Source: Phycisphaeraceae bacterium
GTDB taxonomy: Bacteria; Planctomycetota; Phycisphaerae; Phycisphaerales; Phycisphaeraceae
Direction: 5' to 3'
DNA: 64,000 nt
NCBI GenBank assembly: GCA_963674705.1
Contig: OY771506.1
Coordinates: forward strand, 1,920,001-1,984,000
In this document: in pieces, positions 1 through 64,000 of the stretch
Numbering within the stretch: the stretch's first letter is position 1
Layout of the letters: every line of letters starts with the position of its first letter
Notes under the pieces: model-generated
The model's database searches: none
Told to the model about the DNA's origin: nothing
What the model saw: only the letters and a program-made list of their open reading frames with translations
Translations under genes and position numbers: made by a program

Positions 1-1315
1 TGTCATCTGAGTGTGCGTAGATAAATTCGCCATACTTGCCGTGGTTTTCCATCCCCGTGCCGACGCAGCACCAGAAAGCCTGTTCCGGTTGCGAATACAC
101 CCGGTAATGTCTTGGTCGCGCAGGCGTGAAGTAAACATACCCGCCGTGCTCAGGATGCTGCGTAGAGAGGATGTGATTCAGCATTGCACGCTCATAGAAG
201 TCGGCGTAACGTGCCTCCGGCTCCGCGCAGAATAGCTGCTCGCTCAATCTCAGCATGTTGTACGTATTGCACGTCTCCGGCCCTTCCCTGCTTTCGATCC
301 ATCGGATCGACTGGTTCGGCGAAGGGAAGTGTTCAGAGGTGCTGTTGCCGCCAAACGCAAGCGTGCGGTGTTGTGTGACACGTTCCCAGAAGAAGCGAGC
401 TGCCCGATGGTACGCATTGTTATGTGTCAGGTGAGCGATCCGCTCAAAGCCCACAACCTTGGGCACCTGTGTATTTGCGTGTAATCCATTGAGTTCATCC
501 CGTTGTTGAACGAGCGGTTCCAGGATCGCACGGTGATTAAAGCGGCTGGCAAGCTCGATATACTTCTTGTTGCCCGTGATTGCACCGACATCCGCAAGGA
601 CCTCGTTCATTCCACCATGCTCGGCACGCAACATGTCCTGTACCTGCGCATCCGACAAATCCGACACGAGTTTGCCACACCAGTCCGCCAGCTTGATCAG
701 CACCTCTTTCGCTTGTTCGTTGCCGCCGATCAGATACGCATCGCGCAGCCCCGCAAACGTTTTGTGCAGGTTGTACCAGGGCACCCACCGGTCATTGAGC
801 CCGAAGCCGGACGTACGGATGTCGCCTGCCGCTATCTCGTCCCACATCTGTTTGCCGTTGGGTATCCCGCCGACGTACCCGTCGCCGTGTGCTTCCTGAC
901 AACGCGCAAGCTCTGAGACCATGTAGTCCAGACGTTGCTTGCACTCTTTATTACCGGTAGCGGCGTAGGTGATCGCTAGTGCGCTGATGTAATGCCCCGC
1001 CGTGTGACCATCCAACCCGTTGCTTTCCCAGTTCGGATACTTTTCCGCCTTCGGCTCCAAGCCCGCATCCGTCAGGAACGGCGCGAGCAATCGGTCAGGA
1101 TCAAACTTTAACAGGTGCTCCAGATTGACATCCATCGCATGCTTGAACGGCCCATCCAGCAAACGAACATCAGTAAGCGCAAACAGCTCAATCTCACCAG
1201 AAACAGTAGCTGTGGCGGTATTTAAATCTGTCTTATCCATGGCAGGCTCGGCGCAAGAAACTTCGATACAACATGCAAGCATCAGAATCCATGTGATTAT
1301 GCGTACCATGATCAT
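1..1315 (-). CDS. GH127/GH146-type beta-L-arabinofuranosidase (DUF1680), 3' end runs off the window
   Basis: Not in the ORF track. Manual minus-strand translation gives a signal peptide, then DVRLLDGPF, DPDRLLAPF, WES-GLDGHTAGHY, HANTQVPKV and GPETCNTYNMLRL. Confidence 0.85.
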   Translation of the reverse strand, partial: MIMVRIITWILMLACCIEVSCAEPAMDKTDLNTATATVSGEIELFALTDVRLLDGPFKHAMDVNLEHLLKFDPDRLLAPFLTDAGLEPKAEKYPNWESNGLDGHTAGHYISALAITYAATGNKECKQRLDYMVSELARCQEAHGDGYVGGIPNGKQMWDEIAAGDIRTSGFGLNDRWVPWYNLHKTFAGLRDAYLIGGNEQAKEVLIKLADWCGKLVSDLSDAQVQDMLRAEHGGMNEVLADVGAITGNKKYIELASRFNHRAILEPLVQQRDELNGLHANTQVPKVVGFERIAHLTHNNAYHRAARFFWERVTQHRTLAFGGNSTSEHFPSPNQSIRWIESREGPETCNTYNMLRLSEQLFCAEPEARYADFYERAMLNHILSTQHPEHGGYVYFTPARPRHYRVYSQPEQAFWCCVGTGMENHGKYGEFIYAHSDD

Positions 1316-1573
1316 TAAACGCCCAAGTGGGCAGTGTTAGCGAACGTCAACGCTCGTTCCATCCCATCGATACCAGTCATACACGGCTGTCATGCATCAG
1401 GCATTCAACACGCGACCTATATAGACAAGCATGGCCTCAAGTTAATAAGCTCAAGAGATAGCGAGACTTTATCAAAATAAAGCCCAACAACAAGCGCGAA
1501 TCGCGTCCTAATCCTATCTGATTGCGATAGGGCTTGGGAGCGGCCATACATATTCACCCGATCTCAGATCGGA

Positions 1574-2812
1574 TCAGTCACAGCGTGCGGTGCGTCTGAA
1601 AACCGCGGGGGTAATGCCCGTGACCTTACGGAACACGCGGTTGAAGTTGGATGTGGCGGTGTAGCCGCATTGCCCTGCGATGTCATCAACAGATAGATCG
1701 AGTTGGAGCAGCATGCGTTTGGATTGCTCGATCCGGACACGCAGGATCTCTTCGTAAGGCGTCCTGCCGACCTTATCCACAAACTTACGCTCCAGCCAGC
1801 GACGCGTGACCTTCACATGCTCCATCACGTCGCGCACACTGCATGGATCGCATGCATGGTCGCGGATGAACCGGATTGCCGCTGCCAGGTCTTTGTCATC
1901 CACCGTCAGTTGGCTGGTACTGGTCCGCTGCTGAATCCCCAACGGCGGCATCTTGATGTGAGGCAACGTCTCGGATTCCAACTTCCCACGCATCATGCGA
2001 TGCAGGAGCTTCGCCGCCTCATACCCCATCCGCTGAAAATCGACATCAACACTGGAAATCGAAGGGTTCGCCGCTTCGCAAAGCAGGTCGTCGTTGTTCA
2101 CACCAATAACCGCAATACTGTCCGGGACTTTCAGATCTGCTTCATGGCAAGCGGCCAGCAGGTCAAATGCACCGAAGTCGTCGCTGGTCATGATCCCGAT
2201 CGGCTTGGGTAGTGACTGCAGCCACGCGATCAGGTCCGCGCGATGCTCAAGATTCATCCAGTCCACTTCGTTCTGCCAACTCACCGGACTCACAACACAA
2301 TCGAAACCACGCGATTGCAGTTCCTTTTCAAACCCGGTCAACCGCTGGTTGGCAAAATCATTGATCGTTCTGTTTTGCAGGCCGTAAAACGCGAAGTGTT
2401 CCAGCCCGCAGTCAATCAGGTGGTCCGCCGCCATGGCCCCGGCCGCCTTATCATCCAGCGAGATGACCGGCGTGCGCGTCGCATCATACGATCCCGAACA
2501 GCAGACCATGTGCCGGCTGTTTTGATACATCAGCTTGAATACCTCGTCGTCCGCCCCGACCAGGATCGCGCCATCGGTTTGCGGGAATTGCCCGAGTTTG
2601 GCACTGACACGCCAGGTATCGACGTGCAGTTGCCACTTCTGCTGCAAACTGGCGTACCGCAGGATGCCTCGCAGCATGTTTCGGCCATAGGCACTGCTAC
2701 AGTCCGACACCACGCCGATCACGGCACTGGGACGCCTGCCTTGAGATTTTCGACCGTTAGCTTTGCGCACCATGATATTGTTTAAGTTTGATATGCGACA
2801 TAGAGAAGTCAA
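1574..2812 (-). CDS. XylR-type regulator (periplasmic-binding-fold sensor plus C-terminal AraC HTH)
   Basis: LPKPIGI, VPDSIAVIGVNND and SISSVD sensor motifs; AraC signature IAGQCGY...FNRVFRKVTGITP; true start may be 2773. Confidence 0.9.
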   Translation of the reverse strand: MTSLCRISNLNNIMVRKANGRKSQGRRPSAVIGVVSDCSSAYGRNMLRGILRYASLQQKWQLHVDTWRVSAKLGQFPQTDGAILVGADDEVFKLMYQNSRHMVCCSGSYDATRTPVISLDDKAAGAMAADHLIDCGLEHFAFYGLQNRTINDFANQRLTGFEKELQSRGFDCVVSPVSWQNEVDWMNLEHRADLIAWLQSLPKPIGIMTSDDFGAFDLLAACHEADLKVPDSIAVIGVNNDDLLCEAANPSISSVDVDFQRMGYEAAKLLHRMMRGKLESETLPHIKMPPLGIQQRTSTSQLTVDDKDLAAAIRFIRDHACDPCSVRDVMEHVKVTRRWLERKFVDKVGRTPYEEILRVRIEQSKRMLLQLDLSVDDIAGQCGYTATSNFNRVFRKVTGITPAVFRRTARCD

Positions 2813-3305
2813 GTCGCTGATTTAGCCAACCTGATCAGAATTATACACTTAATTCCGACGCAATTCGATACATGGCATAGACATACGCTAATCAAACGAT
2901 TTGCGTTTGCTTATCTAGGCACAGGTCTCAATCAGACATGTATTGCCCTACCCCAGCACGGGATTGAACCTCAGCACTTAGATTTGCCTCCGGCATTTTG
3001 CAATGTACAGCCCTTATTTAACGTCGTATTTTGCTAAATTTTACCATCAATATACGGCCGGAATTTGCATTGATGAATAAATATGGATCAGGTTGTTTGG
3101 ATTGAGTAATACACATAGTCATTAATATAAATTTTTTATTTTCATTTATATATAACTTTATGCCCTTGATGCTCTGGCCCATTCATGTTCTGCGTAATGG
3201 GATAAGAATAGAGTGTAATTTGATATTGCTAAATGTGGTGTGAATTGTCATTATTAAGTTAGGCAAATTTGCAGCACACGTCTCATCGCCACTTGGAGAA
3301 CCGTA

Positions 3306-3875
3306 ATGGGCAAGCGAAATACGTCGCTTCGTGGTTTTACATTGATCGAACTTCTGGTGGTGATCAGCAGCATCACCTTGCTCGTTGGCATCCTCCTGTT
3401 GGCTCTCGGTGCGGCACGTAAAGCCGCTGAAGGCGCACGTTGTCTGGCAAATACACGGTCACTCGGACAAGCTGCTGCGGCTCGCTTCGTTGACACCGGT
3501 GGCGAAGTGCTCGGACCGCTGGAAACCACTTGGATGCAAACCCTTGATGACTACGTCGATGGCTCGATCGATGAAGCACGCATCTGCCCGATAGCTACCG
3601 AACCCGATGAGGACAGTAAAACCAACAACTACTGCTACACCGGATCGGCAGATCATGCCCGGATGACTGATGGCGGGTACACGCTCAATGTTGAAACCTG
3701 GACGTTCATGTCCAGCTACGGCCTGAATGGCTTCTTCTACACGACCAAGGATGTTAATAAGAATGGCAGTGGCTAGGATGAAGCCGGTGTAATGTGGGCC
3801 AACGCATCCGAGTTCGACGAATCATGGTGGCAGACCGAGGGGCGGATCAAAACCACAACCATGTCCCGCCAATAA
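3306..3875 (+). pseudogene. Decayed prepilin-type N-methylation (DUF1559-like) protein
   Basis: [12 protein letters not shown] start with an eroded helix (SSITLL...LLLALG). In-frame TAG at 3774-3776 is followed by more coding-like sequence, then TAA; much shorter than the intact paralog at 47825. Confidence 0.65.
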
Positions 3876-4072
3876 CAAGCGGGAAGTGCAGCACTTTGGA
3901 TTGTGAGTTTCGTGGCAAGCAACCCATGCTGCAAGAACAAATGGGAATCAGCCAATGTCCGGCTCGCCAGGGATCGGTGCAAGTGGGTTTGACCTGCCGC
4001 GGCTTGGTAGAGTTATTGATTCCCGATTGATGCGGTTTGTTGTCAGATGAATCTTATTGGTAAGGCAAACCC

Positions 4073-5559
4073 ATGCTTAAGCCCTTCCGATTCGGTGTAA
4101 CCAAAGCTTCTACCATTCTGACAATCCAAGCGGGTTTGTTCCTGCTTGCATCGGCGACACTTGCCAGCGCGCAGGTAAGTTCTGTCAATTTGTCGGATGT
4201 TGAGCTGCTTGGCGGAAACTACTACTGGCAGATGCAGGAGCTGAATTCAAGTTCAGCCGGCAACATGGAATGGCTGCAACCCGATGATTTACTGTACCAG
4301 TTCCGCCTGGAAGTGGGATTGCCACAGCCCGCCGGCGCAATCGATCTTGAAGGCAGATGGGAGGGCGACGATTCTGAATATGGTTTCGTCCGCGGGCATA
4401 ACGCCGGCCATTGGCTGACCGCTGCATCGAGATCCTGCGCGCTTACGGGTGATACGACATACTTGAACCGTGTTAACGACATGGTGGCGGGGCTGGGCCT
4501 GGTGCAGGATGCATTCACGCTCAACGGTGAATCGGGCTACCTGTCAGCCTTCCCCAAGCCGTTCTATGAAACGCATCACAAACGATACTCTGTCTATTGG
4601 AAGCTCAACGCCCCGGCAGGCACACACACCTGGCGAGGTGGCGGGATGGACTTGATCCAGGACGAAACGAACTGGGACGTTGCGACGGCAGAGGACGATT
4701 CCATTGTCTCCGACGCCAACCTGAGAACAACAGTCGACAACAACTAAGCTGCGGGTACAGCCTTCAACGATATCACCTTCGCTTCGACCGCTTCCGCTTC
4801 CACCATCGGTGGCAACAGCATGACGCTTCAGGGTGACATGTCCAATCTGTGGTCGCAAACACAAACCATGCAGGCCAACCTACAACTTCCCACCGGCAAC
4901 TACGCATTCAATGCAACGAACTAGCCCATGACTATCGGTGGCAATCTCTCGGGTAATGGCACATTGGTGAAAAATGGTAGCCACCAACTCACGCTCCTCG
5001 GCACCAACACGCGCGCCGCGACTGTCAGCAGCTTCGGTGGGAATATCAGCCCCGAAGAAGGCACACTTGCGCTAACAAGTGGAGCTTCGGTCACAGGCCT
5101 GACCAGTATTGATATCCAACCCGGCGCGATCCTTGCCTTGGAGTTATTCGACGCCGGCGATTTGAATATGCTGGGTGTTGACGGCAACTTTACAACCGAC
5201 GGCACGCTCTGCATCACGTTCGCCTCCGGGGCCACGTCGCCGCAATCCGGCGATACCTTCGATCTCTTCGACTTCGTCTCAATGACAGACGGATTTGATA
5301 CGCAGGATCTACCAACGCTTGCTGCGGGTCTATCGTGGAACACCAGCAATCTGCTCACCACCGGAGAACTATCAATTGAAGGCACGGCGCTTGCAGACGA
5401 CCTCGACGGCGACGGCTTCGTCGGCCTGGCGATCTGGACATCGTGCTGTCTAACTGGAACGCCGGCACACCAGCATTTAGAAACGCGAACATCCCCGAAC
5501 CAAACACATTGTTTGTCTTGGGTGTGTGTAGCGCATACATGATCCGGCGCCGCCGTTAA
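4073..5559 (+). pseudogene. Decayed GH127/146-like enzyme with beta-strand passenger repeats, a dockerin-like repeat and a PEP-CTERM tail
   Basis: ORFs 4073-4747 and 4928-5542 are in one frame, separated by TAA (4745) and TAG (4922). A frameshift near 5430 restores DLDIVLSNWNAGTP...IPEP...MIRRRR*. The catalytic core appears deleted. Confidence 0.85.
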
Positions 5560-5681
5560 AACCAACCGTCGCTTAACGGGGCAGTATGCTGCCCCATAAC
5601 ACAATCCCGATCAACAGTTGTCTCGATACACCTGCGCGTTATAGTGCAGCATCAGATACACAACACTTCCAGGACTGAATC

Positions 5682-6479
5682 ATGCATAATACAACGCGAC
5701 ACAACCGCCTACCCAATGTGTTGAATCTTTCCCTGATTTGTGTCCTGGCGCTTGCAGTTTCGGCTTGTGCGACATCAAACAACGGAGGCCATGGTATGTG
5801 TCCATGTGAGGGTAAATGCGATGGACTTGGCGACGGCAGATGGGAAGTTGGCGAGATTATATACGAAGTCGACTTCAACAAACCGCTAAGCCAATGGCAG
5901 GCAGAACTCGAGAAGGGCGGCCGGGTTGAAGCCAACAACGGCAAGCTCGTGATCGATGTCCCCGCCGGTTGCAGCGTGTGGTTCAAGCCTGAACTGAAAG
6001 GCCCTGTCATGATTGAATACGACGCGACCGTCATCGGCAAAGGCGGTCCCAATGACCGCGTCAGCGATCTTAATTGTTTCTGGATGGCACATGATTCACG
6101 TAACAAAGACGACTTCTTCGCCGTTGAGCGTTCGGGACAATTCACGGATTACAACCAGCTCGTTTGCTACTACGTCGGTTACGGCGGCAACACCAACAGC
6201 ACCACCCGCTTCCGCCGATACATCGGCGACACCGATCGCCGACCGCTGCTGCCCGAGCACGACCTCTCCGATAAGAAGTTCATGATCGAACCCAATAGTA
6301 CGATGAAGATCCAATGCGTCGCCGCCGACGGCCGTATCGAATACTGGCGCGATGGCGAACTGATTTTCAGCTACGACGATCCCGACCCCTACACGTTTGG
6401 CCGCTTCGCTTTCCGCACCGTCACCAGCCATATCGAGATCGATAACTTCAAGGTTTATCGACTCGAGCCCAAACACTGA
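5682..6479 (+). CDS. Lipoprotein with a concanavalin-like DUF6250/YesU-like domain
   Basis: Lipobox-like AVSAC; DLNCFWMA and YYVGYGGNTNSTTRFRRY; rhamnogalacturonan gene context. Confidence 0.65.
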   Translation: MHNTTRHNRLPNVLNLSLICVLALAVSACATSNNGGHGMCPCEGKCDGLGDGRWEVGEIIYEVDFNKPLSQWQAELEKGGRVEANNGKLVIDVPAGCSVWFKPELKGPVMIEYDATVIGKGGPNDRVSDLNCFWMAHDSRNKDDFFAVERSGQFTDYNQLVCYYVGYGGNTNSTTRFRRYIGDTDRRPLLPEHDLSDKKFMIEPNSTMKIQCVAADGRIEYWRDGELIFSYDDPDPYTFGRFAFRTVTSHIEIDNFKVYRLEPKH

Positions 6480-6494
6480 ACCCTAAGCAGGGCA

Positions 6495-7862
6495 TCAATC
6501 GTTCGGCTGGGTTTCCGACCCCCAGTAACGTGTCCAGTTGTATAGTCGCTTGGGGTGTGGCCGTTGTTTGCCCGGCTTCCTATCCACGGTCAACGATTCA
6601 TCAACCGCGAACAACTGCGCGACACCGCCGTCGGTATACGCGATGATTTGTGATTGGCCTACGCCTAACATGTCCGCCCACATGAAGTGCGCGTTGTTCA
6701 GGCTGTCAGGGAAGTGATAGACGCGCTGCATGTGCCCGTCGTACAAGCCGGGCTCCAGGTTCCCGCCACGACGATACGCAAGAAACAGATCGCGATCGTT
6801 ATTATCAAAGTGGCGCACGACCGTCGCGATCGAGCTCCAACCGGGCACTCTGCGTTTTTCTTTGTAGAGTTCCTTGCCGTGTGAATCGACGAGAAATAAA
6901 CCATCCAGACCCGGGTTCCCGCGATCGATCCGATCGAGCCCGCCGACTTCCAGACCTGGCAAGTCGGGACGGAATTCGCCGGGGAATGCGTTCTGACTTT
7001 CGACGGTTCCTTCATATGCCCAAAGTTGTTTGCCGTCACGGTTATACAGATACGAGCCGTCGCCGCCGACGAGTATCTCCATGCCGTTGCCCGGGTTCGC
7101 ATCCACATCTGCCACCCAGATCGCGTCGGCATGACCTTCCAGGTCCATCCGCCAACGTTCGCTGCCGTCCGCGTTCAGTACGTGATAACCGAAGATCAGT
7201 TCATCTTTGCCATCGCCATCAAGATCGTAAGGCCAACCATAATGCCCGATGTTTCCCTTGAAAGTAAACAGCACCTTGCCTTCACGATCCAGTGCCCAGA
7301 GCTGGTGATAACGATCTTTGACGATCAACTCATCCGGGTGATCATCGCCCGTAAGGTTGGCAATCATGATGCAGTCGTGTGCATCTTCATGTGGCAGTAG
7401 GATCGTGGTTTCCAGCTTGCCCGTTTTGCCGTCAAAGACTTTGATCTGATCGTCCATCGCTGCGAGCACTTCGAGCTGTCCATCATTATCAAAGTCATTG
7501 AGTTGACACGGGATGTCGCTGCCGCTGTGGGCACTTTCGCTGGGCGTGCCGATCTGCCAGAGTATGTTGCCCTCAAGATCGTAGGCTGTCAGCGCATTCA
7601 CACTGTGCGGATAGTACGCGTCATTAAACCCACCGTCCGGCTGCGCCATGACAAATTCATACCGCCCGTTACCAGTCAGATCGCCCAACCACATCCGGCT
7701 GCCGACACCGCCGGCGCTGATGTCGATCGTGGTCAATGGTTTCAACTCGCGGTCCGCCTGTGGCAACTGTTTTTCTGCACTTGTTTCGCTGGCGATCAGA
7801 CCACCCATGACCACACATCCAAGCGCGACAGAAAGTCCTGCGATTAGCCTGTTCCTAAGCAT
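6495..7862 (-). CDS. Secreted FG-GAP-type beta-propeller protein, distantly PL11-like
   Basis: Signal peptide; repeated DxDxDG loops (GDLTGNGRYE, DFDNDGQLE, DLDGDGKDE). Confidence 0.6.
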   Translation of the reverse strand: MLRNRLIAGLSVALGCVVMGGLIASETSAEKQLPQADRELKPLTTIDISAGGVGSRMWLGDLTGNGRYEFVMAQPDGGFNDAYYPHSVNALTAYDLEGNILWQIGTPSESAHSGSDIPCQLNDFDNDGQLEVLAAMDDQIKVFDGKTGKLETTILLPHEDAHDCIMIANLTGDDHPDELIVKDRYHQLWALDREGKVLFTFKGNIGHYGWPYDLDGDGKDELIFGYHVLNADGSERWRMDLEGHADAIWVADVDANPGNGMEILVGGDGSYLYNRDGKQLWAYEGTVESQNAFPGEFRPDLPGLEVGGLDRIDRGNPGLDGLFLVDSHGKELYKEKRRVPGWSSIATVVRHFDNNDRDLFLAYRRGGNLEPGLYDGHMQRVYHFPDSLNNAHFMWADMLGVGQSQIIAYTDGGVAQLFAVDESLTVDRKPGKQRPHPKRLYNWTRYWGSETQPND

Positions 7863-7907
7863 AATTCACCTTCAGGAGGGATGCTGATTGTTAAACGGAT
7901 GTAAACA

Positions 7908-9248
7908 TCAATCGCCCGTCGGCTTCTCTTCGATCGGCTTGATATACGATAAGGGCACATCAACCTGATCGGGCAGCGGCGGATTCGCCGGATCGAACGC
8001 CGGTAAATCATCTGCCAAGTCGCTTGCCAACGGCAAATCCAAGTCTTTGATCCCTTCCACCACACAGCGCGCTAACACATACGCGCCGTAGTTGTTGTGA
8101 TGCGTGTCATCCTTCAGACGCTTGTCCTGGCCCGGGAATGTCCCGGCCGGGTAATGCACGAACGCCGCCTTCGATCGTTCGGGGCCAAGCGCTTCATAAA
8201 ACGCTCGGCTCATCACCTGTAGATCGATCAACGCAACACCTTCCTGCTCTGCAAGCTGATGCATTGCTTCGGGGTAGTCGCCGAACGTCTGTTGGATCGT
8301 GCCATCCTTATTAAACCAGCGTCGATGCATCGACGTCACCAGCACGGGCGTTGCGCCGCGTTCACGGATCGCTTTGATAAACGCCCGTAACCCTTTCTGA
8401 TAATTCTGGAACGGCCCCATCCCCTCGCCTTTTTCTTTCATATCGTTGTGGCCGAACTGCATGAATACATAATCACCCGCCTTGAGTGTGCTCATGATCT
8501 TTTCAAACCGGCGCTCCGCGGTGAAGCTGCTCACCGCCCGCCCCGACTCCGCATGGTTCGCCACCACGACGCCCGGCTTGAAAAACACCGGCAGCATCTG
8601 CCCCCAGCCCGCCCAGGGTTCACCAAGCTGATCCACCACCGTCGAATCCCCCGCAAGGTAAACCGTCACCGCATCCGGGTCCGGCTCGATCTCGATCGCG
8701 CTGACCGCCGGCGCATCACCCAGAAACTCCAGCGTCAGCCGATCGTCCCACGTCCGCGTGCCCACCTCGCGCTTGGTGATCCTTACCTCGCCGCCATCCG
8801 GCAATGCAGGCGTGCGTACATTCACGCCGAATTCAACCCACTTCGTTTCACCCGCTTTCAGCTTCTGTGGCCGAACCACATAACGACGCAGTTCCGCCTT
8901 GATCGACGTCGCCGATTCAGCATCCTCTCGACCTACCAACACACGAACGCGGTAATCCCCCTCCGCCGCACGCACTGAAAACAGGAAAGGCCCGTCCGCG
9001 GTCACGCCGCCGTTCAGTTCTGCTCCATCATACGACACCGGCCTGTTGCCGCCATCAAACCCGTACGCCTGAACTTCACCATACACAACAGATGTGTCGA
9101 CACCGAAATAACCATCCACTGATGGCTGGTCACCCAGATCAAAGCGCATCTGCGTATCGCTTGTGCAAGCTGTTGTTGTAATGCAGAATGTCATCAATAA
9201 GATCACGAACACGCATTTTGTCGTGGTCATGGCTATTCTCTCAAACAT
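7908..9248 (-). CDS. Rhamnogalacturonan acetylesterase (CE12, SGNH hydrolase)
   Basis: AGDSTV, GWGQ, NHAESG, QFGHND and DDTH catalytic blocks. Confidence 0.9.
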   Translation of the reverse strand: MFERIAMTTTKCVFVILLMTFCITTTACTSDTQMRFDLGDQPSVDGYFGVDTSVVYGEVQAYGFDGGNRPVSYDGAELNGGVTADGPFLFSVRAAEGDYRVRVLVGREDAESATSIKAELRRYVVRPQKLKAGETKWVEFGVNVRTPALPDGGEVRITKREVGTRTWDDRLTLEFLGDAPAVSAIEIEPDPDAVTVYLAGDSTVVDQLGEPWAGWGQMLPVFFKPGVVVANHAESGRAVSSFTAERRFEKIMSTLKAGDYVFMQFGHNDMKEKGEGMGPFQNYQKGLRAFIKAIRERGATPVLVTSMHRRWFNKDGTIQQTFGDYPEAMHQLAEQEGVALIDLQVMSRAFYEALGPERSKAAFVHYPAGTFPGQDKRLKDDTHHNNYGAYVLARCVVEGIKDLDLPLASDLADDLPAFDPANPPLPDQVDVPLSYIKPIEEKPTGD

Positions 9249-9266
9249 TGTTAGTCTTATGTTGAC

Positions 9267-10358
9267 TCACGCGCCGCCTTCCACCCACTCCGCCGCGAGT
9301 TGCGCTTTAACACACAACTCCGCCACTTTCAGCGCGTGTTGTTGCGTCATCGCTGTTTCCGTACGGTCGATACAGTCGCGGATCAGTTGCCCGAAGTAAG
9401 GCTTGCCGACCTTGCCTTTCACATCGATGCGCCGCTCGCCCTCGCCGTTCACGATAAACACGTGATCGCCCTTGCCTTCATCCGCGATGTTGGTGTACTT
9501 GCGTGCTTCGATATAACCTTCCGTTCCGATCACAAACGTCCGCCCGTCGCCCCACGTGCCCAGTCCGTCAGGCGTAAACCAGTCGAGGCGGAAGTACATC
9601 GTCGCGCCGTTGTCGCCAACCAGCGTGCAATCGCCGAAGTCCTGCAGCTCGGGATAATCCGGATGGTTATAGTTCGCGACCTTGGCGTGCAGCACCCTTG
9701 CATCTTTCGCGCCGCTGTATTGCAAAAACTGTTCGATCTGGTGCGAACCGATATCGCAGAGGATCCCGCCGTACTTTTCTAATTGGTAGAACCAGTCAGG
9801 CCGCGACTTCGGATCACCGATCCGGTGAGGCCCAAACCCCGTCACCTGTATCACACGCCCGATCGCGCCGCGCTCAATCAGTCGACCCAGATAGATCCCC
9901 GCTTCCGAATCAAGCCTTTCGGAGTAATAGACCATGTACTTGCGGCCGGTCTTTTTCACCGCTTCCCACACCGCATCCAACTGCTCGAGCGTGGTCAACG
10001 GCCCCTTATCGACAAAGTAATCCTTCCCCGCTTCCATACATCGCACGCCCAGTGCCGCGCGCTGATCCGGGATGCATGCTGAAGCAACCAGCTTGACATC
10101 GTCATCATTCAGGATCGTCCCGAGGTCCGTCACATGCTGCGCCCCGTTCTCTGCAGCGAGCTTGGCAGCTTTATCCGGATCGGTATCGCAATGAACATAC
10201 TTAAGCGTCGCGCCGGCCTTGATCAGCCCGGCAGCCTGGCCGTAGATATGCCCGTGGTCCATCCCCGATACCGCAAAGCAGAATTCGCCCGGCTCAACGA
10301 CAGGCTCCGGCATCGGTTCAAACGCTTCCGCGATGATGTCATCCAGTTTCACAAACAC
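9267..10358 (-). CDS. Gfo/Idh/MocA oxidoreductase (YteT-like)
   Basis: GMDHGHIYG, AGKDYFVDK, GGILCDIGSHQ, DWFTPDGL. Confidence 0.85.
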   Translation of the reverse strand: MFVKLDDIIAEAFEPMPEPVVEPGEFCFAVSGMDHGHIYGQAAGLIKAGATLKYVHCDTDPDKAAKLAAENGAQHVTDLGTILNDDDVKLVASACIPDQRAALGVRCMEAGKDYFVDKGPLTTLEQLDAVWEAVKKTGRKYMVYYSERLDSEAGIYLGRLIERGAIGRVIQVTGFGPHRIGDPKSRPDWFYQLEKYGGILCDIGSHQIEQFLQYSGAKDARVLHAKVANYNHPDYPELQDFGDCTLVGDNGATMYFRLDWFTPDGLGTWGDGRTFVIGTEGYIEARKYTNIADEGKGDHVFIVNGEGERRIDVKGKVGKPYFGQLIRDCIDRTETAMTQQHALKVAELCVKAQLAAEWVEGGA

Positions 10359-10403
10359 GCCTTTTCATTTTTAGTGTGTGCTAGCTTTACAAACCATTAC
10401 ATG

Positions 10404-12860
10404 TTATTCGGCATTCGCCTTGGCGTTCTCTTCTGCGTACCTCAGGCTGAACAACGTGAGCCCCTTGGTTTCCTTTGCCTCGCCCGGCAGGATCAGGCTC
10501 ATAATTGTACCCACGCTGATCGTGACGATAGGCCCGATCACGATGTAAAGCCAGAACGTGATATCGCTGAAGTTCTTAAGCAGGATGATCGTCGCCATCC
10601 CCGCGGCCGCGCCGATCAACGCGCCAACTTCATGCGTCTTGCGCGTCAGCAAGCCCAGCATGAACAGGCCCAGCACACTGCTGCTGATCAGGCCCGTCAC
10701 CATGATCGCCAGGTCCCACACCGACTTCACATCTTCGATCCCCGCCAGCACCATCGCCGCGATCGTGCCGGATGCTCCTACCACAGCCGTCAGGATCCTG
10801 CCGAGGATCAGGCACTGATGGTCCGTTGCGTCGGCCTTGAACCTGCGATAGAAGTCGTTCGTCCCGAGGTCCGACACCGCGCAGATGCTCGAAGACACGG
10901 TCGACATCGTCGCCGCCAGCAGCGCCGCCACCACGATCCCCGACACACCGATCGGTAATTGCTGCGCTGCGAAGAACGGGAACACGCCGTCGTTATTAAC
11001 AATCGTCGGGCTCAACGAATCCGGATGCGCCCGATAGAAAAGCCACAACGCCGTGCCCAGCGAGAACAGCAGGATATTGATCGGCACCGCCACCGCCATC
11101 TGCATCGCCACCGCCATCTTTGTCTGCTTCAGGTCGGGCGTACTTTGCACACGCTGTACAAAGTTCTGATCCGAGATCCCGCCGAACGTCAGGAACAACG
11201 TATGCACCATAAAGATAAACGTCGTCGGCCCGATCCATATCTTGAGCAGATTCCGTTCTTCGGAAGTAACCTCCGGGAAGTCGAACATGTGGAACTTGTC
11301 ATACGATTGTGCCGTGCTCCACATCTCGTTGATCGGCATATCCAGTTTAATAAGCGCCAGGATCAAACACCCCACAACGGTTGTCACCATGACAAAACCC
11401 TGGATCGTATCCGTCCAGATCACCGCTTCCAACCCGCCGAGGTAGGTGTAAATCGTCGTGACGACTCCCATAACAATGATTGCAGTCATGATGTCCATAT
11501 CCGTGATCGCTTCGAGCGCGATCGCCGAGAGCAGCATAACCGAAGCGATACGCGACGCGACTTGCGTGAACATGAAGATAGTGCTGGCAAACAGTCGCGA
11601 TGTCACGCCGAACCGACGCTCCAGGTATTCATTTGCCGTGGAGATGTTCAGCTTTCGCACGAGCGGCGCCATGATAAAGATACCGATCGGCAGGCACAGT
11701 GCAGAACAGATACTGATCGTGAAGTATGTCCAGTCCGTGCCGAAGCCCATGCCCGGCATGCCCGCGAGGCTGATCGCCGACGCGCCGGTGGCAAACAGCG
11801 ACATACCCGCCGCCCACCACGGGATGCGTTGCCCGCCCCGGAAAAAGTCGTTCGAACTGTTTTCGCGTTTCGTGAAGTACCAGCCGACACCGACCATCCC
11901 GAGCAGGTAAGCCGCCACCACGGCGTTGTCGAGCCAGCCGTAGTTGGTTTTCAACTGCGCGGGCTTGATAAGCTTTGTATCATCCGGATCGATCAGGATC
12001 GCGCGCCCGTCAAGCAGAGCGACCGCCGGTGAGGTGCTCAGTTTAACATCGAGTTGACCAAGCGTGATCCATGTGTCGGTAATTGCGTGGTAGGCAAATA
12101 CCTCGCCCCTATCACCACCCGGTAACTGTTTGAAAAAGAGGATATGCGACAAGCCAAACGGCACACTGGCGGGATGTGCCGGCCAAACCTCGGGCGGCGC
12201 GATTGGTTTCCATGCTTTCACATCCGCATTGTGTTGTGGATCATAACGGAACGCCGCGTAACCATCCTCCGCTTTCCCGATCAGGTAAAGCTTCTTTTGA
12301 AGGCTGACCAATGCGGGTTGTGTAACACTTCTACTTAGCGTTGCCGACAGCGGCTGCCATGTTTTGTCGCCCGGCTTATAGGTCCATACTTTCGCCCCGT
12401 CGGTCAGATAAATCTTGGAATCGATGGTCGCCGCTGCAAGCATGTTCGATGCGACCGGCGCATCAGGCTGCTTAACTTCTTCCAGTTCCAGCGCGATCGT
12501 GTTCCACCGCACAAGTGTTACCGTGCTGGATGGTTCATCGTCCGCCACGCCGCCGATGCAGTACACGCCATCGGTCGTTCCGACTACCGACGCTGGAATC
12601 CTGCCGTCTTCTAAAGAGCCCGCCTTCGTCCAATTGCTGCGGTCCGCGTTCATGACGTAGACCGATTCGCCTGCAAAGACCAGCACCTGCTCATCGCTTA
12701 CACCGACCTTCAGAACAAGATCCTCACCCGCCTCAACAGGTAACGCCGGCAATGATTCGATCTCAAACGCAGCATCACCCGCTGCCCGAGCCTGGATCGC
12801 AAACAACATCAACACCAGCAGACAACCCAGCCACTTCGCTCGCATCGAATGTGTCCTCAC
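10404..12860 (-). CDS. Sodium:solute symporter fused to an N-terminal Kelch-like domain
   Basis: Signal peptide, then ~300 aa with GG..W Kelch-like repeats, then SSS motifs DFFRGG, EYLERRF, YTYLGGLEAVIWTD and AATMST. Confidence 0.9.
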   Translation of the reverse strand: MRTHSMRAKWLGCLLVLMLFAIQARAAGDAAFEIESLPALPVEAGEDLVLKVGVSDEQVLVFAGESVYVMNADRSNWTKAGSLEDGRIPASVVGTTDGVYCIGGVADDEPSSTVTLVRWNTIALELEEVKQPDAPVASNMLAAATIDSKIYLTDGAKVWTYKPGDKTWQPLSATLSRSVTQPALVSLQKKLYLIGKAEDGYAAFRYDPQHNADVKAWKPIAPPEVWPAHPASVPFGLSHILFFKQLPGGDRGEVFAYHAITDTWITLGQLDVKLSTSPAVALLDGRAILIDPDDTKLIKPAQLKTNYGWLDNAVVAAYLLGMVGVGWYFTKRENSSNDFFRGGQRIPWWAAGMSLFATGASAISLAGMPGMGFGTDWTYFTISICSALCLPIGIFIMAPLVRKLNISTANEYLERRFGVTSRLFASTIFMFTQVASRIASVMLLSAIALEAITDMDIMTAIIVMGVVTTIYTYLGGLEAVIWTDTIQGFVMVTTVVGCLILALIKLDMPINEMWSTAQSYDKFHMFDFPEVTSEERNLLKIWIGPTTFIFMVHTLFLTFGGISDQNFVQRVQSTPDLKQTKMAVAMQMAVAVPINILLFSLGTALWLFYRAHPDSLSPTIVNNDGVFPFFAAQQLPIGVSGIVVAALLAATMSTVSSSICAVSDLGTNDFYRRFKADATDHQCLILGRILTAVVGASGTIAAMVLAGIEDVKSVWDLAIMVTGLISSSVLGLFMLGLLTRKTHEVGALIGAAAGMATIILLKNFSDITFWLYIVIGPIVTISVGTIMSLILPGEAKETKGLTLFSLRYAEENAKANAE

Positions 12861-12887
12861 AAGTGATCTAAAATAGATCCGTACGTT

Positions 12888-15701
12888 TTACCGCATGCCC
12901 TTTTCTACGCGCGGATCGTTCGGGGGTAAAGCATCACCCACCAGTTCCAGATCCTGGATCGCTGCAAGCCCCCATTGCGCCGCATCGTTCGTGCCCATCC
13001 AGGGTGTTTCTTCCACCGGGTTCAGGCTGTCCACTCCGGAGAACGTATTACGCTCAAACGTCCACCGCGACCTTGCCCAGCTATCATCTTTAAAGAAGTC
13101 GTTCCACGCTCGCTTGGCAAGTTCAGGGTCTTTCAACTTCCACGCGGCATACGCGGTCAATCGCGAGTGCCCGTTGATCAGAATGCCCGTACGGAAGTCG
13201 AGGCCGATATCTTCCTTGCGCTTGCCACGATCTTCTGAGTAATACTTGCAGTACATCAGCCAGTTCTTCTCAAAGCCCGGCACATCAAAGTTCTGGATAA
13301 GCTCTGCGCAGATCTCCATCAGCCCGAACACAGCCGACAGGTGCGACATGCCCCCAACGCTCGGATCCTTGTTCCATTCAACATACTTGCCCGTTTCAGG
13401 ATCAAATAATGGCCCGGCTGTGAACCAACCAAGCTGCATCTGTCCGATCGTTTCCATGCTGTTTAACAGCTTCTGCTTGATCGCCTCATCGCCCGTGCGC
13501 TCCCAATGCGTGAACCACGCCATAGAAAGCCCGCTGAAGTCCGTGCCCATCCCGACCGACAGCGCGTGCGGCTTCGGCTCATAAGGCTCCGTCCTTATCT
13601 TGCGGATCGGGTCCAGCCCGAGGAATGTCTTCTCGCTGTCGATCTGTTCATCCATCAGATCGCCCGTGCGTTCGTCGGCGGTGAGGTAGTAATAGAACCG
13701 ACGATACGCCACCGTGCTGATGCGCAACTGCTTCGCGCTGCAGCCCCAGTGCTGGACGTTATGCCTTGTGCCCAGGCCTTCAAATCGGCCGAGGTGATAT
13801 ACGTCGACTTCGCCCGTATGCCGACACATCGCCTCGGCAAAACGGAACACATCCGCCCGCCCTGTTCGGATCGCGAAATACCAAAGCCACAGGTCCGGCG
13901 ACAACTCCGAGTTGTCCCACGCATACCCGCCCACGTCATACCGCCACATGTGACGATCCGGGTCATATGAATGCATCACGTCGCCGTAATCCCAGAAGCC
14001 GTACCAGCGACGCTGCTCGCGTTGTGTTTTATATGAATCAAACACGAAGTCCAGGTTTTCTTCAATTGCTTTCTTTGCAAGCGTCGAACGATCAGGCAGC
14101 GACCAGATCGGCCCGAACACCTGCGCCCGATGCAGCGACTGCGGCGAAGCTGCCAATAACGGCGGTGTCATCACGTCCATCGCAAAGTCGACGATCTGCT
14201 GGTTCTCAGGCGTCGCTTCGGTTACCCATAAGTTGAACTCCGTCGTCCGCGCAATACCATGCGGTGTCCCGAAGCCCGGCTCGTAATCTTCATACGTGAT
14301 GTTCAGCGCATCGAGTTGCTTCTCGTGCGTGTCCTGGCCCATCCCGTCGTGATAGAAACGCAGGTCCATCGCTTTTGCCTGCGGCGACCACATCCACATC
14401 GTCACGGTCGCGCTGTCCGTTGCTGCATCACGGATGTCGATCTGCGATGGGTAGCGTTGCCAGAAGTCGCGCTGCCCGAAGACGACGCCGCCTGTTACCC
14501 CGCCGACATAGCCCACGCCCGCGGCGCGCGTCCCGCCATCGGATCGTATCCAGCCGCACCCCGGCTTCGTCCGCTTGTGAATGATGAATCCATCCGATGA
14601 TAGCTGGCTTAGTGTCAGGTCGCCCCAATCCGGAATCCAATGCAACCGGCTCGTTACGCGCGAGTCCCACGTCGATTCCTCCGGCAGCTTCTTACCGAGC
14701 GGCTGCAAGCGACGCACCTCTGCGCCCGGATCGCGACGCAAGCCCGTGATGCCCTTCACTGCTTCAGACCACAAGCCGCCATCTGCGCTGACGAAACGGG
14801 TGTGACGGTTATACAGTTCATCCCGCATCGGTACCTGGAATTGCAAACCGAGCCCGCGAATAAAGTCTTTGTATTCATCGCCATCAAAGATGAAGCTGTG
14901 CATCACACGCACGTGCTCGCTGCCCGCGTAGAAGTACAAGCGAACGCTGAACGGTAACCACTCCCGTTTGCCATTCACATCGCGATGCATCCCATCGATC
15001 TTCACCACCGCACGCACCGGGCCGGTCTGTTCGACCGTGACCTTCTCGATCCGGCTTTCATATTCCGTGACCTTCAGCTCAGCGCCCTCGTTCGGCTCGC
15101 TCGGTTGGTCCTGACTCATCGCAACCAGCTTCGCGCTTATCAGTGTTGGCTTGCCAGCACGCTCGATGCTTTCGATCAGGTTCACGCCTTCATTCGGCAG
15201 CGTGCAGCGTAGCGGCCCGGTATTCACAACGACAGCGTCGCCTTTTTCTTCCACACTCACTGCCGTACCGGGTTGGGTTGGTTTTACCCCCGCTCGCACC
15301 GCCAGCACCTTCGCGCCCTTGTCGCGCGGCGCCGCCGCATGCCCGGACCACTTCACCGACCCGTCCGGCCAACGCGCGAGCATCCAGCTCTGGCTTGGTA
15401 GCTGTTCGCCGCTGTCATCGAAGATCGCAAAGTCGCTGTCCGCCTTCACCCGTCCCTTCGGCCAGGCGACGCCCCACGTCACGCCCATCACAGCCGAGCG
15501 GTCCTGCCCGTCGAGCCAGCGCAGCGGAATGCCATCCACCTTCGGTTCATCTGTTTCCCCGGGCACTGGCGGCGCAACCGGCACCGGGTCCGAGGCCCCA
15601 TTGGCTTTGCCCATCGTGGCCGCCGCCGCCGGCAGGGCGATGCCCGTCATCGCGGCATGGGATAAAAAAGTCCGACGTGTCAGGTGAGGAAGGGGGCTCA
15701 T
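12888..15701 (-). CDS. Tat-exported exo-rhamnogalacturonan lyase (PL26/YetA-like)
   Basis: TRRTFL Tat motif; WPDGSVKW, WYGFWDYGDVMH, YDVGGYAWDNSEL, RHNVQHWG. Confidence 0.85.
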   Translation of the reverse strand: MSPLPHLTRRTFLSHAAMTGIALPAAAATMGKANGASDPVPVAPPVPGETDEPKVDGIPLRWLDGQDRSAVMGVTWGVAWPKGRVKADSDFAIFDDSGEQLPSQSWMLARWPDGSVKWSGHAAAPRDKGAKVLAVRAGVKPTQPGTAVSVEEKGDAVVVNTGPLRCTLPNEGVNLIESIERAGKPTLISAKLVAMSQDQPSEPNEGAELKVTEYESRIEKVTVEQTGPVRAVVKIDGMHRDVNGKREWLPFSVRLYFYAGSEHVRVMHSFIFDGDEYKDFIRGLGLQFQVPMRDELYNRHTRFVSADGGLWSEAVKGITGLRRDPGAEVRRLQPLGKKLPEESTWDSRVTSRLHWIPDWGDLTLSQLSSDGFIIHKRTKPGCGWIRSDGGTRAAGVGYVGGVTGGVVFGQRDFWQRYPSQIDIRDAATDSATVTMWMWSPQAKAMDLRFYHDGMGQDTHEKQLDALNITYEDYEPGFGTPHGIARTTEFNLWVTEATPENQQIVDFAMDVMTPPLLAASPQSLHRAQVFGPIWSLPDRSTLAKKAIEENLDFVFDSYKTQREQRRWYGFWDYGDVMHSYDPDRHMWRYDVGGYAWDNSELSPDLWLWYFAIRTGRADVFRFAEAMCRHTGEVDVYHLGRFEGLGTRHNVQHWGCSAKQLRISTVAYRRFYYYLTADERTGDLMDEQIDSEKTFLGLDPIRKIRTEPYEPKPHALSVGMGTDFSGLSMAWFTHWERTGDEAIKQKLLNSMETIGQMQLGWFTAGPLFDPETGKYVEWNKDPSVGGMSHLSAVFGLMEICAELIQNFDVPGFEKNWLMYCKYYSEDRGKRKEDIGLDFRTGILINGHSRLTAYAAWKLKDPELAKRAWNDFFKDDSWARSRWTFERNTFSGVDSLNPVEETPWMGTNDAAQWGLAAIQDLELVGDALPPNDPRVEKGMR

Positions 15702-15991
15702 TGTAAGTACCTGAAAATGATTAAATTAGATATCCAAATACGAATACGTCGAGCTGATTTTTAATAGCTAATCTTTGATTATATCTCGGTTTAAGATAAA
15801 ATGCCATAGTGCGCCATTTGGAGGATAACTTCTGTCTCAGAAACAGCTCTACGGCGATGGGTCGTAGCAAGATTGCGATAATGAGGAACTAAAAAAATGC
15901 ACCCGCTGATCGCGGTTCACCGCCTCAACTGTGACCCGATCATGCCAACTTAGATCAAACCTGAATTGCCCGGTTTAACACAGAGCCCACC

Positions 15992-17956
15992 ATGAAGCGA
16001 ATAAACCACCGACTGCTTTCATCAACCATGCATCTATATAGATACATCACTGCGTTTGCATTTGCGCTGGCTCTGACGGCGACGCCGCTGTACGCGCAGT
16101 CTTCGATTATGGAACGGCTCGATCAAGGTCTGGTCGCCGTGCCCACGCCGGATGGCATCTTCCTCAGTTGGCGTTTGCTCGCGACCGACGCTCCCGACAC
16201 CGCGTTCAACCTCTACGCCATCGACGACGCCGGCCGAAAGAAACGCCTGAACAACACACCGATCGACGGCCCGACCTGGTTCCTCGATAAACAAAACAAA
16301 GACAACCCGCCCAAGGCTTACGAAGTCTGCCCCATCATCAAAGGTAAAGACGGCACGCCGACCAAGGCACTCTGGTTCAACGATCACGATGGCGAGCATC
16401 CTTACCTGAGCATCCCCCTGCAAACACCCGAAGGTTACGGCCCGAACGACGCATCAGTTGCCGACCTTGATGGGGACGGCGAATACGAAATCATCCTGCA
16501 CCAGGCCGGCACGACCCACGACAACTCGCACTCCGGCATGACCGATCCGCCCATCTTCCAGGCTTACGAACTCGACGGCTCACTGCTCTGGCAGATCAAC
16601 CTCGGCATCAACATCCGTGACGGCGCGCATTACACACAGTTCCTGGTGTACGACTTCGATTGCGACGGGAAAGCCGAGTTTGTGTGTAAAACAGCGGACG
16701 GCACGACCGACGGCGTCGGCAATGTACTCGGTGATAAAAACGCAGACTATCGCGATGAGGGCGGCCGCATCCTCAAAGGCCCGGAATACCTCACCGTTTT
16801 CGACGGCCTGACCGGCAAGGCGCTCGACACCGTCAAGTACATCCCCGGCAGGCATCCCGACACGGATAATCCCACCGGCGACCAACTCAAAGCCGTCTGG
16901 GGCGACAACTATGGCAACCGTAGCGATCGTTTCCTTGCGGCCGTGGCTTATCTCGATGGCAAACACCCGTCGATGGTTTTCTGCCGCGGCTACTACACGC
17001 GCAGCGTCCTCGCCGCGTTCGACTTCGAGAACGGCAAGATCAAGCACCGATGGACGTTCGATTCCGCCAGCGGTAGCGACCGCGACCGCGCTTTTGCCGG
17101 TCAGGGCAATCACAACATTTCCGTTGCCGATGTCGATGATGATGGTAAAGATGAAATCATCTACGGCTCGATGGCGATCGACGATGATGGCCGCGGCCTG
17201 TGGTCTTCTGGTTGGGGCCACGGCGACGCGCTGCACGTCTCGGATATGGACCCCAAACGCAAAGGTCTGGAAGTTTTCGTCCCGCATGAATCATCTAGTC
17301 AGTATGGCGCTTACGCGGTGGCGTACTTCGATGCACGCACGGGCCGACCGATCTGGGGCGTCGTCGGCTCAAAAGATATCGGCAGGGGGGTGGCGTTCGA
17401 TGTCGATCCACGTTTCCCCGGCTACGAGATGTGGGCGTCGTCCGGTATCGGTGGGCTCTACAACGCACGCTCCGCTGAACGTGATGACAAACTCGGACCA
17501 CGCGGCAAGGAAGTCTCGTCCAAACGCCCCGGCATGATCAACTTTGGCATCTGGTGGGATGGCGACCCCTTACGTGAAATGCTCGATGGCAACCACATCG
17601 ACAAGTGGAACTGGCAGACCGAATCCACCGACCGAATGCTGACCGCCACCGGCGCGACAAGCAACAACGGCACCAAAGCCACACCCACCCTTTCCGGTGA
17701 CCTGCTTGGCGACTGGCGCGAAGAAGTCATCCTTCGCGAAGAAGACGGAAATGCAATCAGACTTTACACTACAACCATTCCAACCGACATCCGACTGTTT
17801 ACATTGATGCATGATCGTCAGTATCGCCTCGCTATTGCTTGGCAGAACGTTGCTTACAACCAGCCGCCGCACCCCAGCTTTTTCCTCGGCCACGATATGG
17901 ACCAACCCGATTGGCCCGACATCACAACCCCCGGCAGAAGGGGTAGAATGCGTTGA
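15992..17956 (+). CDS. Rhamnogalacturonan lyase PL11 (YesW/YesX-like)
   Basis: MERLDQGLVAV, NIRDGAHYTQFLVYD, RGYYTR, GQGNHN, GHGDALH, YNQPPHPSF. Confidence 0.95.
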   Translation: MKRINHRLLSSTMHLYRYITAFAFALALTATPLYAQSSIMERLDQGLVAVPTPDGIFLSWRLLATDAPDTAFNLYAIDDAGRKKRLNNTPIDGPTWFLDKQNKDNPPKAYEVCPIIKGKDGTPTKALWFNDHDGEHPYLSIPLQTPEGYGPNDASVADLDGDGEYEIILHQAGTTHDNSHSGMTDPPIFQAYELDGSLLWQINLGINIRDGAHYTQFLVYDFDCDGKAEFVCKTADGTTDGVGNVLGDKNADYRDEGGRILKGPEYLTVFDGLTGKALDTVKYIPGRHPDTDNPTGDQLKAVWGDNYGNRSDRFLAAVAYLDGKHPSMVFCRGYYTRSVLAAFDFENGKIKHRWTFDSASGSDRDRAFAGQGNHNISVADVDDDGKDEIIYGSMAIDDDGRGLWSSGWGHGDALHVSDMDPKRKGLEVFVPHESSSQYGAYAVAYFDARTGRPIWGVVGSKDIGRGVAFDVDPRFPGYEMWASSGIGGLYNARSAERDDKLGPRGKEVSSKRPGMINFGIWWDGDPLREMLDGNHIDKWNWQTESTDRMLTATGATSNNGTKATPTLSGDLLGDWREEVILREEDGNAIRLYTTTIPTDIRLFTLMHDRQYRLAIAWQNVAYNQPPHPSFFLGHDMDQPDWPDITTPGRRGRMR

Positions 17957-18025
17957 AATCTTAGGTGTCAGCCACGTCGTTCGGCTGACAGGGCTCTGCC
18001 AGAAATCCACTTTGAGGAAACCCGC

Positions 18026-19513
18026 ATGGGTGCCAAGACCTCCGTCGTCATCTTAGCTCTGCTCAGCGTCGTGCTGGGTTTTATCCAGATGGGCGATCGC
18101 GTTTCGCTCGTGCCTGATGACAAAGTCATACGTCTGAACTTCTGGAACGGATTCACCGGCCCGGACGGCCGAACCATGCTGCACATCATCCGCGAGTTCA
18201 ATGAAGACTATCCCAACATCGAAGTCACCATGCAGCGGATGGAATGGTCGATCTACTTCAACAAGCTTATGGTCGCCGGCATCGACGGCCGTGGGCCGGA
18301 AGTTTTTATATTGCACGCCAGTGAAATGCCACGCTTCCAACGCGCAGGCTTCATGGCAACACTCGATGAAGTCTATGAAGGCGAAGACGCACTACCCGTC
18401 GACGACTTCGATCCCAACCTCCTCAAGCAGATGCGATACGACGGGCACATGATCGGCGTGCCGATGGATATCCACCCGCAGGGGCTTTTCTACAACGCAA
18501 AGATGTTCCGTGAAGCAGGCATCGTTGATGAAAACGGCGTCGCAAAGCCGCCGACCAATCGCGAAGAGTTCATGGATGCGGTCAGAAAATTACGTATCGA
18601 CAAAAACGGCGACGGCCGACCCGAGCAGTGGGGCTTCGCACTGACCATGTGGCGCAACAACTTCACCTCCCTCTTGCCGCAATTCGGCGGTAACTACTTC
18701 GATGAGTCAGGCCAATGTGCCATTGATTCACCGGAGAGTATCGCCGCACTCGAGTTCATGGTTTCACTCGGTGGCGACGATCCGCTCGTGCCCGCTCCGG
18801 AAAATAACCTCGGCTGGGTCGGCTTCCGGCAGAAGAAAGTCGCGATGGTTTTCGAAGGCATCTACATGCTCGGTGACCTCAAGCGGCTTGAGGGCGTGGA
18901 CCGCCAGTTGGAGCGTTTGAAAAGGATGGGTGGCGATCCGAAGCAAATCATAGAGTTGGAAAAGCAAGTGCAACGCTTGCACGAGTTGGAGAGCGAACTG
19001 GAGCAGTTGAAAGGTTCGGATGGCGACCCGAATCGCTTGAAAGAACTGGAAATCGAAGTGGATCGTTTAAAAGGTTTGCAATACATGGCCGCCCCGATGC
19101 CCGTGATCGGCAAGCAGCACGGCACGCATGGCGATTCACATATCCTCTGCTTGCAGAAAGACCTCGATCCGGAGGTTCATGAAGCCGCGATCGCGTTCCT
19201 CAAATTCATCTCCAACCACGACATCCAATGGGCGGATGCAGGCCAGGTTCCCGCTCGTAACAGCGCACGTGAAGCGGAAGTATTCAAGGACATGCAGGTT
19301 CAGTACGCATTCAGTCATCAGATCCCGTATGTGAATTACCCGCCACGTTCACCGGCCGTGTTCGAGTTGCAACAACAGATCGATTTTGCAGTGGAGAAAG
19401 CGTTGCGCCGTCGCGCGACAGCGGAAGAGGCGCTGAAGACCGCACGTAAAAACTTTGAAGACTTCGTACGAAAGGCGGAACTGCCGATGCTGATGGAAGA
19501 GGAGGCGAAGTGA
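18026..19513 (+). CDS. ABC sugar transporter substrate-binding protein
   Basis: FWNGFTGPDG, GVPMDIHPQGLFYN; directly upstream of two permeases. Confidence 0.9.
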   Translation: MGAKTSVVILALLSVVLGFIQMGDRVSLVPDDKVIRLNFWNGFTGPDGRTMLHIIREFNEDYPNIEVTMQRMEWSIYFNKLMVAGIDGRGPEVFILHASEMPRFQRAGFMATLDEVYEGEDALPVDDFDPNLLKQMRYDGHMIGVPMDIHPQGLFYNAKMFREAGIVDENGVAKPPTNREEFMDAVRKLRIDKNGDGRPEQWGFALTMWRNNFTSLLPQFGGNYFDESGQCAIDSPESIAALEFMVSLGGDDPLVPAPENNLGWVGFRQKKVAMVFEGIYMLGDLKRLEGVDRQLERLKRMGGDPKQIIELEKQVQRLHELESELEQLKGSDGDPNRLKELEIEVDRLKGLQYMAAPMPVIGKQHGTHGDSHILCLQKDLDPEVHEAAIAFLKFISNHDIQWADAGQVPARNSAREAEVFKDMQVQYAFSHQIPYVNYPPRSPAVFELQQQIDFAVEKALRRRATAEEALKTARKNFEDFVRKAELPMLMEEEAK

Positions 19514-20388
19514 TACAACGATTACGTAATGCTTGTGCGTATCTCTTTATCGCGCCGTTCGCGGTGTCGTTCTTCAGCTTTGTCATCCTCCCGTTCTTTG
19601 TCGCGCTCGGGCTGGCGTTTGTGAAGCTGGACCTGACCTCGCACGAGCCGGTCGCATTCGTCGGGCTTAAGAACTTCCAGGAAGCGCTATCCGATCAGTA
19701 CTTCTGGAAAGCCGTGTGGGCGACGTCGTACTTTGTCGTGATGGCGGTGCCCTTGACCGTAGTCCTCTCGACCGCCGTCGCCGTCGGCATGCACAGCATG
19801 ACCAGCAAACGCGGCAGGCACACCGTTCGCGCCATGTTGTTCCTGCCCGGCATGGTCAACGTCGCCGTCGCGGGGATCCTCTGGCAGTGGTTCTATAACG
19901 GCGAGTTCGGCCTGTTCAATCACTACCTACAGGAATGGGGCTTCAGTGGTGTGCCCTGGCTAAGCAACCGAGCAATGGCGATGCCCAGCGTCGTCTTGAT
20001 GACGCTCTGGTGGACGATCGGCGGTTCTGCGATCCTCTTGCTCGCAGCGCTCCAGCAAATCCCCGGCGAACTATGGGAAGCCGCGTCGCTCGACGGCGCC
20101 GGGCCCTGGCAACGTTTGTGGGGAATCTCGCTGCCGTTGATACGCCCCGTCATGCTGTTCGTCACCATCATGACGACGATCGGTTCGTTCCAGGTATTTG
20201 GTCAGCCATATCTGTTAACCCGAGGCGGGCCCGAACTCGCGACACGTGGCGTCGTGCAATACATTTACGAAACCGCATTCAATAACTACCGGCTGGGTTA
20301 CGGCGCCGCGATGAGCTGGCTGCTGTTCGTCATCATCGCGATGTTCTCATTGGTCCAGGTCCGCCTGATGTGGGGGTCGAGGAAATGA
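19510..20388 (+). CDS. Carbohydrate ABC transporter permease
   Basis: Multiple TM helices; EAA loop ELWEAASLDGA. Confidence 0.92.
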   Translation: MIQRLRNACAYLFIAPFAVSFFSFVILPFFVALGLAFVKLDLTSHEPVAFVGLKNFQEALSDQYFWKAVWATSYFVVMAVPLTVVLSTAVAVGMHSMTSKRGRHTVRAMLFLPGMVNVAVAGILWQWFYNGEFGLFNHYLQEWGFSGVPWLSNRAMAMPSVVLMTLWWTIGGSAILLLAALQQIPGELWEAASLDGAGPWQRLWGISLPLIRPVMLFVTIMTTIGSFQVFGQPYLLTRGGPELATRGVVQYIYETAFNNYRLGYGAAMSWLLFVIIAMFSLVQVRLMWGSRK

Positions 20389-21209
20389 AACTGAAAAAAC
20401 GTTCTGGTATCGACCTGCTCATGTACTTCACCGCGGCTTCATTCGTGCTGCCTCTGATCGTGATGGCGCTGACATCCTTCAAGCCCGAAGGCGAAGTGCT
20501 CAACCCCGAATCCATCATCCCCGACCAATGGACGCTCGCGAACTACAAGCACGTGCTCGGATGGTCGGAAGAAGCGCCGTTTATCCGTTGGTTGATCAAC
20601 AGTATGTTTATCTCGACGACCGTTACGCTGCTCGTACTCGTCTTCTCTTCCATGGCCGCGTTCGCCATCACCCGCCTGAAACTGCCCGGCACCGGTTGGT
20701 TCTTCGGCCTGGTCATCGCGACGATGATGCTGCCCGCGCAGCTCTTCCTCGTCCCGGTCTACCTGATCCTCAGCCGGCTGCACCTGCTTGATACACCTTG
20801 GGCATTAATCATCCCGGCAACATCAGGCGGCTTCGGTGTCTTCCTCATGGCGCAGTTCATGCGTGCGATCCCAAGATCGCTCGAAGAGGCCGCGATGATC
20901 GACGGCTGCTCGAAGCTTGGCGTTTACCTGCATGTCGCGCTGCCGCTCTGCGGACCCGCACTAGCGACGCTCGGCATCTTCACCTTCATCGGCTCGTGGA
21001 ACGACTTCGTAGGCCCGCTTATCTTCCTCGACTCGATCCGTAACTACACGCTGCCCGTCGGTATCGCGCTCTATCAAAGCTCATACGTCACCGAGTACGG
21101 CCTGACGCTCGCGACCAGCGTCCTTGCGACCCTGCCCCTGATCCTCGTCTTCATGGTCTTCCAGAAGCAGATCATCGAGAGCCTGGCGACCTCAGGCATG
21201 AAGGGGTAG
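20385..21209 (+). CDS. Carbohydrate ABC transporter permease
   Basis: EAA loop SLEEAAMIDG; WNDF.GPL; ATGA overlap with the previous gene. Confidence 0.92.
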   Translation: MKLKKRSGIDLLMYFTAASFVLPLIVMALTSFKPEGEVLNPESIIPDQWTLANYKHVLGWSEEAPFIRWLINSMFISTTVTLLVLVFSSMAAFAITRLKLPGTGWFFGLVIATMMLPAQLFLVPVYLILSRLHLLDTPWALIIPATSGGFGVFLMAQFMRAIPRSLEEAAMIDGCSKLGVYLHVALPLCGPALATLGIFTFIGSWNDFVGPLIFLDSIRNYTLPVGIALYQSSYVTEYGLTLATSVLATLPLILVFMVFQKQIIESLATSGMKG

Positions 21210-21225
21210 TCCAAGCGTTACGAAA

Positions 21226-21307
21226 TGGGCGCCACACTTTGACTACGCAGTAGCAAAGTGTGCGTTGACAGAACACACTTTGCCCTTCGGGTCAAAGTGC
21301 GGCACCC
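21226..21307. repeat. 82-bp REP/MITE-like double-hairpin element, copy 1
   Basis: Two CACACTTTG...CAAAGTG hairpins inside terminal inverted repeats; colinear copy at 43616-43697. Confidence 0.85.
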
Positions 21308-21369
21308 GATACAGTTGGATTAATATTGCCTTTCATGGCTGCAAAGCGACGCTTCGCAGGCAGGCAACC

Positions 21370-24300
21370 CTACGCTCTCGGCAACACAATCAGTCGCTGC
21401 GTTTCGCCCGATCCTTTTGTATCCGGGTTGTAATACTCATACGCCTTCGGTGCCGGTGTCGTGATCTTCACCGGCATCGTTGCCTGTAATTGGTATTCCA
21501 GTTCCAGTGTCGCGCCCGGCTTCAAACCACGCAGGTAAACGATCGTGCTGCGTGGCGTCACCTGGTACTTCGAGATGATGTTTTGCTTCACCGCCTGGTC
21601 GAACGAATCACGATTCACCGTGAAACCGGCCGGGACGGGCAGGTCCAGGATCACCATCGGCGCCTCAGCGCTCTGGTTGTTCACCACCGTCGCCTTGGCG
21701 GACAGTACATCACCGACCTCCAGATCGCTGTCATCGTATGCAATGTCGATCGACAACGGCTGCTCTTGCTTGGGCTGCGCCGCATCCTGCACGTGATACC
21801 GGAACACCACCTGGTAGCCACATGCCGTGTCAGTCCGTTCACGCAACACGACCTGGTTCTTCCCGGTCTTCAGGTATTGACTCACATTGATCTGCCGGAT
21901 GACGTCTGATTCCTCCGCGGTCAACGCCAGCGTGTCGACCCGCTCCCCGTTCACCTCAACATCAACCATCCTGCTCTTGCCATCACCCAACGGCTTACCC
22001 GTCCCGGCGAGTAGCGCCTTGAGTGATAGCACCGTCGCCTGAGTCGTGTGCCACGTCCCCCGCGCGTCTTTACGGTTCACCAACCACGCCAACCCCCCGC
22101 GTGTCAGGTCCGGCCGTGTGCCGGATTTGATCAGCGCCAACAGCGCCGTTGCCGTAGTCTCGATTTCACCGCTGCGCCCCATCCCGTAGAAAGTGGTTGG
22201 CGTATTGTTATGCCGATTCCAGAACACAAACTTGCCGTTGCTGCTGATCTGTGCTTCCCGCACAAGCCGTTCCAGGTAAGGCCGTGCATCGTTCCCGCCC
22301 GGGTCGATCGCCAGCAGCGCATTAGCAACCAGCGCCAGCGTGTAAGGATCGTTGATGCTGTTCGCCGAGTGTCGCAACAGGTAATCGCGTGTCTGCGCGG
22401 CGTCCGTCCGGTCGTTCTGGAACACCGCCCAGGCAATGTACGCCGTCGTGGATAGTTCAAGATAATTCATACTGGTCGGGTCCTGATGCATTCGATTGCC
22501 AGGATACTTCCAACCGCCATCCCTTCCACGCTGCTGCATCAGCCACCGACGTGTACGTTTGATCAGTTCAGGATCAACATCATGCACGCGCGCCATGTCC
22601 TGGAACTCCATCAGGCCATAAGCTGTGAGTGTGCGGTTGGCAGGCGGACGCCCGAACCAATCGAATCCACCGCCAGCCACCTCAAAACCAAGCAGCCGTT
22701 GATACCCCAGGTGGATGTACTGCTGCGCCTTGGCTTCAACCTCCGGCGCGTTCTTATTCATCTTGCGCAGGTAATCCAGCGCCAGCACGTTCGGATACGT
22801 CGTCGATGAAGTCTGCTCGAAGCAGCCGTAAGGCCGTTGGAAGATCGCATCCAAACCCTCCACGACCTGGCTGAAACTCGACGGGTACAGTTTAACAACT
22901 GCAACCACGCTGCCATCGATCGCATCGCTCGGCACATCCAGTTCGATCTGTCCCGGCTCTTCCAGCGAGCCGTTCACTACCTGCTCGATCTTCCGCCCGT
23001 CAGGACGAACCTCGATCTCGCGACGGATCGCATCCGACAGATCGCTGCCATCAGCACGGACCTTGACTTCATGATCGCCCACGCGCATCACCCGGATCGG
23101 GCAATGAATCGAACGCACCTCGCCCGGCTCAAGCGATAATTCAAAACGCGCATCTCCCAGGAACTCAAACCAGTCCCCGCCGCTTACCATGATAGACACG
23201 TCCTGTTGTTTATCCAGATAGTTGTAGACCACGATAGGCAGGCCCACCTCGTCCCCGCGCGTCATCGATACCGGCAAATCCAGGTCGACAAAGAACGGCT
23301 GGAACACGCGCAGCGCCGACGTTTCACCGCCAAGCCGGCCATCCGCGGTCACGGCGCTGGCGCTCAGACGCCAGCTCGTGATCGAATCCGCCAACGGCAC
23401 ATCCAGTTGCACGATTCCCCGATCATCCGTGATCAACTCCGGCCGCCAAAGCAACGTCTCGGGGAACCACTGCCGCACACGCACGGGTTGCTGACCGGTG
23501 GATGTCTTCTGATTGACGGCGCCGCGATCTTCCAACGATTCCAGGCCGATGGCCATTTGACGCAGTTCAGACATAGCCACTAAGGAACGTGCCGAATGCC
23601 GCGCCGCGCCGAGCGCCGGTAGCAGGATCCCCACCAGCAGCGCGATGATGGACACGACAAACAGGTATTCAATAATCGTCGGTCGCCTGCCCGAGCCCGG
23701 CAGCATAACAATTAGCAGGTAGATCAACACGATGAATAGCAACACCCCGATGATGCTCCATAGGGTATTGATCGTGTTTAAACCTCTGCGCCGCTCTGCA
23801 GCGATCCGTTGCTCCTTGGAAGGATACGTGCGCGTCTGGAGCGAATACAGGCCGTCCGATTCCCCGCGAAGTATCGCGATGACATCTTCCGAAACCATGC
23901 CATCCAGGCTCTCAAGTGCCTGCTCAAAATAAGGCGAATCGATCGCGTCCAGCATATCGGGCGAGATCATCCCCTCATCCACCAACTGCTGAAGCAAAGC
24001 GTCTCGGCTGCTGCCGACCTGTTGCACCGTCGAGGCGAACAGCGCCAGCTCCAGCATCCTGCGGTCGGATTCTTTCGCTGTGAGAAAAACGCTCGGCGAC
24101 CAGTGGTAGATCGCGTACACCGGCTGCAGCAGTTCCTGCTCCAGGCTGAAGAATGTCTTTTCTGATCCCGGTGATTGCGTCAACACGCTGAAAACAGACT
24201 CATCCACAGCAGCGAGACTGATGGCCCCCCGGATGGGGCTGCCATCAGTCCCGGTTAGTTTGAGCCGCAGGCTCGCCGTCTCACCCGGGCGATACACCTG

Positions 24301-26169
24301 CTTGTCCGTTTCCGCGCTGATCCGCACTTCGTTCGCCTGATCGACATAGATTGTCCGCGACTTTTGCACGGGCAAGCCCGCCGAACCGAAGCGGTATGTC
24401 ACCACCCGGATCGTCCCGGACATCTCGGCCGGCAGATCGAATGCGTACTTGCCTTGCCCGTTCTCGATCGCGATCGATTCGGTCAACAGCGTCTGATCGT
24501 CTTTGATCAGGTCCAGGAAGATCGGCGCGTTACCGCTGCCGACCGCTTCGATCGAAACCGTTTCACCCCCTCGATACACCGCTTTATCCGTCCGCACGAT
24601 GTAGTCATCGTTGGCCTTGCCCAATTCGAGTTGTTTCGTCTCCTGTACGCTCAAACCCGCTTCGTCTGTTGCGCGGACCGTCAGGTGCAACTGTCGTGAC
24701 ATCGGCGTCAGCCGGATTGTCGCGACACCCAGCGAATTGGTCTGGACCTCGTAAGGCACACCCGTGACCGCGAGCCGCGTCTGCGCGGGTTGGCCGTCCG
24801 CATACGTCGTGATGACATACACGCGGTTCTCAACATTACGTACCAGGCTCCCGCTTTCCGGGATCACCTGCACGCGCAGCGGTCGATTCGTCACCAGCCT
24901 GCGGATCTCGCGCGTCTGCACCTGTTCGGCAGAATCCGTCACCTTCAGCCAAACCGTCATCCGCGCGTCGCCGCCGTCCTGCTCCCTGCCGAAGAGCTTG
25001 TCAGGCAGACGCACCTCGAACACCGCCGTCCCGTCCGCATCCGTCTTCAAACTCGGCACCTGAATGATCTGTTTATATGCCCCAGCAAAGCCAACCTCCA
25101 CCTCAACACGTGCGCCGGCAACGGGCTTGCCGAAGAAGTAATCCACATCCACCTTGCCGTACACCACGTCCCCGGGTAAGTAGTAGCTGCGATCAAGCTC
25201 CATCTCCACGCGAAACTTCGGCAGCACGTATTCACGCACCTCGACCGTGTTCGCCGACTCCGTGTCGCCGACTTTGCACCGGACCGTGTACGCACCGTGC
25301 AGGATCTCATCGGCCAACGCACAATCGATCGACGCGATGCCGAATTCGCTGGTCACCCCGGTCTTGCGCAGGATGACGTTGCCCTTCGGATCACTCACCG
25401 AAAACTCAACCGATTCACCCGCGACCGGCTTAAGGTCCGGCTTACGCAACGCAAGCGATCGGCAGTGGATCGTCTGGCCCGGCTGATACACGGGCTTATC
25501 CGTACTCACCATCAACTTCCAACTGCGCGTCAGCTTGATGGTGCGCGTCAGTTCTTCTTTTCCCTCACGGCCGCGCGCAACGACTTTCAGTTCATAATCG
25601 CCGGAGGCCCAATCGGGTAGATCAAAACGCGGATTCCCGCTGCCGGTCGCATCGGTTTTAAAGCTTACAAGCTCGACCGATTCGCCCGTCCTCGGGTTAC
25701 TCAAAACGACATCAACCGATGCGTCGGGCACGACCGCGCCCGATTCATAATTAGTCAGCACGATCCGGATCGACCCGCTCGTTCCGCCCTGCAGCGTGCT
25801 TTGTCCCATGACACGCAGGTCGTACGGATTCGGCGCAAGGTTCAGGTAATACACGTTAAGCGTGAACAGGATCAATATTGAAGCCGCGACAGCCGCCGCC
25901 GCCGTCCACCTGACACCCCGACGCCAATGCATCTGTGCCTGTGCTTTGTTATTCACCTGGGTGATCGTCCGCTCAATCAGTCCGCTGGGCGCTTCAACCA
26001 CGGGCACCTGCTGCATCGCTTCAAACCGCTGAACCGCGTTTTGGTAGGCCAGCTTCCAGACCTCATCCTCGTCGATCATCCGCTCGACGTAAGCGATATC
26101 CTTCGCCGACAGCAGCCCGTGCAGGTACGCATCGGTCATGTAAACCGGGTTGTCTCTTTGGTCAGTCAT
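21370..26169 (-). CDS. Alpha-2-macroglobulin family thioester protein with an anti-sigma-like N-terminus and internal TM/pilin-like segment
   Basis: TDKPVYQPG, EYVLPKF, FPETLLW, DSITSW and thioester PYGCFEQT. Start placed at 26169 because it overlaps the sigma stop (ATGACTGA). Confidence 0.9.
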   Translation of the reverse strand: MTDQRDNPVYMTDAYLHGLLSAKDIAYVERMIDEDEVWKLAYQNAVQRFEAMQQVPVVEAPSGLIERTITQVNNKAQAQMHWRRGVRWTAAAAVAASILILFTLNVYYLNLAPNPYDLRVMGQSTLQGGTSGSIRIVLTNYESGAVVPDASVDVVLSNPRTGESVELVSFKTDATGSGNPRFDLPDWASGDYELKVVARGREGKEELTRTIKLTRSWKLMVSTDKPVYQPGQTIHCRSLALRKPDLKPVAGESVEFSVSDPKGNVILRKTGVTSEFGIASIDCALADEILHGAYTVRCKVGDTESANTVEVREYVLPKFRVEMELDRSYYLPGDVVYGKVDVDYFFGKPVAGARVEVEVGFAGAYKQIIQVPSLKTDADGTAVFEVRLPDKLFGREQDGGDARMTVWLKVTDSAEQVQTREIRRLVTNRPLRVQVIPESGSLVRNVENRVYVITTYADGQPAQTRLAVTGVPYEVQTNSLGVATIRLTPMSRQLHLTVRATDEAGLSVQETKQLELGKANDDYIVRTDKAVYRGGETVSIEAVGSGNAPIFLDLIKDDQTLLTESIAIENGQGKYAFDLPAEMSGTIRVVTYRFGSAGLPVQKSRTIYVDQANEVRISAETDKQVYRPGETASLRLKLTGTDGSPIRGAISLAAVDESVFSVLTQSPGSEKTFFSLEQELLQPVYAIYHWSPSVFLTAKESDRRMLELALFASTVQQVGSSRDALLQQLVDEGMISPDMLDAIDSPYFEQALESLDGMVSEDVIAILRGESDGLYSLQTRTYPSKEQRIAAERRRGLNTINTLWSIIGVLLFIVLIYLLIVMLPGSGRRPTIIEYLFVVSIIALLVGILLPALGAARHSARSLVAMSELRQMAIGLESLEDRGAVNQKTSTGQQPVRVRQWFPETLLWRPELITDDRGIVQLDVPLADSITSWRLSASAVTADGRLGGETSALRVFQPFFVDLDLPVSMTRGDEVGLPIVVYNYLDKQQDVSIMVSGGDWFEFLGDARFELSLEPGEVRSIHCPIRVMRVGDHEVKVRADGSDLSDAIRREIEVRPDGRKIEQVVNGSLEEPGQIELDVPSDAIDGSVVAVVKLYPSSFSQVVEGLDAIFQRPYGCFEQTSSTTYPNVLALDYLRKMNKNAPEVEAKAQQYIHLGYQRLLGFEVAGGGFDWFGRPPANRTLTAYGLMEFQDMARVHDVDPELIKRTRRWLMQQRGRDGGWKYPGNRMHQDPTSMNYLELSTTAYIAWAVFQNDRTDAAQTRDYLLRHSANSINDPYTLALVANALLAIDPGGNDARPYLERLVREAQISSNGKFVFWNRHNNTPTTFYGMGRSGEIETTATALLALIKSGTRPDLTRGGLAWLVNRKDARGTWHTTQATVLSLKALLAGTGKPLGDGKSRMVDVEVNGERVDTLALTAEESDVIRQINVSQYLKTGKNQVVLRERTDTACGYQVVFRYHVQDAAQPKQEQPLSIDIAYDDSDLEVGDVLSAKATVVNNQSAEAPMVILDLPVPAGFTVNRDSFDQAVKQNIISKYQVTPRSTIVYLRGLKPGATLELEYQLQATMPVKITTPAPKAYEYYNPDTKGSGETQRLIVLPRA

Positions 26170-26854
26170 TGCTTGGCTCCGTGCTTGCCGACCACTGGCT
26201 CGATACATACGAGGACAGGGGGCGGCGAAGAGCCTTCAAGGCTTGGTGCATGTGAGCACGAATAGTCGATTCCCGCAGGCCGTAACACTCGGCGATCTCC
26301 GCGTAAGGCATGCAACACCAGATACGCATCACCACCACCGCCCGTTGTTTCTCCGGCAGCTTCAGCACAGCCTGCTCCACGATCTCGGTCGATTCATCTC
26401 GGATCAGCGCGTCAACCGGATCGTTGTCTGCCGTGTTGTCGGCCGGTTCATCCAGCTCGAACGTCGTCGTGATGAACCGCCGCGTTATCTTCCGCCGCAG
26501 CCGCGACCTGCAGGCATTGCGCGCGATCTGGAAGACCCATGGCCTGAACTTGCTGCCCCGCTTGTAGGTCTTGCGTTTCGTCCAGACGGCCATGAAGACT
26601 TCCTGGAATATTTCTTCGCTCTCCGCGTAGTTGCCCATCATCCGACAGATAAATGTCAGCAACGGATTGGCGTACCGACGAACCAGCGGATCGAGTTTCT
26701 CGGATTGCCCACTGGCGACCCGGCCCATCAGCGATTCGTCGGATTCGTGTGCGTGTGTCAGTTGCATATGACGCGGTGGTCCTTCACTCATGGATATGCG
26801 CATGGACCGCAAAGCGCGTAGCCAAACCCCGTGTTTGACCCGGTAAATAGCCAT
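26162..26854 (-). CDS. ECF-type sigma-70 factor
   Basis: Region 2 (EEIFQEVF...FRPWVFQIARN) and region 4 (LPEKQRAV...YAEIAE...STIRAHMHQA); true start may be ~26791 or 26767. Confidence 0.92.
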   Translation of the reverse strand: MAIYRVKHGVWLRALRSMRISMSEGPPRHMQLTHAHESDESLMGRVASGQSEKLDPLVRRYANPLLTFICRMMGNYAESEEIFQEVFMAVWTKRKTYKRGSKFRPWVFQIARNACRSRLRRKITRRFITTTFELDEPADNTADNDPVDALIRDESTEIVEQAVLKLPEKQRAVVVMRIWCCMPYAEIAECYGLRESTIRAHMHQALKALRRPLSSYVSSQWSASTEPSND

Positions 26855-27021
26855 AATAGTAGTGGATTCAGGTGTTTACCGACATCAAAAAAATTACCCG
26901 GATGCTTGCACGTTTTTGAGATCGGTCCGGGAGCATCGCTTAGGCGCAAGCATATAAAAAGACCAGCCGCGGTGGGCTGGCCTTGTAGTGTTGGATTGTC
27001 GGGCCGCTTGGCCGCCTTCGT

Positions 27022-29547
27022 TTACGGGATGATCCGTATGACGGAAAGCGAATGCGCCGGCGCTTCATACGAAAGCTCGGGCTGAACCGGTATCGCCTTC
27101 GTCTTCGGCACAACGATCTCAGGTTCTTCCATCGTGTTTGTCGCCATCGGATCGCCGGCGAGTACCGTCAGGTTAGCGACCTTCGTCTCCGTGACCCACT
27201 GACTCAGGTCGACCTTCAGCGGGTATGCCTTGTCGCTGACGTTGACGATCTTGACCATCAGTTCCCCGGTCTGAGCGCGCCGGACCGCCGATGCATACAA
27301 CGGCACGGGCAAGGTGAATGCCTGTGCTTCAATCTCATGCACCAGTTCATCATCCAGGTAGCATCGCACCTTTTCGCCCTGCACTTCGATGCGGATGTCG
27401 TACCAGCGGCCGGTTTCGATCTGACCTTGCACTGCGCGCCCGTATTCATCACCGCCACCGCCGGACGTTATTTTTTCAATCGCGTGTCGGCTGTTGCCCC
27501 ATCCGCCGAGGTTCCACCAGTAGTATTGATCCTTGCTCGAACGCTTGAAACCGATCAGGAAACCTTCGTGCCCTCCAAGCTTGCGGGCACGAAGTGAGAT
27601 CGTGTATTCACCGGCGGGTGGTTCGATGTTCAATACGGATAACGCCGGCTGGTGCCTTTCGTTCTGGCGGTACGCACCAGCTTCCACGTGCCAATCGCCG
27701 GATGTAACCGTCCAGTTCTTCGGTTCACCCTCAAAGGTTTCCTCCGCGATCACCTTATCGCCGCTCGTGATCCGCACATCGTCATATTCCGACTGCGTGC
27801 CCCACGTGCCCAGCAGCACGCCTTCGCCTTGCAACTGTTCAGGCTGAAGCGACTGATCGAACTCACTTTGAATGTAGTAGTCGCCGCCGTTGAGGCTGAA
27901 TAACTGCTGCACGTAATAGTTGGCGGTGCGCAGGATGCGCTGGTTGTCGAAGTAGATCATGTTCGGGTTCCATTGCGTCCGCCCGATCTTGCCGAGCATC
28001 GGTGCATAGGAACTGAACCGAACGATATCCGCGTTGCGCTCGAGAGCCGTCAGGTAAGCCGCTTCGGCAAGCGCCGAACGCAGCGTGTTACGCCTGCCCA
28101 CATCATGCGCCGCGTATTCCCCGAGATAAACCGTCGGCCCGGTACGCGGATATTGATCGTAAAAATCGTTGTGTGTCAGGAACCAGTCCGGCGCGACGTA
28201 GTAATGCTCATCGACCATGTCGATGTCAAGCTCGCGCGCGATCTTCCAGCCTTGCTCATAATCGTAACCCGCCCAGAACGGCCCGCTCGTACCGATTACG
28301 GTAATCTCAGGATGCTTCGCCTTCACCGCCGCGTTGAGCATCGCAAAACGTTCGCGGAACACGTCTGTGATCTGATCCTCGTTACCCACGCCGATATACT
28401 TCAGATTAAACGGTTCAGGATGCCCGGCCGCGGCACGCTTCGCGCCCCACTGCGAATCCGCAGGTCCGTTCGCCCATTCGATCAGGTCCAGTATCTCCTG
28501 AACGTATGCATCCATCTCCTCCATCGGGATGCCGCGCTGCCCATGCCCCCAATCGCCGCGTGAGTTCTGGCAACACACACCCGCCGGTACGACAGGCAAC
28601 GGCTCCGCGCCCATGTCTTCACAGAACTGGAAGTACTCGTAATAACCCAGCCCGTATGTCTGATGATACCCCCAGATATTGCGCTGTCCCTTGCGCTGCT
28701 CGACCGGGCCGATCGTGTCTTTCCAGCGATACATGTTGTCTAAACCGTTGCCGTGCGCGACACACCCGCCGGGGAACCGCATGAACTTCGGCTTAAGGTC
28801 CGCGATCGTCTGCGCCAGGTCCGCACGCAAACCGTTTCGATGATTCATAAACGTCTTGCGCGGGAATAGCGACACCATGTCCACCGCCGTTTTGCCGTTG
28901 CCTTGAAACTCGATCACGAGCGTCGCGTTGTCCGCCGCCTTCGTCGCCTTCAGGCTTGTTTGATACTGCTTCCAGTTGCCCCCGATATTGGGTAGCTTCG
29001 CAACCGCCAGCACATCACCATCAGATGAAACCAGCTTCACACGCATCGGCCTCAGCCCACCCTCGATTTGCCGGGCGAAAACCGAGAAGTCATACGCCTC
29101 CTTGGCTTTCAGTGGCATCCCTTGGAACCCTTCATTCACCAGGCTAAGCGTTTCGGTCGTGTCTTTCTTTTCAACAACCAGGTAATGCGGGTTGTTCGTG
29201 TCCAGCGGCTCGTCCGATTCGACCTTGATCGAACCCTTGCCCTCTTCCACACCCTTCATCGACCACGCGGTCAACGGCTCGAACCTTGGATTATCCGCAT
29301 GGCTGAACTCGAACGAACGGTTACGCACCAATTCTGCATACAGTCCGCCGTCCGCCGCATAATTGATGTCTTCATAGAAGATGCCGATCAGGTCCGGGCT
29401 GATCGACTTTTCCTGCTTCGAGATCGTCAGCGTGATCGGCTCGCTCTTCGCCGCGTCGGTCTGCGCCTCGGCATGCATCGCACAACCTAACAAGACAGAA
29501 CCTGTGAGAACAGCCAGCGACGCAAACATTTGGGTGCTTGTCTTCAT
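27022..29547 (-). CDS. GH51 alpha-L-arabinofuranosidase
   Basis: EDINYAADGGLYAEL, RFPGGC, GVGNE, DEHYY, YLGEYA. Confidence 0.93.
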   Translation of the reverse strand: MKTSTQMFASLAVLTGSVLLGCAMHAEAQTDAAKSEPITLTISKQEKSISPDLIGIFYEDINYAADGGLYAELVRNRSFEFSHADNPRFEPLTAWSMKGVEEGKGSIKVESDEPLDTNNPHYLVVEKKDTTETLSLVNEGFQGMPLKAKEAYDFSVFARQIEGGLRPMRVKLVSSDGDVLAVAKLPNIGGNWKQYQTSLKATKAADNATLVIEFQGNGKTAVDMVSLFPRKTFMNHRNGLRADLAQTIADLKPKFMRFPGGCVAHGNGLDNMYRWKDTIGPVEQRKGQRNIWGYHQTYGLGYYEYFQFCEDMGAEPLPVVPAGVCCQNSRGDWGHGQRGIPMEEMDAYVQEILDLIEWANGPADSQWGAKRAAAGHPEPFNLKYIGVGNEDQITDVFRERFAMLNAAVKAKHPEITVIGTSGPFWAGYDYEQGWKIARELDIDMVDEHYYVAPDWFLTHNDFYDQYPRTGPTVYLGEYAAHDVGRRNTLRSALAEAAYLTALERNADIVRFSSYAPMLGKIGRTQWNPNMIYFDNQRILRTANYYVQQLFSLNGGDYYIQSEFDQSLQPEQLQGEGVLLGTWGTQSEYDDVRITSGDKVIAEETFEGEPKNWTVTSGDWHVEAGAYRQNERHQPALSVLNIEPPAGEYTISLRARKLGGHEGFLIGFKRSSKDQYYWWNLGGWGNSRHAIEKITSGGGGDEYGRAVQGQIETGRWYDIRIEVQGEKVRCYLDDELVHEIEAQAFTLPVPLYASAVRRAQTGELMVKIVNVSDKAYPLKVDLSQWVTETKVANLTVLAGDPMATNTMEEPEIVVPKTKAIPVQPELSYEAPAHSLSVIRIIP

Positions 29548-29678
29548 GTTGAATCTTTGTGTTAATGTTGGTTGTCGTTGAGTATCATTACAACACAGCG
29601 TTGCACGCCGATGCCCCGCACGGCGTCGACAGTACAGCCATCAATCAAAACGAATCGCATCCTCCAAGTATAGCAGCG

Positions 29679-32342
29679 TTACTGCTCCTTGATCCATACC
29701 TTTGATACCGGCCCCTGCTCATCCTTCTTGATCCGGTTGCTGCGAGCGTAGAAGGGGATCGCCTGTAAGTCGCTGCCGTCCGCCCATTTGCCCGTGATCA
29801 CCATCACCCCGCCCAGCAGGTTCGGCTTCCACTGCGTGCTCAACTCGGCATCGCTCGCAAGCGCTTTATCCAACGGCTGGTCCGCGCTCTCGAACGTGTA
29901 GATCAAAGGCCCGTACCGTAGCGCCACCTGCCCGCGCGTCGCTGCGATCTTTTCAGACGCATGGATACGCTGAATCTTCATCGGCAACTCAAACTCGACC
30001 GTGTCGCCTTGCTCCCACATCCGGTCGATCACCGCGTAGCCGTTCTCGATTGCCGGCTCGATCGTTTCGCCGTTCAGCTTGATCCACAAGATGCCATCCG
30101 CATCAGGTTCAGCATCATACAGTTCACTGACATCGCGCACCGGTCGGCGTATATGCAGCGCAAACTTACTTGCTTTGCCGGGATTCACCGTCAGTTTGAT
30201 GTTTCCGTCCCACGGATAATCCGTTTTCTGCACCATCTTCACGTCCGTCCCGCCGACGCCCGTCACGGTGATCGTGCTGCCGACGAACATATTCACATAA
30301 ATATCGCTGGCATCCTTGGCATACATCCACGTCGGCAGCATCAACAGCACACGCGGGATGTTCCCCACGCAGCACGGGCAGACGTGCCAGGGATACCGCG
30401 CCCCGTGCTCGGTTAGCGCGTTCGTGTAATAGAAGTTGTTGCCGTCCTGATCGAGCGAACCAAGCAGCGCGTTGAACAACGTCTCTTCGTAAAGGTCCGC
30501 GTACTTCGCTTCGTGGTACGCCATCGTGAGCTTGTGCTCGAAGTAAATCAATCCGCAGCTCGAGCACGATTCGCAATACGCTTCATGCCGAAGCGAATAG
30601 TCCGGCCCGAAGCCTTCCGACGTTTCGCCGCTGCCGATCCCGCCGGTCACGTAGTATTTGCGGTTGATCATGTTGTCGAACAGGCTCATCACCGCGCTCT
30701 GGTAATCGATGTCCTGCGTCTCCATCGCGACATCTGACATGCCCGCGTAGTTGTACGAGGCACGCACCGCATGCCCGACCGCTTCGTACTGTTGTGTCAC
30801 CGGCACGTGGCTCTGTGAATATTCATTCCCGCCCGATCGGCAATCCAGCAGGAACTTGGCAAGCGCGATGTACTTATCTCCCTTGCCGTCGCCTTCGACC
30901 GTGTTCACGAAACGCCCGAAGCGCACCAGCGCCATCTCCATCGCCTGGTGCTCATCCCACCACCTCTGCTTCGGCGGCGGGCCGATCTGCGCTTCCCAGC
31001 AATCCGCCAGCTTCTTCGCCGCGTTGTACAGCCGAAGGTCTTTCCCGCCGGTCATCATGTAGTGCGACACCGCCGCCTCAAGGAAGTAACCCGCGACGTA
31101 CCCTTCGTGATATGTCCGGTACTTATCCGACCAGCGTTTTCGATCCGGGTGCAGCGTGAACGCCGTCTGTAAATACCCGTCCGGTTCTTGCGCCGCGAGG
31201 ATCTTCGGGATCCAGTCTTCCAGCGTGTCGTGCATCTTCTGCTGCACCGCGATCATCATCTGATCGCCTTGCGGATCGAGCATCTGCGCAACGCACATCG
31301 CCTCGATCGTGTTGTAAACCCACGCGTTGGAGAAGATGTACCCGCGGTGCTTCTCTGCATTTTCGCCGCGCAGTTTCTTCGCCGCCTCGACGAAGTTGTT
31401 GATCCCGCCTTCTTTCAGATCGGGCTTGCTGATCGTGTCGATGCAGTGGGGAATCCAGTTTACGATGATCGACCTGGCCCTCTGATTCCAAAGCGGGCTG
31501 TCGATCTTGTAAGGCATCGTATCGACCGGGCTCAGGTTCTCCGCAGGCGGGCCGTGCACGACTGTGACATGCAGCGTGTCTGCTGTCGTTTCTCCGTTCT
31601 GCGTGGCCATGAGTTGCAGTTCGTATTCGCCAGGCTCGCTGAATGTCGCGGTTGTGTCAACATCGCCGCTATCGGCAAACGTCACCACGCCCGGCCCGGA
31701 AACCTTGCTCCACTGAATATCACAATCACCGGATAGCGCGGATACATCGCCGCCCAGGTACGTCTTGCCGTTCAGCATGACCGAGCGGTCCGCATTGGCC
31801 TTGACCCGCGGCGGGAATGTCGACGACTTACCGCTGTCAAACACTTTCCATTCGAGGATGCCTGTGGAGAATTCTTCGTTGCCATCGATCTCAAGACGCA
31901 GTCTGGTCGTGATGACCTCTTCAAAGCTAAGGTCGTTCCACTGATCACGCTCGACGCCGATCGCGCCGCTCGCCTTGACCGGCTTGAACGCTTCGCCGTC
32001 CCAGTAATACAAACGAGCCGCCTTCGGCAGCCGCACACCCATGTGATCGTCCCACCAGTACACGCTGATCTTTTCCGTGCTGATCGGCCTCGACCAGTCG
32101 TACTGTACCCATTGTGTTTTCTGCTTAGGCCAGTTGCCGTAGCACCCTTCATCGCGGAAGTCGCTCTTGCGCGGCTCGATCCCGTCGTTGAGCGCACTGA
32201 CACGCGTATCGCCCGAGACGTAAGACGTCGATCCCGTAGCCACCAGCGCCACGTTCGCCACTTCCTCGGCCAATACACTATTTACCAATACACTCATAAC
32301 AGCCACCACCAGCCAACTATGCTTGAGTTTGATTCGATTCAT
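29679..32342 (-). CDS. GH127 beta-L-arabinofuranosidase with N-terminal discoidin-like and PKD-like domains
   Basis: HEGY, AVGHAVRA, YCESCSS, CPCC motifs; signal peptide. Confidence 0.9.
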   Translation of the reverse strand: MNRIKLKHSWLVVAVMSVLVNSVLAEEVANVALVATGSTSYVSGDTRVSALNDGIEPRKSDFRDEGCYGNWPKQKTQWVQYDWSRPISTEKISVYWWDDHMGVRLPKAARLYYWDGEAFKPVKASGAIGVERDQWNDLSFEEVITTRLRLEIDGNEEFSTGILEWKVFDSGKSSTFPPRVKANADRSVMLNGKTYLGGDVSALSGDCDIQWSKVSGPGVVTFADSGDVDTTATFSEPGEYELQLMATQNGETTADTLHVTVVHGPPAENLSPVDTMPYKIDSPLWNQRARSIIVNWIPHCIDTISKPDLKEGGINNFVEAAKKLRGENAEKHRGYIFSNAWVYNTIEAMCVAQMLDPQGDQMMIAVQQKMHDTLEDWIPKILAAQEPDGYLQTAFTLHPDRKRWSDKYRTYHEGYVAGYFLEAAVSHYMMTGGKDLRLYNAAKKLADCWEAQIGPPPKQRWWDEHQAMEMALVRFGRFVNTVEGDGKGDKYIALAKFLLDCRSGGNEYSQSHVPVTQQYEAVGHAVRASYNYAGMSDVAMETQDIDYQSAVMSLFDNMINRKYYVTGGIGSGETSEGFGPDYSLRHEAYCESCSSCGLIYFEHKLTMAYHEAKYADLYEETLFNALLGSLDQDGNNFYYTNALTEHGARYPWHVCPCCVGNIPRVLLMLPTWMYAKDASDIYVNMFVGSTITVTGVGGTDVKMVQKTDYPWDGNIKLTVNPGKASKFALHIRRPVRDVSELYDAEPDADGILWIKLNGETIEPAIENGYAVIDRMWEQGDTVEFELPMKIQRIHASEKIAATRGQVALRYGPLIYTFESADQPLDKALASDAELSTQWKPNLLGGVMVITGKWADGSDLQAIPFYARSNRIKKDEQGPVSKVWIKEQ

Positions 32343-32656
32343 GAAGAGGTCTTCTGATAAAGGGTTAACGTGCAAAAAGTATGTTTATTGTATCCGTTTG
32401 CTTACAAAGTTTGATTTTAGCAACCACCACAAGATGCGGAACACACGAGCTACAATCACAAGATGAATTACGAATTGTAGGGTATTCGATGCACGACGTG
32501 TCACGCATTCGGACAAATATCGCGCTGCCGTAACCAGCGAATCACTGGTAATTTATACCGGCATTATCCGATTGCGCAATGTAACTATGGTTTGCAATGC
32601 TGCGAGGTATCACAACAGGATTCGTCATTTGAATCCAAACAAGAATTCGATATCTC

Positions 32657-32680
32657 AAAAATACATAGCCGCTTGCGGCT
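32657..32680 (-). terminator. Possible intrinsic terminator after the RT gene
   Basis: Minus-strand AGCCGCAAGCGGCT hairpin followed by ATGTATTTTT, ~30 nt past the RT stop. Confidence 0.4.
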
Positions 32681-32707
32681 TAGCGTGGTAAACCGCGTCG
32701 TGACTTG

Positions 32708-33988
32708 CTATTCACCCTTAAACCGCGCAATCAGTGGCGCTGCCTGGTCCGCGTTAAGCATCTTCAGGTATGCCAGCTTGCCTGCAAGGCGCTGCCGTTC
32801 TTTCGGATCAACGTTGTCACCTTGTTGCTTTTGACGATGGATCGCCGCCCGCAGCAATCGGCGGTCTTTGCGCGATAAGCCCATCTGCTCGTTCACCACG
32901 ACGCCCGTCACGCGCTGCCTTCGGCCGCGCCGTTGCACCTGCGTCTTGTCGCGGTTTACCGTGAAGCCTTCTTCCTTGACGATGTCGCCGACCACGCTCA
33001 GAAGCGCGCCGACGTCGGCCGAATTACAGGAAAATGTCAGGTCGTCCGCGTAGCGCGTGTAGGTGTAACCCATCTTGCGAGCAAGCCCCGCCAGCCGACG
33101 GTCAAGCCGAAGCAGGATCGCGTTGCACAAGCCCGGGCTCGTCGGCGCACCCTGAACGCAGACGCGCGGCCCGACCGGCACGTGATACACCTTGCCCTCC
33201 GCTTCAACGGGCTGACGCTCAGATTCGGTCATCAACACCGCGAGCGTCGTCGCGACCGGGTAGCTGTACCCATAGGCGATCAACAACCCGCGCACCCGCC
33301 CGAAGTGTATCGACGGGAAACAATCTTTCAGGTCGATCCGCACCACGACTTCTTTGCCTACGTGCGCCGCTGCATTGCTTGCGACACTACGCGAGGTGAT
33401 GAAGCCGTGTGCGTGTTCGCTGATCGGCAGCTTGCTGACGAGCAGTACGTTTAGCTTGCGCTGGATCGCTTTGAGCTTTTGCTTGGGCGCGTGGATGATG
33501 CGCGTGCCGCCGCTGTGTTTTCGTATCGCAAAGCAGATGTAGTGCGGCGAGGTCTCTCGCTCGCGGTGGATGCTGTAGTGTCTGAGTTGCCCGACCGTCA
33601 GTCCGAGCGCTTGGGCGACATCCTGCTCGCTTTGCCAGACGGGCAGGTTGTAGCGGTTGAGCTGTTCTTTGTCTGTTGCCAGGTCGCGGATGTTGCGGTT
33701 GTTCGTCCGCATCGTCGAACTGAACAGCCGGTCCGCCTCTTCGCGCTGCATCAGTTTCTTTTTCTTCGACGTGGACCAGATGTTGCCGGTGCGCTTCGGC
33801 TCTTTTTTCGGAAGCAGGCGAGGGTCGCGCACGGTCAAGCGGCGATGGTTCGGCTTGATCGGTTCGCGTTTGGTGCTGACCGTTTCGGCCGTCGCAGACG
33901 CATCGGTATGGTCCGTCGACCGGGAGACATCGCGTGTCACCCGGCGCGGTTGGCCGAACAATCCTCGGAGCCAATCGATTAATCCCAT
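32708..33988 (-). CDS. Retron-type reverse transcriptase (Mx162-like)
   Basis: Region X NAAAH, DLKDCFPSI, QGAPTSP, YTRYADDLTFS and region Y RQRVTG; ~110-aa N-terminal extension; no endonuclease or Cas1 domain. Confidence 0.93.
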   Translation of the reverse strand: MGLIDWLRGLFGQPRRVTRDVSRSTDHTDASATAETVSTKREPIKPNHRRLTVRDPRLLPKKEPKRTGNIWSTSKKKKLMQREEADRLFSSTMRTNNRNIRDLATDKEQLNRYNLPVWQSEQDVAQALGLTVGQLRHYSIHRERETSPHYICFAIRKHSGGTRIIHAPKQKLKAIQRKLNVLLVSKLPISEHAHGFITSRSVASNAAAHVGKEVVVRIDLKDCFPSIHFGRVRGLLIAYGYSYPVATTLAVLMTESERQPVEAEGKVYHVPVGPRVCVQGAPTSPGLCNAILLRLDRRLAGLARKMGYTYTRYADDLTFSCNSADVGALLSVVGDIVKEEGFTVNRDKTQVQRRGRRQRVTGVVVNEQMGLSRKDRRLLRAAIHRQKQQGDNVDPKERQRLAGKLAYLKMLNADQAAPLIARFKGE

Positions 33989-34007
33989 GACCGGCTCCGA
34001 TCAAAAC

Positions 34008-34193
34008 GAGGAAGACGCGAATGCCCGGGTTCTCTGGTGGACCACTCGCAAGGCTCTGGACTCGTGGCCTCCCGGCGTTGCGTACGCTGGGAACCGTGGC
34101 GGTGTGAAGCATACAAATCACCACCGCGGCGAAACACCGCGGCATCGTTGGCTGGTCGCAAGCCACCGAACCCGGGCATCACGCGTCCTCCTC
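34008..34193 (-). ncRNA. Putative retron msr-msd ncRNA
   Basis: Perfect 12-bp inverted repeat (34021-34032 with 34168-34179), extended by a further 12 bp (34008-34019 with 34182-34193). It encloses several hairpins and lies directly upstream of the RT start. Confidence 0.8.
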
Positions 34194-35783
34194 TTCGTTG
34201 GAAGTCTCATTATATTCGTCGCCGCTGTCAACCTCCCAGCGCGACGGCTGTTTACGCACCTGTTGTGTATCACTCTCCATCGCCGAGGTGCTGCTTGGCT
34301 GATCCTTACGCTGCGGCTCGCTTGCCTTGAAAAGCGCAAGCATGTGCTCGCAAGGTCCCTGGTTCATCAGGTTCTCATCGAAGAACGGGCAGCCGCATCG
34401 GCCGAAGATGATCCGACCCGAATCGTTGACCACCACCTCGACCGGTTTCACGCCGTCCACCTCGCCAAGCACGCGCCAATCACGATACACCACCTCGCGC
34501 GTGATCTTTCCCTCGGGCGTCTTCAGCTTACGCACCTTCTTCGTCTCTTCGACGTTGCACGAATCGATCTGCACGCGCTGTTCGTTCAGGAACTTCTCTG
34601 CTAACTCACGCCGACGGTCGGGCGGGAAGTACGTCGCTTCATCGGCAGGCTCTTCGAATAACTCACGATGCCGGTAACGCCGGTTCTCGACATCAAACAT
34701 GCACTGCCCACGCCGACACAGCCGCACCAACGTGCGCGACGCCGTCGGGTGATCGACGCCAAGCGATTCAGCCACCTCGCCGATCGATGCGTGATACTTT
34801 TCTCGCAATAAGCCAAGCACCGGCTCAAGTAGTCCATCATCCGCCTGCGCCGCTTCGGCCAGCGCATCGAACCCACCAGTTCCCGTAAACGCAGAGCCCG
34901 ACCAGCCCGTCATCCCCAGCAGGAACGTCATGCCCGGCAGCTTCACCGCGTAAAAACTCGGTAGCGCCCGGCCCTTCAGATAAATATCCACGCTCTCAGC
35001 AAACGGCAGCAAACCCTCGATCAGCTTCAGCCGCTGCCTGCCCCACACGCGCGTCGACTTCTGCTCCGTGTAGTTGTGTTCCGCGCCGATCAACGGCACG
35101 ACATGCTCCCAAGGCTCAAGCACCAGCCGCGCATCCTCGCCCGGCGGGAACTCATACCGCAGCGCACGCGGCGAAACCTTCGCCTTCGTGTATCGCATGA
35201 ATCGGATCGCAGATAACAAATCGATAGGCTTCACCGTCAGCCGTGTGCCCGGCATGCCCATCGCCGCCTGCACCTGCAAAAACCCGCGCACCCACGTCTC
35301 GGGCAGCTTCACCTTCTTCTCAAACCGCCCGCCCGCGCTCTGCGTCTCCACCGTTACACCCTCCGCGCCGATGCGGAACGTCGTCTCCCGGCTGCTTCGC
35401 ATCTCACCCAACGCGCCCCACAACCACGCGGTGAAGTCGATGTTCGTCGTCCCCGTCTGCACCTCGCCGACCGGCTCGAACACATCAGGGTCAACGATCA
35501 ACGCCGCATACGTCGATTGATCCTGGCTGAACGCTTCAAAGAAAATCCGATCCGGGTGCACCGTGATCACCGGGTCCAGCAAGTCGCTCTGCGCGATCCA
35601 CGTATCATCCGACCAGATCGCTTCGCCCAGCGCCCGCATCGCGACGCGGAAGATAAACCCGTGCTGCTTGATCTTGCCGTGGAAACGCACGGGCCGACGC
35701 GCGTTAGCCGCGATCCCAAGGTTCGCGCTGCTGCGGTCCGCTTCAAACACCGAAGGCGATGCGTAGTCGATCAGCACGATCAT
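34179..35783 (-). CDS. SWIM zinc-finger protein with an internal winged-HTH-like segment
   Basis: C-terminal CGC-x12-CEH (SWIM CxCxnCxH); IGEVAESLGVDHPTASRTLVRL HTH-like stretch. Confidence 0.8.
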   Translation of the reverse strand: MIVLIDYASPSVFEADRSSANLGIAANARRPVRFHGKIKQHGFIFRVAMRALGEAIWSDDTWIAQSDLLDPVITVHPDRIFFEAFSQDQSTYAALIVDPDVFEPVGEVQTGTTNIDFTAWLWGALGEMRSSRETTFRIGAEGVTVETQSAGGRFEKKVKLPETWVRGFLQVQAAMGMPGTRLTVKPIDLLSAIRFMRYTKAKVSPRALRYEFPPGEDARLVLEPWEHVVPLIGAEHNYTEQKSTRVWGRQRLKLIEGLLPFAESVDIYLKGRALPSFYAVKLPGMTFLLGMTGWSGSAFTGTGGFDALAEAAQADDGLLEPVLGLLREKYHASIGEVAESLGVDHPTASRTLVRLCRRGQCMFDVENRRYRHRELFEEPADEATYFPPDRRRELAEKFLNEQRVQIDSCNVEETKKVRKLKTPEGKITREVVYRDWRVLGEVDGVKPVEVVVNDSGRIIFGRCGCPFFDENLMNQGPCEHMLALFKASEPQRKDQPSSTSAMESDTQQVRKQPSRWEVDSGDEYNETSNEEEDA

Positions 35784-37690
35784 GCGACCACCTCCGCCGC
35801 TTCTTCAAGCCCGTACACGACAGGCCGCTCCGCCGCTAAGCGCAATCCCGGATATGCATGCAATACCCGACCGATCAGGCCGATCAATTGCTCCTTCGGA
35901 TACTTCTGGTCCGGCAAGCGCAACGCAAGCCGCGCCCGCTCCAGCACACGCTTCGCCGACGCCGCATCGTGCCTCGCCGCATTCGCCAGCGCATCGAACG
36001 CCGGCAGCCTCGTCTTACGATGGATCGGCCGGAGCAGCGTGCCCAGCAATATGTCCAACTGCTCCGCCGCCAGCGCACGCGCCTTTTCGTTATCCTGCTC
36101 CAGCACGCGATACGCCAGCATCTGCACGTGGATGTCCGACCCTTCGATCAGGTCACACACCGCGCCGGGCACTTCCAAGTAACTCTCAAACGACCGCACA
36201 AACATCAACCGCGCCAGCTTGTTCGTCTTCAACAACCGGTGATAGTCGTAAATCGAAAACGCCGGCACGCGCGTCAATACCTCCGATGCACGCTGCGCAA
36301 ACGCCGCCGGATCGCGATCGCGAATCGCCTGGTAATAATCGCCGAGCTTGTCCGCGGTCTCCATGAGTTTGTCTTGCTGCTTGTGCCCATAGATGTAGCT
36401 ATACGACGCCCGCGTCACATACCGGCTCGCCATCAGGTCGATCAGTTCTTCATCGTTTGCCTGCTGTGCCGCTTCAAGTAAAAGCGGATACCCACCCCAC
36501 CAGCTCGGCGTCACATGCGCTTTGTAAGGCCCGTGAATCAATCCGGGATACCGCTCATACATTTGGGCCGCGAGTTTGTCCTCCAGCCCGTGCACCCTCA
36601 CCATCCCGAACCCCGCCCAGTTCCACTCGCGCGACGCGCCCGCCAGCGCCCGCAACCGATCCAGCCGCTGTTCTTCTGCTAACCCATTATCAGCAAGCAG
36701 GTCCGACACCGCTTTGTTGAACGTGCTCGGATTACGATCCAACCGGATCGCCGTCGCCCACAGGTCCCACCACCCACGCTGCGCCGCCAGCTTGATCAAA
36801 GGCGTACCCCGGCTGCCGAACCACCCGCCGATCGCGCTGTTCAGGTTCGCTCGAACGTAAGGCATCACATCGCGCCCGCGCGCCTCAAGCAACTGCACCA
36901 TCCCCGATACCAGGTCCAGCCCGTAACCCGTCGGGTGAATCTGCTCAAGCGCTTCGTTCAGTTCTTCCGCATCACGCACCGACCCCGTCAGCCGCAGTGC
37001 ATCCTGCTGCCATTCCTTGACCGGCACCATCTTGCGGTAAAGCTCGTTCGCAAAATCCTTGTCCTGCGCATCACGCGCCGCCTGCTCCAGCTTCAGCCAG
37101 CGTTTGCGTTTTTCGCTACCCCAGAAACTCACCGGCAGATGCTTCAATATCATCGCGCTTGATGCGTGATCGATCCCGTACAGCTCTATCGCCGAATCTT
37201 CATCGAATTGAAACCACAGATCATTCTCATCCAGCACGATCGCCCGCGCCGCTGCCGTCGGCGCTTCGCGATACGCCTGGATCATGTCACGCTTCAGCAA
37301 CACGGTATTGATACGCCAGCCCGATGCCGGCGCATACCGCCACTGCATCAGCTTGCGGACCATCGTCGTGTCGCGGTGCTTTCGAGCGCTGGCAAGCCAC
37401 GCTTCCAACTCATCCGCGTAATCCGTCCAACGCACGCGCGCCCAGCGGAAGTTCGGCTCGATCATCCAGTCCGAAAAATGATTCAGAATCAAAGGCCGAA
37501 ACAACACACGGTTCCGCTCGTACAACATCGGCCCCCAGAACCACGTCAGCCCCGGGAACACATCCGATCGCGTCAGCCCCTCAATATGATCGCGCAGCCG
37601 CTGATCGTTCGGCTGCTGCTCGATCAATTCCTGCAGCGTCTTCTGTAACTGTTTGGCTTCCTGGCGTAACTTCGACACGTGATCCCCCAT
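35780..37690 (-). CDS. Uncharacterised helical (ARM/HEAT-like) protein, first gene of the RT operon
   Basis: 636-aa ORF rich in Ala/Leu/Trp/Arg; 4-bp overlap with the SWIM gene; GGAG upstream of the start; fold is inferred only. Confidence 0.6.
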   Translation of the reverse strand: MGDHVSKLRQEAKQLQKTLQELIEQQPNDQRLRDHIEGLTRSDVFPGLTWFWGPMLYERNRVLFRPLILNHFSDWMIEPNFRWARVRWTDYADELEAWLASARKHRDTTMVRKLMQWRYAPASGWRINTVLLKRDMIQAYREAPTAAARAIVLDENDLWFQFDEDSAIELYGIDHASSAMILKHLPVSFWGSEKRKRWLKLEQAARDAQDKDFANELYRKMVPVKEWQQDALRLTGSVRDAEELNEALEQIHPTGYGLDLVSGMVQLLEARGRDVMPYVRANLNSAIGGWFGSRGTPLIKLAAQRGWWDLWATAIRLDRNPSTFNKAVSDLLADNGLAEEQRLDRLRALAGASREWNWAGFGMVRVHGLEDKLAAQMYERYPGLIHGPYKAHVTPSWWGGYPLLLEAAQQANDEELIDLMASRYVTRASYSYIYGHKQQDKLMETADKLGDYYQAIRDRDPAAFAQRASEVLTRVPAFSIYDYHRLLKTNKLARLMFVRSFESYLEVPGAVCDLIEGSDIHVQMLAYRVLEQDNEKARALAAEQLDILLGTLLRPIHRKTRLPAFDALANAARHDAASAKRVLERARLALRLPDQKYPKEQLIGLIGRVLHAYPGLRLAAERPVVYGLEEAAEVVA

Positions 37691-37817
37691 AGGTTCTCCG
37701 GTAGTAAACCGTATCTGTTGGACAATGTCAATACATCGAATGTATGAATTCGATCAAATCTTTTGATAGCAGTGCTGCATCACAACGCAGGCCTGCTGGC
37801 GCTCACTGCGGTACAAT

Positions 37818-38831
37818 GTGGTCATGTCGCGTGTGCTGCTTGTCATTTTGTTATTTATGCTGCCTGGATTGATTATGAGCGAACCTGTTTCTGCGGAGTC
37901 TTCTACCAGCGAACCTATCAAGACCTCGAAACTTACGGACATCTACATGCGTGATGCGTGTGTGTTGCCTGTTGAGTCGACGCAGACTTACGTGTTGGTG
38001 GCATCGGCACGCGGTGCGGCGGTGCGTGCTTATACGAGCAAGGACCTTGTTGATTGGGAAGGGCCTCACATCATTTACCAGACGCCCGCCGAGATGTGGG
38101 GCGAGGAAGTTGAGATCCAAGGCATCTGGGCGCCGGAGCTGCATGCCTACAACGGCAAGTACTACCTTTTCCTCACATTCAACAGCACGAAGCTGCTAGG
38201 CGAACAATGGCGCGACTGGCTGCCGCGCGTTCGTCGTGCATCGCAGGTGCTGGTCGCGGATGATCCGCTTGGGCCTTTCAAACCGTTCAGCAATGAGCCG
38301 ACGCTGCCCGCCGACATGATGACGCTCGACGGCACGCTCTGGATCGAGGACGGCAAACCTTACATGGTCTACTGCCACGAGTGGGTGCAGATCTCCAACG
38401 GCACGGTCGAGATGATTGAGCTTAAAGACGACCTGTCCGAAGCCATCGGCGAGCCTACGCGCCTGTTCCGCGGCAGCGACGGCCCGTGGAACCGCATCTC
38501 CCCCGACTACGGCAACTTCGTCACCGACGGCCCATGGCTACACCGCAGCAAGTCCGGCAAGCTCTTCATGATGTGGTCCGGCTTCAGCCATTCCGGCTAC
38601 ACCGTCGGTTTAGCCGTCTCCGAATCAGGCAAACTCGCAGGCCCGTGGAAACAACAATCTGAGCCGATCTACAAAGACGACGGCGGTCACAGCATGCTCT
38701 TTGAAACCTTCGACGGCCGACTCGTGATGACGCTGCACACACCGAACGGCGGGAAACTCACACGCATCCGGTTGTTTGAGATGGAAGATATGGGAGAGAC
38801 GTTGAAGGTGGTGGGGGGATTTACAGAGTAA
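37818..38831 (+). CDS. GH43 glycoside hydrolase
   Basis: MRDAC, WAPELH, TLDGTL, DGPW and GGHSMLF five-blade propeller motifs; signal peptide. Confidence 0.9.
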   Translation: MVMSRVLLVILLFMLPGLIMSEPVSAESSTSEPIKTSKLTDIYMRDACVLPVESTQTYVLVASARGAAVRAYTSKDLVDWEGPHIIYQTPAEMWGEEVEIQGIWAPELHAYNGKYYLFLTFNSTKLLGEQWRDWLPRVRRASQVLVADDPLGPFKPFSNEPTLPADMMTLDGTLWIEDGKPYMVYCHEWVQISNGTVEMIELKDDLSEAIGEPTRLFRGSDGPWNRISPDYGNFVTDGPWLHRSKSGKLFMMWSGFSHSGYTVGLAVSESGKLAGPWKQQSEPIYKDDGGHSMLFETFDGRLVMTLHTPNGGKLTRIRLFEMEDMGETLKVVGGFTE

Positions 38832-38944
38832 CAAAGCATGTATTTTTGTTGCACACGTTACTGCTGCACGGTTAAAGTATGTTGTCCGGCAAGACCAACG
38901 TGATCCGTCATGAACCACCACCCCTTCGGTTGGAGGATTGAGTT

Positions 38945-40060
38945 GTGTACAGGCAATATCGATTCATCACTTCTGTTAAAGCGTCTCTGTTGCTTATTGT
39001 GATCACGACCCTGGTCGCCATAGGGATCGCCTCGCAGGTGTACGCTGATCAACAAGAGGGTGCTTTAAGTAACAAATATATTGAGGCAGAAGCCGCGTTC
39101 GAAGAGGTGATCACCTCGGTGTCCTATGACTACGGGAGACTCAATGAGCTCACTGAGAGTGGCCTTGGGAGAGGTAGTGTTTTCAGTGTGATATATCGGT
39201 ACTCGGCAAGTATCTATGCCAAGCGCGAGCCAGAGCATGCGGTTGATTACCTTATCTGGCGCATCACACAACCGAATGCAAGAGGTGCTGGTTTTTCCGA
39301 GTCAAAGTACATTGCTTCAATGTGTCTTGGTGGTCTGGCACGTAATGATCCTGAAGCGGTTCATGCAATCGACAAGTTGTTCCGCGAAGGGGGGGAACCG
39401 GCTGTTTACATACTGATGAGCACTATAGAAAACATGCCGATACGCGAGCGACAAGAACTCGTGGGGCAATGGGTAAAAGAGTGGTTAGCATCTGATGGTG
39501 ATGTCCACATGAACTGGAGCATGTCTCGGGTCCTTCACGAGCTGCGTATAGCCGGTAGCCCGGAGATGATTGAAGTGCTGGATGACATCTTAAAGGGCGA
39601 ATACGAAAACGTTATTCTATCTACAGATGTTGTCGACAGTATTCACAAAGTGATTGCTGCGATCCGGTCTCGAGAAGGGATGGATGATGAGACACTAGAA
39701 AAGGAAGCATACTTCGCAGAAGTTCTGAGTGAAGCGGGTACGAACGTCGTAGGGCATGTTACAGGGGGTACCGGGATAAGGGTCAGTGAGAAAATTGTAT
39801 ATCAGGCTACGGTGTCGTTGTTTGATGATTATTCACACCCTTTCGACAGGCGAATACCTGTGGATGTCCTTATATCCTACGTGGATGGATCTCGACCATA
39901 CGCTACGGATGATCAGGTTTATGCCGCCATCGCATTCCTGGGTTTTTCGAAAGATCCTAAAGCGATTCTTATCCTGAGAGAGCTAGCGAACAGCGAAGAT
40001 CCATATATATCAGGTCCTGCGAAGCTGGCTCTCATAGACGGTGGTTTTGAAAAGCCCTGA
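38945..40060 (+). CDS. Hypothetical exported protein with a C-terminal HEAT-like repeat
   Basis: N-terminal hydrophobic helix; AAIAFLGFSKDPKAILILRELANSEDP; AT-richer than its neighbours. Confidence 0.55.
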   Translation: MYRQYRFITSVKASLLLIVITTLVAIGIASQVYADQQEGALSNKYIEAEAAFEEVITSVSYDYGRLNELTESGLGRGSVFSVIYRYSASIYAKREPEHAVDYLIWRITQPNARGAGFSESKYIASMCLGGLARNDPEAVHAIDKLFREGGEPAVYILMSTIENMPIRERQELVGQWVKEWLASDGDVHMNWSMSRVLHELRIAGSPEMIEVLDDILKGEYENVILSTDVVDSIHKVIAAIRSREGMDDETLEKEAYFAEVLSEAGTNVVGHVTGGTGIRVSEKIVYQATVSLFDDYSHPFDRRIPVDVLISYVDGSRPYATDDQVYAAIAFLGFSKDPKAILILRELANSEDPYISGPAKLALIDGGFEKP

Positions 40061-40210
40061 ACTTGTTTGCTCCACCCACCCTACGTGCAGGATTTTATTT
40101 AATGCATGTGTAACAAATCCACCCGACCAGGATGGTCGGGCTATAAGTAAAAATAGCTTGAAGGGAGAGGGGGTTGTGTATGGCCGTGACCGATGGTCGC
40201 GGTTTAACAT

Positions 40211-40268
40211 ATTTAGCCCCACGTCGATGACCTGGGGGAGGCCCCGGGTCGTCGACCCGGGGCTAAAT
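40211..40268. repeat. 58-bp palindromic REP-like element
   Basis: ATTTAGCCCC..GTCGATGACC...GGTCGTCGAC..GGGGCTAAAT; shorter relative at 41913. Confidence 0.75.
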
Positions 40269-40332
40269 GGGTGAGGGGTGGGTTTTTTGGGGGGGTAGTT
40301 TAGAATGGTGCGGTTGTTTGTGTCTTATTTGA

Positions 40333-41898
40333 ATGCTCTTGATGCTGGGGATGATTGACATGGTTCGTAATTCGTCGCGGTATATCGTCTGGTTACTTTT
40401 GCTTCTTGTGCTGGTCGATGGGACGCATGCTTATGGGGATCGGTGGTCGGATCAGCGGCTTGCGATGCGGCGGGATCGGGTGCAGTTGCAGCAGCAGGCG
40501 GATGAAGACCGTGAGGCGCGGGCGGCGCATGCGCGGCAGCAGGTGCAAACGCTTATTGATAAGGTGAAAGCGGGGGAGGTGAAGGTTGCGAAGGATGAGC
40601 TTTGGCAGCTGGTGGCGGGGCTTTGTTATTTAAGCCCGGAGACGGTGGGGGATTTGCCGAAGCAGGTGCGCGCGTTGGAAGGGGCGGGCGATGAGACGGA
40701 CAAGGCCGGTGAACTTGCGCTGGCACAGACGAAGGAAGCGGTGACGGCGAGGCCCTGGGAGTTATTGCAGGCGGCGTCGAACATCGGGTACATCGGATTA
40801 GCGAGTGACTTCATGTGGGAGGTGTTGTACTTCGATCCGGATTACGAGCCGATCCGCCGGGCGCTTGGGCAGAAGAAAATCGATCCGGAATTGGTTGAAA
40901 ATCTTCAACTGACGGAGATCGCGGGGAAGCTGGTCGAGCAGGTGCCTGAGCTGCGTGAGCATCATCCCAACCGGTACTGGTTCAGCTCGTTTGATGCGGC
41001 GCGGATCAGGGAGGGGCTTTGGTGGGACGATCGTTACGGGTGGATGCTCGCGAAGTTCCCGGAGCGATATGAGAAGGGATATGTGTATGACCTTCAACGC
41101 AAGATGTGGACGACGCTGGATGAAGCCAACGCATTTCATTCCAAGCCCGGTAAGGACTGGCAGGTGCAGACGGAGCATCTGTTGATCCAGGGGACGGCAG
41201 ACTTGCAGACGCTGGTCACGGTGGCGGATCAATTGGAGGCGATGTACGACGAGATCTTCGTGACGTTCGCGCAGTTTTTCACGAATTCACGACGCCTGGA
41301 CGCGATGCGTTTTGCATTCGGATTGGCGGAGCATCAGCCCTTGAAGATCTGGGTGTATGCGACGCATGAAGAGTACGTGAAGCGCGCAAACGCGGTCGGC
41401 TGGAGCGGGGGCGTGTTCCGGCAATCGAACGGTACGGCTTACTTTTTTGGCAAACCCAGCCAGACGATGTATCACGAGTTTACGCACCAGGTGCTGCACG
41501 TCATGACGGGGAAGAACAATTCACCGACATGGCTGACGGAAGGCGTGGCGGTATATGCTCAGACTGTGCGGTTTGATATGCGTGGCGCGCAGTTCCCCGG
41601 GGCGCGGCCGAACGATCGGTGGTCGGTCGATCAGATGATGCTGTTGCGCAGCGGCAAAGACTGGTACCGTGCGGTGGAGAACGCGAAACGTGACGGGCTT
41701 GATTCGCCTTACGGCTCGTGCGGGTCTTTGGTGACGTTCGCGATGCAGTATCAGGATGGTTTGCTGCAGGCGGACTTTATCGATTTTTTACGCGATTCAT
41801 ACCGGCAGGGCACGGGCAAGTGGGCGATCTGGGATTACATGGGATTGAACGAGTCGCAATTCAAGTATGAATACGCGAAGTGGTTGGCGGGGCAATGA
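40333..41898 (+). CDS. Exported gluzincin-type (peptidase MA/DUF1570-like) protein
   Basis: Signal peptide; HEFTH followed by PTWLTEGVA. Confidence 0.7.
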   Translation: MLLMLGMIDMVRNSSRYIVWLLLLLVLVDGTHAYGDRWSDQRLAMRRDRVQLQQQADEDREARAAHARQQVQTLIDKVKAGEVKVAKDELWQLVAGLCYLSPETVGDLPKQVRALEGAGDETDKAGELALAQTKEAVTARPWELLQAASNIGYIGLASDFMWEVLYFDPDYEPIRRALGQKKIDPELVENLQLTEIAGKLVEQVPELREHHPNRYWFSSFDAARIREGLWWDDRYGWMLAKFPERYEKGYVYDLQRKMWTTLDEANAFHSKPGKDWQVQTEHLLIQGTADLQTLVTVADQLEAMYDEIFVTFAQFFTNSRRLDAMRFAFGLAEHQPLKIWVYATHEEYVKRANAVGWSGGVFRQSNGTAYFFGKPSQTMYHEFTHQVLHVMTGKNNSPTWLTEGVAVYAQTVRFDMRGAQFPGARPNDRWSVDQMMLLRSGKDWYRAVENAKRDGLDSPYGSCGSLVTFAMQYQDGLLQADFIDFLRDSYRQGTGKWAIWDYMGLNESQFKYEYAKWLAGQ

Positions 41899-41912
41899 GG
41901 GAACACAATTTT

Positions 41913-41945
41913 ATTTAGCCCCACGTCGACGACCGGGGGCTAAAT
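41913..41945. repeat. 33-bp palindromic REP-like element between convergent genes
   Basis: ATTTAGCCCCACGTCGACGACCGGGGGCTAAAT; same ends as 40211-40268. Confidence 0.75.
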
Positions 41946-41956
41946 GTAATAGGAAT

Positions 41957-43567
41957 TTACGGCATCTGCCCCTTCGCTTCAGCTTCGCGACGAACGCGCG
42001 CCGCTTCTTCCCAGCTCATATCGACGTTACCACCGTATTCTCTGACCCATGCCTCACGTCGAGACATGCCTTCACCGCGCACCGCGTAAGGCGGTGGCGC
42101 GATCGGGTTATCCGAATGATTTTCGATGCCGGGCGGTAACGCTGCCTTCCAGCCTTGCGCTAATCGTTCAGCAAGTTCGTCGCGGATCGATTCGTACTCG
42201 GCATGGTCTGCAAGGTTTTCGATTTCGCGAGAATCTTTTTGGTAGTCGTAGAGTTCCTGCAGAAGCAGTTCGCCTGTCGCTTCGCGGGTCCATTCAACGT
42301 AGCGATAGCGATCGGTGCGGATCGCGTGGCCGTAGATATGATCGAGCATGCCGCGCGGCTGGCGCGTAAACACAGCCGACTTCCAGGGCCGATCCGGATC
42401 ATCAAGCAGCGGCACGACACTTGTGCCTTCGAGATATTCGGGTGCCGGCAGGCCGCAGAGTTCTACGAGCGTGGGATAAAGGTCGACCAGTTCGACAAAG
42501 GCTCTGCTTCGCGAGCCGTGCTTATCACTTCGGCCGTCCACGATAATCAGCGGGACGTGCAGCGCCGCTTCGTAGTTGGTTGTTTTCGACCAATGGTTCT
42601 GATCGCCGAGGTGGAAGCCGTGGTCGGAGGTGATGACGATGATGGTGTTATCCAACAGGTCTAGCTCATCTGCTTTGGCGACAAGATCACCTACCAGGTG
42701 ATCGATGAAACTGACGCACGCATAGTAAGCCTGCCTGGCTTCACGGGTGTACTGTGCGGAGAAGGGGCGCGTGCGGTCGTTGTGTTCCCATTTGTATTGA
42801 TCGAGCACGTAACGGTCGATCGTCCAGTCGGGTGCGCCCAACGGATGCAACGGGCTTTCCGGCAGCGGCACTTTTTCTACCGGATATAGATCGTAAAACT
42901 GCTTCGGTGCAACGAACGGCAGGTGCGGTTTATGAAAACCGACCGCGAAGAAGAAAGGTTGGTCTTGCTTCGCCGCCGTTTCGAGTGCTGACATCGCTTC
43001 GTTTGCGATCAGTGCGTCGCGGTGTACTTCGATTGTCGATCGAGAAGCTTCGAACGGTGGGCCGCCGGTGGATTTATCTTTCGTTGCTGCGTTTTCCGGG
43101 TTGAAGTATGTCTGCGCGTTTCCCTGGAACCACGGTTCGGACAGGCTCTCGAGGTCCTGGCCGTGATGCACTTTGCCGAAGTGTCGTGTGTAGTAGCCGT
43201 GCGACTTGAAGTATGCCGACACCGTCGGGTGTTTGGGCAAGACTTCCTGCACGAAGTATTCGCTGTAAGGATAATTCACGCCGGCCGTTTCGGGGCGCAG
43301 ACCGGTCAGGAAGCTTGCTCGCGATGCGGAGCAGACAGGCTGCTGCGTGTAAGCCCGTTCAAAAAGCATGCCTTGGTCGGCGAGCTTGTCGAGATTGGGC
43401 GTGACCATATTCTCGTGGCCATACGCGGTTATGGTTGTATTCAGGTCGTCAACGATGATAAACAATACGTTCGGCCGCTCTTGCTGTGCGGACAATGAAG
43501 AAGCGGTCAGCATCACACCGAGCGCGATACAAATCAGGCAGCGAAAAGAGAACATTACTTTTCTCAT
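41957..43567 (-). CDS. Formylglycine-dependent sulfatase (iduronate-2-sulfatase-like)
   Basis: NVLFIIVDDL, CSASRASFLTG, GKVHH, GFHKPHLP, SDHGFHLG. Confidence 0.93.
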   Translation of the reverse strand: MRKVMFSFRCLICIALGVMLTASSLSAQQERPNVLFIIVDDLNTTITAYGHENMVTPNLDKLADQGMLFERAYTQQPVCSASRASFLTGLRPETAGVNYPYSEYFVQEVLPKHPTVSAYFKSHGYYTRHFGKVHHGQDLESLSEPWFQGNAQTYFNPENAATKDKSTGGPPFEASRSTIEVHRDALIANEAMSALETAAKQDQPFFFAVGFHKPHLPFVAPKQFYDLYPVEKVPLPESPLHPLGAPDWTIDRYVLDQYKWEHNDRTRPFSAQYTREARQAYYACVSFIDHLVGDLVAKADELDLLDNTIIVITSDHGFHLGDQNHWSKTTNYEAALHVPLIIVDGRSDKHGSRSRAFVELVDLYPTLVELCGLPAPEYLEGTSVVPLLDDPDRPWKSAVFTRQPRGMLDHIYGHAIRTDRYRYVEWTREATGELLLQELYDYQKDSREIENLADHAEYESIRDELAERLAQGWKAALPPGIENHSDNPIAPPPYAVRGEGMSRREAWVREYGGNVDMSWEEAARVRREAEAKGQMP

Positions 43568-43615
43568 GAGATGCCCTTTGGTAATAAGTTGTCATGCATG
43601 TGAATCGAACGATGT

Positions 43616-43697
43616 TGGGCGCCACACTTTGACTGCTCAGCAGCAAAGTGTGCTTTTTTAGAACACACTTCGCCCTCCGGGACAAAGTGTGGCACCC
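43616..43697. repeat. 82-bp REP/MITE-like double-hairpin element, copy 2
   Basis: Gap-free alignment with 21226-21307. Confidence 0.85.
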
Positions 43698-43728
43698 ATT
43701 ACGGTGGGATTGTACTCACGCACAATAT

Positions 43729-44730
43729 TTACCCGACTGGCGTCCAATTATAAGGCACGTATTGATACGCAAAGCTGCCGTCGTCGTACAAGTCGATGAT
43801 GCCGTAGCCTTCTTCGCATTCATGCCAGTTGCCGCCCCACCAGGCGCCGCAGACTGCGCCGCCGCAGATGTACGTGATGTCGAGATACTCGACACGGTCG
43901 ACCAGGTGCATGTGGCCGCTCAGACACAGCTTGATGTTCTTGTGCTGGTAGAACAGGTCCTTGATGCGGTGCAGATCGGTGTGCATGAACTCGCCGGGGA
44001 TTTGCGTGCGTCCTTCCTTGAAAAAGTCTTCATCAAAGAACGGCGTCACCGCGACGATCGGGATGTGTGACACGAACAGGATAGGCGTATCGGGATTGAC
44101 GCTTGCAAGGTCCTTGCTAAGCCATTCGAACTGCTCTTCGTCGAGTTTCGCGATGTAGACCGCTTTAGGATTGGGATTCACTTGCGTGCTGTCGAGGATG
44201 ATGAAGTGCCAGCCCGCCTTATCGAAGCTGTAGTAAGGCTTATCAATACCGAATCGCTGCATCGCCCATTGCTTGCCCCAGAGTGGTTCTTCGCCGGTCG
44301 TTTTGCTTTTCTCTTTTTCCCAGCCCCAGATGTCGTGGTTACCGATGCAGTGCTTGACGGGTAGCGGCCAGTTCTCGCTCAGCACGCTATCCCAGAGATC
44401 CCAGAGTTCTTGTGTGCGTGCTTCATCCTGTGCCAGGGCGTCCATGATCGCGTCGCCGCCGGTGATCAGTAATTCCGGTGGGTCTTCAAGCGAGCGAGCG
44501 TGTTTCAACGCTGCTGCCATACCCAGGCCGCCACCCATCTCCGGCTTGACGTGGACGTCCGTCATGTGTGCGAAGCGTAGTACACGCTTCGGCGTCTTCC
44601 GGCTTGTCGATACAACTTCAGCTTCGGTTTCGTCGGCTTTTTGCAGAAGGATGGCGCCTGCCATCGCACCAGTCGACAGTTTGATCATGCTGCGTCGTGA
44701 GATATTGTGATCCATGAGATGTTCCTTCAA
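43729..44730 (-). CDS. Tat-exported calcineurin-like metallophosphoesterase
   Basis: SRRSMIK Tat motif; DVH, GGD, GNHD, SH and GHMH motifs. Confidence 0.9.
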   Translation of the reverse strand: MKEHLMDHNISRRSMIKLSTGAMAGAILLQKADETEAEVVSTSRKTPKRVLRFAHMTDVHVKPEMGGGLGMAAALKHARSLEDPPELLITGGDAIMDALAQDEARTQELWDLWDSVLSENWPLPVKHCIGNHDIWGWEKEKSKTTGEEPLWGKQWAMQRFGIDKPYYSFDKAGWHFIILDSTQVNPNPKAVYIAKLDEEQFEWLSKDLASVNPDTPILFVSHIPIVAVTPFFDEDFFKEGRTQIPGEFMHTDLHRIKDLFYQHKNIKLCLSGHMHLVDRVEYLDITYICGGAVCGAWWGGNWHECEEGYGIIDLYDDGSFAYQYVPYNWTPVG

Positions 44731-44786
44731 GTGCCCCCCGGAAGTGGAGGTGTTTGTGTTAATAATGGTGTGTCAAAGCTGATGTC

Positions 44787-45536
44787 TTACTTCGTCGGCG
44801 GACAGACAGATTCAAGAACAGGTGTGATGGTCTGGACCCATAGCTCGTAGCCCTTGGCGTTCATATGCAGCAGGTCCTGCTGGAAGAAGTCGGGCGACGG
44901 TGGCCCGCCGGGCGTAGGGGCGGATGCGAGGAATGGGGCAGGCGCATCGATGTAGTAGAGATTCTCGTGCTGCTGGGCGTATTTTTGGATCAAATCATTT
45001 GCGATGTGCATCTGTGGCCAGTGTTGCCAGCGTGATTCGGTTGGGGTGATGCCGATGAAAAAGATCGGGCCTTGGAACGGTTCGCTGCCGGTGCGCAGTA
45101 GATGGACGAACTGCTTGTAATCTTCAAAGACTTCCTGCCCGCTCTTACCGCCGTTGACATCGTTGCTGCCTTCAAACACGACCACCGCGGCGGGGTGGTA
45201 CGGCAAGACGATCTGTTCGGTATAAAGATTCGCATCGGCGAAGGATGATCCGCCGAAGCCGCGCTGGATGACATCGTATTGCGGGAAGTCTTCATGCAGT
45301 GTGTTCCACAAGCGGATGCTCGAACTGCCGATGAACAGGATCGCGTTTTCAGGCGGGGGGGCTTTGGCATCCTGCTGAACCCAGGCATCGATCACAGGCT
45401 GGAACCGGTTCGCCGGCTGAGGTTCCGGTTGTGGCCTTGTCTGCGGCGCGGATCGGCAGGAGATCAGCGAGGGGAGGATCAACATGCCTGCCAACACGAG
45501 AATGAAGTCGTTCCGGGCCATGGATCTTGCCTCCAC
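44787..45536 (-). CDS. SGNH/GDSL hydrolase lipoprotein
   Basis: Lipobox-like LISC; GSSSI, RGFGGS, GSND, DLLH. Confidence 0.85.
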   Translation of the reverse strand: MEARSMARNDFILVLAGMLILPSLISCRSAPQTRPQPEPQPANRFQPVIDAWVQQDAKAPPPENAILFIGSSSIRLWNTLHEDFPQYDVIQRGFGGSSFADANLYTEQIVLPYHPAAVVVFEGSNDVNGGKSGQEVFEDYKQFVHLLRTGSEPFQGPIFFIGITPTESRWQHWPQMHIANDLIQKYAQQHENLYYIDAPAPFLASAPTPGGPPSPDFFQQDLLHMNAKGYELWVQTITPVLESVCPPTK

Positions 45537-45775
45537 TATCTATATAGATGGCCAACTTACCTGGCTGTTGGCACGCCTGATTCACATCGCGATTGAGTGC
45601 GGGAAACGGTTCTGACGGCGTCTCGAATCGCTGCTTCAAGGCCAACGAATCTATAATGTAAACGATTCAAAAACAAGCATAAATCGCCAAAATTAATCGA
45701 AAAAAATACATTATTAATATCATAATTACTTAATAATCAACAATTTGTAAATTTAATCCCTACGTCTTGTTTTTG

Positions 45776-45803
45776 TTGACAACGATATCCTGATTGGTAC
45801 AAT
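45776..45803 (+). promoter_or_regulatory. Sigma70-type promoter for the LacI gene
   Basis: TTGACA-N16-TACAAT with AT-rich upstream DNA, 66 nt before the start. Confidence 0.6.
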
Positions 45804-45869
45804 GCGGGCGTTGAGATTGGCAGAAATGAAATCGTAATTATTTGGATCGATCGTAGGCCGGAGGGCCCC

Positions 45870-46904
45870 TTGGCAACCACCATCGCTCAAATCGCACAAG
45901 CCGCCGGCGTTTCTGTCGGGACGGTTTCCCGTGTGCTCAACGGCAAGGGGGAATCGAGCCGGCCCGCGGCGGCGCGACGCGCGCAGGAGATCCGGCGGAT
46001 CGCGCGTGAGTATGGGTATCGGCCAAACCTCGCGGCGCGCAACGTTCGCAACGGCCGATTCGGTGCGGTCGCGTTCCTGAGCTGTTCGGATATCGGCGCC
46101 GATGTTTTTGAACTGCCGGTGCTGCACGGCATCCAGTCCGAACTCATGCCGTTGAACCTTCGGCTGACCATGTGCGAGCTGACCAAGGCCGCCTTCGAGC
46201 GTCCACATACGATCCCGCACGTCTTCCGTGAGTCTTCGGTGGACGGCGTGATGATCGATTACCTCTTCGATGTGCCCAGCCAGGTGACGGAGTTGATCCG
46301 TGACAGCCACGTACCCGTGGTCTGGCTGAACCGTAAGCGTGAGTTGGATTGTGTCTACCCGGACGACTTCGAGGGTGGGCGCATGGCGACGCGGCATCTG
46401 ATTCAGATGGGGCACAAGAAGCTGGCATTCATCAGTTATCACGAGGCCGACGGCTTCAATCACTACAGCGTGTTCGATCGCAGTGATGGTTTTGCTTCGG
46501 CGATGTTTGAAGCCGGGCTCAAACCCGTTGCTAATGAGATGACGGAAGGGTTCACGCTTGGCCGTGCACCGGAACGGGCGATGCGTTTGTTGAATCGGCC
46601 CGACCGTCCGACGGCTGTGGTGTGCTATGAAAAGCACGAAGCGGTCGCGATGTGGACGGCGGCTGCGGCGCTTGGTATCCGCGTCCCCGAAGAGTTATCA
46701 ATTATCGCGTTCAGTAATGATCGTATCCGTAACCAGACGGGTTTACCTGTCACCACGATGATTGTTCCGTTTAAGGAAGTTGGCCGTCAGGCGGTTTACA
46801 TGCTCAATCGCGCCATCGAGCAGGGCATCGAGGAGCAGCCGGCGCGGCCAATCCAGTATGAGTTAGACGAGGCGACAAGAAGTTGTGCGCCGCCTTCTGA
46901 ATGA
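45870..46904 (+). CDS. LacI-family transcriptional regulator
   Basis: TIAQIAQAAGVSVGTVSRVLN HTH, YRPN hinge, VPEELSII. Confidence 0.95.
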   Translation: MATTIAQIAQAAGVSVGTVSRVLNGKGESSRPAAARRAQEIRRIAREYGYRPNLAARNVRNGRFGAVAFLSCSDIGADVFELPVLHGIQSELMPLNLRLTMCELTKAAFERPHTIPHVFRESSVDGVMIDYLFDVPSQVTELIRDSHVPVVWLNRKRELDCVYPDDFEGGRMATRHLIQMGHKKLAFISYHEADGFNHYSVFDRSDGFASAMFEAGLKPVANEMTEGFTLGRAPERAMRLLNRPDRPTAVVCYEKHEAVAMWTAAAALGIRVPEELSIIAFSNDRIRNQTGLPVTTMIVPFKEVGRQAVYMLNRAIEQGIEEQPARPIQYELDEATRSCAPPSE

Positions 46905-47055
46905 GTGCACGTATTCGGCCGTTTTAACTCGGCACGCGTGTGTCGAGGGCAAAGCGGCGTCTGTTTTGAACGGATCACACTGTGAACAGCCGGCAGGACT
47001 TCGAGTGTCTACGAGGGCCAAACCCGGCGCACCATGCATGAGGAGGAGATGAATC

Positions 47056-47700
47056 ATGATTCGTAAGACTTTTGCCATGTTAGCCATATTGGCGTTGCCC
47101 GCAGCGGCGTCCGCCGGCGTGCTCGACGCCTCGTTCGAGTCGGCGCCCGCTGACTTTGACGGCTGGGAAATGTCAGGCGCCCGTGTTGCGGGCGATGCCG
47201 GCACGATCGGTGTCACTGACGGCGTGCAAAGCCTCGCGCTGACACTCAGCGGTGACGGGTTTGCCTGGGATATCAGGTCGTTCTACGACGCCGCCGCGAT
47301 GAGTGCCGCGGTTGCAGGCGGCGGCACGTTCGAATTCGACGTGACCTACGACACATCGAGCATCCCGCAGAGCGCCGTTTCCTTCCTGAATCTGTCCATC
47401 TACGCCGATGGTGGCTTGTCGCCGTGGGCGCAGAAAAACAGCCTGGCGACGACCAACGGCACGACGAACGAAACGATCCACATTGCGCTGTCGCTTGTCG
47501 ATGACCTTAAATTCGTGACCGGCGATAGCTGGTACAAGATTGGGATCGGGTTCAACGGCGACTGGGTCGACGACCTCGATCCGCGCAACACCACTGACGC
47601 AACCGTTTATATAGACAACGTTGTTATCACCCCTGAGCCCGCTTCGCTAGCGCTGCTCGGCCTGGGGGGGTTGGCGATCGCCAGCCGACGTCGCGCCTGA
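47056..47700 (+). CDS. PEP-CTERM surface protein with a beta-sandwich (CBM-like) domain
   Basis: AGGAGG RBS; signal peptide; [23 protein letters not shown] tail. Confidence 0.88.
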
Positions 47701-47716
47701 ACGATTAGACACCACG

Positions 47717-47751
47717 CTCCCGGCTGGTGAAAGCCGACCGGGAGTTTTGTT
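47717..47751 (+). terminator. Intrinsic terminator or stabilising hairpin
   Basis: CTCCCGG...GAAA...CCGGGAG followed by TTTTGTT. Confidence 0.6.
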
Positions 47752-47824
47752 GAAAAAACACGCACACGTATACCCGGCTATGCGGCCTGACAGCTCGCAT
47801 GTGTCCGGTGCTTGGAGGCACAAC

Positions 47825-48625
47825 ATGACCCGTCGAAGTGGTTTTACACTTATCGAATTACTCGTCGTCATTTCCATCATCGCGCTGCTGGTGGGTATTT
47901 TGCTGCCGGCGCTCGGCGCTGCGCGCAGGTCGGCACAAAGACTTCATGATCTGAGCAACCTCCGACAGTTCAACGTCGCGCACACGACCTGGGCCGTCGA
48001 CCACAAAGGCAAGCTGCCACAGGCGTCCACTTACAGCAACGCCGCGAATGCCTCGCTTAACGGCTGGTACCGTTTCGATCTGTTCAAGGAAATGACTGAC
48101 GGCTACGGACTGCCGCTGCAGGCTTTCGGCTGTATCAGTTACGACGAGTTAACCAATGAGTACGTCGAAGGGCTTAGGGAAGACAACACCACAGAACGAA
48201 TCTGGATCCACTGGATGTATTACGGCGGATTGAACGTCACCGCCGGGCCTAAAACACCCAACCCCGGCGGGATACAGATCGACATCGAGACCAAGGAAGA
48301 GTTTAACTTCCCCGCCACGATGGATGATGTCTGTGACAGTGAGATGCTGGCGGTTTGTTCTCACGGCATGACCAACCAGTCATGGGGCAGTTGGCTGCCG
48401 CACCTGAACGGGACCAATGAACGACTGGAGAAAGACAGCGGCAAGCTGTTTATCACACCCAGCCGCGTTCCGGTCTGGGACCGTTACCCGAAACAGTACA
48501 AGCCGGACGGTGTGAACGCTTCGTATCGCGACGGTTCGGCACATTGGATCGAAACCGACGATCTGGCGGTCTTCAGCCCGAAGAACTCCGGCATCACCAT
48601 GTACTTCTATGACAAACAGAAATAA
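47825..48625 (+). CDS. Prepilin-type N-methylation domain protein (DUF1559/H-X9-DG-like)
   Basis: [35 protein letters not shown]-terminal [11 protein letters not shown]. Confidence 0.88.
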
Positions 48626-48670
48626 TGAGCCTTTCCGGAAACTAAAGCGTTCGTATAACGCAATCAGAAT

Positions 48671-50305
48671 ATGATGCACGCACATCAACACTGGAGGATG
48701 ATTGTGATGAGAACACGATGGACACTCACGGCGGCCTGCCTGATACTCGGGCTGGTCGCCACCAGCCCCGCGCTGGCGGTATCAACCTATTCACCCAGTC
48801 AGGCTGACCTGTATGACATTGTCGACGTGACCCTTGACTGGGGCGGCGGCGGGTCTTTGTATACCGGCGGCGGCACCGCTTATGGATTGGTCGGTTCTGA
48901 CGGCGTTCGTTATGACATGGACTTCTCACCACTGGCGCCCCCGGCCGGTGATGGTTTCTCCCGCGTGGTACTTGCAAACAACAGTTTCAACGTCGATCTG
49001 ACCGGTTACGACCGGTTCGATATCCTGTTTACGTCTGAAACCCTTGAGGAGATGAAGGTCAAGACCTACATCAACACCGGCAGCACCGGTTTCTATCAGA
49101 GCGAGTTGACCTCCGTATTTGTAGATGACTACGAACCTACCCGGATCACAATCGATCTTTCGACCGTCGACAATCTCGATGACGTGCGCGGCTTCGGCAT
49201 CCAGATGCTTGTGCCGGGCAGCCCCATCGCGTATGCACAAACAGCGCTCGTGCAGACCGCGCCGCCTTACGTCGAAACCAAGATGGTCGAGGTCCTCAAG
49301 ATCGATTCATTTGAACGCACGGAACTGGCGACCGGGGCCGACGGCGACGGCTGGGCGCACTTCGGCTTCGTGCCCGGACCGACCGAATCCAACACGACCT
49401 TCGTCTCCACCACTGTCGGCGCGACCGACGGAACCTATGCCGGTAAAATCGTCCGTGCCGGCGGCGCGAACTCAACCTTCAAGTGGGGGATGGAACGCGT
49501 CTGGACATCCACTGGCGACGACAGGCCAGTCCCTGCCGATGCGGACTTCGACGACCCGGACGACACCGCCGTCCCCACAATCACGCAGGAAGAAGTGGAA
49601 CTGACCGCGGCCGCATTCAACGAGGCGACGCACATCGCTTTTGATGTGACCTATGACACCGCGGACTTTGGCCCGGAAGTGACATACGCCAAGCTCGCCA
49701 TCGTCATCAACGACAGCACCGGCGCGTGGTATCAGAAGGGCGGCGACCTGGCGTTCGTGAACCCGCAATACCTGGACCCGGGCACGACGACGCTTCACAT
49801 TGAAATGCCGTTGACGCAACTGCTCGCGGGTAGCAGCAGCAGTTATGTGCCGTTGGGCACGCCGTTCCAAGGCATCTTCATGGGCGGCGAAAACCCGGAA
49901 GACCCGGAAGGTGATCCGCTGCCGCCTTCCGACCTGATCGTGCTTGGTTTTGCGACCATCATCGGCGATGAGAACAACAACTCCGTCGCCGGCGCCGCGA
50001 TCATCGACAACCTCAGACTTCTCAAGAAAATCGCGGTTTCCGATATCCCCGGTGATTTAAACAACGACGGTTTCGTCGGCCTGGACGATCTGGACATCGT
50101 ACTGTCTAACTGGAACCAGAACGTCGCGGTCGGCGACCTGACAGCCGGCGATGCGACTGATGACGGGTACGTCGGTCTGGGCGATCTGGATATCATCCTG
50201 AACAACTGGAACGCCGGGACGCCGCCCGCGAACGTGGTGCCCGAACCGGCTGCCGTGATGTCGCTGCTCGTGCTGGGAAGCACGCTGGCCTGCCGCCGGC
50301 GCTAG
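48671..50305 (+). CDS. PEP-CTERM surface protein with beta-sandwich domains and a dockerin-like repeat pair
   Basis: Signal peptide (likely start 48707); two GDxxxDGxVGLxDLDI..NWN repeats; VPEP..RRR tail. Confidence 0.85.
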   Translation: MMHAHQHWRMIVMRTRWTLTAACLILGLVATSPALAVSTYSPSQADLYDIVDVTLDWGGGGSLYTGGGTAYGLVGSDGVRYDMDFSPLAPPAGDGFSRVVLANNSFNVDLTGYDRFDILFTSETLEEMKVKTYINTGSTGFYQSELTSVFVDDYEPTRITIDLSTVDNLDDVRGFGIQMLVPGSPIAYAQTALVQTAPPYVETKMVEVLKIDSFERTELATGADGDGWAHFGFVPGPTESNTTFVSTTVGATDGTYAGKIVRAGGANSTFKWGMERVWTSTGDDRPVPADADFDDPDDTAVPTITQEEVELTAAAFNEATHIAFDVTYDTADFGPEVTYAKLAIVINDSTGAWYQKGGDLAFVNPQYLDPGTTTLHIEMPLTQLLAGSSSSYVPLGTPFQGIFMGGENPEDPEGDPLPPSDLIVLGFATIIGDENNNSVAGAAIIDNLRLLKKIAVSDIPGDLNNDGFVGLDDLDIVLSNWNQNVAVGDLTAGDATDDGYVGLGDLDIILNNWNAGTPPANVVPEPAAVMSLLVLGSTLACRRR

Positions 50306-50429
50306 CACGTCACAGTGCGTTTGGTTAAGTTACTTTGACACCGCCCCGCCTGACAGCGCGGCGGTGCCTTTCAAGACGGGGTCGGCCCGTCTGGTTTCAA
50401 GTTTTTTTTTGAACACTTGGGTTGTGAAC

Positions 50430-51848
50430 ATGCGTCGACGGATTGGCTCGGGTTTGTTACCGATGATGGCTTGTGTTCTCGCCATGCACACCCCGTTGAT
50501 GGCTGAGACTGCTGCGGACACCGAGACCGAGCCGCAAAAAGAATTGACCGCTGAAAAAGAAATGGCTGACCTGTTATCCGCAAAGGTCGACCTGCAGACC
50601 AAGGAGCAGGACCTGCGCGCCGTCGCCGAGGCGATGCGTCACGAGGCGCTGTTGCTAACTTCGGTTTCCGAGATGCTCGACGGCGCAGCCGACTACCTTG
50701 ACCAGGCGGCGGTGTCTGTCGAGTCGTCGATCGAGGCGGTGCAGTCCGTTCGTAAGCAGGTGCCGAAGTTCGGCGAGGCGGTGTCCGATGCACGCTTCAG
50801 TCATATGACGCGCGGCGTAAACATGAGCCATTGGTTCTCGCAATCCGATGATGGGCAATATGACCCGGACTTCCTGAAGTCGAAGTACACCCGAAAAGAC
50901 TTCGACCTGATCCGGAGCATGGGATTCCGACACGTGCGGTTCCCTTTTGATCAATCGGTTTTATTTAATCCGAACGAGCCCGCGGAACTGAAGCCGGACT
51001 ATATCGAACTCTACCTGGCGAAGCTGGATGAAATGCTGGATGCCGACCTTGCGGTGATCGTTGTCATCCAGCCCAGTTATGGATTCAAGCAACAATTGCT
51101 CGACCCGGCGTTTGAACAGAAGGTGGCGACGTTCTGGCAGGCGCTGGCGTCTCGGTTGAGCAACCGAGACCCGGACCGTGTTTATCTGGAAGTTCTCAAT
51201 GAGCCGGCTCTGATGGAAACGGCGCAGTGGCGTCCGATCCAATGGCGCTTGCTGCAGGCGATGCGCGCCGGTGCGCCGGACCACACGTTGATTGCATCGG
51301 GCGGCAATTACTCCGGGCCGGAAGATTTGCTGAAGCTCGAACCTTACGCGGACCGCAACATCGTCTACAACTGGCATTACTACAAGCCGTTCGCATTTAC
51401 GCATCAAGGCGCGGCATGGGGCAAAGATACCTGGGCGAAGATGGCGGACATCCCGTGGCCTATGGATATCTCGGGCGTCCGCAAGGCGCTCGATGCGATC
51501 AAAGAACACGAGGTACGCATGGATATCCTGGGCACAACCTGGACGCGCGGCTCCGAAGCGTATCTGCGCAGCGACCTGCAGCGTGTCGCGGACTGGGCGG
51601 CGAACTATGGCACACGCGTCACCGCAAACGAGCTGGGCGTCTACACGCTCAAGGCCGACCGCGAATCGCGTCTGCGCTGGCACCACGTGGTGACATCAAC
51701 GCTCGACGATCTGGGTATCGGCTGGGCGATTTGGGATTACAGCGGGGGGTTTGATGTGGTGAAGAATATCGATGGCAAGCGCGTGCCGGATGAGCAGATG
51801 CTCGAAGCATTAGGCATGTCGCCATCCGGACAAGCCCCGCAGCAATAG
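50430..51848 (+). CDS. GH5 glycoside hydrolase
   Basis: RGVNMSHWF, GFRHVRFP, EVLNEP (acid/base), HYYKP, NELG (nucleophile), WAIWDY. Confidence 0.9.
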   Translation: MRRRIGSGLLPMMACVLAMHTPLMAETAADTETEPQKELTAEKEMADLLSAKVDLQTKEQDLRAVAEAMRHEALLLTSVSEMLDGAADYLDQAAVSVESSIEAVQSVRKQVPKFGEAVSDARFSHMTRGVNMSHWFSQSDDGQYDPDFLKSKYTRKDFDLIRSMGFRHVRFPFDQSVLFNPNEPAELKPDYIELYLAKLDEMLDADLAVIVVIQPSYGFKQQLLDPAFEQKVATFWQALASRLSNRDPDRVYLEVLNEPALMETAQWRPIQWRLLQAMRAGAPDHTLIASGGNYSGPEDLLKLEPYADRNIVYNWHYYKPFAFTHQGAAWGKDTWAKMADIPWPMDISGVRKALDAIKEHEVRMDILGTTWTRGSEAYLRSDLQRVADWAANYGTRVTANELGVYTLKADRESRLRWHHVVTSTLDDLGIGWAIWDYSGGFDVVKNIDGKRVPDEQMLEALGMSPSGQAPQQ

Positions 51849-51880
51849 GTATCGAAACATAGTTACGAACGTAAAACGTT

Positions 51881-53179
51881 TTGATGATGATGGACACACA
51901 CCTTACAACCCGCGACCAGCAAAGCTGCACCGCTAACCCGGAAGCGGCGTTGCGTAATCGTGTGTGTGACCATCTCAAACGGTTGGTGCTCGATTGCTGG
52001 TTCCCCGCGTGCATTGATCGGCAGGTCGGCGGTTTCCATCAGAACTTCAGCCGGGACTGGACGCGCAAACCGAGCACGACGCGGTCTCTGGTATTCCAGT
52101 CGAGGATGGCCTGGGTTGCGGCAGAAGCTTCGCATCTTTTCCCCAGCAAGCGAGATCATTATCTTGCGATCGCGCAGCACGGCCTGGATGGTATTCAACA
52201 GTACTTGGCCGACGGGGAGCAGGGGGGCTATTACTTCGCAACCGATCCGCCGGGCGTTCCAAGGGAAGCGGTCGATGTGAAGCATGCGTATGCGATGGCG
52301 TTCGTGATTTACGCCGCCGCAACCGCGAGCTTTGCCGGCGCTTCGGATCGTGCAAAATCCATGGCAATCGATGCGTTCACCTGGCTGTACAACAACGCAT
52401 GGGACCAAAAGCACGGCGGATGCCACGAAGCATTACAGCGATCGGGCAAGCCCGTCTGTGTTGACGCATCTGCCGATCAAGCATCAGGCAACGATTCGAT
52501 CGGCACGCCTCTTGCTCACAAGACCATGAATACGCACATCCATCTGCTCGAGGCCTGCACGGCGCTGTACCGCGTCTGGCCCGATCCGCTCGTAAAGCAA
52601 GTGATCGAAAATCTTCAGCAGTTGATCTACGAGAAGATGTGGGTTGAGCCGGGCACGGTGCACACAGTTTTCACGAACGACTGGGTGCCCGTTAAGGATG
52701 GCGAATCCTTCGGGCACAACGTCGAGACCGCCTACCTGCTTGTCGAATCCATGCATGCGCTTGGCAAGCCCGATGATGCAGACACGTGGGACAAGGCCCG
52801 GATGCTTGTCGACCATGCGCTGAAAGTCGGCTGGGACAAGGCGCACGGCGGCTTCTTCGATAGCGGCGACGGCAAAGGCGCGGTCAGCGACGATACCAAG
52901 ACATGGTGGGTCCAGGCCGAAGGGCTCAACGCGCTGTGTCTGATGCATAAACACTTTTACGCGCAAACCGATCGATACTTCGAGAAGTTACAGCAGCAGT
53001 GGGCGTTTATAACGCAGCACCAGACCGACAGCGTCCACGGCGGGTGGTACGGTTACCTCCGCTGGGACGGCGAACAGGTCCTGGACGGTGGCGAAAAAGC
53101 GAACGAATGGAAGACGGCTTACCACAACGCGCGTGCGTTGATGAACATTATCAGATTACTCGAACCAGGGGCGAAGTAA
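51881..53179 (+). CDS. AGE-family epimerase (cellobiose/mannobiose 2-epimerase-like)
   Basis: FQSRMAW, KTMNTHIHLLEA, SFGHNVE, WWVQAE, WKTAYHNAR. Confidence 0.9.
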   Translation: MMMMDTHLTTRDQQSCTANPEAALRNRVCDHLKRLVLDCWFPACIDRQVGGFHQNFSRDWTRKPSTTRSLVFQSRMAWVAAEASHLFPSKRDHYLAIAQHGLDGIQQYLADGEQGGYYFATDPPGVPREAVDVKHAYAMAFVIYAAATASFAGASDRAKSMAIDAFTWLYNNAWDQKHGGCHEALQRSGKPVCVDASADQASGNDSIGTPLAHKTMNTHIHLLEACTALYRVWPDPLVKQVIENLQQLIYEKMWVEPGTVHTVFTNDWVPVKDGESFGHNVETAYLLVESMHALGKPDDADTWDKARMLVDHALKVGWDKAHGGFFDSGDGKGAVSDDTKTWWVQAEGLNALCLMHKHFYAQTDRYFEKLQQQWAFITQHQTDSVHGGWYGYLRWDGEQVLDGGEKANEWKTAYHNARALMNIIRLLEPGAK

Positions 53180-53257
53180 GTGAACCACAGACCGAAGTCG
53201 TGTTCGGTCGATTATGAAGTGCATGGGCCGATCAACCGGCCTAACCAGGATTGAACC

Positions 53258-54271
53258 ATGACCGAGATCGCATCCAATTCGACCAAAAAAATTCCCGTCC
53301 GCCCCATCAAGCAATCGCTGGTTGCACCGATGCCCTGGCAGGACAGGCCCGCCGGTTGCCATGACGTCGTCTGGCGCTACGACAAGAACCCGGTCATCCC
53401 GCGCAACCTGCTGCCGACCTCCAACAGCATCTTCAACAGTGCTGTCGTACGCTACGGTAATGCGTTTGCAGGTGTCTTCCGTGTCGACGATCAATGCCGA
53501 AACATGCGCCTCCACGCCGGCCGAAGCAAGGACGGCATCAACTGGCAGATCGATCCCGAGACGATCAAGTTCGTCTGTGATGATCCGGAGATCGGCGCGT
53601 TCTGCTACGGGTACGATCCGCGTGTCTGCTGGATCGAAGACCGCTATATCGTTACCTGGTGTAACGGGTATCACGGCCCGACCATCGGCGTTGCCTACAC
53701 GCACGACTTCAAAACCTTCCATCAATTGGAAAACGCTTACCTGCCGTTCAACCGCAACGGCGTGATGTTCCCGCGGAAGATCAACGGCAAGTACATGATG
53801 CTCAGCCGGCCCAGCGACAACGGGCATACACCCTTCGGTGAAATCTTCCTCAGCCAGAGCCCGGATATGATCCACTGGGGGTGCCACCGCCACGTGATGA
53901 AGCCCGAGCAGCCCTGGGAGTACACCAAGATCGGCGCTGGCCCGATCCCGATCGAGACCGATGAAGGCTGGCTGATGTTCTACCACGGCGTGCTGACATC
54001 CTGTAACGGTTTTGTCTACAGCTTCAGCGCGGCGCTGCTTGATCTTGATGAACCGTGGAAAGTCATCGCGCGTGCCAAGCCTTACATGTTCTCGCCGCAG
54101 CGTGATTATGAATGCGTCGGCGATGTGCCGAACGTCACGTTCCCCTGTGCGGCGCTGGTGGATGAAGAAACGGGTCGGCTCGCCATCTACTACGGTGCTG
54201 CGGACACGGTGACCGGGTTAGCGTTTGCCAAGCTCGACGAGGTGATCGCGTTCATCAAGGACAACGCATAA
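53258..54271 (+). CDS. GH130 beta-1,4-mannooligosaccharide phosphorylase-like
   Basis: [41 protein letters not shown]. Confidence 0.93.
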
Positions 54272-54281
54272 GCGGGCACAA

Positions 54282-55721
54282 GTGAACTTCAGACGCCGAC
54301 GACACAGGTTTATCAGTTCAGCCGTGGCCGTGGTGTTGCTTGTTCCGGTTTGCCTGGCGATGTTAAGTTGCGACAACCGGGTGCAAGACACCACCGACGA
54401 CGGCCGCGTCATCGTGCGCTACTGGGAAAAGTGGACGGATTTTGAATACGACGCCATGCGCGCCGTGGTCGATGACTTCAACAAGTCGCAGCAGCGGATC
54501 TATGTCGAGATGACGCAGATCAGTGAGCCTGACCGGAAGCTGATCCTGGCGACCGCGGGCGGCAATCCGCCTGATGTGGCGGGCCTGTGGTCGTACAACG
54601 TCAGCAGCTTCGCCGAAAAAGGTGCGCTAACGCCGTTAAGCAATCGGCTTGACGCGGTGGGTATCAATAAGGGTCAGTACATCCCGGCGTTGTGGGATAT
54701 CTGCTCGCATCGCGGCGAGGTCTGGGCGCTTCCTTCCACGCCCTCAACGCTCGCGCTGCATTGGAACCGCCGACTGTTCCGCGAAGCGGGCTTCGACCCC
54801 GACACGCCGCCGACTTCGCTCACGCAACTCGACGAGATGGCGGAACAGTTGACGATCGTCGAGATAAAACGCGACAACGAAACCGTGCGCGTCCGCTATA
54901 CCGAACTGACCGATAGCGAGAAGGCAGCCAAGGACTTCAGGATCATCCAACTGGGGTTCAGCCCGCACGAGCCCGGATGGTGGAAGCAGGCATGGGGCTA
55001 CTGGTTCGGCGCCGACCTGTGGGACGGCGACCGCACGATCGAAGCCGACTCACCGGAAAACATCGAAGCGTTCGAGTGGATCGCCGGCTACACCGAAAAG
55101 TACGGCGTGAAGAACATGCTCAGCTTCGGCGAATCGTTCGGCAACTTCTCCTCGCCTCAGAATCCTTTCCTCGATGAGCGCGTCGCGATGGAGATTCAGG
55201 GCGTGTGGATGTACAACTTCATCGAGAAGTTTTCGCCTAACCTGGATTGGGCCGCCGCCCCGTTCCCCTCGGCCTATCCCGACAAGCTGCCGAATGTCAC
55301 GATCGTTGAATGCGATGTACTCGTCATCCCCACCGGCGCGCGACACCCGGACGAGGCGTTTGAGTTCATCTGCTATGTCAACAGCCAGAAGCCGATGGAA
55401 AAACTCTGCCTCGGGCACCGTAAGTTCAGCGCATTCATCGAATACAGTGACGGCTTCGTCGAAAACCATCCGAACCCGTTCATTGATGTCTTCATCGAGC
55501 TTGCCAAGAGCCCGAACGGCAAGACCACGCCGCGCACCCCGATCTGGGAAAGCTATGAAGATGAACTGATCGTCGCCGCCGACCGTGTCTATCGACACAT
55601 CGCTACGCCACGGGATGCGCTCGCTTATGCACAGAACCGCTCCGCCAAGGCGATGGCCCGCAACCTCCGCGTCTGGGACGCCACCGCCGAAGCGCGCAAG
55701 AAAGAGTGGGCAGACCAATGA
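54282..55721 (+). CDS. ABC sugar-binding lipoprotein
   Basis: Lipobox-like MLSC; AGGNPPDV; precedes two permeases. Confidence 0.9.
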   Translation: MNFRRRRHRFISSAVAVVLLVPVCLAMLSCDNRVQDTTDDGRVIVRYWEKWTDFEYDAMRAVVDDFNKSQQRIYVEMTQISEPDRKLILATAGGNPPDVAGLWSYNVSSFAEKGALTPLSNRLDAVGINKGQYIPALWDICSHRGEVWALPSTPSTLALHWNRRLFREAGFDPDTPPTSLTQLDEMAEQLTIVEIKRDNETVRVRYTELTDSEKAAKDFRIIQLGFSPHEPGWWKQAWGYWFGADLWDGDRTIEADSPENIEAFEWIAGYTEKYGVKNMLSFGESFGNFSSPQNPFLDERVAMEIQGVWMYNFIEKFSPNLDWAAAPFPSAYPDKLPNVTIVECDVLVIPTGARHPDEAFEFICYVNSQKPMEKLCLGHRKFSAFIEYSDGFVENHPNPFIDVFIELAKSPNGKTTPRTPIWESYEDELIVAADRVYRHIATPRDALAYAQNRSAKAMARNLRVWDATAEARKKEWADQ

Positions 55722-56602
55722 CACGAGGCGAACGCCGAAAATTCTGGACCGGCCTCGCCTTCGTCAGCCCATGGGTCGTCGGCTTCCTCGTCTTCGGCCT
55801 GTACCCCATCGTCATGGCCGCCTACTACTCGTTCTGCAATTACAACGTCCTGCAGGATGCACAATTCGTCGGCCTGATCAACTACCAGGAAATGCTCGAA
55901 GACGATGTGCTCTGGAAAGCGCTTTACAACACGCTGTTCTACGCAATCTTCTCCGTGCCATTAGGTTTGATCGTCGCGCTGCTCTTCGCCGTCCTGCTTA
56001 ATCGCCCGATCTTCGGCCGCTCGATTTTCCGTATGCTGTTTTATGTCCCGTCGATCGTCCCACTTGTCGCGATCGCCATGATCTGGCTATGGGTGTTTAA
56101 CGGCGACGTCGGCCTGCTCAACTACGCACTGAGCCTCATCGGTATCGACGGCCCCAACTGGCTCGCCGACCCCGCGTGGACAAAACCAACGCTCATCCTC
56201 TCCGCCATCTGGATGGTCGGCGGCGCAATGGTTCTCTTCCTCGCAGGATTGCAGGACGTGCCGCGTTCGCTTTACGAATCAGCCGAGCTCGACGGCGCAG
56301 GCGCAGCCAAACAGTTCTGGCACATCACCGTCCCCATGGTCTCGCCCGTGATCTACTTCAACCTCATCATGGGCATCATCTACTCGATCCAGGAACTGGT
56401 CAGGCCCTACATCATGCTGCCCGACGGCGGACCCGACCGTTCGGGCCTGTTCTTCGCGGTCTATTTGTATCAAACCGCTTTCCGTGACCTGCGCATGGGC
56501 TACGCCTCCGCGATGGCGATGCTCATGTTCTTCATCATTTTGCTGCTCACGTGGGCTGTCACCAAGCTCATCCAAAGCCGTATCTATTACGAGGGAGCGT
56601 AA
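55718..56602 (+). CDS. Carbohydrate ABC transporter permease
   Basis: LYESAELDGA EAA loop; ATGA overlap with the previous gene. Confidence 0.92.
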   Translation: MTRGERRKFWTGLAFVSPWVVGFLVFGLYPIVMAAYYSFCNYNVLQDAQFVGLINYQEMLEDDVLWKALYNTLFYAIFSVPLGLIVALLFAVLLNRPIFGRSIFRMLFYVPSIVPLVAIAMIWLWVFNGDVGLLNYALSLIGIDGPNWLADPAWTKPTLILSAIWMVGGAMVLFLAGLQDVPRSLYESAELDGAGAAKQFWHITVPMVSPVIYFNLIMGIIYSIQELVRPYIMLPDGGPDRSGLFFAVYLYQTAFRDLRMGYASAMAMLMFFIILLLTWAVTKLIQSRIYYEGA

Positions 56603-56604
56603 GC

Positions 56605-57594
56605 ATGCCGCGCTTCGGGTTCCAGGCGACCCGCCTCATCTTGATGATCGTGATCTGCGGCGTGTTCATCACACCGCTGCTATGGATGGTTTCAACATCG
56701 CTCAAGCCGTTGGACCAGACCATGCAGATGCCCCCGCGCTGGCTGCCTTACGAATGGCAGGCCACGATCGACGGCCAACTTGTCGCTGTTGATCTCAAAG
56801 ACAGCGAAGCCGTCGTCAAGGCAGGCGGCCCCATCAAGGTCGAAGTCGCCGAAGGCCCATCCAAAGGCGAGCCACACACCCTCGACGCATCACAACTACA
56901 ACGCAAAATCGCTCCGCAGTGGGGCAACTACAAAGAAGCCGTCCATGAGATGCGCGAGTTCCCGCGCTACCTGCGCAACAGCCTCATCCTCTGCACGCTT
57001 ACTGTCATCGGCACCGTCCTCTCCTGCTCCATCGTCGCCTACGGCTTCTCGCGCGTGGAGTGGAAAGGCCGCAACACGTTGTTCCTCGTCGTCCTTGCAA
57101 CGATGATGATCCCGTTCCCCGTCACGATGGTCCCGCTCTACGGCCTGTTCCGCGAGCTCGGTTTCATCGGCTCGCTCAAGCCACTTTGGGTCCCCACCTT
57201 CTTCGGCACAGCGTTCAACATCTTTCTACTCCGCCAGTTTTTCATGACCATCCCGCGCGATCTTTCCGAAGCAGCAAGGATCGATGGCTGCAGCGAGTTC
57301 ATGATCTTCATCAAGATCATCCTCCCGCTCGCCAAGCCTGCCGTCACCGTCGTCGCGCTCTTCCAGTTCCTCTATGCGTGGAACGACTTCCTCGGCCCGC
57401 TCATCTACCTCACCGACCAGAAAGACTTCACGCTCGCGCTGGGCTTACAGTTCTTCCAGAGCCAGCAAGGCGGGACACAATGGCATTACCTGATGGCCGC
57501 CAGCGCCCTCGTACTGCTCCCCGTCCTCCTGCTCTTCTTCTTCACACAACGCACCTTCATCGAAGGCGTTTCGATGTCAGGACTCAAAGCATAA
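56605..57594 (+). CDS. Carbohydrate ABC transporter permease
   Basis: LSEAARIDG EAA loop; WNDFLGPL. Confidence 0.92.
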   Translation: MPRFGFQATRLILMIVICGVFITPLLWMVSTSLKPLDQTMQMPPRWLPYEWQATIDGQLVAVDLKDSEAVVKAGGPIKVEVAEGPSKGEPHTLDASQLQRKIAPQWGNYKEAVHEMREFPRYLRNSLILCTLTVIGTVLSCSIVAYGFSRVEWKGRNTLFLVVLATMMIPFPVTMVPLYGLFRELGFIGSLKPLWVPTFFGTAFNIFLLRQFFMTIPRDLSEAARIDGCSEFMIFIKIILPLAKPAVTVVALFQFLYAWNDFLGPLIYLTDQKDFTLALGLQFFQSQQGGTQWHYLMAASALVLLPVLLLFFFTQRTFIEGVSMSGLKA

Positions 57595-57719
57595 ACGACC
57601 CGAAAAACACAGAAAAACCGCAGTTTTATGCAGATTTATTGAGTAATTTTTATGTATTAAATCAGGCCCCCAAGTGGTACAATAGTTACTGGCCGCTTAT
57701 GGGGTGGAGGATCGTTACG

Positions 57720-59498
57720 ATGAAGTCTTACCTATCGCTCGCTCTGCTTTTCGCTATCGCGCAATCCTTCGTTTTCGCGCAGACATCCGCCGCCGCCACC
57801 TACCGATACGAAGCGGAAAACGCCACGCTCTTCGGCACCGCCGTCTCCAGCTCCTTCCCCGGCTACTCCGGTTCGGGATACGTCACCGACTTCAACGCCT
57901 CGGATGGCTCCGACCGCTTCCAGCTTAACGTCGACGTCCCCGAGGGCCGCTACGAACTGTGGATCGGCTACCGCTCGCAGTACGGCGACAAGGGCTACTA
58001 CTACAACATCGACGGCTCCACCGGCAGCGGCACCTTCGATCAATCCTTCTTCTTCAGCGAAGATCGCGCCGGCATCTTCGATCTCTCCGCTGGCATCAAC
58101 ACACTCGAGATCTCACAATTCTGGGGCTACTACGATGTCGACTACCTCGAGTTCCGCTCGCATGCGCCGACCGAGCTTTTGCCCGTCTCGCGCGCCCTCG
58201 TCGATTCACAGGCCGACCTGCAAACGCAGTGGCTACGCAACTACATGAACGATATCTACGGCAGCAAGTCGCTGTTCGGCCTGCAACACAACGGCAGCAA
58301 AAACCTTGCCTTCCCCGTTCAGGACTTCGTCAACATGGCAGGCGGATACACGCCCGCCATACGCTGCGCCGACTTCATCGAGTATTCCCCTTCAAGACTC
58401 GCCTACGGCTCAACCCCCGACAACGAATCCGAACAAGCCATCGCATGGGCACAGCAGACCGGCGGCGTCGTCTCCATGTCCTGGCACTGGAACGCACCCA
58501 CCGACCTCATCAACGAGCCCGACAAGGAATGGTGGCGCGGCTTCTACACCTATGCAACCACCTTCGACGTCGCCGCCGCCCTCGCCAACCCGGCCGGTGA
58601 AGACTACGCACTGCTTCTCCGCGACATCGACGCCATTGCAAGCGAATTGCAGAAGTTCGAAGATGCAGGCGTCCCCGTCATCTGGCGCCCCTTGCACGAA
58701 GCCCAGGGCGGTTGGTTCTGGTGGGGCGCGCAAGGCCCCGATGCCTTCAAGGAATTGTGGTCACTCATGTACGACCGCATGACCAACCACCACGGCCTGC
58801 ACAACCTCATCTGGGAGTTCACCTCCTCCGCCGCCGAGGGCGACTACCTCGATTGGTACCCCGGCGACGACGTCGTCGACATCGTCAGCGTCGACATCTA
58901 CACCGATCCCGAATCCAACATGAGCGGCCAATGGGCTGACCTGCTCGATCAATACAACGGCAACAAGATGCTCACGCTCTCCGAAACCGGCACGCTCCCC
59001 GACCCCGATGAAATGGACATGTGGGGTATCGACTGGGGCTACATCTCCACCTGGACCTGGGATCACATCCTCAATACCTACGCCGACGCCGGCTACAGCA
59101 CCGCCCAACTGCAAGCCATCCTCCAGAACTTCCTCAGCCACGAAGACATCATCACCCTCGACGAACTGCCCGCCACCCCATGGCTGCAAACCCTCCCCGG
59201 CGACCTCGACGCCGACGGCTTCGTCGGCCTCACCGACCTCGACCTCATCCTCCAATACTGGAACCAAACCACCAACGCCCAAAACCTCTTCGCCGACCCC
59301 TCCAACGACGGCTTCATCGGCCTCGACGACCTCGACATCGTCCTCGCCAACTGGAACACCGGCACCCCACCCACCACAACGGTACCCGAACCAACAACCA
59401 TGTCCTTACTGGTGATCAGTCTGGCTGCTGCATACCGTCGTACGCGTCGCCACACGCACTCATGTCTGACATCCACAGTTTGTGGTGCTGCGCGTTAA
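57720..59498 (+). CDS. GH26 beta-mannanase with an N-terminal CBM35-like domain, dockerin-like repeats and PEP-CTERM
   Basis: Start re-placed at MKSYLSLALL; YEAENA..GYSGSGYV, WHWNAP, WRPLHE, WFWWG, WYPGDD, LSETG, VPEP. Confidence 0.92.
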   Translation: MKSYLSLALLFAIAQSFVFAQTSAAATYRYEAENATLFGTAVSSSFPGYSGSGYVTDFNASDGSDRFQLNVDVPEGRYELWIGYRSQYGDKGYYYNIDGSTGSGTFDQSFFFSEDRAGIFDLSAGINTLEISQFWGYYDVDYLEFRSHAPTELLPVSRALVDSQADLQTQWLRNYMNDIYGSKSLFGLQHNGSKNLAFPVQDFVNMAGGYTPAIRCADFIEYSPSRLAYGSTPDNESEQAIAWAQQTGGVVSMSWHWNAPTDLINEPDKEWWRGFYTYATTFDVAAALANPAGEDYALLLRDIDAIASELQKFEDAGVPVIWRPLHEAQGGWFWWGAQGPDAFKELWSLMYDRMTNHHGLHNLIWEFTSSAAEGDYLDWYPGDDVVDIVSVDIYTDPESNMSGQWADLLDQYNGNKMLTLSETGTLPDPDEMDMWGIDWGYISTWTWDHILNTYADAGYSTAQLQAILQNFLSHEDIITLDELPATPWLQTLPGDLDADGFVGLTDLDLILQYWNQTTNAQNLFADPSNDGFIGLDDLDIVLANWNTGTPPTTTVPEPTTMSLLVISLAAAYRRTRRHTHSCLTSTVCGAAR

Positions 59499-59695
59499 GA
59501 ATCTGTCACGACATGGTTTACCGCTGCGTCTGAAAATCTGGCGGGTTGCCCCAAACCACTAATTTCATAATATAAGATACAAATATATTGTAATTACTAT
59601 AAGAATTGTTACGCTGATTGATGGTGCTTGCCACCGAGTAGCCGAGTAGCCGAGTAGACGTAATACCCATTCATGTCAGAAAGTGAGGGGATGCG

Positions 59696-60817
59696 ATGGG
59701 CTCATGCAAGCAGTATCTGTCATTTCTATGCGTGCTTACGATCGGTGTGAATGCCTATGCGTATCTGACGGTCGGCGATTGGCAGCCGATTTTCAGAGGC
59801 GTCGAACTCGCGACCGGCGAAACCAACGAGCCACGTCTACAGAAGGTCAACGCCATCCGCATCGACCTGTTCGACCCGGATATCAGGCTCATCACCACGC
59901 CCGGTAATGGAGCCTTGCCCGGCGACACCACGCGACAGACGGCATCCGCCTACATGACGTCTACCGATGTACAGGTCGCGATCAACGGCCAATACATCGA
60001 CCTGGCCACGAGCTATCCATACGGTGACCTGTGGGGCCTTGCGATGCACGAGGGACAGATCGTTTCGCCTGCGCAGGACCTGCACGCGTTGATCGGGGTG
60101 AATCCCGGCACGCTCTTGGTCACCGAGGACAACGTCGCTCGTATAGAACAAACCTACCCCACGACAGACCTCACAGGCGTTTGGACCGCCATCGAATCCT
60201 GGGCATACCTGTTGGTCAACGGCGTGAACACCGGCGACCCACGTATCATCCCCGGCAACGTCGAGCCACGCTCCGCGCTGGGCCTCAGCCAGGACGGCAG
60301 GTACCTGATTCTGATGACGATCGACGGCCGACAGACCGGCTACAGCGAAGGCGCTACCGCCTATGAAGAATCCGAATGGCTCCAACGCTTCGGCGCCTAC
60401 AACGGCATCAACCTCGACGGCGGCGGCTCGACCCACATGTGGATCTCCGAATACGATGGCGCCACCTACGCCGTCAACAGCCCCACGGAAAACCGTGCGG
60501 TCAGCAATCACCTGGGCATCTACGCCGCACCGCTCAATCCACCGCTCGTAGGCGACCTGAACAGCGATGGCTACGTCGGACTGGCCGACCTGGACATCAT
60601 CCTCCACAACTGGAACCAGCACGTACCCATCGGCAGCAAAATCCACGGCGACATCGCCGGCATCGGCGACGGCTACGTCAGCATGTCCGACCTCGACGTC
60701 CTGCTAAACAACTGGAACGCCAGCATCCCACCCACCACCAGCACCAACACCCCCGAACCCACCACCTTGACCATCCTCCTTCTCGCCGCCACCACACTAA
60801 CCAAACGCCCCCACTAA
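59696..60817 (+). CDS. Phosphodiester glycosidase (NAGPA/DUF2233-like) with dockerin-like repeats and PEP-CTERM
   Basis: VAING, PRSALG, IDGRQ..YSEG, NLDGGGST; TPEP tail. Confidence 0.85.
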   Translation: MGSCKQYLSFLCVLTIGVNAYAYLTVGDWQPIFRGVELATGETNEPRLQKVNAIRIDLFDPDIRLITTPGNGALPGDTTRQTASAYMTSTDVQVAINGQYIDLATSYPYGDLWGLAMHEGQIVSPAQDLHALIGVNPGTLLVTEDNVARIEQTYPTTDLTGVWTAIESWAYLLVNGVNTGDPRIIPGNVEPRSALGLSQDGRYLILMTIDGRQTGYSEGATAYEESEWLQRFGAYNGINLDGGGSTHMWISEYDGATYAVNSPTENRAVSNHLGIYAAPLNPPLVGDLNSDGYVGLADLDIILHNWNQHVPIGSKIHGDIAGIGDGYVSMSDLDVLLNNWNASIPPTTSTNTPEPTTLTILLLAATTLTKRPH

Positions 60818-61005
60818 ACACCCTCCGTTTAGCGGGCGATCGCAGATCGCTGCGTGGTGGTGTGTATTGGTTCGATATTGTGGGAATAAGGCTAAAGTCA
60901 ATGAAGAGATTTTACGGATGAAAATGATACAACTTTTGGATTGAATATCAGATCAATGGCTGTCATGGATATGAGCATACCCAAGATAGCCGGTGAAAAC
61001 ATACA

Positions 61006-61890
61006 TTAAGGCTTTGTCGTTTTAGAAGGCGTTGTCTTATTAGAGGCCTTTGGTTTTGGCTTTACGGCAGTATTCGTTTTTGTAGTTGTCTTCTTAGTAG
61101 AATGGACACACTTATGATTACGATGTTTTAATACTTCGCATAGAGCATCGAATGAATGGTCAGTATGATAAAGTGTCCATGTAGGTGCCTGTTCAATGGA
61201 TATAAATACATCTCCGGCCTTTTGACATGCTAGCTTTGGACAGCCTGTTTTAGAGGTGCAACTGGCTTCAAAAGCTGGGATTTGGTTCGACTGTATAGAT
61301 TGGAAGGCTTTCTTTGCAGGATATGAAACTGATGGGATCGGTGCACTCTTAATTCGTTTGTATTTACTGTTCTGTTTTAATGGTGCGATATTACATCCCA
61401 CGTCATCTTCAGTAAAACGGTCATAGAAATCATTAAGAATATCGTGAGTACCTCGTAGTGAAAGATCAAGCTGAATTTCTCCTCGCTTACATCTTGTCTT
61501 TGGAGGTATATACTTATTGAACAAGGTGTCGTATCGTATGGCCGATTGAAGAACGAGTATGCCGAACTGTTCAATGGGCTCGTCTGGTGGGTTTGCTAGA
61601 ATCTGTGCCACATAAGTGGCCAGCCATTGCAACAATATGCGGGGTCGACGACTCGAAAATCCGTGTGAGGCGATTTGAATTGCATTTGCGAGCGATCCCC
61701 GTATTCGGGCGTCGCAATAAACCTCGATACCAGTTACAACATACCTTCGAAGAAACTCCATGCGAAGGTACTGGCCGGTCCAATATTCACTGTCTTTCTG
61801 AGTGGGAATCTGATCCGACAGCGGTGGATCTATGGTCCGGTTTAATGCCGCATAAATACAGGAAGTGTCTACTAGTATCTTCTTTGCCAA
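61006..61890 (-). CDS. Hypothetical PIN-like protein
   Basis: N-terminal ILVDTS, later GDVFI and LYHTDHSF, matching PIN acidic-motif order; TTG start. Confidence 0.5.
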   Translation of the reverse strand: MAKKILVDTSCIYAALNRTIDPPLSDQIPTQKDSEYWTGQYLRMEFLRRYVVTGIEVYCDARIRGSLANAIQIASHGFSSRRPRILLQWLATYVAQILANPPDEPIEQFGILVLQSAIRYDTLFNKYIPPKTRCKRGEIQLDLSLRGTHDILNDFYDRFTEDDVGCNIAPLKQNSKYKRIKSAPIPSVSYPAKKAFQSIQSNQIPAFEASCTSKTGCPKLACQKAGDVFISIEQAPTWTLYHTDHSFDALCEVLKHRNHKCVHSTKKTTTKTNTAVKPKPKASNKTTPSKTTKP

Positions 61891-61904
61891 CTAGCTAACC
61901 TTAA

Positions 61905-62462
61905 TTATGATGTTGCTTCAATGATCAATTTGTCAGCTTTCTTAAGAATATCAAATGTTAGCGGGTGTGGATGTTCGGACGCGTCGGAAAGTAATTCTCG
62001 TACGGGTTCAACAAGTCTATTTGTGGGGCAATCAGTGAAATAGTCGCACTTAACTGCGTCGCGAATAATCTGGAGTAGTGCTGAGAAAGACTCTTCATAT
62101 GGTACATTGCGAAAGATCGGAATCTTATCATTTATACACGTAATGAATCGACTCAAACGAACGGGAAGAGATCGGTCTCCAAAGGACAATACAACGGATT
62201 CCCATTCTCGGATGAGATCTGTAGCGACTCTGCGGCGATCAATAGACCATCTTGCAACAGATTTGCCTTTAAACGTTTCGGGTGAGCTAGATTGAAATGG
62301 AGTGACTCTAGGTGTGTCTACATCAAGGTGGCTTTTGTCTGTTGTGCCTGATGTGGCAGATTCCTGGCGACCTAACGGTGTAGTTCTGTAATCCTCGGTG
62401 GCGGGCAATGCTACAGAGATGACAATATCTGAGGAAGATGTAGTGCCAGTCGGAGTAGTCAT
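61905..62462 (-). CDS. Hypothetical protein
   Basis: 185-aa ORF with a 4-bp overlap to the upstream gene; Ser/Thr-rich N-terminus and helical C-terminus. Confidence 0.55.
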   Translation of the reverse strand: MTTPTGTTSSSDIVISVALPATEDYRTTPLGRQESATSGTTDKSHLDVDTPRVTPFQSSSPETFKGKSVARWSIDRRRVATDLIREWESVVLSFGDRSLPVRLSRFITCINDKIPIFRNVPYEESFSALLQIIRDAVKCDYFTDCPTNRLVEPVRELLSDASEHPHPLTFDILKKADKLIIEATS

Positions 62463-63205
62463 TCGGGATGCTCCATGATGCGAGCTTTCAACTTATAAAA
62501 CACATCGACGGAATGTTTGAATGCGTCATTTGCAAATGAGCGCCATGAATCAGTACTGGTATCTTTAGTCGAGTGTACATCGTTGTCGTAATAGAAAAAT
62601 ACAGCAGGTACATTCCCCATATACACACCTAATTCATTGTTATCTACTGAAAGATCGAATAGTTCATCAATAGTACCCGTGCTCAATAGCAATCTGCGAC
62701 CTTGAGAGTCCTTCATGGGTCCAACACGAAGGAAGTTTGAGGTGCCATCTCTTGAATAATCCACATGTAATGCTAAATCTTCCACTTCACCGCCAGTTAG
62801 TTCCTCAATTAAACCATTTACAGGAAGACATAGGGGCTTAAGTTGATCACGCAGTTCCTCAAATGTCAGTGCAAGATCAGAGTAAATAGAAACTTTCAAT
62901 CCACGACGCTTGATTGAAGTTACGTGTAAGTAACCAATTGCATCATCAGTGAAGCCGATAAGTTGGCGTATATTCTCTATGGATACCTCACCACTAAAAG
63001 CTGCTTCGAACATTACGCGATGATCCGAAATACGCAATGATTGATGCTTTTCGCGATCGTACAACACGGTAGTCGTAGAATCTGATTTCCAGTCTGGGAA
63101 ATGATTAGAAAGCTCACAAGCTGCTGTTTCTCGCCGCATTGAGATGTTCAAAGTAGGCGAAAAGTCAACAGCTCCCCAAACGCGAATCAAATTGCCGGAA
63201 ACCAT
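62459..63205 (-). CDS. Hypothetical protein, possibly TIGR04255-like
   Basis: Start taken at MVSGNLIRV because the longer track ORF is IS antisense; IKRRGLK and YYDNDVH resemble that family. Confidence 0.45.
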   Translation of the reverse strand: MVSGNLIRVWGAVDFSPTLNISMRRETAACELSNHFPDWKSDSTTTVLYDREKHQSLRISDHRVMFEAAFSGEVSIENIRQLIGFTDDAIGYLHVTSIKRRGLKVSIYSDLALTFEELRDQLKPLCLPVNGLIEELTGGEVEDLALHVDYSRDGTSNFLRVGPMKDSQGRRLLLSTGTIDELFDLSVDNNELGVYMGNVPAVFFYYDNDVHSTKDTSTDSWRSFANDAFKHSVDVFYKLKARIMEHPE

Positions 63206-63283
63206 ATTGGAACAGAGCTGGTCCCCAAATCTTGGACAGCCGGTTAAAGTGGGCTGGTCTGCAGATTTGAAAGGACTTACTTG

Positions 63284-63565
63284 ATGAGCAAGCGACGACG
63301 ATTTACGGCTGAATTCAAGGCGAAGGTGGCGCTGGAGGCGCTGCGTGGCGAGTTGACGGTGGCGGAGATCGCCAAGAAGTACGACGTGCATCCGAACATG
63401 ATCGGCGGGTGGAAGAAGCTGCTGGCACAGGAGGCGGCCCAGCTTTTTGCCCGTGGCGGCGGCAAGGACCCGCAGGCATCCGACGAGCAGATCAAAGAGC
63501 TGCACGCGAAGATCGGCGAGCTGACCATCGAGAAGGACTTTTTAAAAAAAGGGTTGGGGCTTTGA
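63284..63565 (+). CDS. IS3 transposase OrfA (HTH)
   Basis: RRRFTAEFKAKVALEAL..TVAEIAKKYDVHPN...ELTIEKDFLKK. Confidence 0.92.
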   Translation: MSKRRRFTAEFKAKVALEALRGELTVAEIAKKYDVHPNMIGGWKKLLAQEAAQLFARGGGKDPQASDEQIKELHAKIGELTIEKDFLKKGLGL

Positions 63566-64000
63566 GCCACGGCCGCCGCTGCGACATGGTCGAACCCAAG
63601 CACCCCGAGCTGAGCATCGTGCGTCAGTGTGGGCTGGTGTCGATCAGCCGATCGTCGTTTTACTTTTCAGGCAAAGGCGAGAGCCCGTTGAACCTGAAGC
63701 TGATGCGTCTGATCGACCGACAGTTCCTGTGCACGCCGTTCTACGGCAGCCGGCAGATGATGCGTTGGTTGCGTCGGCTTGGCTACAACGTCGGCCGCAA
63801 GCGTGTGCGTCGATTGATGCGCCAGATGGGTTTGACGCCGATCTACCAGGCCCCGAAGACCAGCGTCAAATGCCTTGAAAACAAGGTGTATCCGTACCTG
63901 CTGCGGAATCTGAAGATTGATCAGCCGGGTCATGTGTGGTGCGCCGACATCACATACATCCCGATGCGACGCGGCTTTTTGTACCTCGTTGCGGTCATGG
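63544..64000 (+). CDS. IS3 transposase OrfB (DDE), partial, reached by -1 frameshift
   Basis: SIVRQCGLVSISRSSFY, PFYGSR, YPYLLR, VWCADITYIPMRRGFLYLVAVM. Confidence 0.9.

Follow-up and report, generated by a model that had tools for sequence, protein, structure and literature searches.

A membrane hairpin with a pilin-like helix ahead of the bait of a thioester α2-macroglobulin with a predicted anti-sigma domain

Bacterial α2-macroglobulins (A2Ms) are known as passive periplasmic traps. The types that occur in bacteria have been described (PMC5764988), as have those of archaea (PMC8416519). The window analyzed here, a 64,000-nucleotide stretch of genomic DNA, encodes an A2M with a membrane hairpin close to its bait, and the second helix of that hairpin resembles the stalk of a pilin. 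The locus thus raises the question of what a piece of pilin is doing inside a protease trap. An earlier note, made from the letters alone, had proposed that the bait is membrane-tethered and could be activated by an intramembrane or prepilin-type peptidase or by docking on a type II secretion (T2SS) or pilus platform. We examined the gene, its relatives, and its genomic surroundings, and we describe here the reading that best accounts for them together with its rivals.

Results

The window gene encodes a thioester A2M

The gene occupies positions 21370 to 26208 of the minus strand and encodes 1612 residues from the first ATG, with Met14 (at 26169) as the likely start. Its product matches the Pfam families MG2, MG3, A2M_BRD, A2M, TED, and A2M_recep, and the TED match is the only one in the genome. 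Pfam, PDB sequence and fold searches, and a structural model agree on the order MG ring, MG6b, TED, and C-terminal MG8. The best sequence relatives in the PDB were CD109, A2M, A2ML1, and TEP1, with E values of about 1e-62 to 1e-52 (best, 2e-62), whereas the match to Escherichia coli YfhM was far weaker (1e-18). An AlphaFold2 model of residues 14 to 1110, built from an alignment of 46 sequences and having a mean pLDDT of 80, retrieved CD109, C3, and C4 as its top matches in a fold search. It begins with four N-terminal helices, the last of which continues into a first transmembrane helix (TM1), and the MG ring follows.

Relatives were collected with residues 620 to 1110 as the query. The best 120 of the 2102 matches, together with the query, make up the set of 121 proteins studied here, which is biased toward the insert since it was chosen by similarity to an insert-containing query. 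The thioester motif GCFEQ (residues 1128 to 1132, including Cys1129; 22813 to 22827, minus strand) has a GCxEQ counterpart in 120 of the 121. His1241 (22486 to 22488, minus strand) lies 112 residues past the thioester cysteine and aligns with the CD109 histidine; a histidine was found at this site in 69 of the 74 homologs in which the DPT anchor could be located, and we presume its catalytic role from what is known of C3 and CD109. By sequence, the product of this ORF is a thioester A2M closer to CD109 and A2M than to YfhM. It is not a YfhM-type protein: the lipoprotein anchor and PBP1c operon of that type are absent, the N terminus consists of an anti-sigma-like domain and a transmembrane helix, and the sole conserved neighbor is a sigma factor gene.

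An ECF sigma factor gene precedes the A2M gene

The neighboring gene (26162 to 26767, minus strand) encodes an ECF sigma factor that matches Sigma70_r2, r4_2, and TIGR02937, runs 8 bases into the likely A2M start, and shares 39 to 47% identity with the sigma factors encoded ahead of homologs. The A2M protein itself starts with a predicted cytoplasmic anti-sigma-like domain of the zf-HC2 type (25924 to 26169, minus strand), which comprises the four helices of the model and matches the anti-sigma family NF052375 with an E value of 9e-5, below the cut-off of that profile. In homologs zf-HC2 itself was matched. The HxxxCxxC motif occurs in 88 of 105 full-length proteins; it is missing from the window copy, which has lost its zinc ligands. 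TM1 (25843 to 25911, minus strand), recognized by hydropathy in homologs and as a continuous helix in the model, joins this domain to MG1. A helical N-terminal domain and a transmembrane segment encoded directly after an ECF gene recall the Class I (ZAS-type) anti-sigma factors, a likeness to be read with the profile match below cut-off in mind.

The sigma gene was adjacent in all 18 loci having a full N terminus and upstream DNA and in none of the 8 loci of a clade with short N termini, a count that omits 8 truncated or partial loci. Five of the 8 sigma-less loci are without an anti-sigma domain, and the other three have a short CxxC form. This clade, which includes Isosphaeraceae (L007, L009, L017, L019, L026, L029, L035, and L039), has thus lost or shortened the domain, and the pilin-like helix is present in all 7 of its readable loci. 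Beyond the sigma gene no conserved neighbor was found over loci L001 to L036, and a conserved linkage to pilus or T2SS genes was likewise absent from these loci. The genome does contain two A24 peptidases, 18 T2SSF domain matches (about ten genes), and 90 prepilin-motif matches in 5.5 Mb.

A putative autoregulatory ECF promoter lies at 26795 to 26821 (minus strand); its CGCATA box stands 27 nt ahead of the ATG of the sigma gene, and its −35 part is degenerate in this copy. Of 17 homolog loci, 9 have the motif CAAC-N15-CGCRTA in front of the sigma gene, as compared with one occurrence in 364 kb elsewhere in the same loci; the window copy fits a relaxed form only. Genome-wide counts stayed at control level. 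In five genomes there were 10 matches versus 8 in a reversed control, five of the 10 being the operon's own and three of the five extra sites having no ORF behind them, and in the window's own genome there were 25 matches versus 31 in the control. We therefore rejected a wider regulon, and the presence of the motif at the operon but at control level elsewhere suggests, as far as motif counts can tell, that the regulon is limited to the operon. In the window copy neither the zinc ligands nor the strict promoter motif survives, and the ortholog L001 has lost the strict promoter too; regulation of the window copy may have diverged.

A membrane hairpin with a pilin-like helix precedes the bait

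The insert sits between the end of MG6a (VDES, residue 668) with the linker region LNK and MG6b, which starts at residue 911 with VRQWFPETLLW and aligns there with the post-bait VRKHFPETWIW of CD109. Re-reading the sequence bore out the order that had been described. A hydrophobic helix (LWSIIGVLLFIVLIYLLIVML, residues 816 to 836; TM2, 23701 to 23763, minus strand) forms the end of a 41-residue helix (residues 795 to 835) that leaves the LNK region, as judged by the model and hydropathy. It is followed by PGSGRRP (residues 837 to 843), of which the short basic PGSGRR (23683 to 23700, minus strand; low pLDDT) is a predicted cytoplasmic loop in place of a prepilin leader and G|F site, and then by TIIEYL...GAARHSA. 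This last part (residues 843 to 893; 23530 to 23682, minus strand) is a copy of the pilin α1 helix, comprising TM3 and an amphipathic periplasmic half, that matches the consensus of the host's DUF1559 pilins, with the cysteine of position 36 replaced. It stands in gap-free register with prepilins (R−1, P1, E5, and P22), Glu5 being kept and R|P occupying the cleavage site. In the AlphaFold2 model the 41-residue helix closing with TM2 leads through a low-confidence loop to one continuous helix of 49 residues (845 to 893) that contains Glu5 and Pro22, and thence through disorder to MG6b.

Profile searches gave a divided answer. The N_methyl profile did not match the window segment, and the pilin assignment that had been proposed for it found its profile support in homologs, where the helix segment was matched by N_methyl or DUF1559. 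Those DUF1559 matches span only profile positions 1 to 35 or 1 to 49 of 268, and there is no globular pilin or DUF1559 head. A class III signal with G|F at the N terminus is also absent, the helix being internal and reading R|P in the window. From these comparisons, derivation of the second helix from pilins is supported; it acts as a pilin stalk does, yet it is not a prepilin.

The hairpin had been placed where the flexible bait normally lies. This general position holds, because the insert does lie between MG6a/LNK and MG6b, but the hairpin precedes the flexible bait and does not replace it: in the model a disordered stretch (residues ∼893 to 914) directly follows the pilin helix, immediately before MG6b. 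The flexible bait therefore survives after the helix, to judge from the model and from its rate of change. The hypervariable segment (residues 893 to 910; 23479 to 23532, minus strand; pLDDT below 50) differs from that of a 96%-identical ortholog at 6 of 18 residues with no synonymous change, versus 4% overall (p = 6e-5). Taken together, this anatomy supports, from sequence and model, a predicted protein that crosses the inner membrane three times, its anti-sigma domain lying in the cytoplasm and its thioester trap in the periplasm.

The hairpin is conserved and the prepilin cleavage site is not

At least two hydrophobic or transmembrane helices precede MG6b in 117 of the 121 proteins, and a pilin-like helix scored above the shuffle maximum in 117 of 121. 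The basic residues of a loop on the cytoplasmic side fit the positive-inside rule, and K/R exceed D/E in the loop of 92 of the 121, in keeping with the proposal that the bait region is tethered to the membrane by a hairpin with a cytoplasmic loop. The loop is the least conserved part. Pro22 is present in 97% of the family helices, and Cys36 is kept in 2 of 117 as opposed to 92% of 60 pilins; a few copies hold an intact FTLIELLV or Cys36.

The idea that a prepilin-type peptidase activates the protein found no support in this comparison. A G/A|F site was found in none of 117 homologs, so that retention of G|FTLIE, which the earlier note had suggested looking for, was not observed; Gly occupies −1 in 19 of 117, Arg is the commonest residue at both −1 and +1, Glu5 is present in 51 of 117, and a permissive prepilin site in 7 of 117. 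We rejected a prepilin-peptidase site as a family trait.

Among 41 genome loci, 31 have a readable hairpin, in which the pilin helix is present in 22 and absent in 9; three genomes with a helix-less hairpin still contain 17 to 49 pilin motifs. Distribution in the phylum is patchy, with 16 of 121 phylum genomes matching the A2M at 1e-30. No pilin helix was found in the readable loci of these genomes, the window's excepted, their inserts being GspG-head-like, multi-TM, or plain. Non-pilin inserts with five to six or two transmembrane helices are common at the same slot. Several A2Ms (L031:3890-8323, L104, L108, L109, L111, L112, L118, and L119) carry there a module resembling the GspG pseudopilin head (DPWG...GPDG), which reached the Pfam cut-off in L031; these relatives share the LNK sequence. 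Homology of the helical subdomain at residues 720 to 800 to the GspG-head insert was considered and rejected, as hhalign aligned the shared LNK only. Other A2Ms (L037, L103, L105, L106, L034, and P0212) have four to six transmembrane helices before the bait, and in L037 and P0212 the bundle closes with a pilin-like helix, that of P0212 retaining the pilin cysteine. In L036:9998-14145 the A2M frame shifts inside the pilin-like helix, and the gene is split into two ORFs.

The insert is authentic and has no specific pilin donor

A run of 18 residues in the helix (nt 23599 to 23652) is identical to a segment of the protein of a prepilin-type gene at 47825 to 48625 (plus strand; N_methyl and TIGR02532), which lies outside the system and serves as a comparison only. 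The identity that had been reported is exact, and the special link that it seemed to imply fails: the same 18-mer is found in 50 of the 90 prepilin-motif matches of the 5.54-Mb genome, so the likeness is to the family consensus and not to gene 47825. That gene did give the best DNA match (48 of 54 nt, with 12 of 18 codons identical), at a level within codon-usage chance (P = 0.15) and similar to the best matches between pilins. Recent copying from gene 47825 is thereby ruled out. The codons of the window 18-mer are slightly more pilin-like than the usage of its own gene predicts (p = 0.049). In the window (47056 to 48625) a PEP-CTERM gene comes before the prepilin gene, and genes for glycoside hydrolases come after it.

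The insert could have been an artifact unique to this assembly. An independent assembly (L001) with 96% amino acid identity carries the same insert. Region 23000 to 24400 is bridged by a single contig in two of four runs, namely X1, which may be the source, and X3, which belongs to a different study and shows 72 differences; no spanning contig was found in X5 and X8. The L001 insert and the single spanning contigs rule out an assembly chimera.

The helix resembles the pilins of its own host

The A2M helix bears the signature of its host's own pilins: LGAARR in the window and SLSRARE, LNAxKERANRVK, VQKVREA, and VQQAREAARRTQ in other genomes. When pilins were ranked over positions 19 to 47 in 12 genomes (G001 having been removed as a near-duplicate), the own pilins came first in 7, second in 2, third in 2, and fourth in 1, a ranking based on 3 to 8 pilins for most genomes and on pilins filtered for a cysteine near position 36. 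The diagonal of seven lineages was the best of 5040 permutations, a value that overstates the effect because the genomes are related, the pilins few, and the groups partly named from motifs. The TM half is between 19 and 79% identical to the own pilins. Where it has decayed, the periplasmic half is still conserved, and lineage-specific residues at positions 22 to 47 persist where the TM half is at 19 to 30% identity.

As an outside test, metagenomes were searched with a pattern fixed beforehand, namely what we took to be an Armatimonadota-type pilin motif ahead of FPETLxW. It returned one match, a sigma gene with a CxxC-bearing A2M containing ILFPVFAKAREKARQSSA. A helix of this FPVF type occurs in 13 of the 120 relatives listed, two of them labeled Armatimonadota. 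The best 120 short matches to it were N_methyl/DUF1559 proteins; organism labels for 19 of those 120 comprised 13 Armatimonadota, 5 Bacteroidota, 1 Gammaproteobacteria, and no Planctomycetota.

In a tree of 45 proteins based on the C-terminal domains, helix carriers fell into five separate groups. A single helix clade was rejected when P0212 was included (p-AU 0.014) and not rejected without it (p-AU 0.25), and the helices of P0006, P0047, and P0212 look recently captured. Within Planctomycetota the A2M tree did not distinguish co-evolution from repeated capture, its backbone being unresolved.

Discussion

How might such a protein work? Release of a sigma factor by regulated proteolysis is a familiar pathway. 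Sequence and model together make it probable that the fusion protein is a trap-sensor in which bait cleavage springs the thioester and the ensuing collapse sets the sigma factor free, whereupon the operon is expressed anew. The fuller reading that we favor, tentatively and at a little less than an even chance, adds that this single-use periplasmic sensor poses as a pilin and, once cut, would free its sigma factor to re-express the operon. The chain would run from a cytoplasmic N terminus through TM1 to the periplasmic MG ring, back in through TM2 to the basic loop, and out again as the pilin helix, followed by the bait and MG6b-TED-MG8. An uncleavable helix could not enter a filament, but in the membrane and the periplasm it would expose the surface that the dozens of DUF1559 pilins of the cell expose there. 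The trap would then have pilins, or the platform that assembles them, as its neighbors and would encounter any agent that binds or attacks these. Cleavage of the bait, or of the outer half of the helix, would spring the thioester onto the attacker, the collapse would be felt through the three membrane helices and expose the anti-sigma domain to intramembrane proteolysis, and the freed sigma factor would transcribe its own promoter, such that the spent trap is replaced.

Mimicry is favored by three observations: the periplasmic half remains host-like despite decay of the TM half to 19 to 30% identity, the helix has lost exactly the features required for processing or disulfide linking (the G|F site and Cys36), and relatives carry a second pilin module, the GspG head, in the same slot. 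Host matching, the outcome of the Armatimonadota-type search, and the occurrence of hairpin and pilin helix across the family also speak for this reading, as do the adjacent sigma gene and the promoter motif at the operon. There is precedent for pilin helices as intramembrane signals, as presented in PMC7196804, and for a transmembrane zinc anti-sigma factor with a protease-like periplasmic domain, as presented in PMC11506125. Other results weigh against the pose as a pilin. The helix is dispensable, being absent from 9 of the 31 readable hairpins, including three in genomes that keep 17 to 49 pilin motifs; no pilus or T2SS gene is among the conserved neighbors; and repeated recombination from the 30 to 140 pilin genes of each genome would also yield host matching, a view that fits the variable identity of the TM half and the few copies with FTLIELLV or Cys36 still intact. 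The trap-sensor itself has to accommodate a window copy without zinc ligands or strict promoter, and eight loci that keep the helix or the start of the hairpin without an adjacent sigma gene, three of which keep the short CxxC domain.

A strong rival, though in our view somewhat less likely, is a simpler account in which the same trap-sensor uses the helix as a mere anchor and rigid strut for its bait, overwritten repeatedly by recombination from many pilin genes, with selection then removing the cleavage site and the unpaired cysteine. Most of the data can be accounted for in this way too. The nine non-pilin second helices are as expected for a strut, as are the common inserts of five to six or two non-pilin TM helices, the broad range of identities between TM halves and own pilins, the three apparently recent captures (P0006, P0047, and P0212), the rejection of a single origin with P0212, and the slight excess of pilin-like codons in the window 18-mer. 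Against a mere strut stand the persistence of lineage-specific residues 22 to 47 over decayed TM halves, the second pilin-derived module at the same site, the want of a specific recent DNA donor (P = 0.15), and the failure to reject a single origin once P0212 is left out.

We consider it unlikely that the helix senses the pilin pool, forming intramembrane pairs with free DUF1559 pilins or with assembly proteins whose level, and not an outside protease, would control sigma release, as pilins do with PilS or PleC. Host matching of the helix, the precedent in PMC7196804, and the many pilins and platforms of the genome agree with such a sensor; retention of the thioester (120 of 121) and of a fast-changing flexible bait, persistence of the helix in 7 readable loci without an adjacent sigma gene, and a promoter motif not enriched beyond the operon do not. 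Least probable is a cut in the loop by prepilin peptidase or another intramembrane protease that switches on the thioester or sets the C-terminal half free as a very large protein with a pilin anchor, for which the predicted cytoplasmic loop, the two A24 peptidases, Glu5 in 51 of 117, and the 7 permissive sites speak, and against which stand the complete lack of G/A|F in the 117, R|P in the window, Gly −1 in 19 of 117 with Arg commonest on both sides of the site, and the poor conservation of the loop.

Returning to the pilin-mimicking trap-sensor, we regard a further extension of it as conceivable but more readily doubted than believed. The protein may be an integrated-decoy receptor, a complement-like thioester trap with an anti-sigma domain whose trigger carries an uncleavable copy, constantly kept up to date, of the pilin stalk that is most abundant in the cell itself. 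Any protease, enzyme of a predator, or phage protein directed against pilins or the machinery that assembles them would be trapped by a covalent bond, and a dedicated sigma factor would receive the signal; the arrangement would have arisen at least twice and been host-tuned in at least two phyla.

The family is best compared with four known systems. The metazoan thioester proteins (human CD109, A2M, and A2ML1, insect TEP1, and complement C3) share the order MG-LNK-bait-MG6b-TED-MG8, the GCxEQ motif, and the histidine at +112, and provide the best sequence and fold matches; the window protein differs from them by adding the N-terminal anti-sigma domain and TM1, the hairpin with its pilin helix before the bait, and a co-encoded sigma factor. 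The bacterial type I A2Ms (E. coli YfhM/ECAM and Salmonella SaA2M) and type II MagD are likewise periplasmic, inner membrane-associated traps with a bait, those of type I having CXEQ, according to PMC5764988, but they are lipoproteins or complex-anchored and are encoded with PBP1c or in the mag operon, whereas the window protein has an ECF sigma partner and three predicted membrane crossings. The N_methyl and DUF1559 (SBP_bac_10) prepilin-like proteins of Planctomycetota, which PMC8567305 describes as an expanded family detected in membrane fractions, share the α1 helix in register over positions 5 to 47; in the window family, by contrast, the helix is internal and lacks the leader, G|F, Cys36, and the DUF1559 head. 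Myxococcus DdvA-DdvS, a transmembrane zinc-binding anti-sigma factor with its co-encoded ECF factor, resembles the system, as portrayed in PMC11506125, in its cytoplasmic zinc-type helical domain, its single TM helix, and a large periplasmic domain linked to proteolysis. The window sensor differs in being a protease trap, not a TPR-CHAT domain, in having two additional TM helices, in lacking zinc ligands, and in that its anti-sigma role is predicted.

The design is real and conserved and apparently undescribed. No description of an A2M of this kind was found in the literature searched, and the supplement text of PMC7826278, in the part available, gave no match for macroglobulin, A2M, PF01835, or PF07678; published ECF group tables could still mention a sigma group with an A2M anti-sigma factor. 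The family appears to wire a trap to transcription through an anti-sigma domain, with the bait region threaded through the inner membrane. Its host-matched helix is either self mimicry of the kind seen in integrated-decoy immune receptors or a clear example of a domain captured again and again from a gene family that has expanded. The helix also offers a handle on the DUF1559 pilins, which number from dozens to more than a hundred in a planctomycete genome: whatever binds or cuts the A2M helix probably binds or cuts them. The predicted promoter makes a reporter assay straightforward.

Elsewhere in the window, a 636-residue ORF with no Pfam or PADLOC match precedes a retron type XIII-like locus (32708 to 37690, minus strand) that encodes an RT_XIII reverse transcriptase (E value, 1.6e-133) and a SWIM_XIII SWIM protein (E value, 2e-145).
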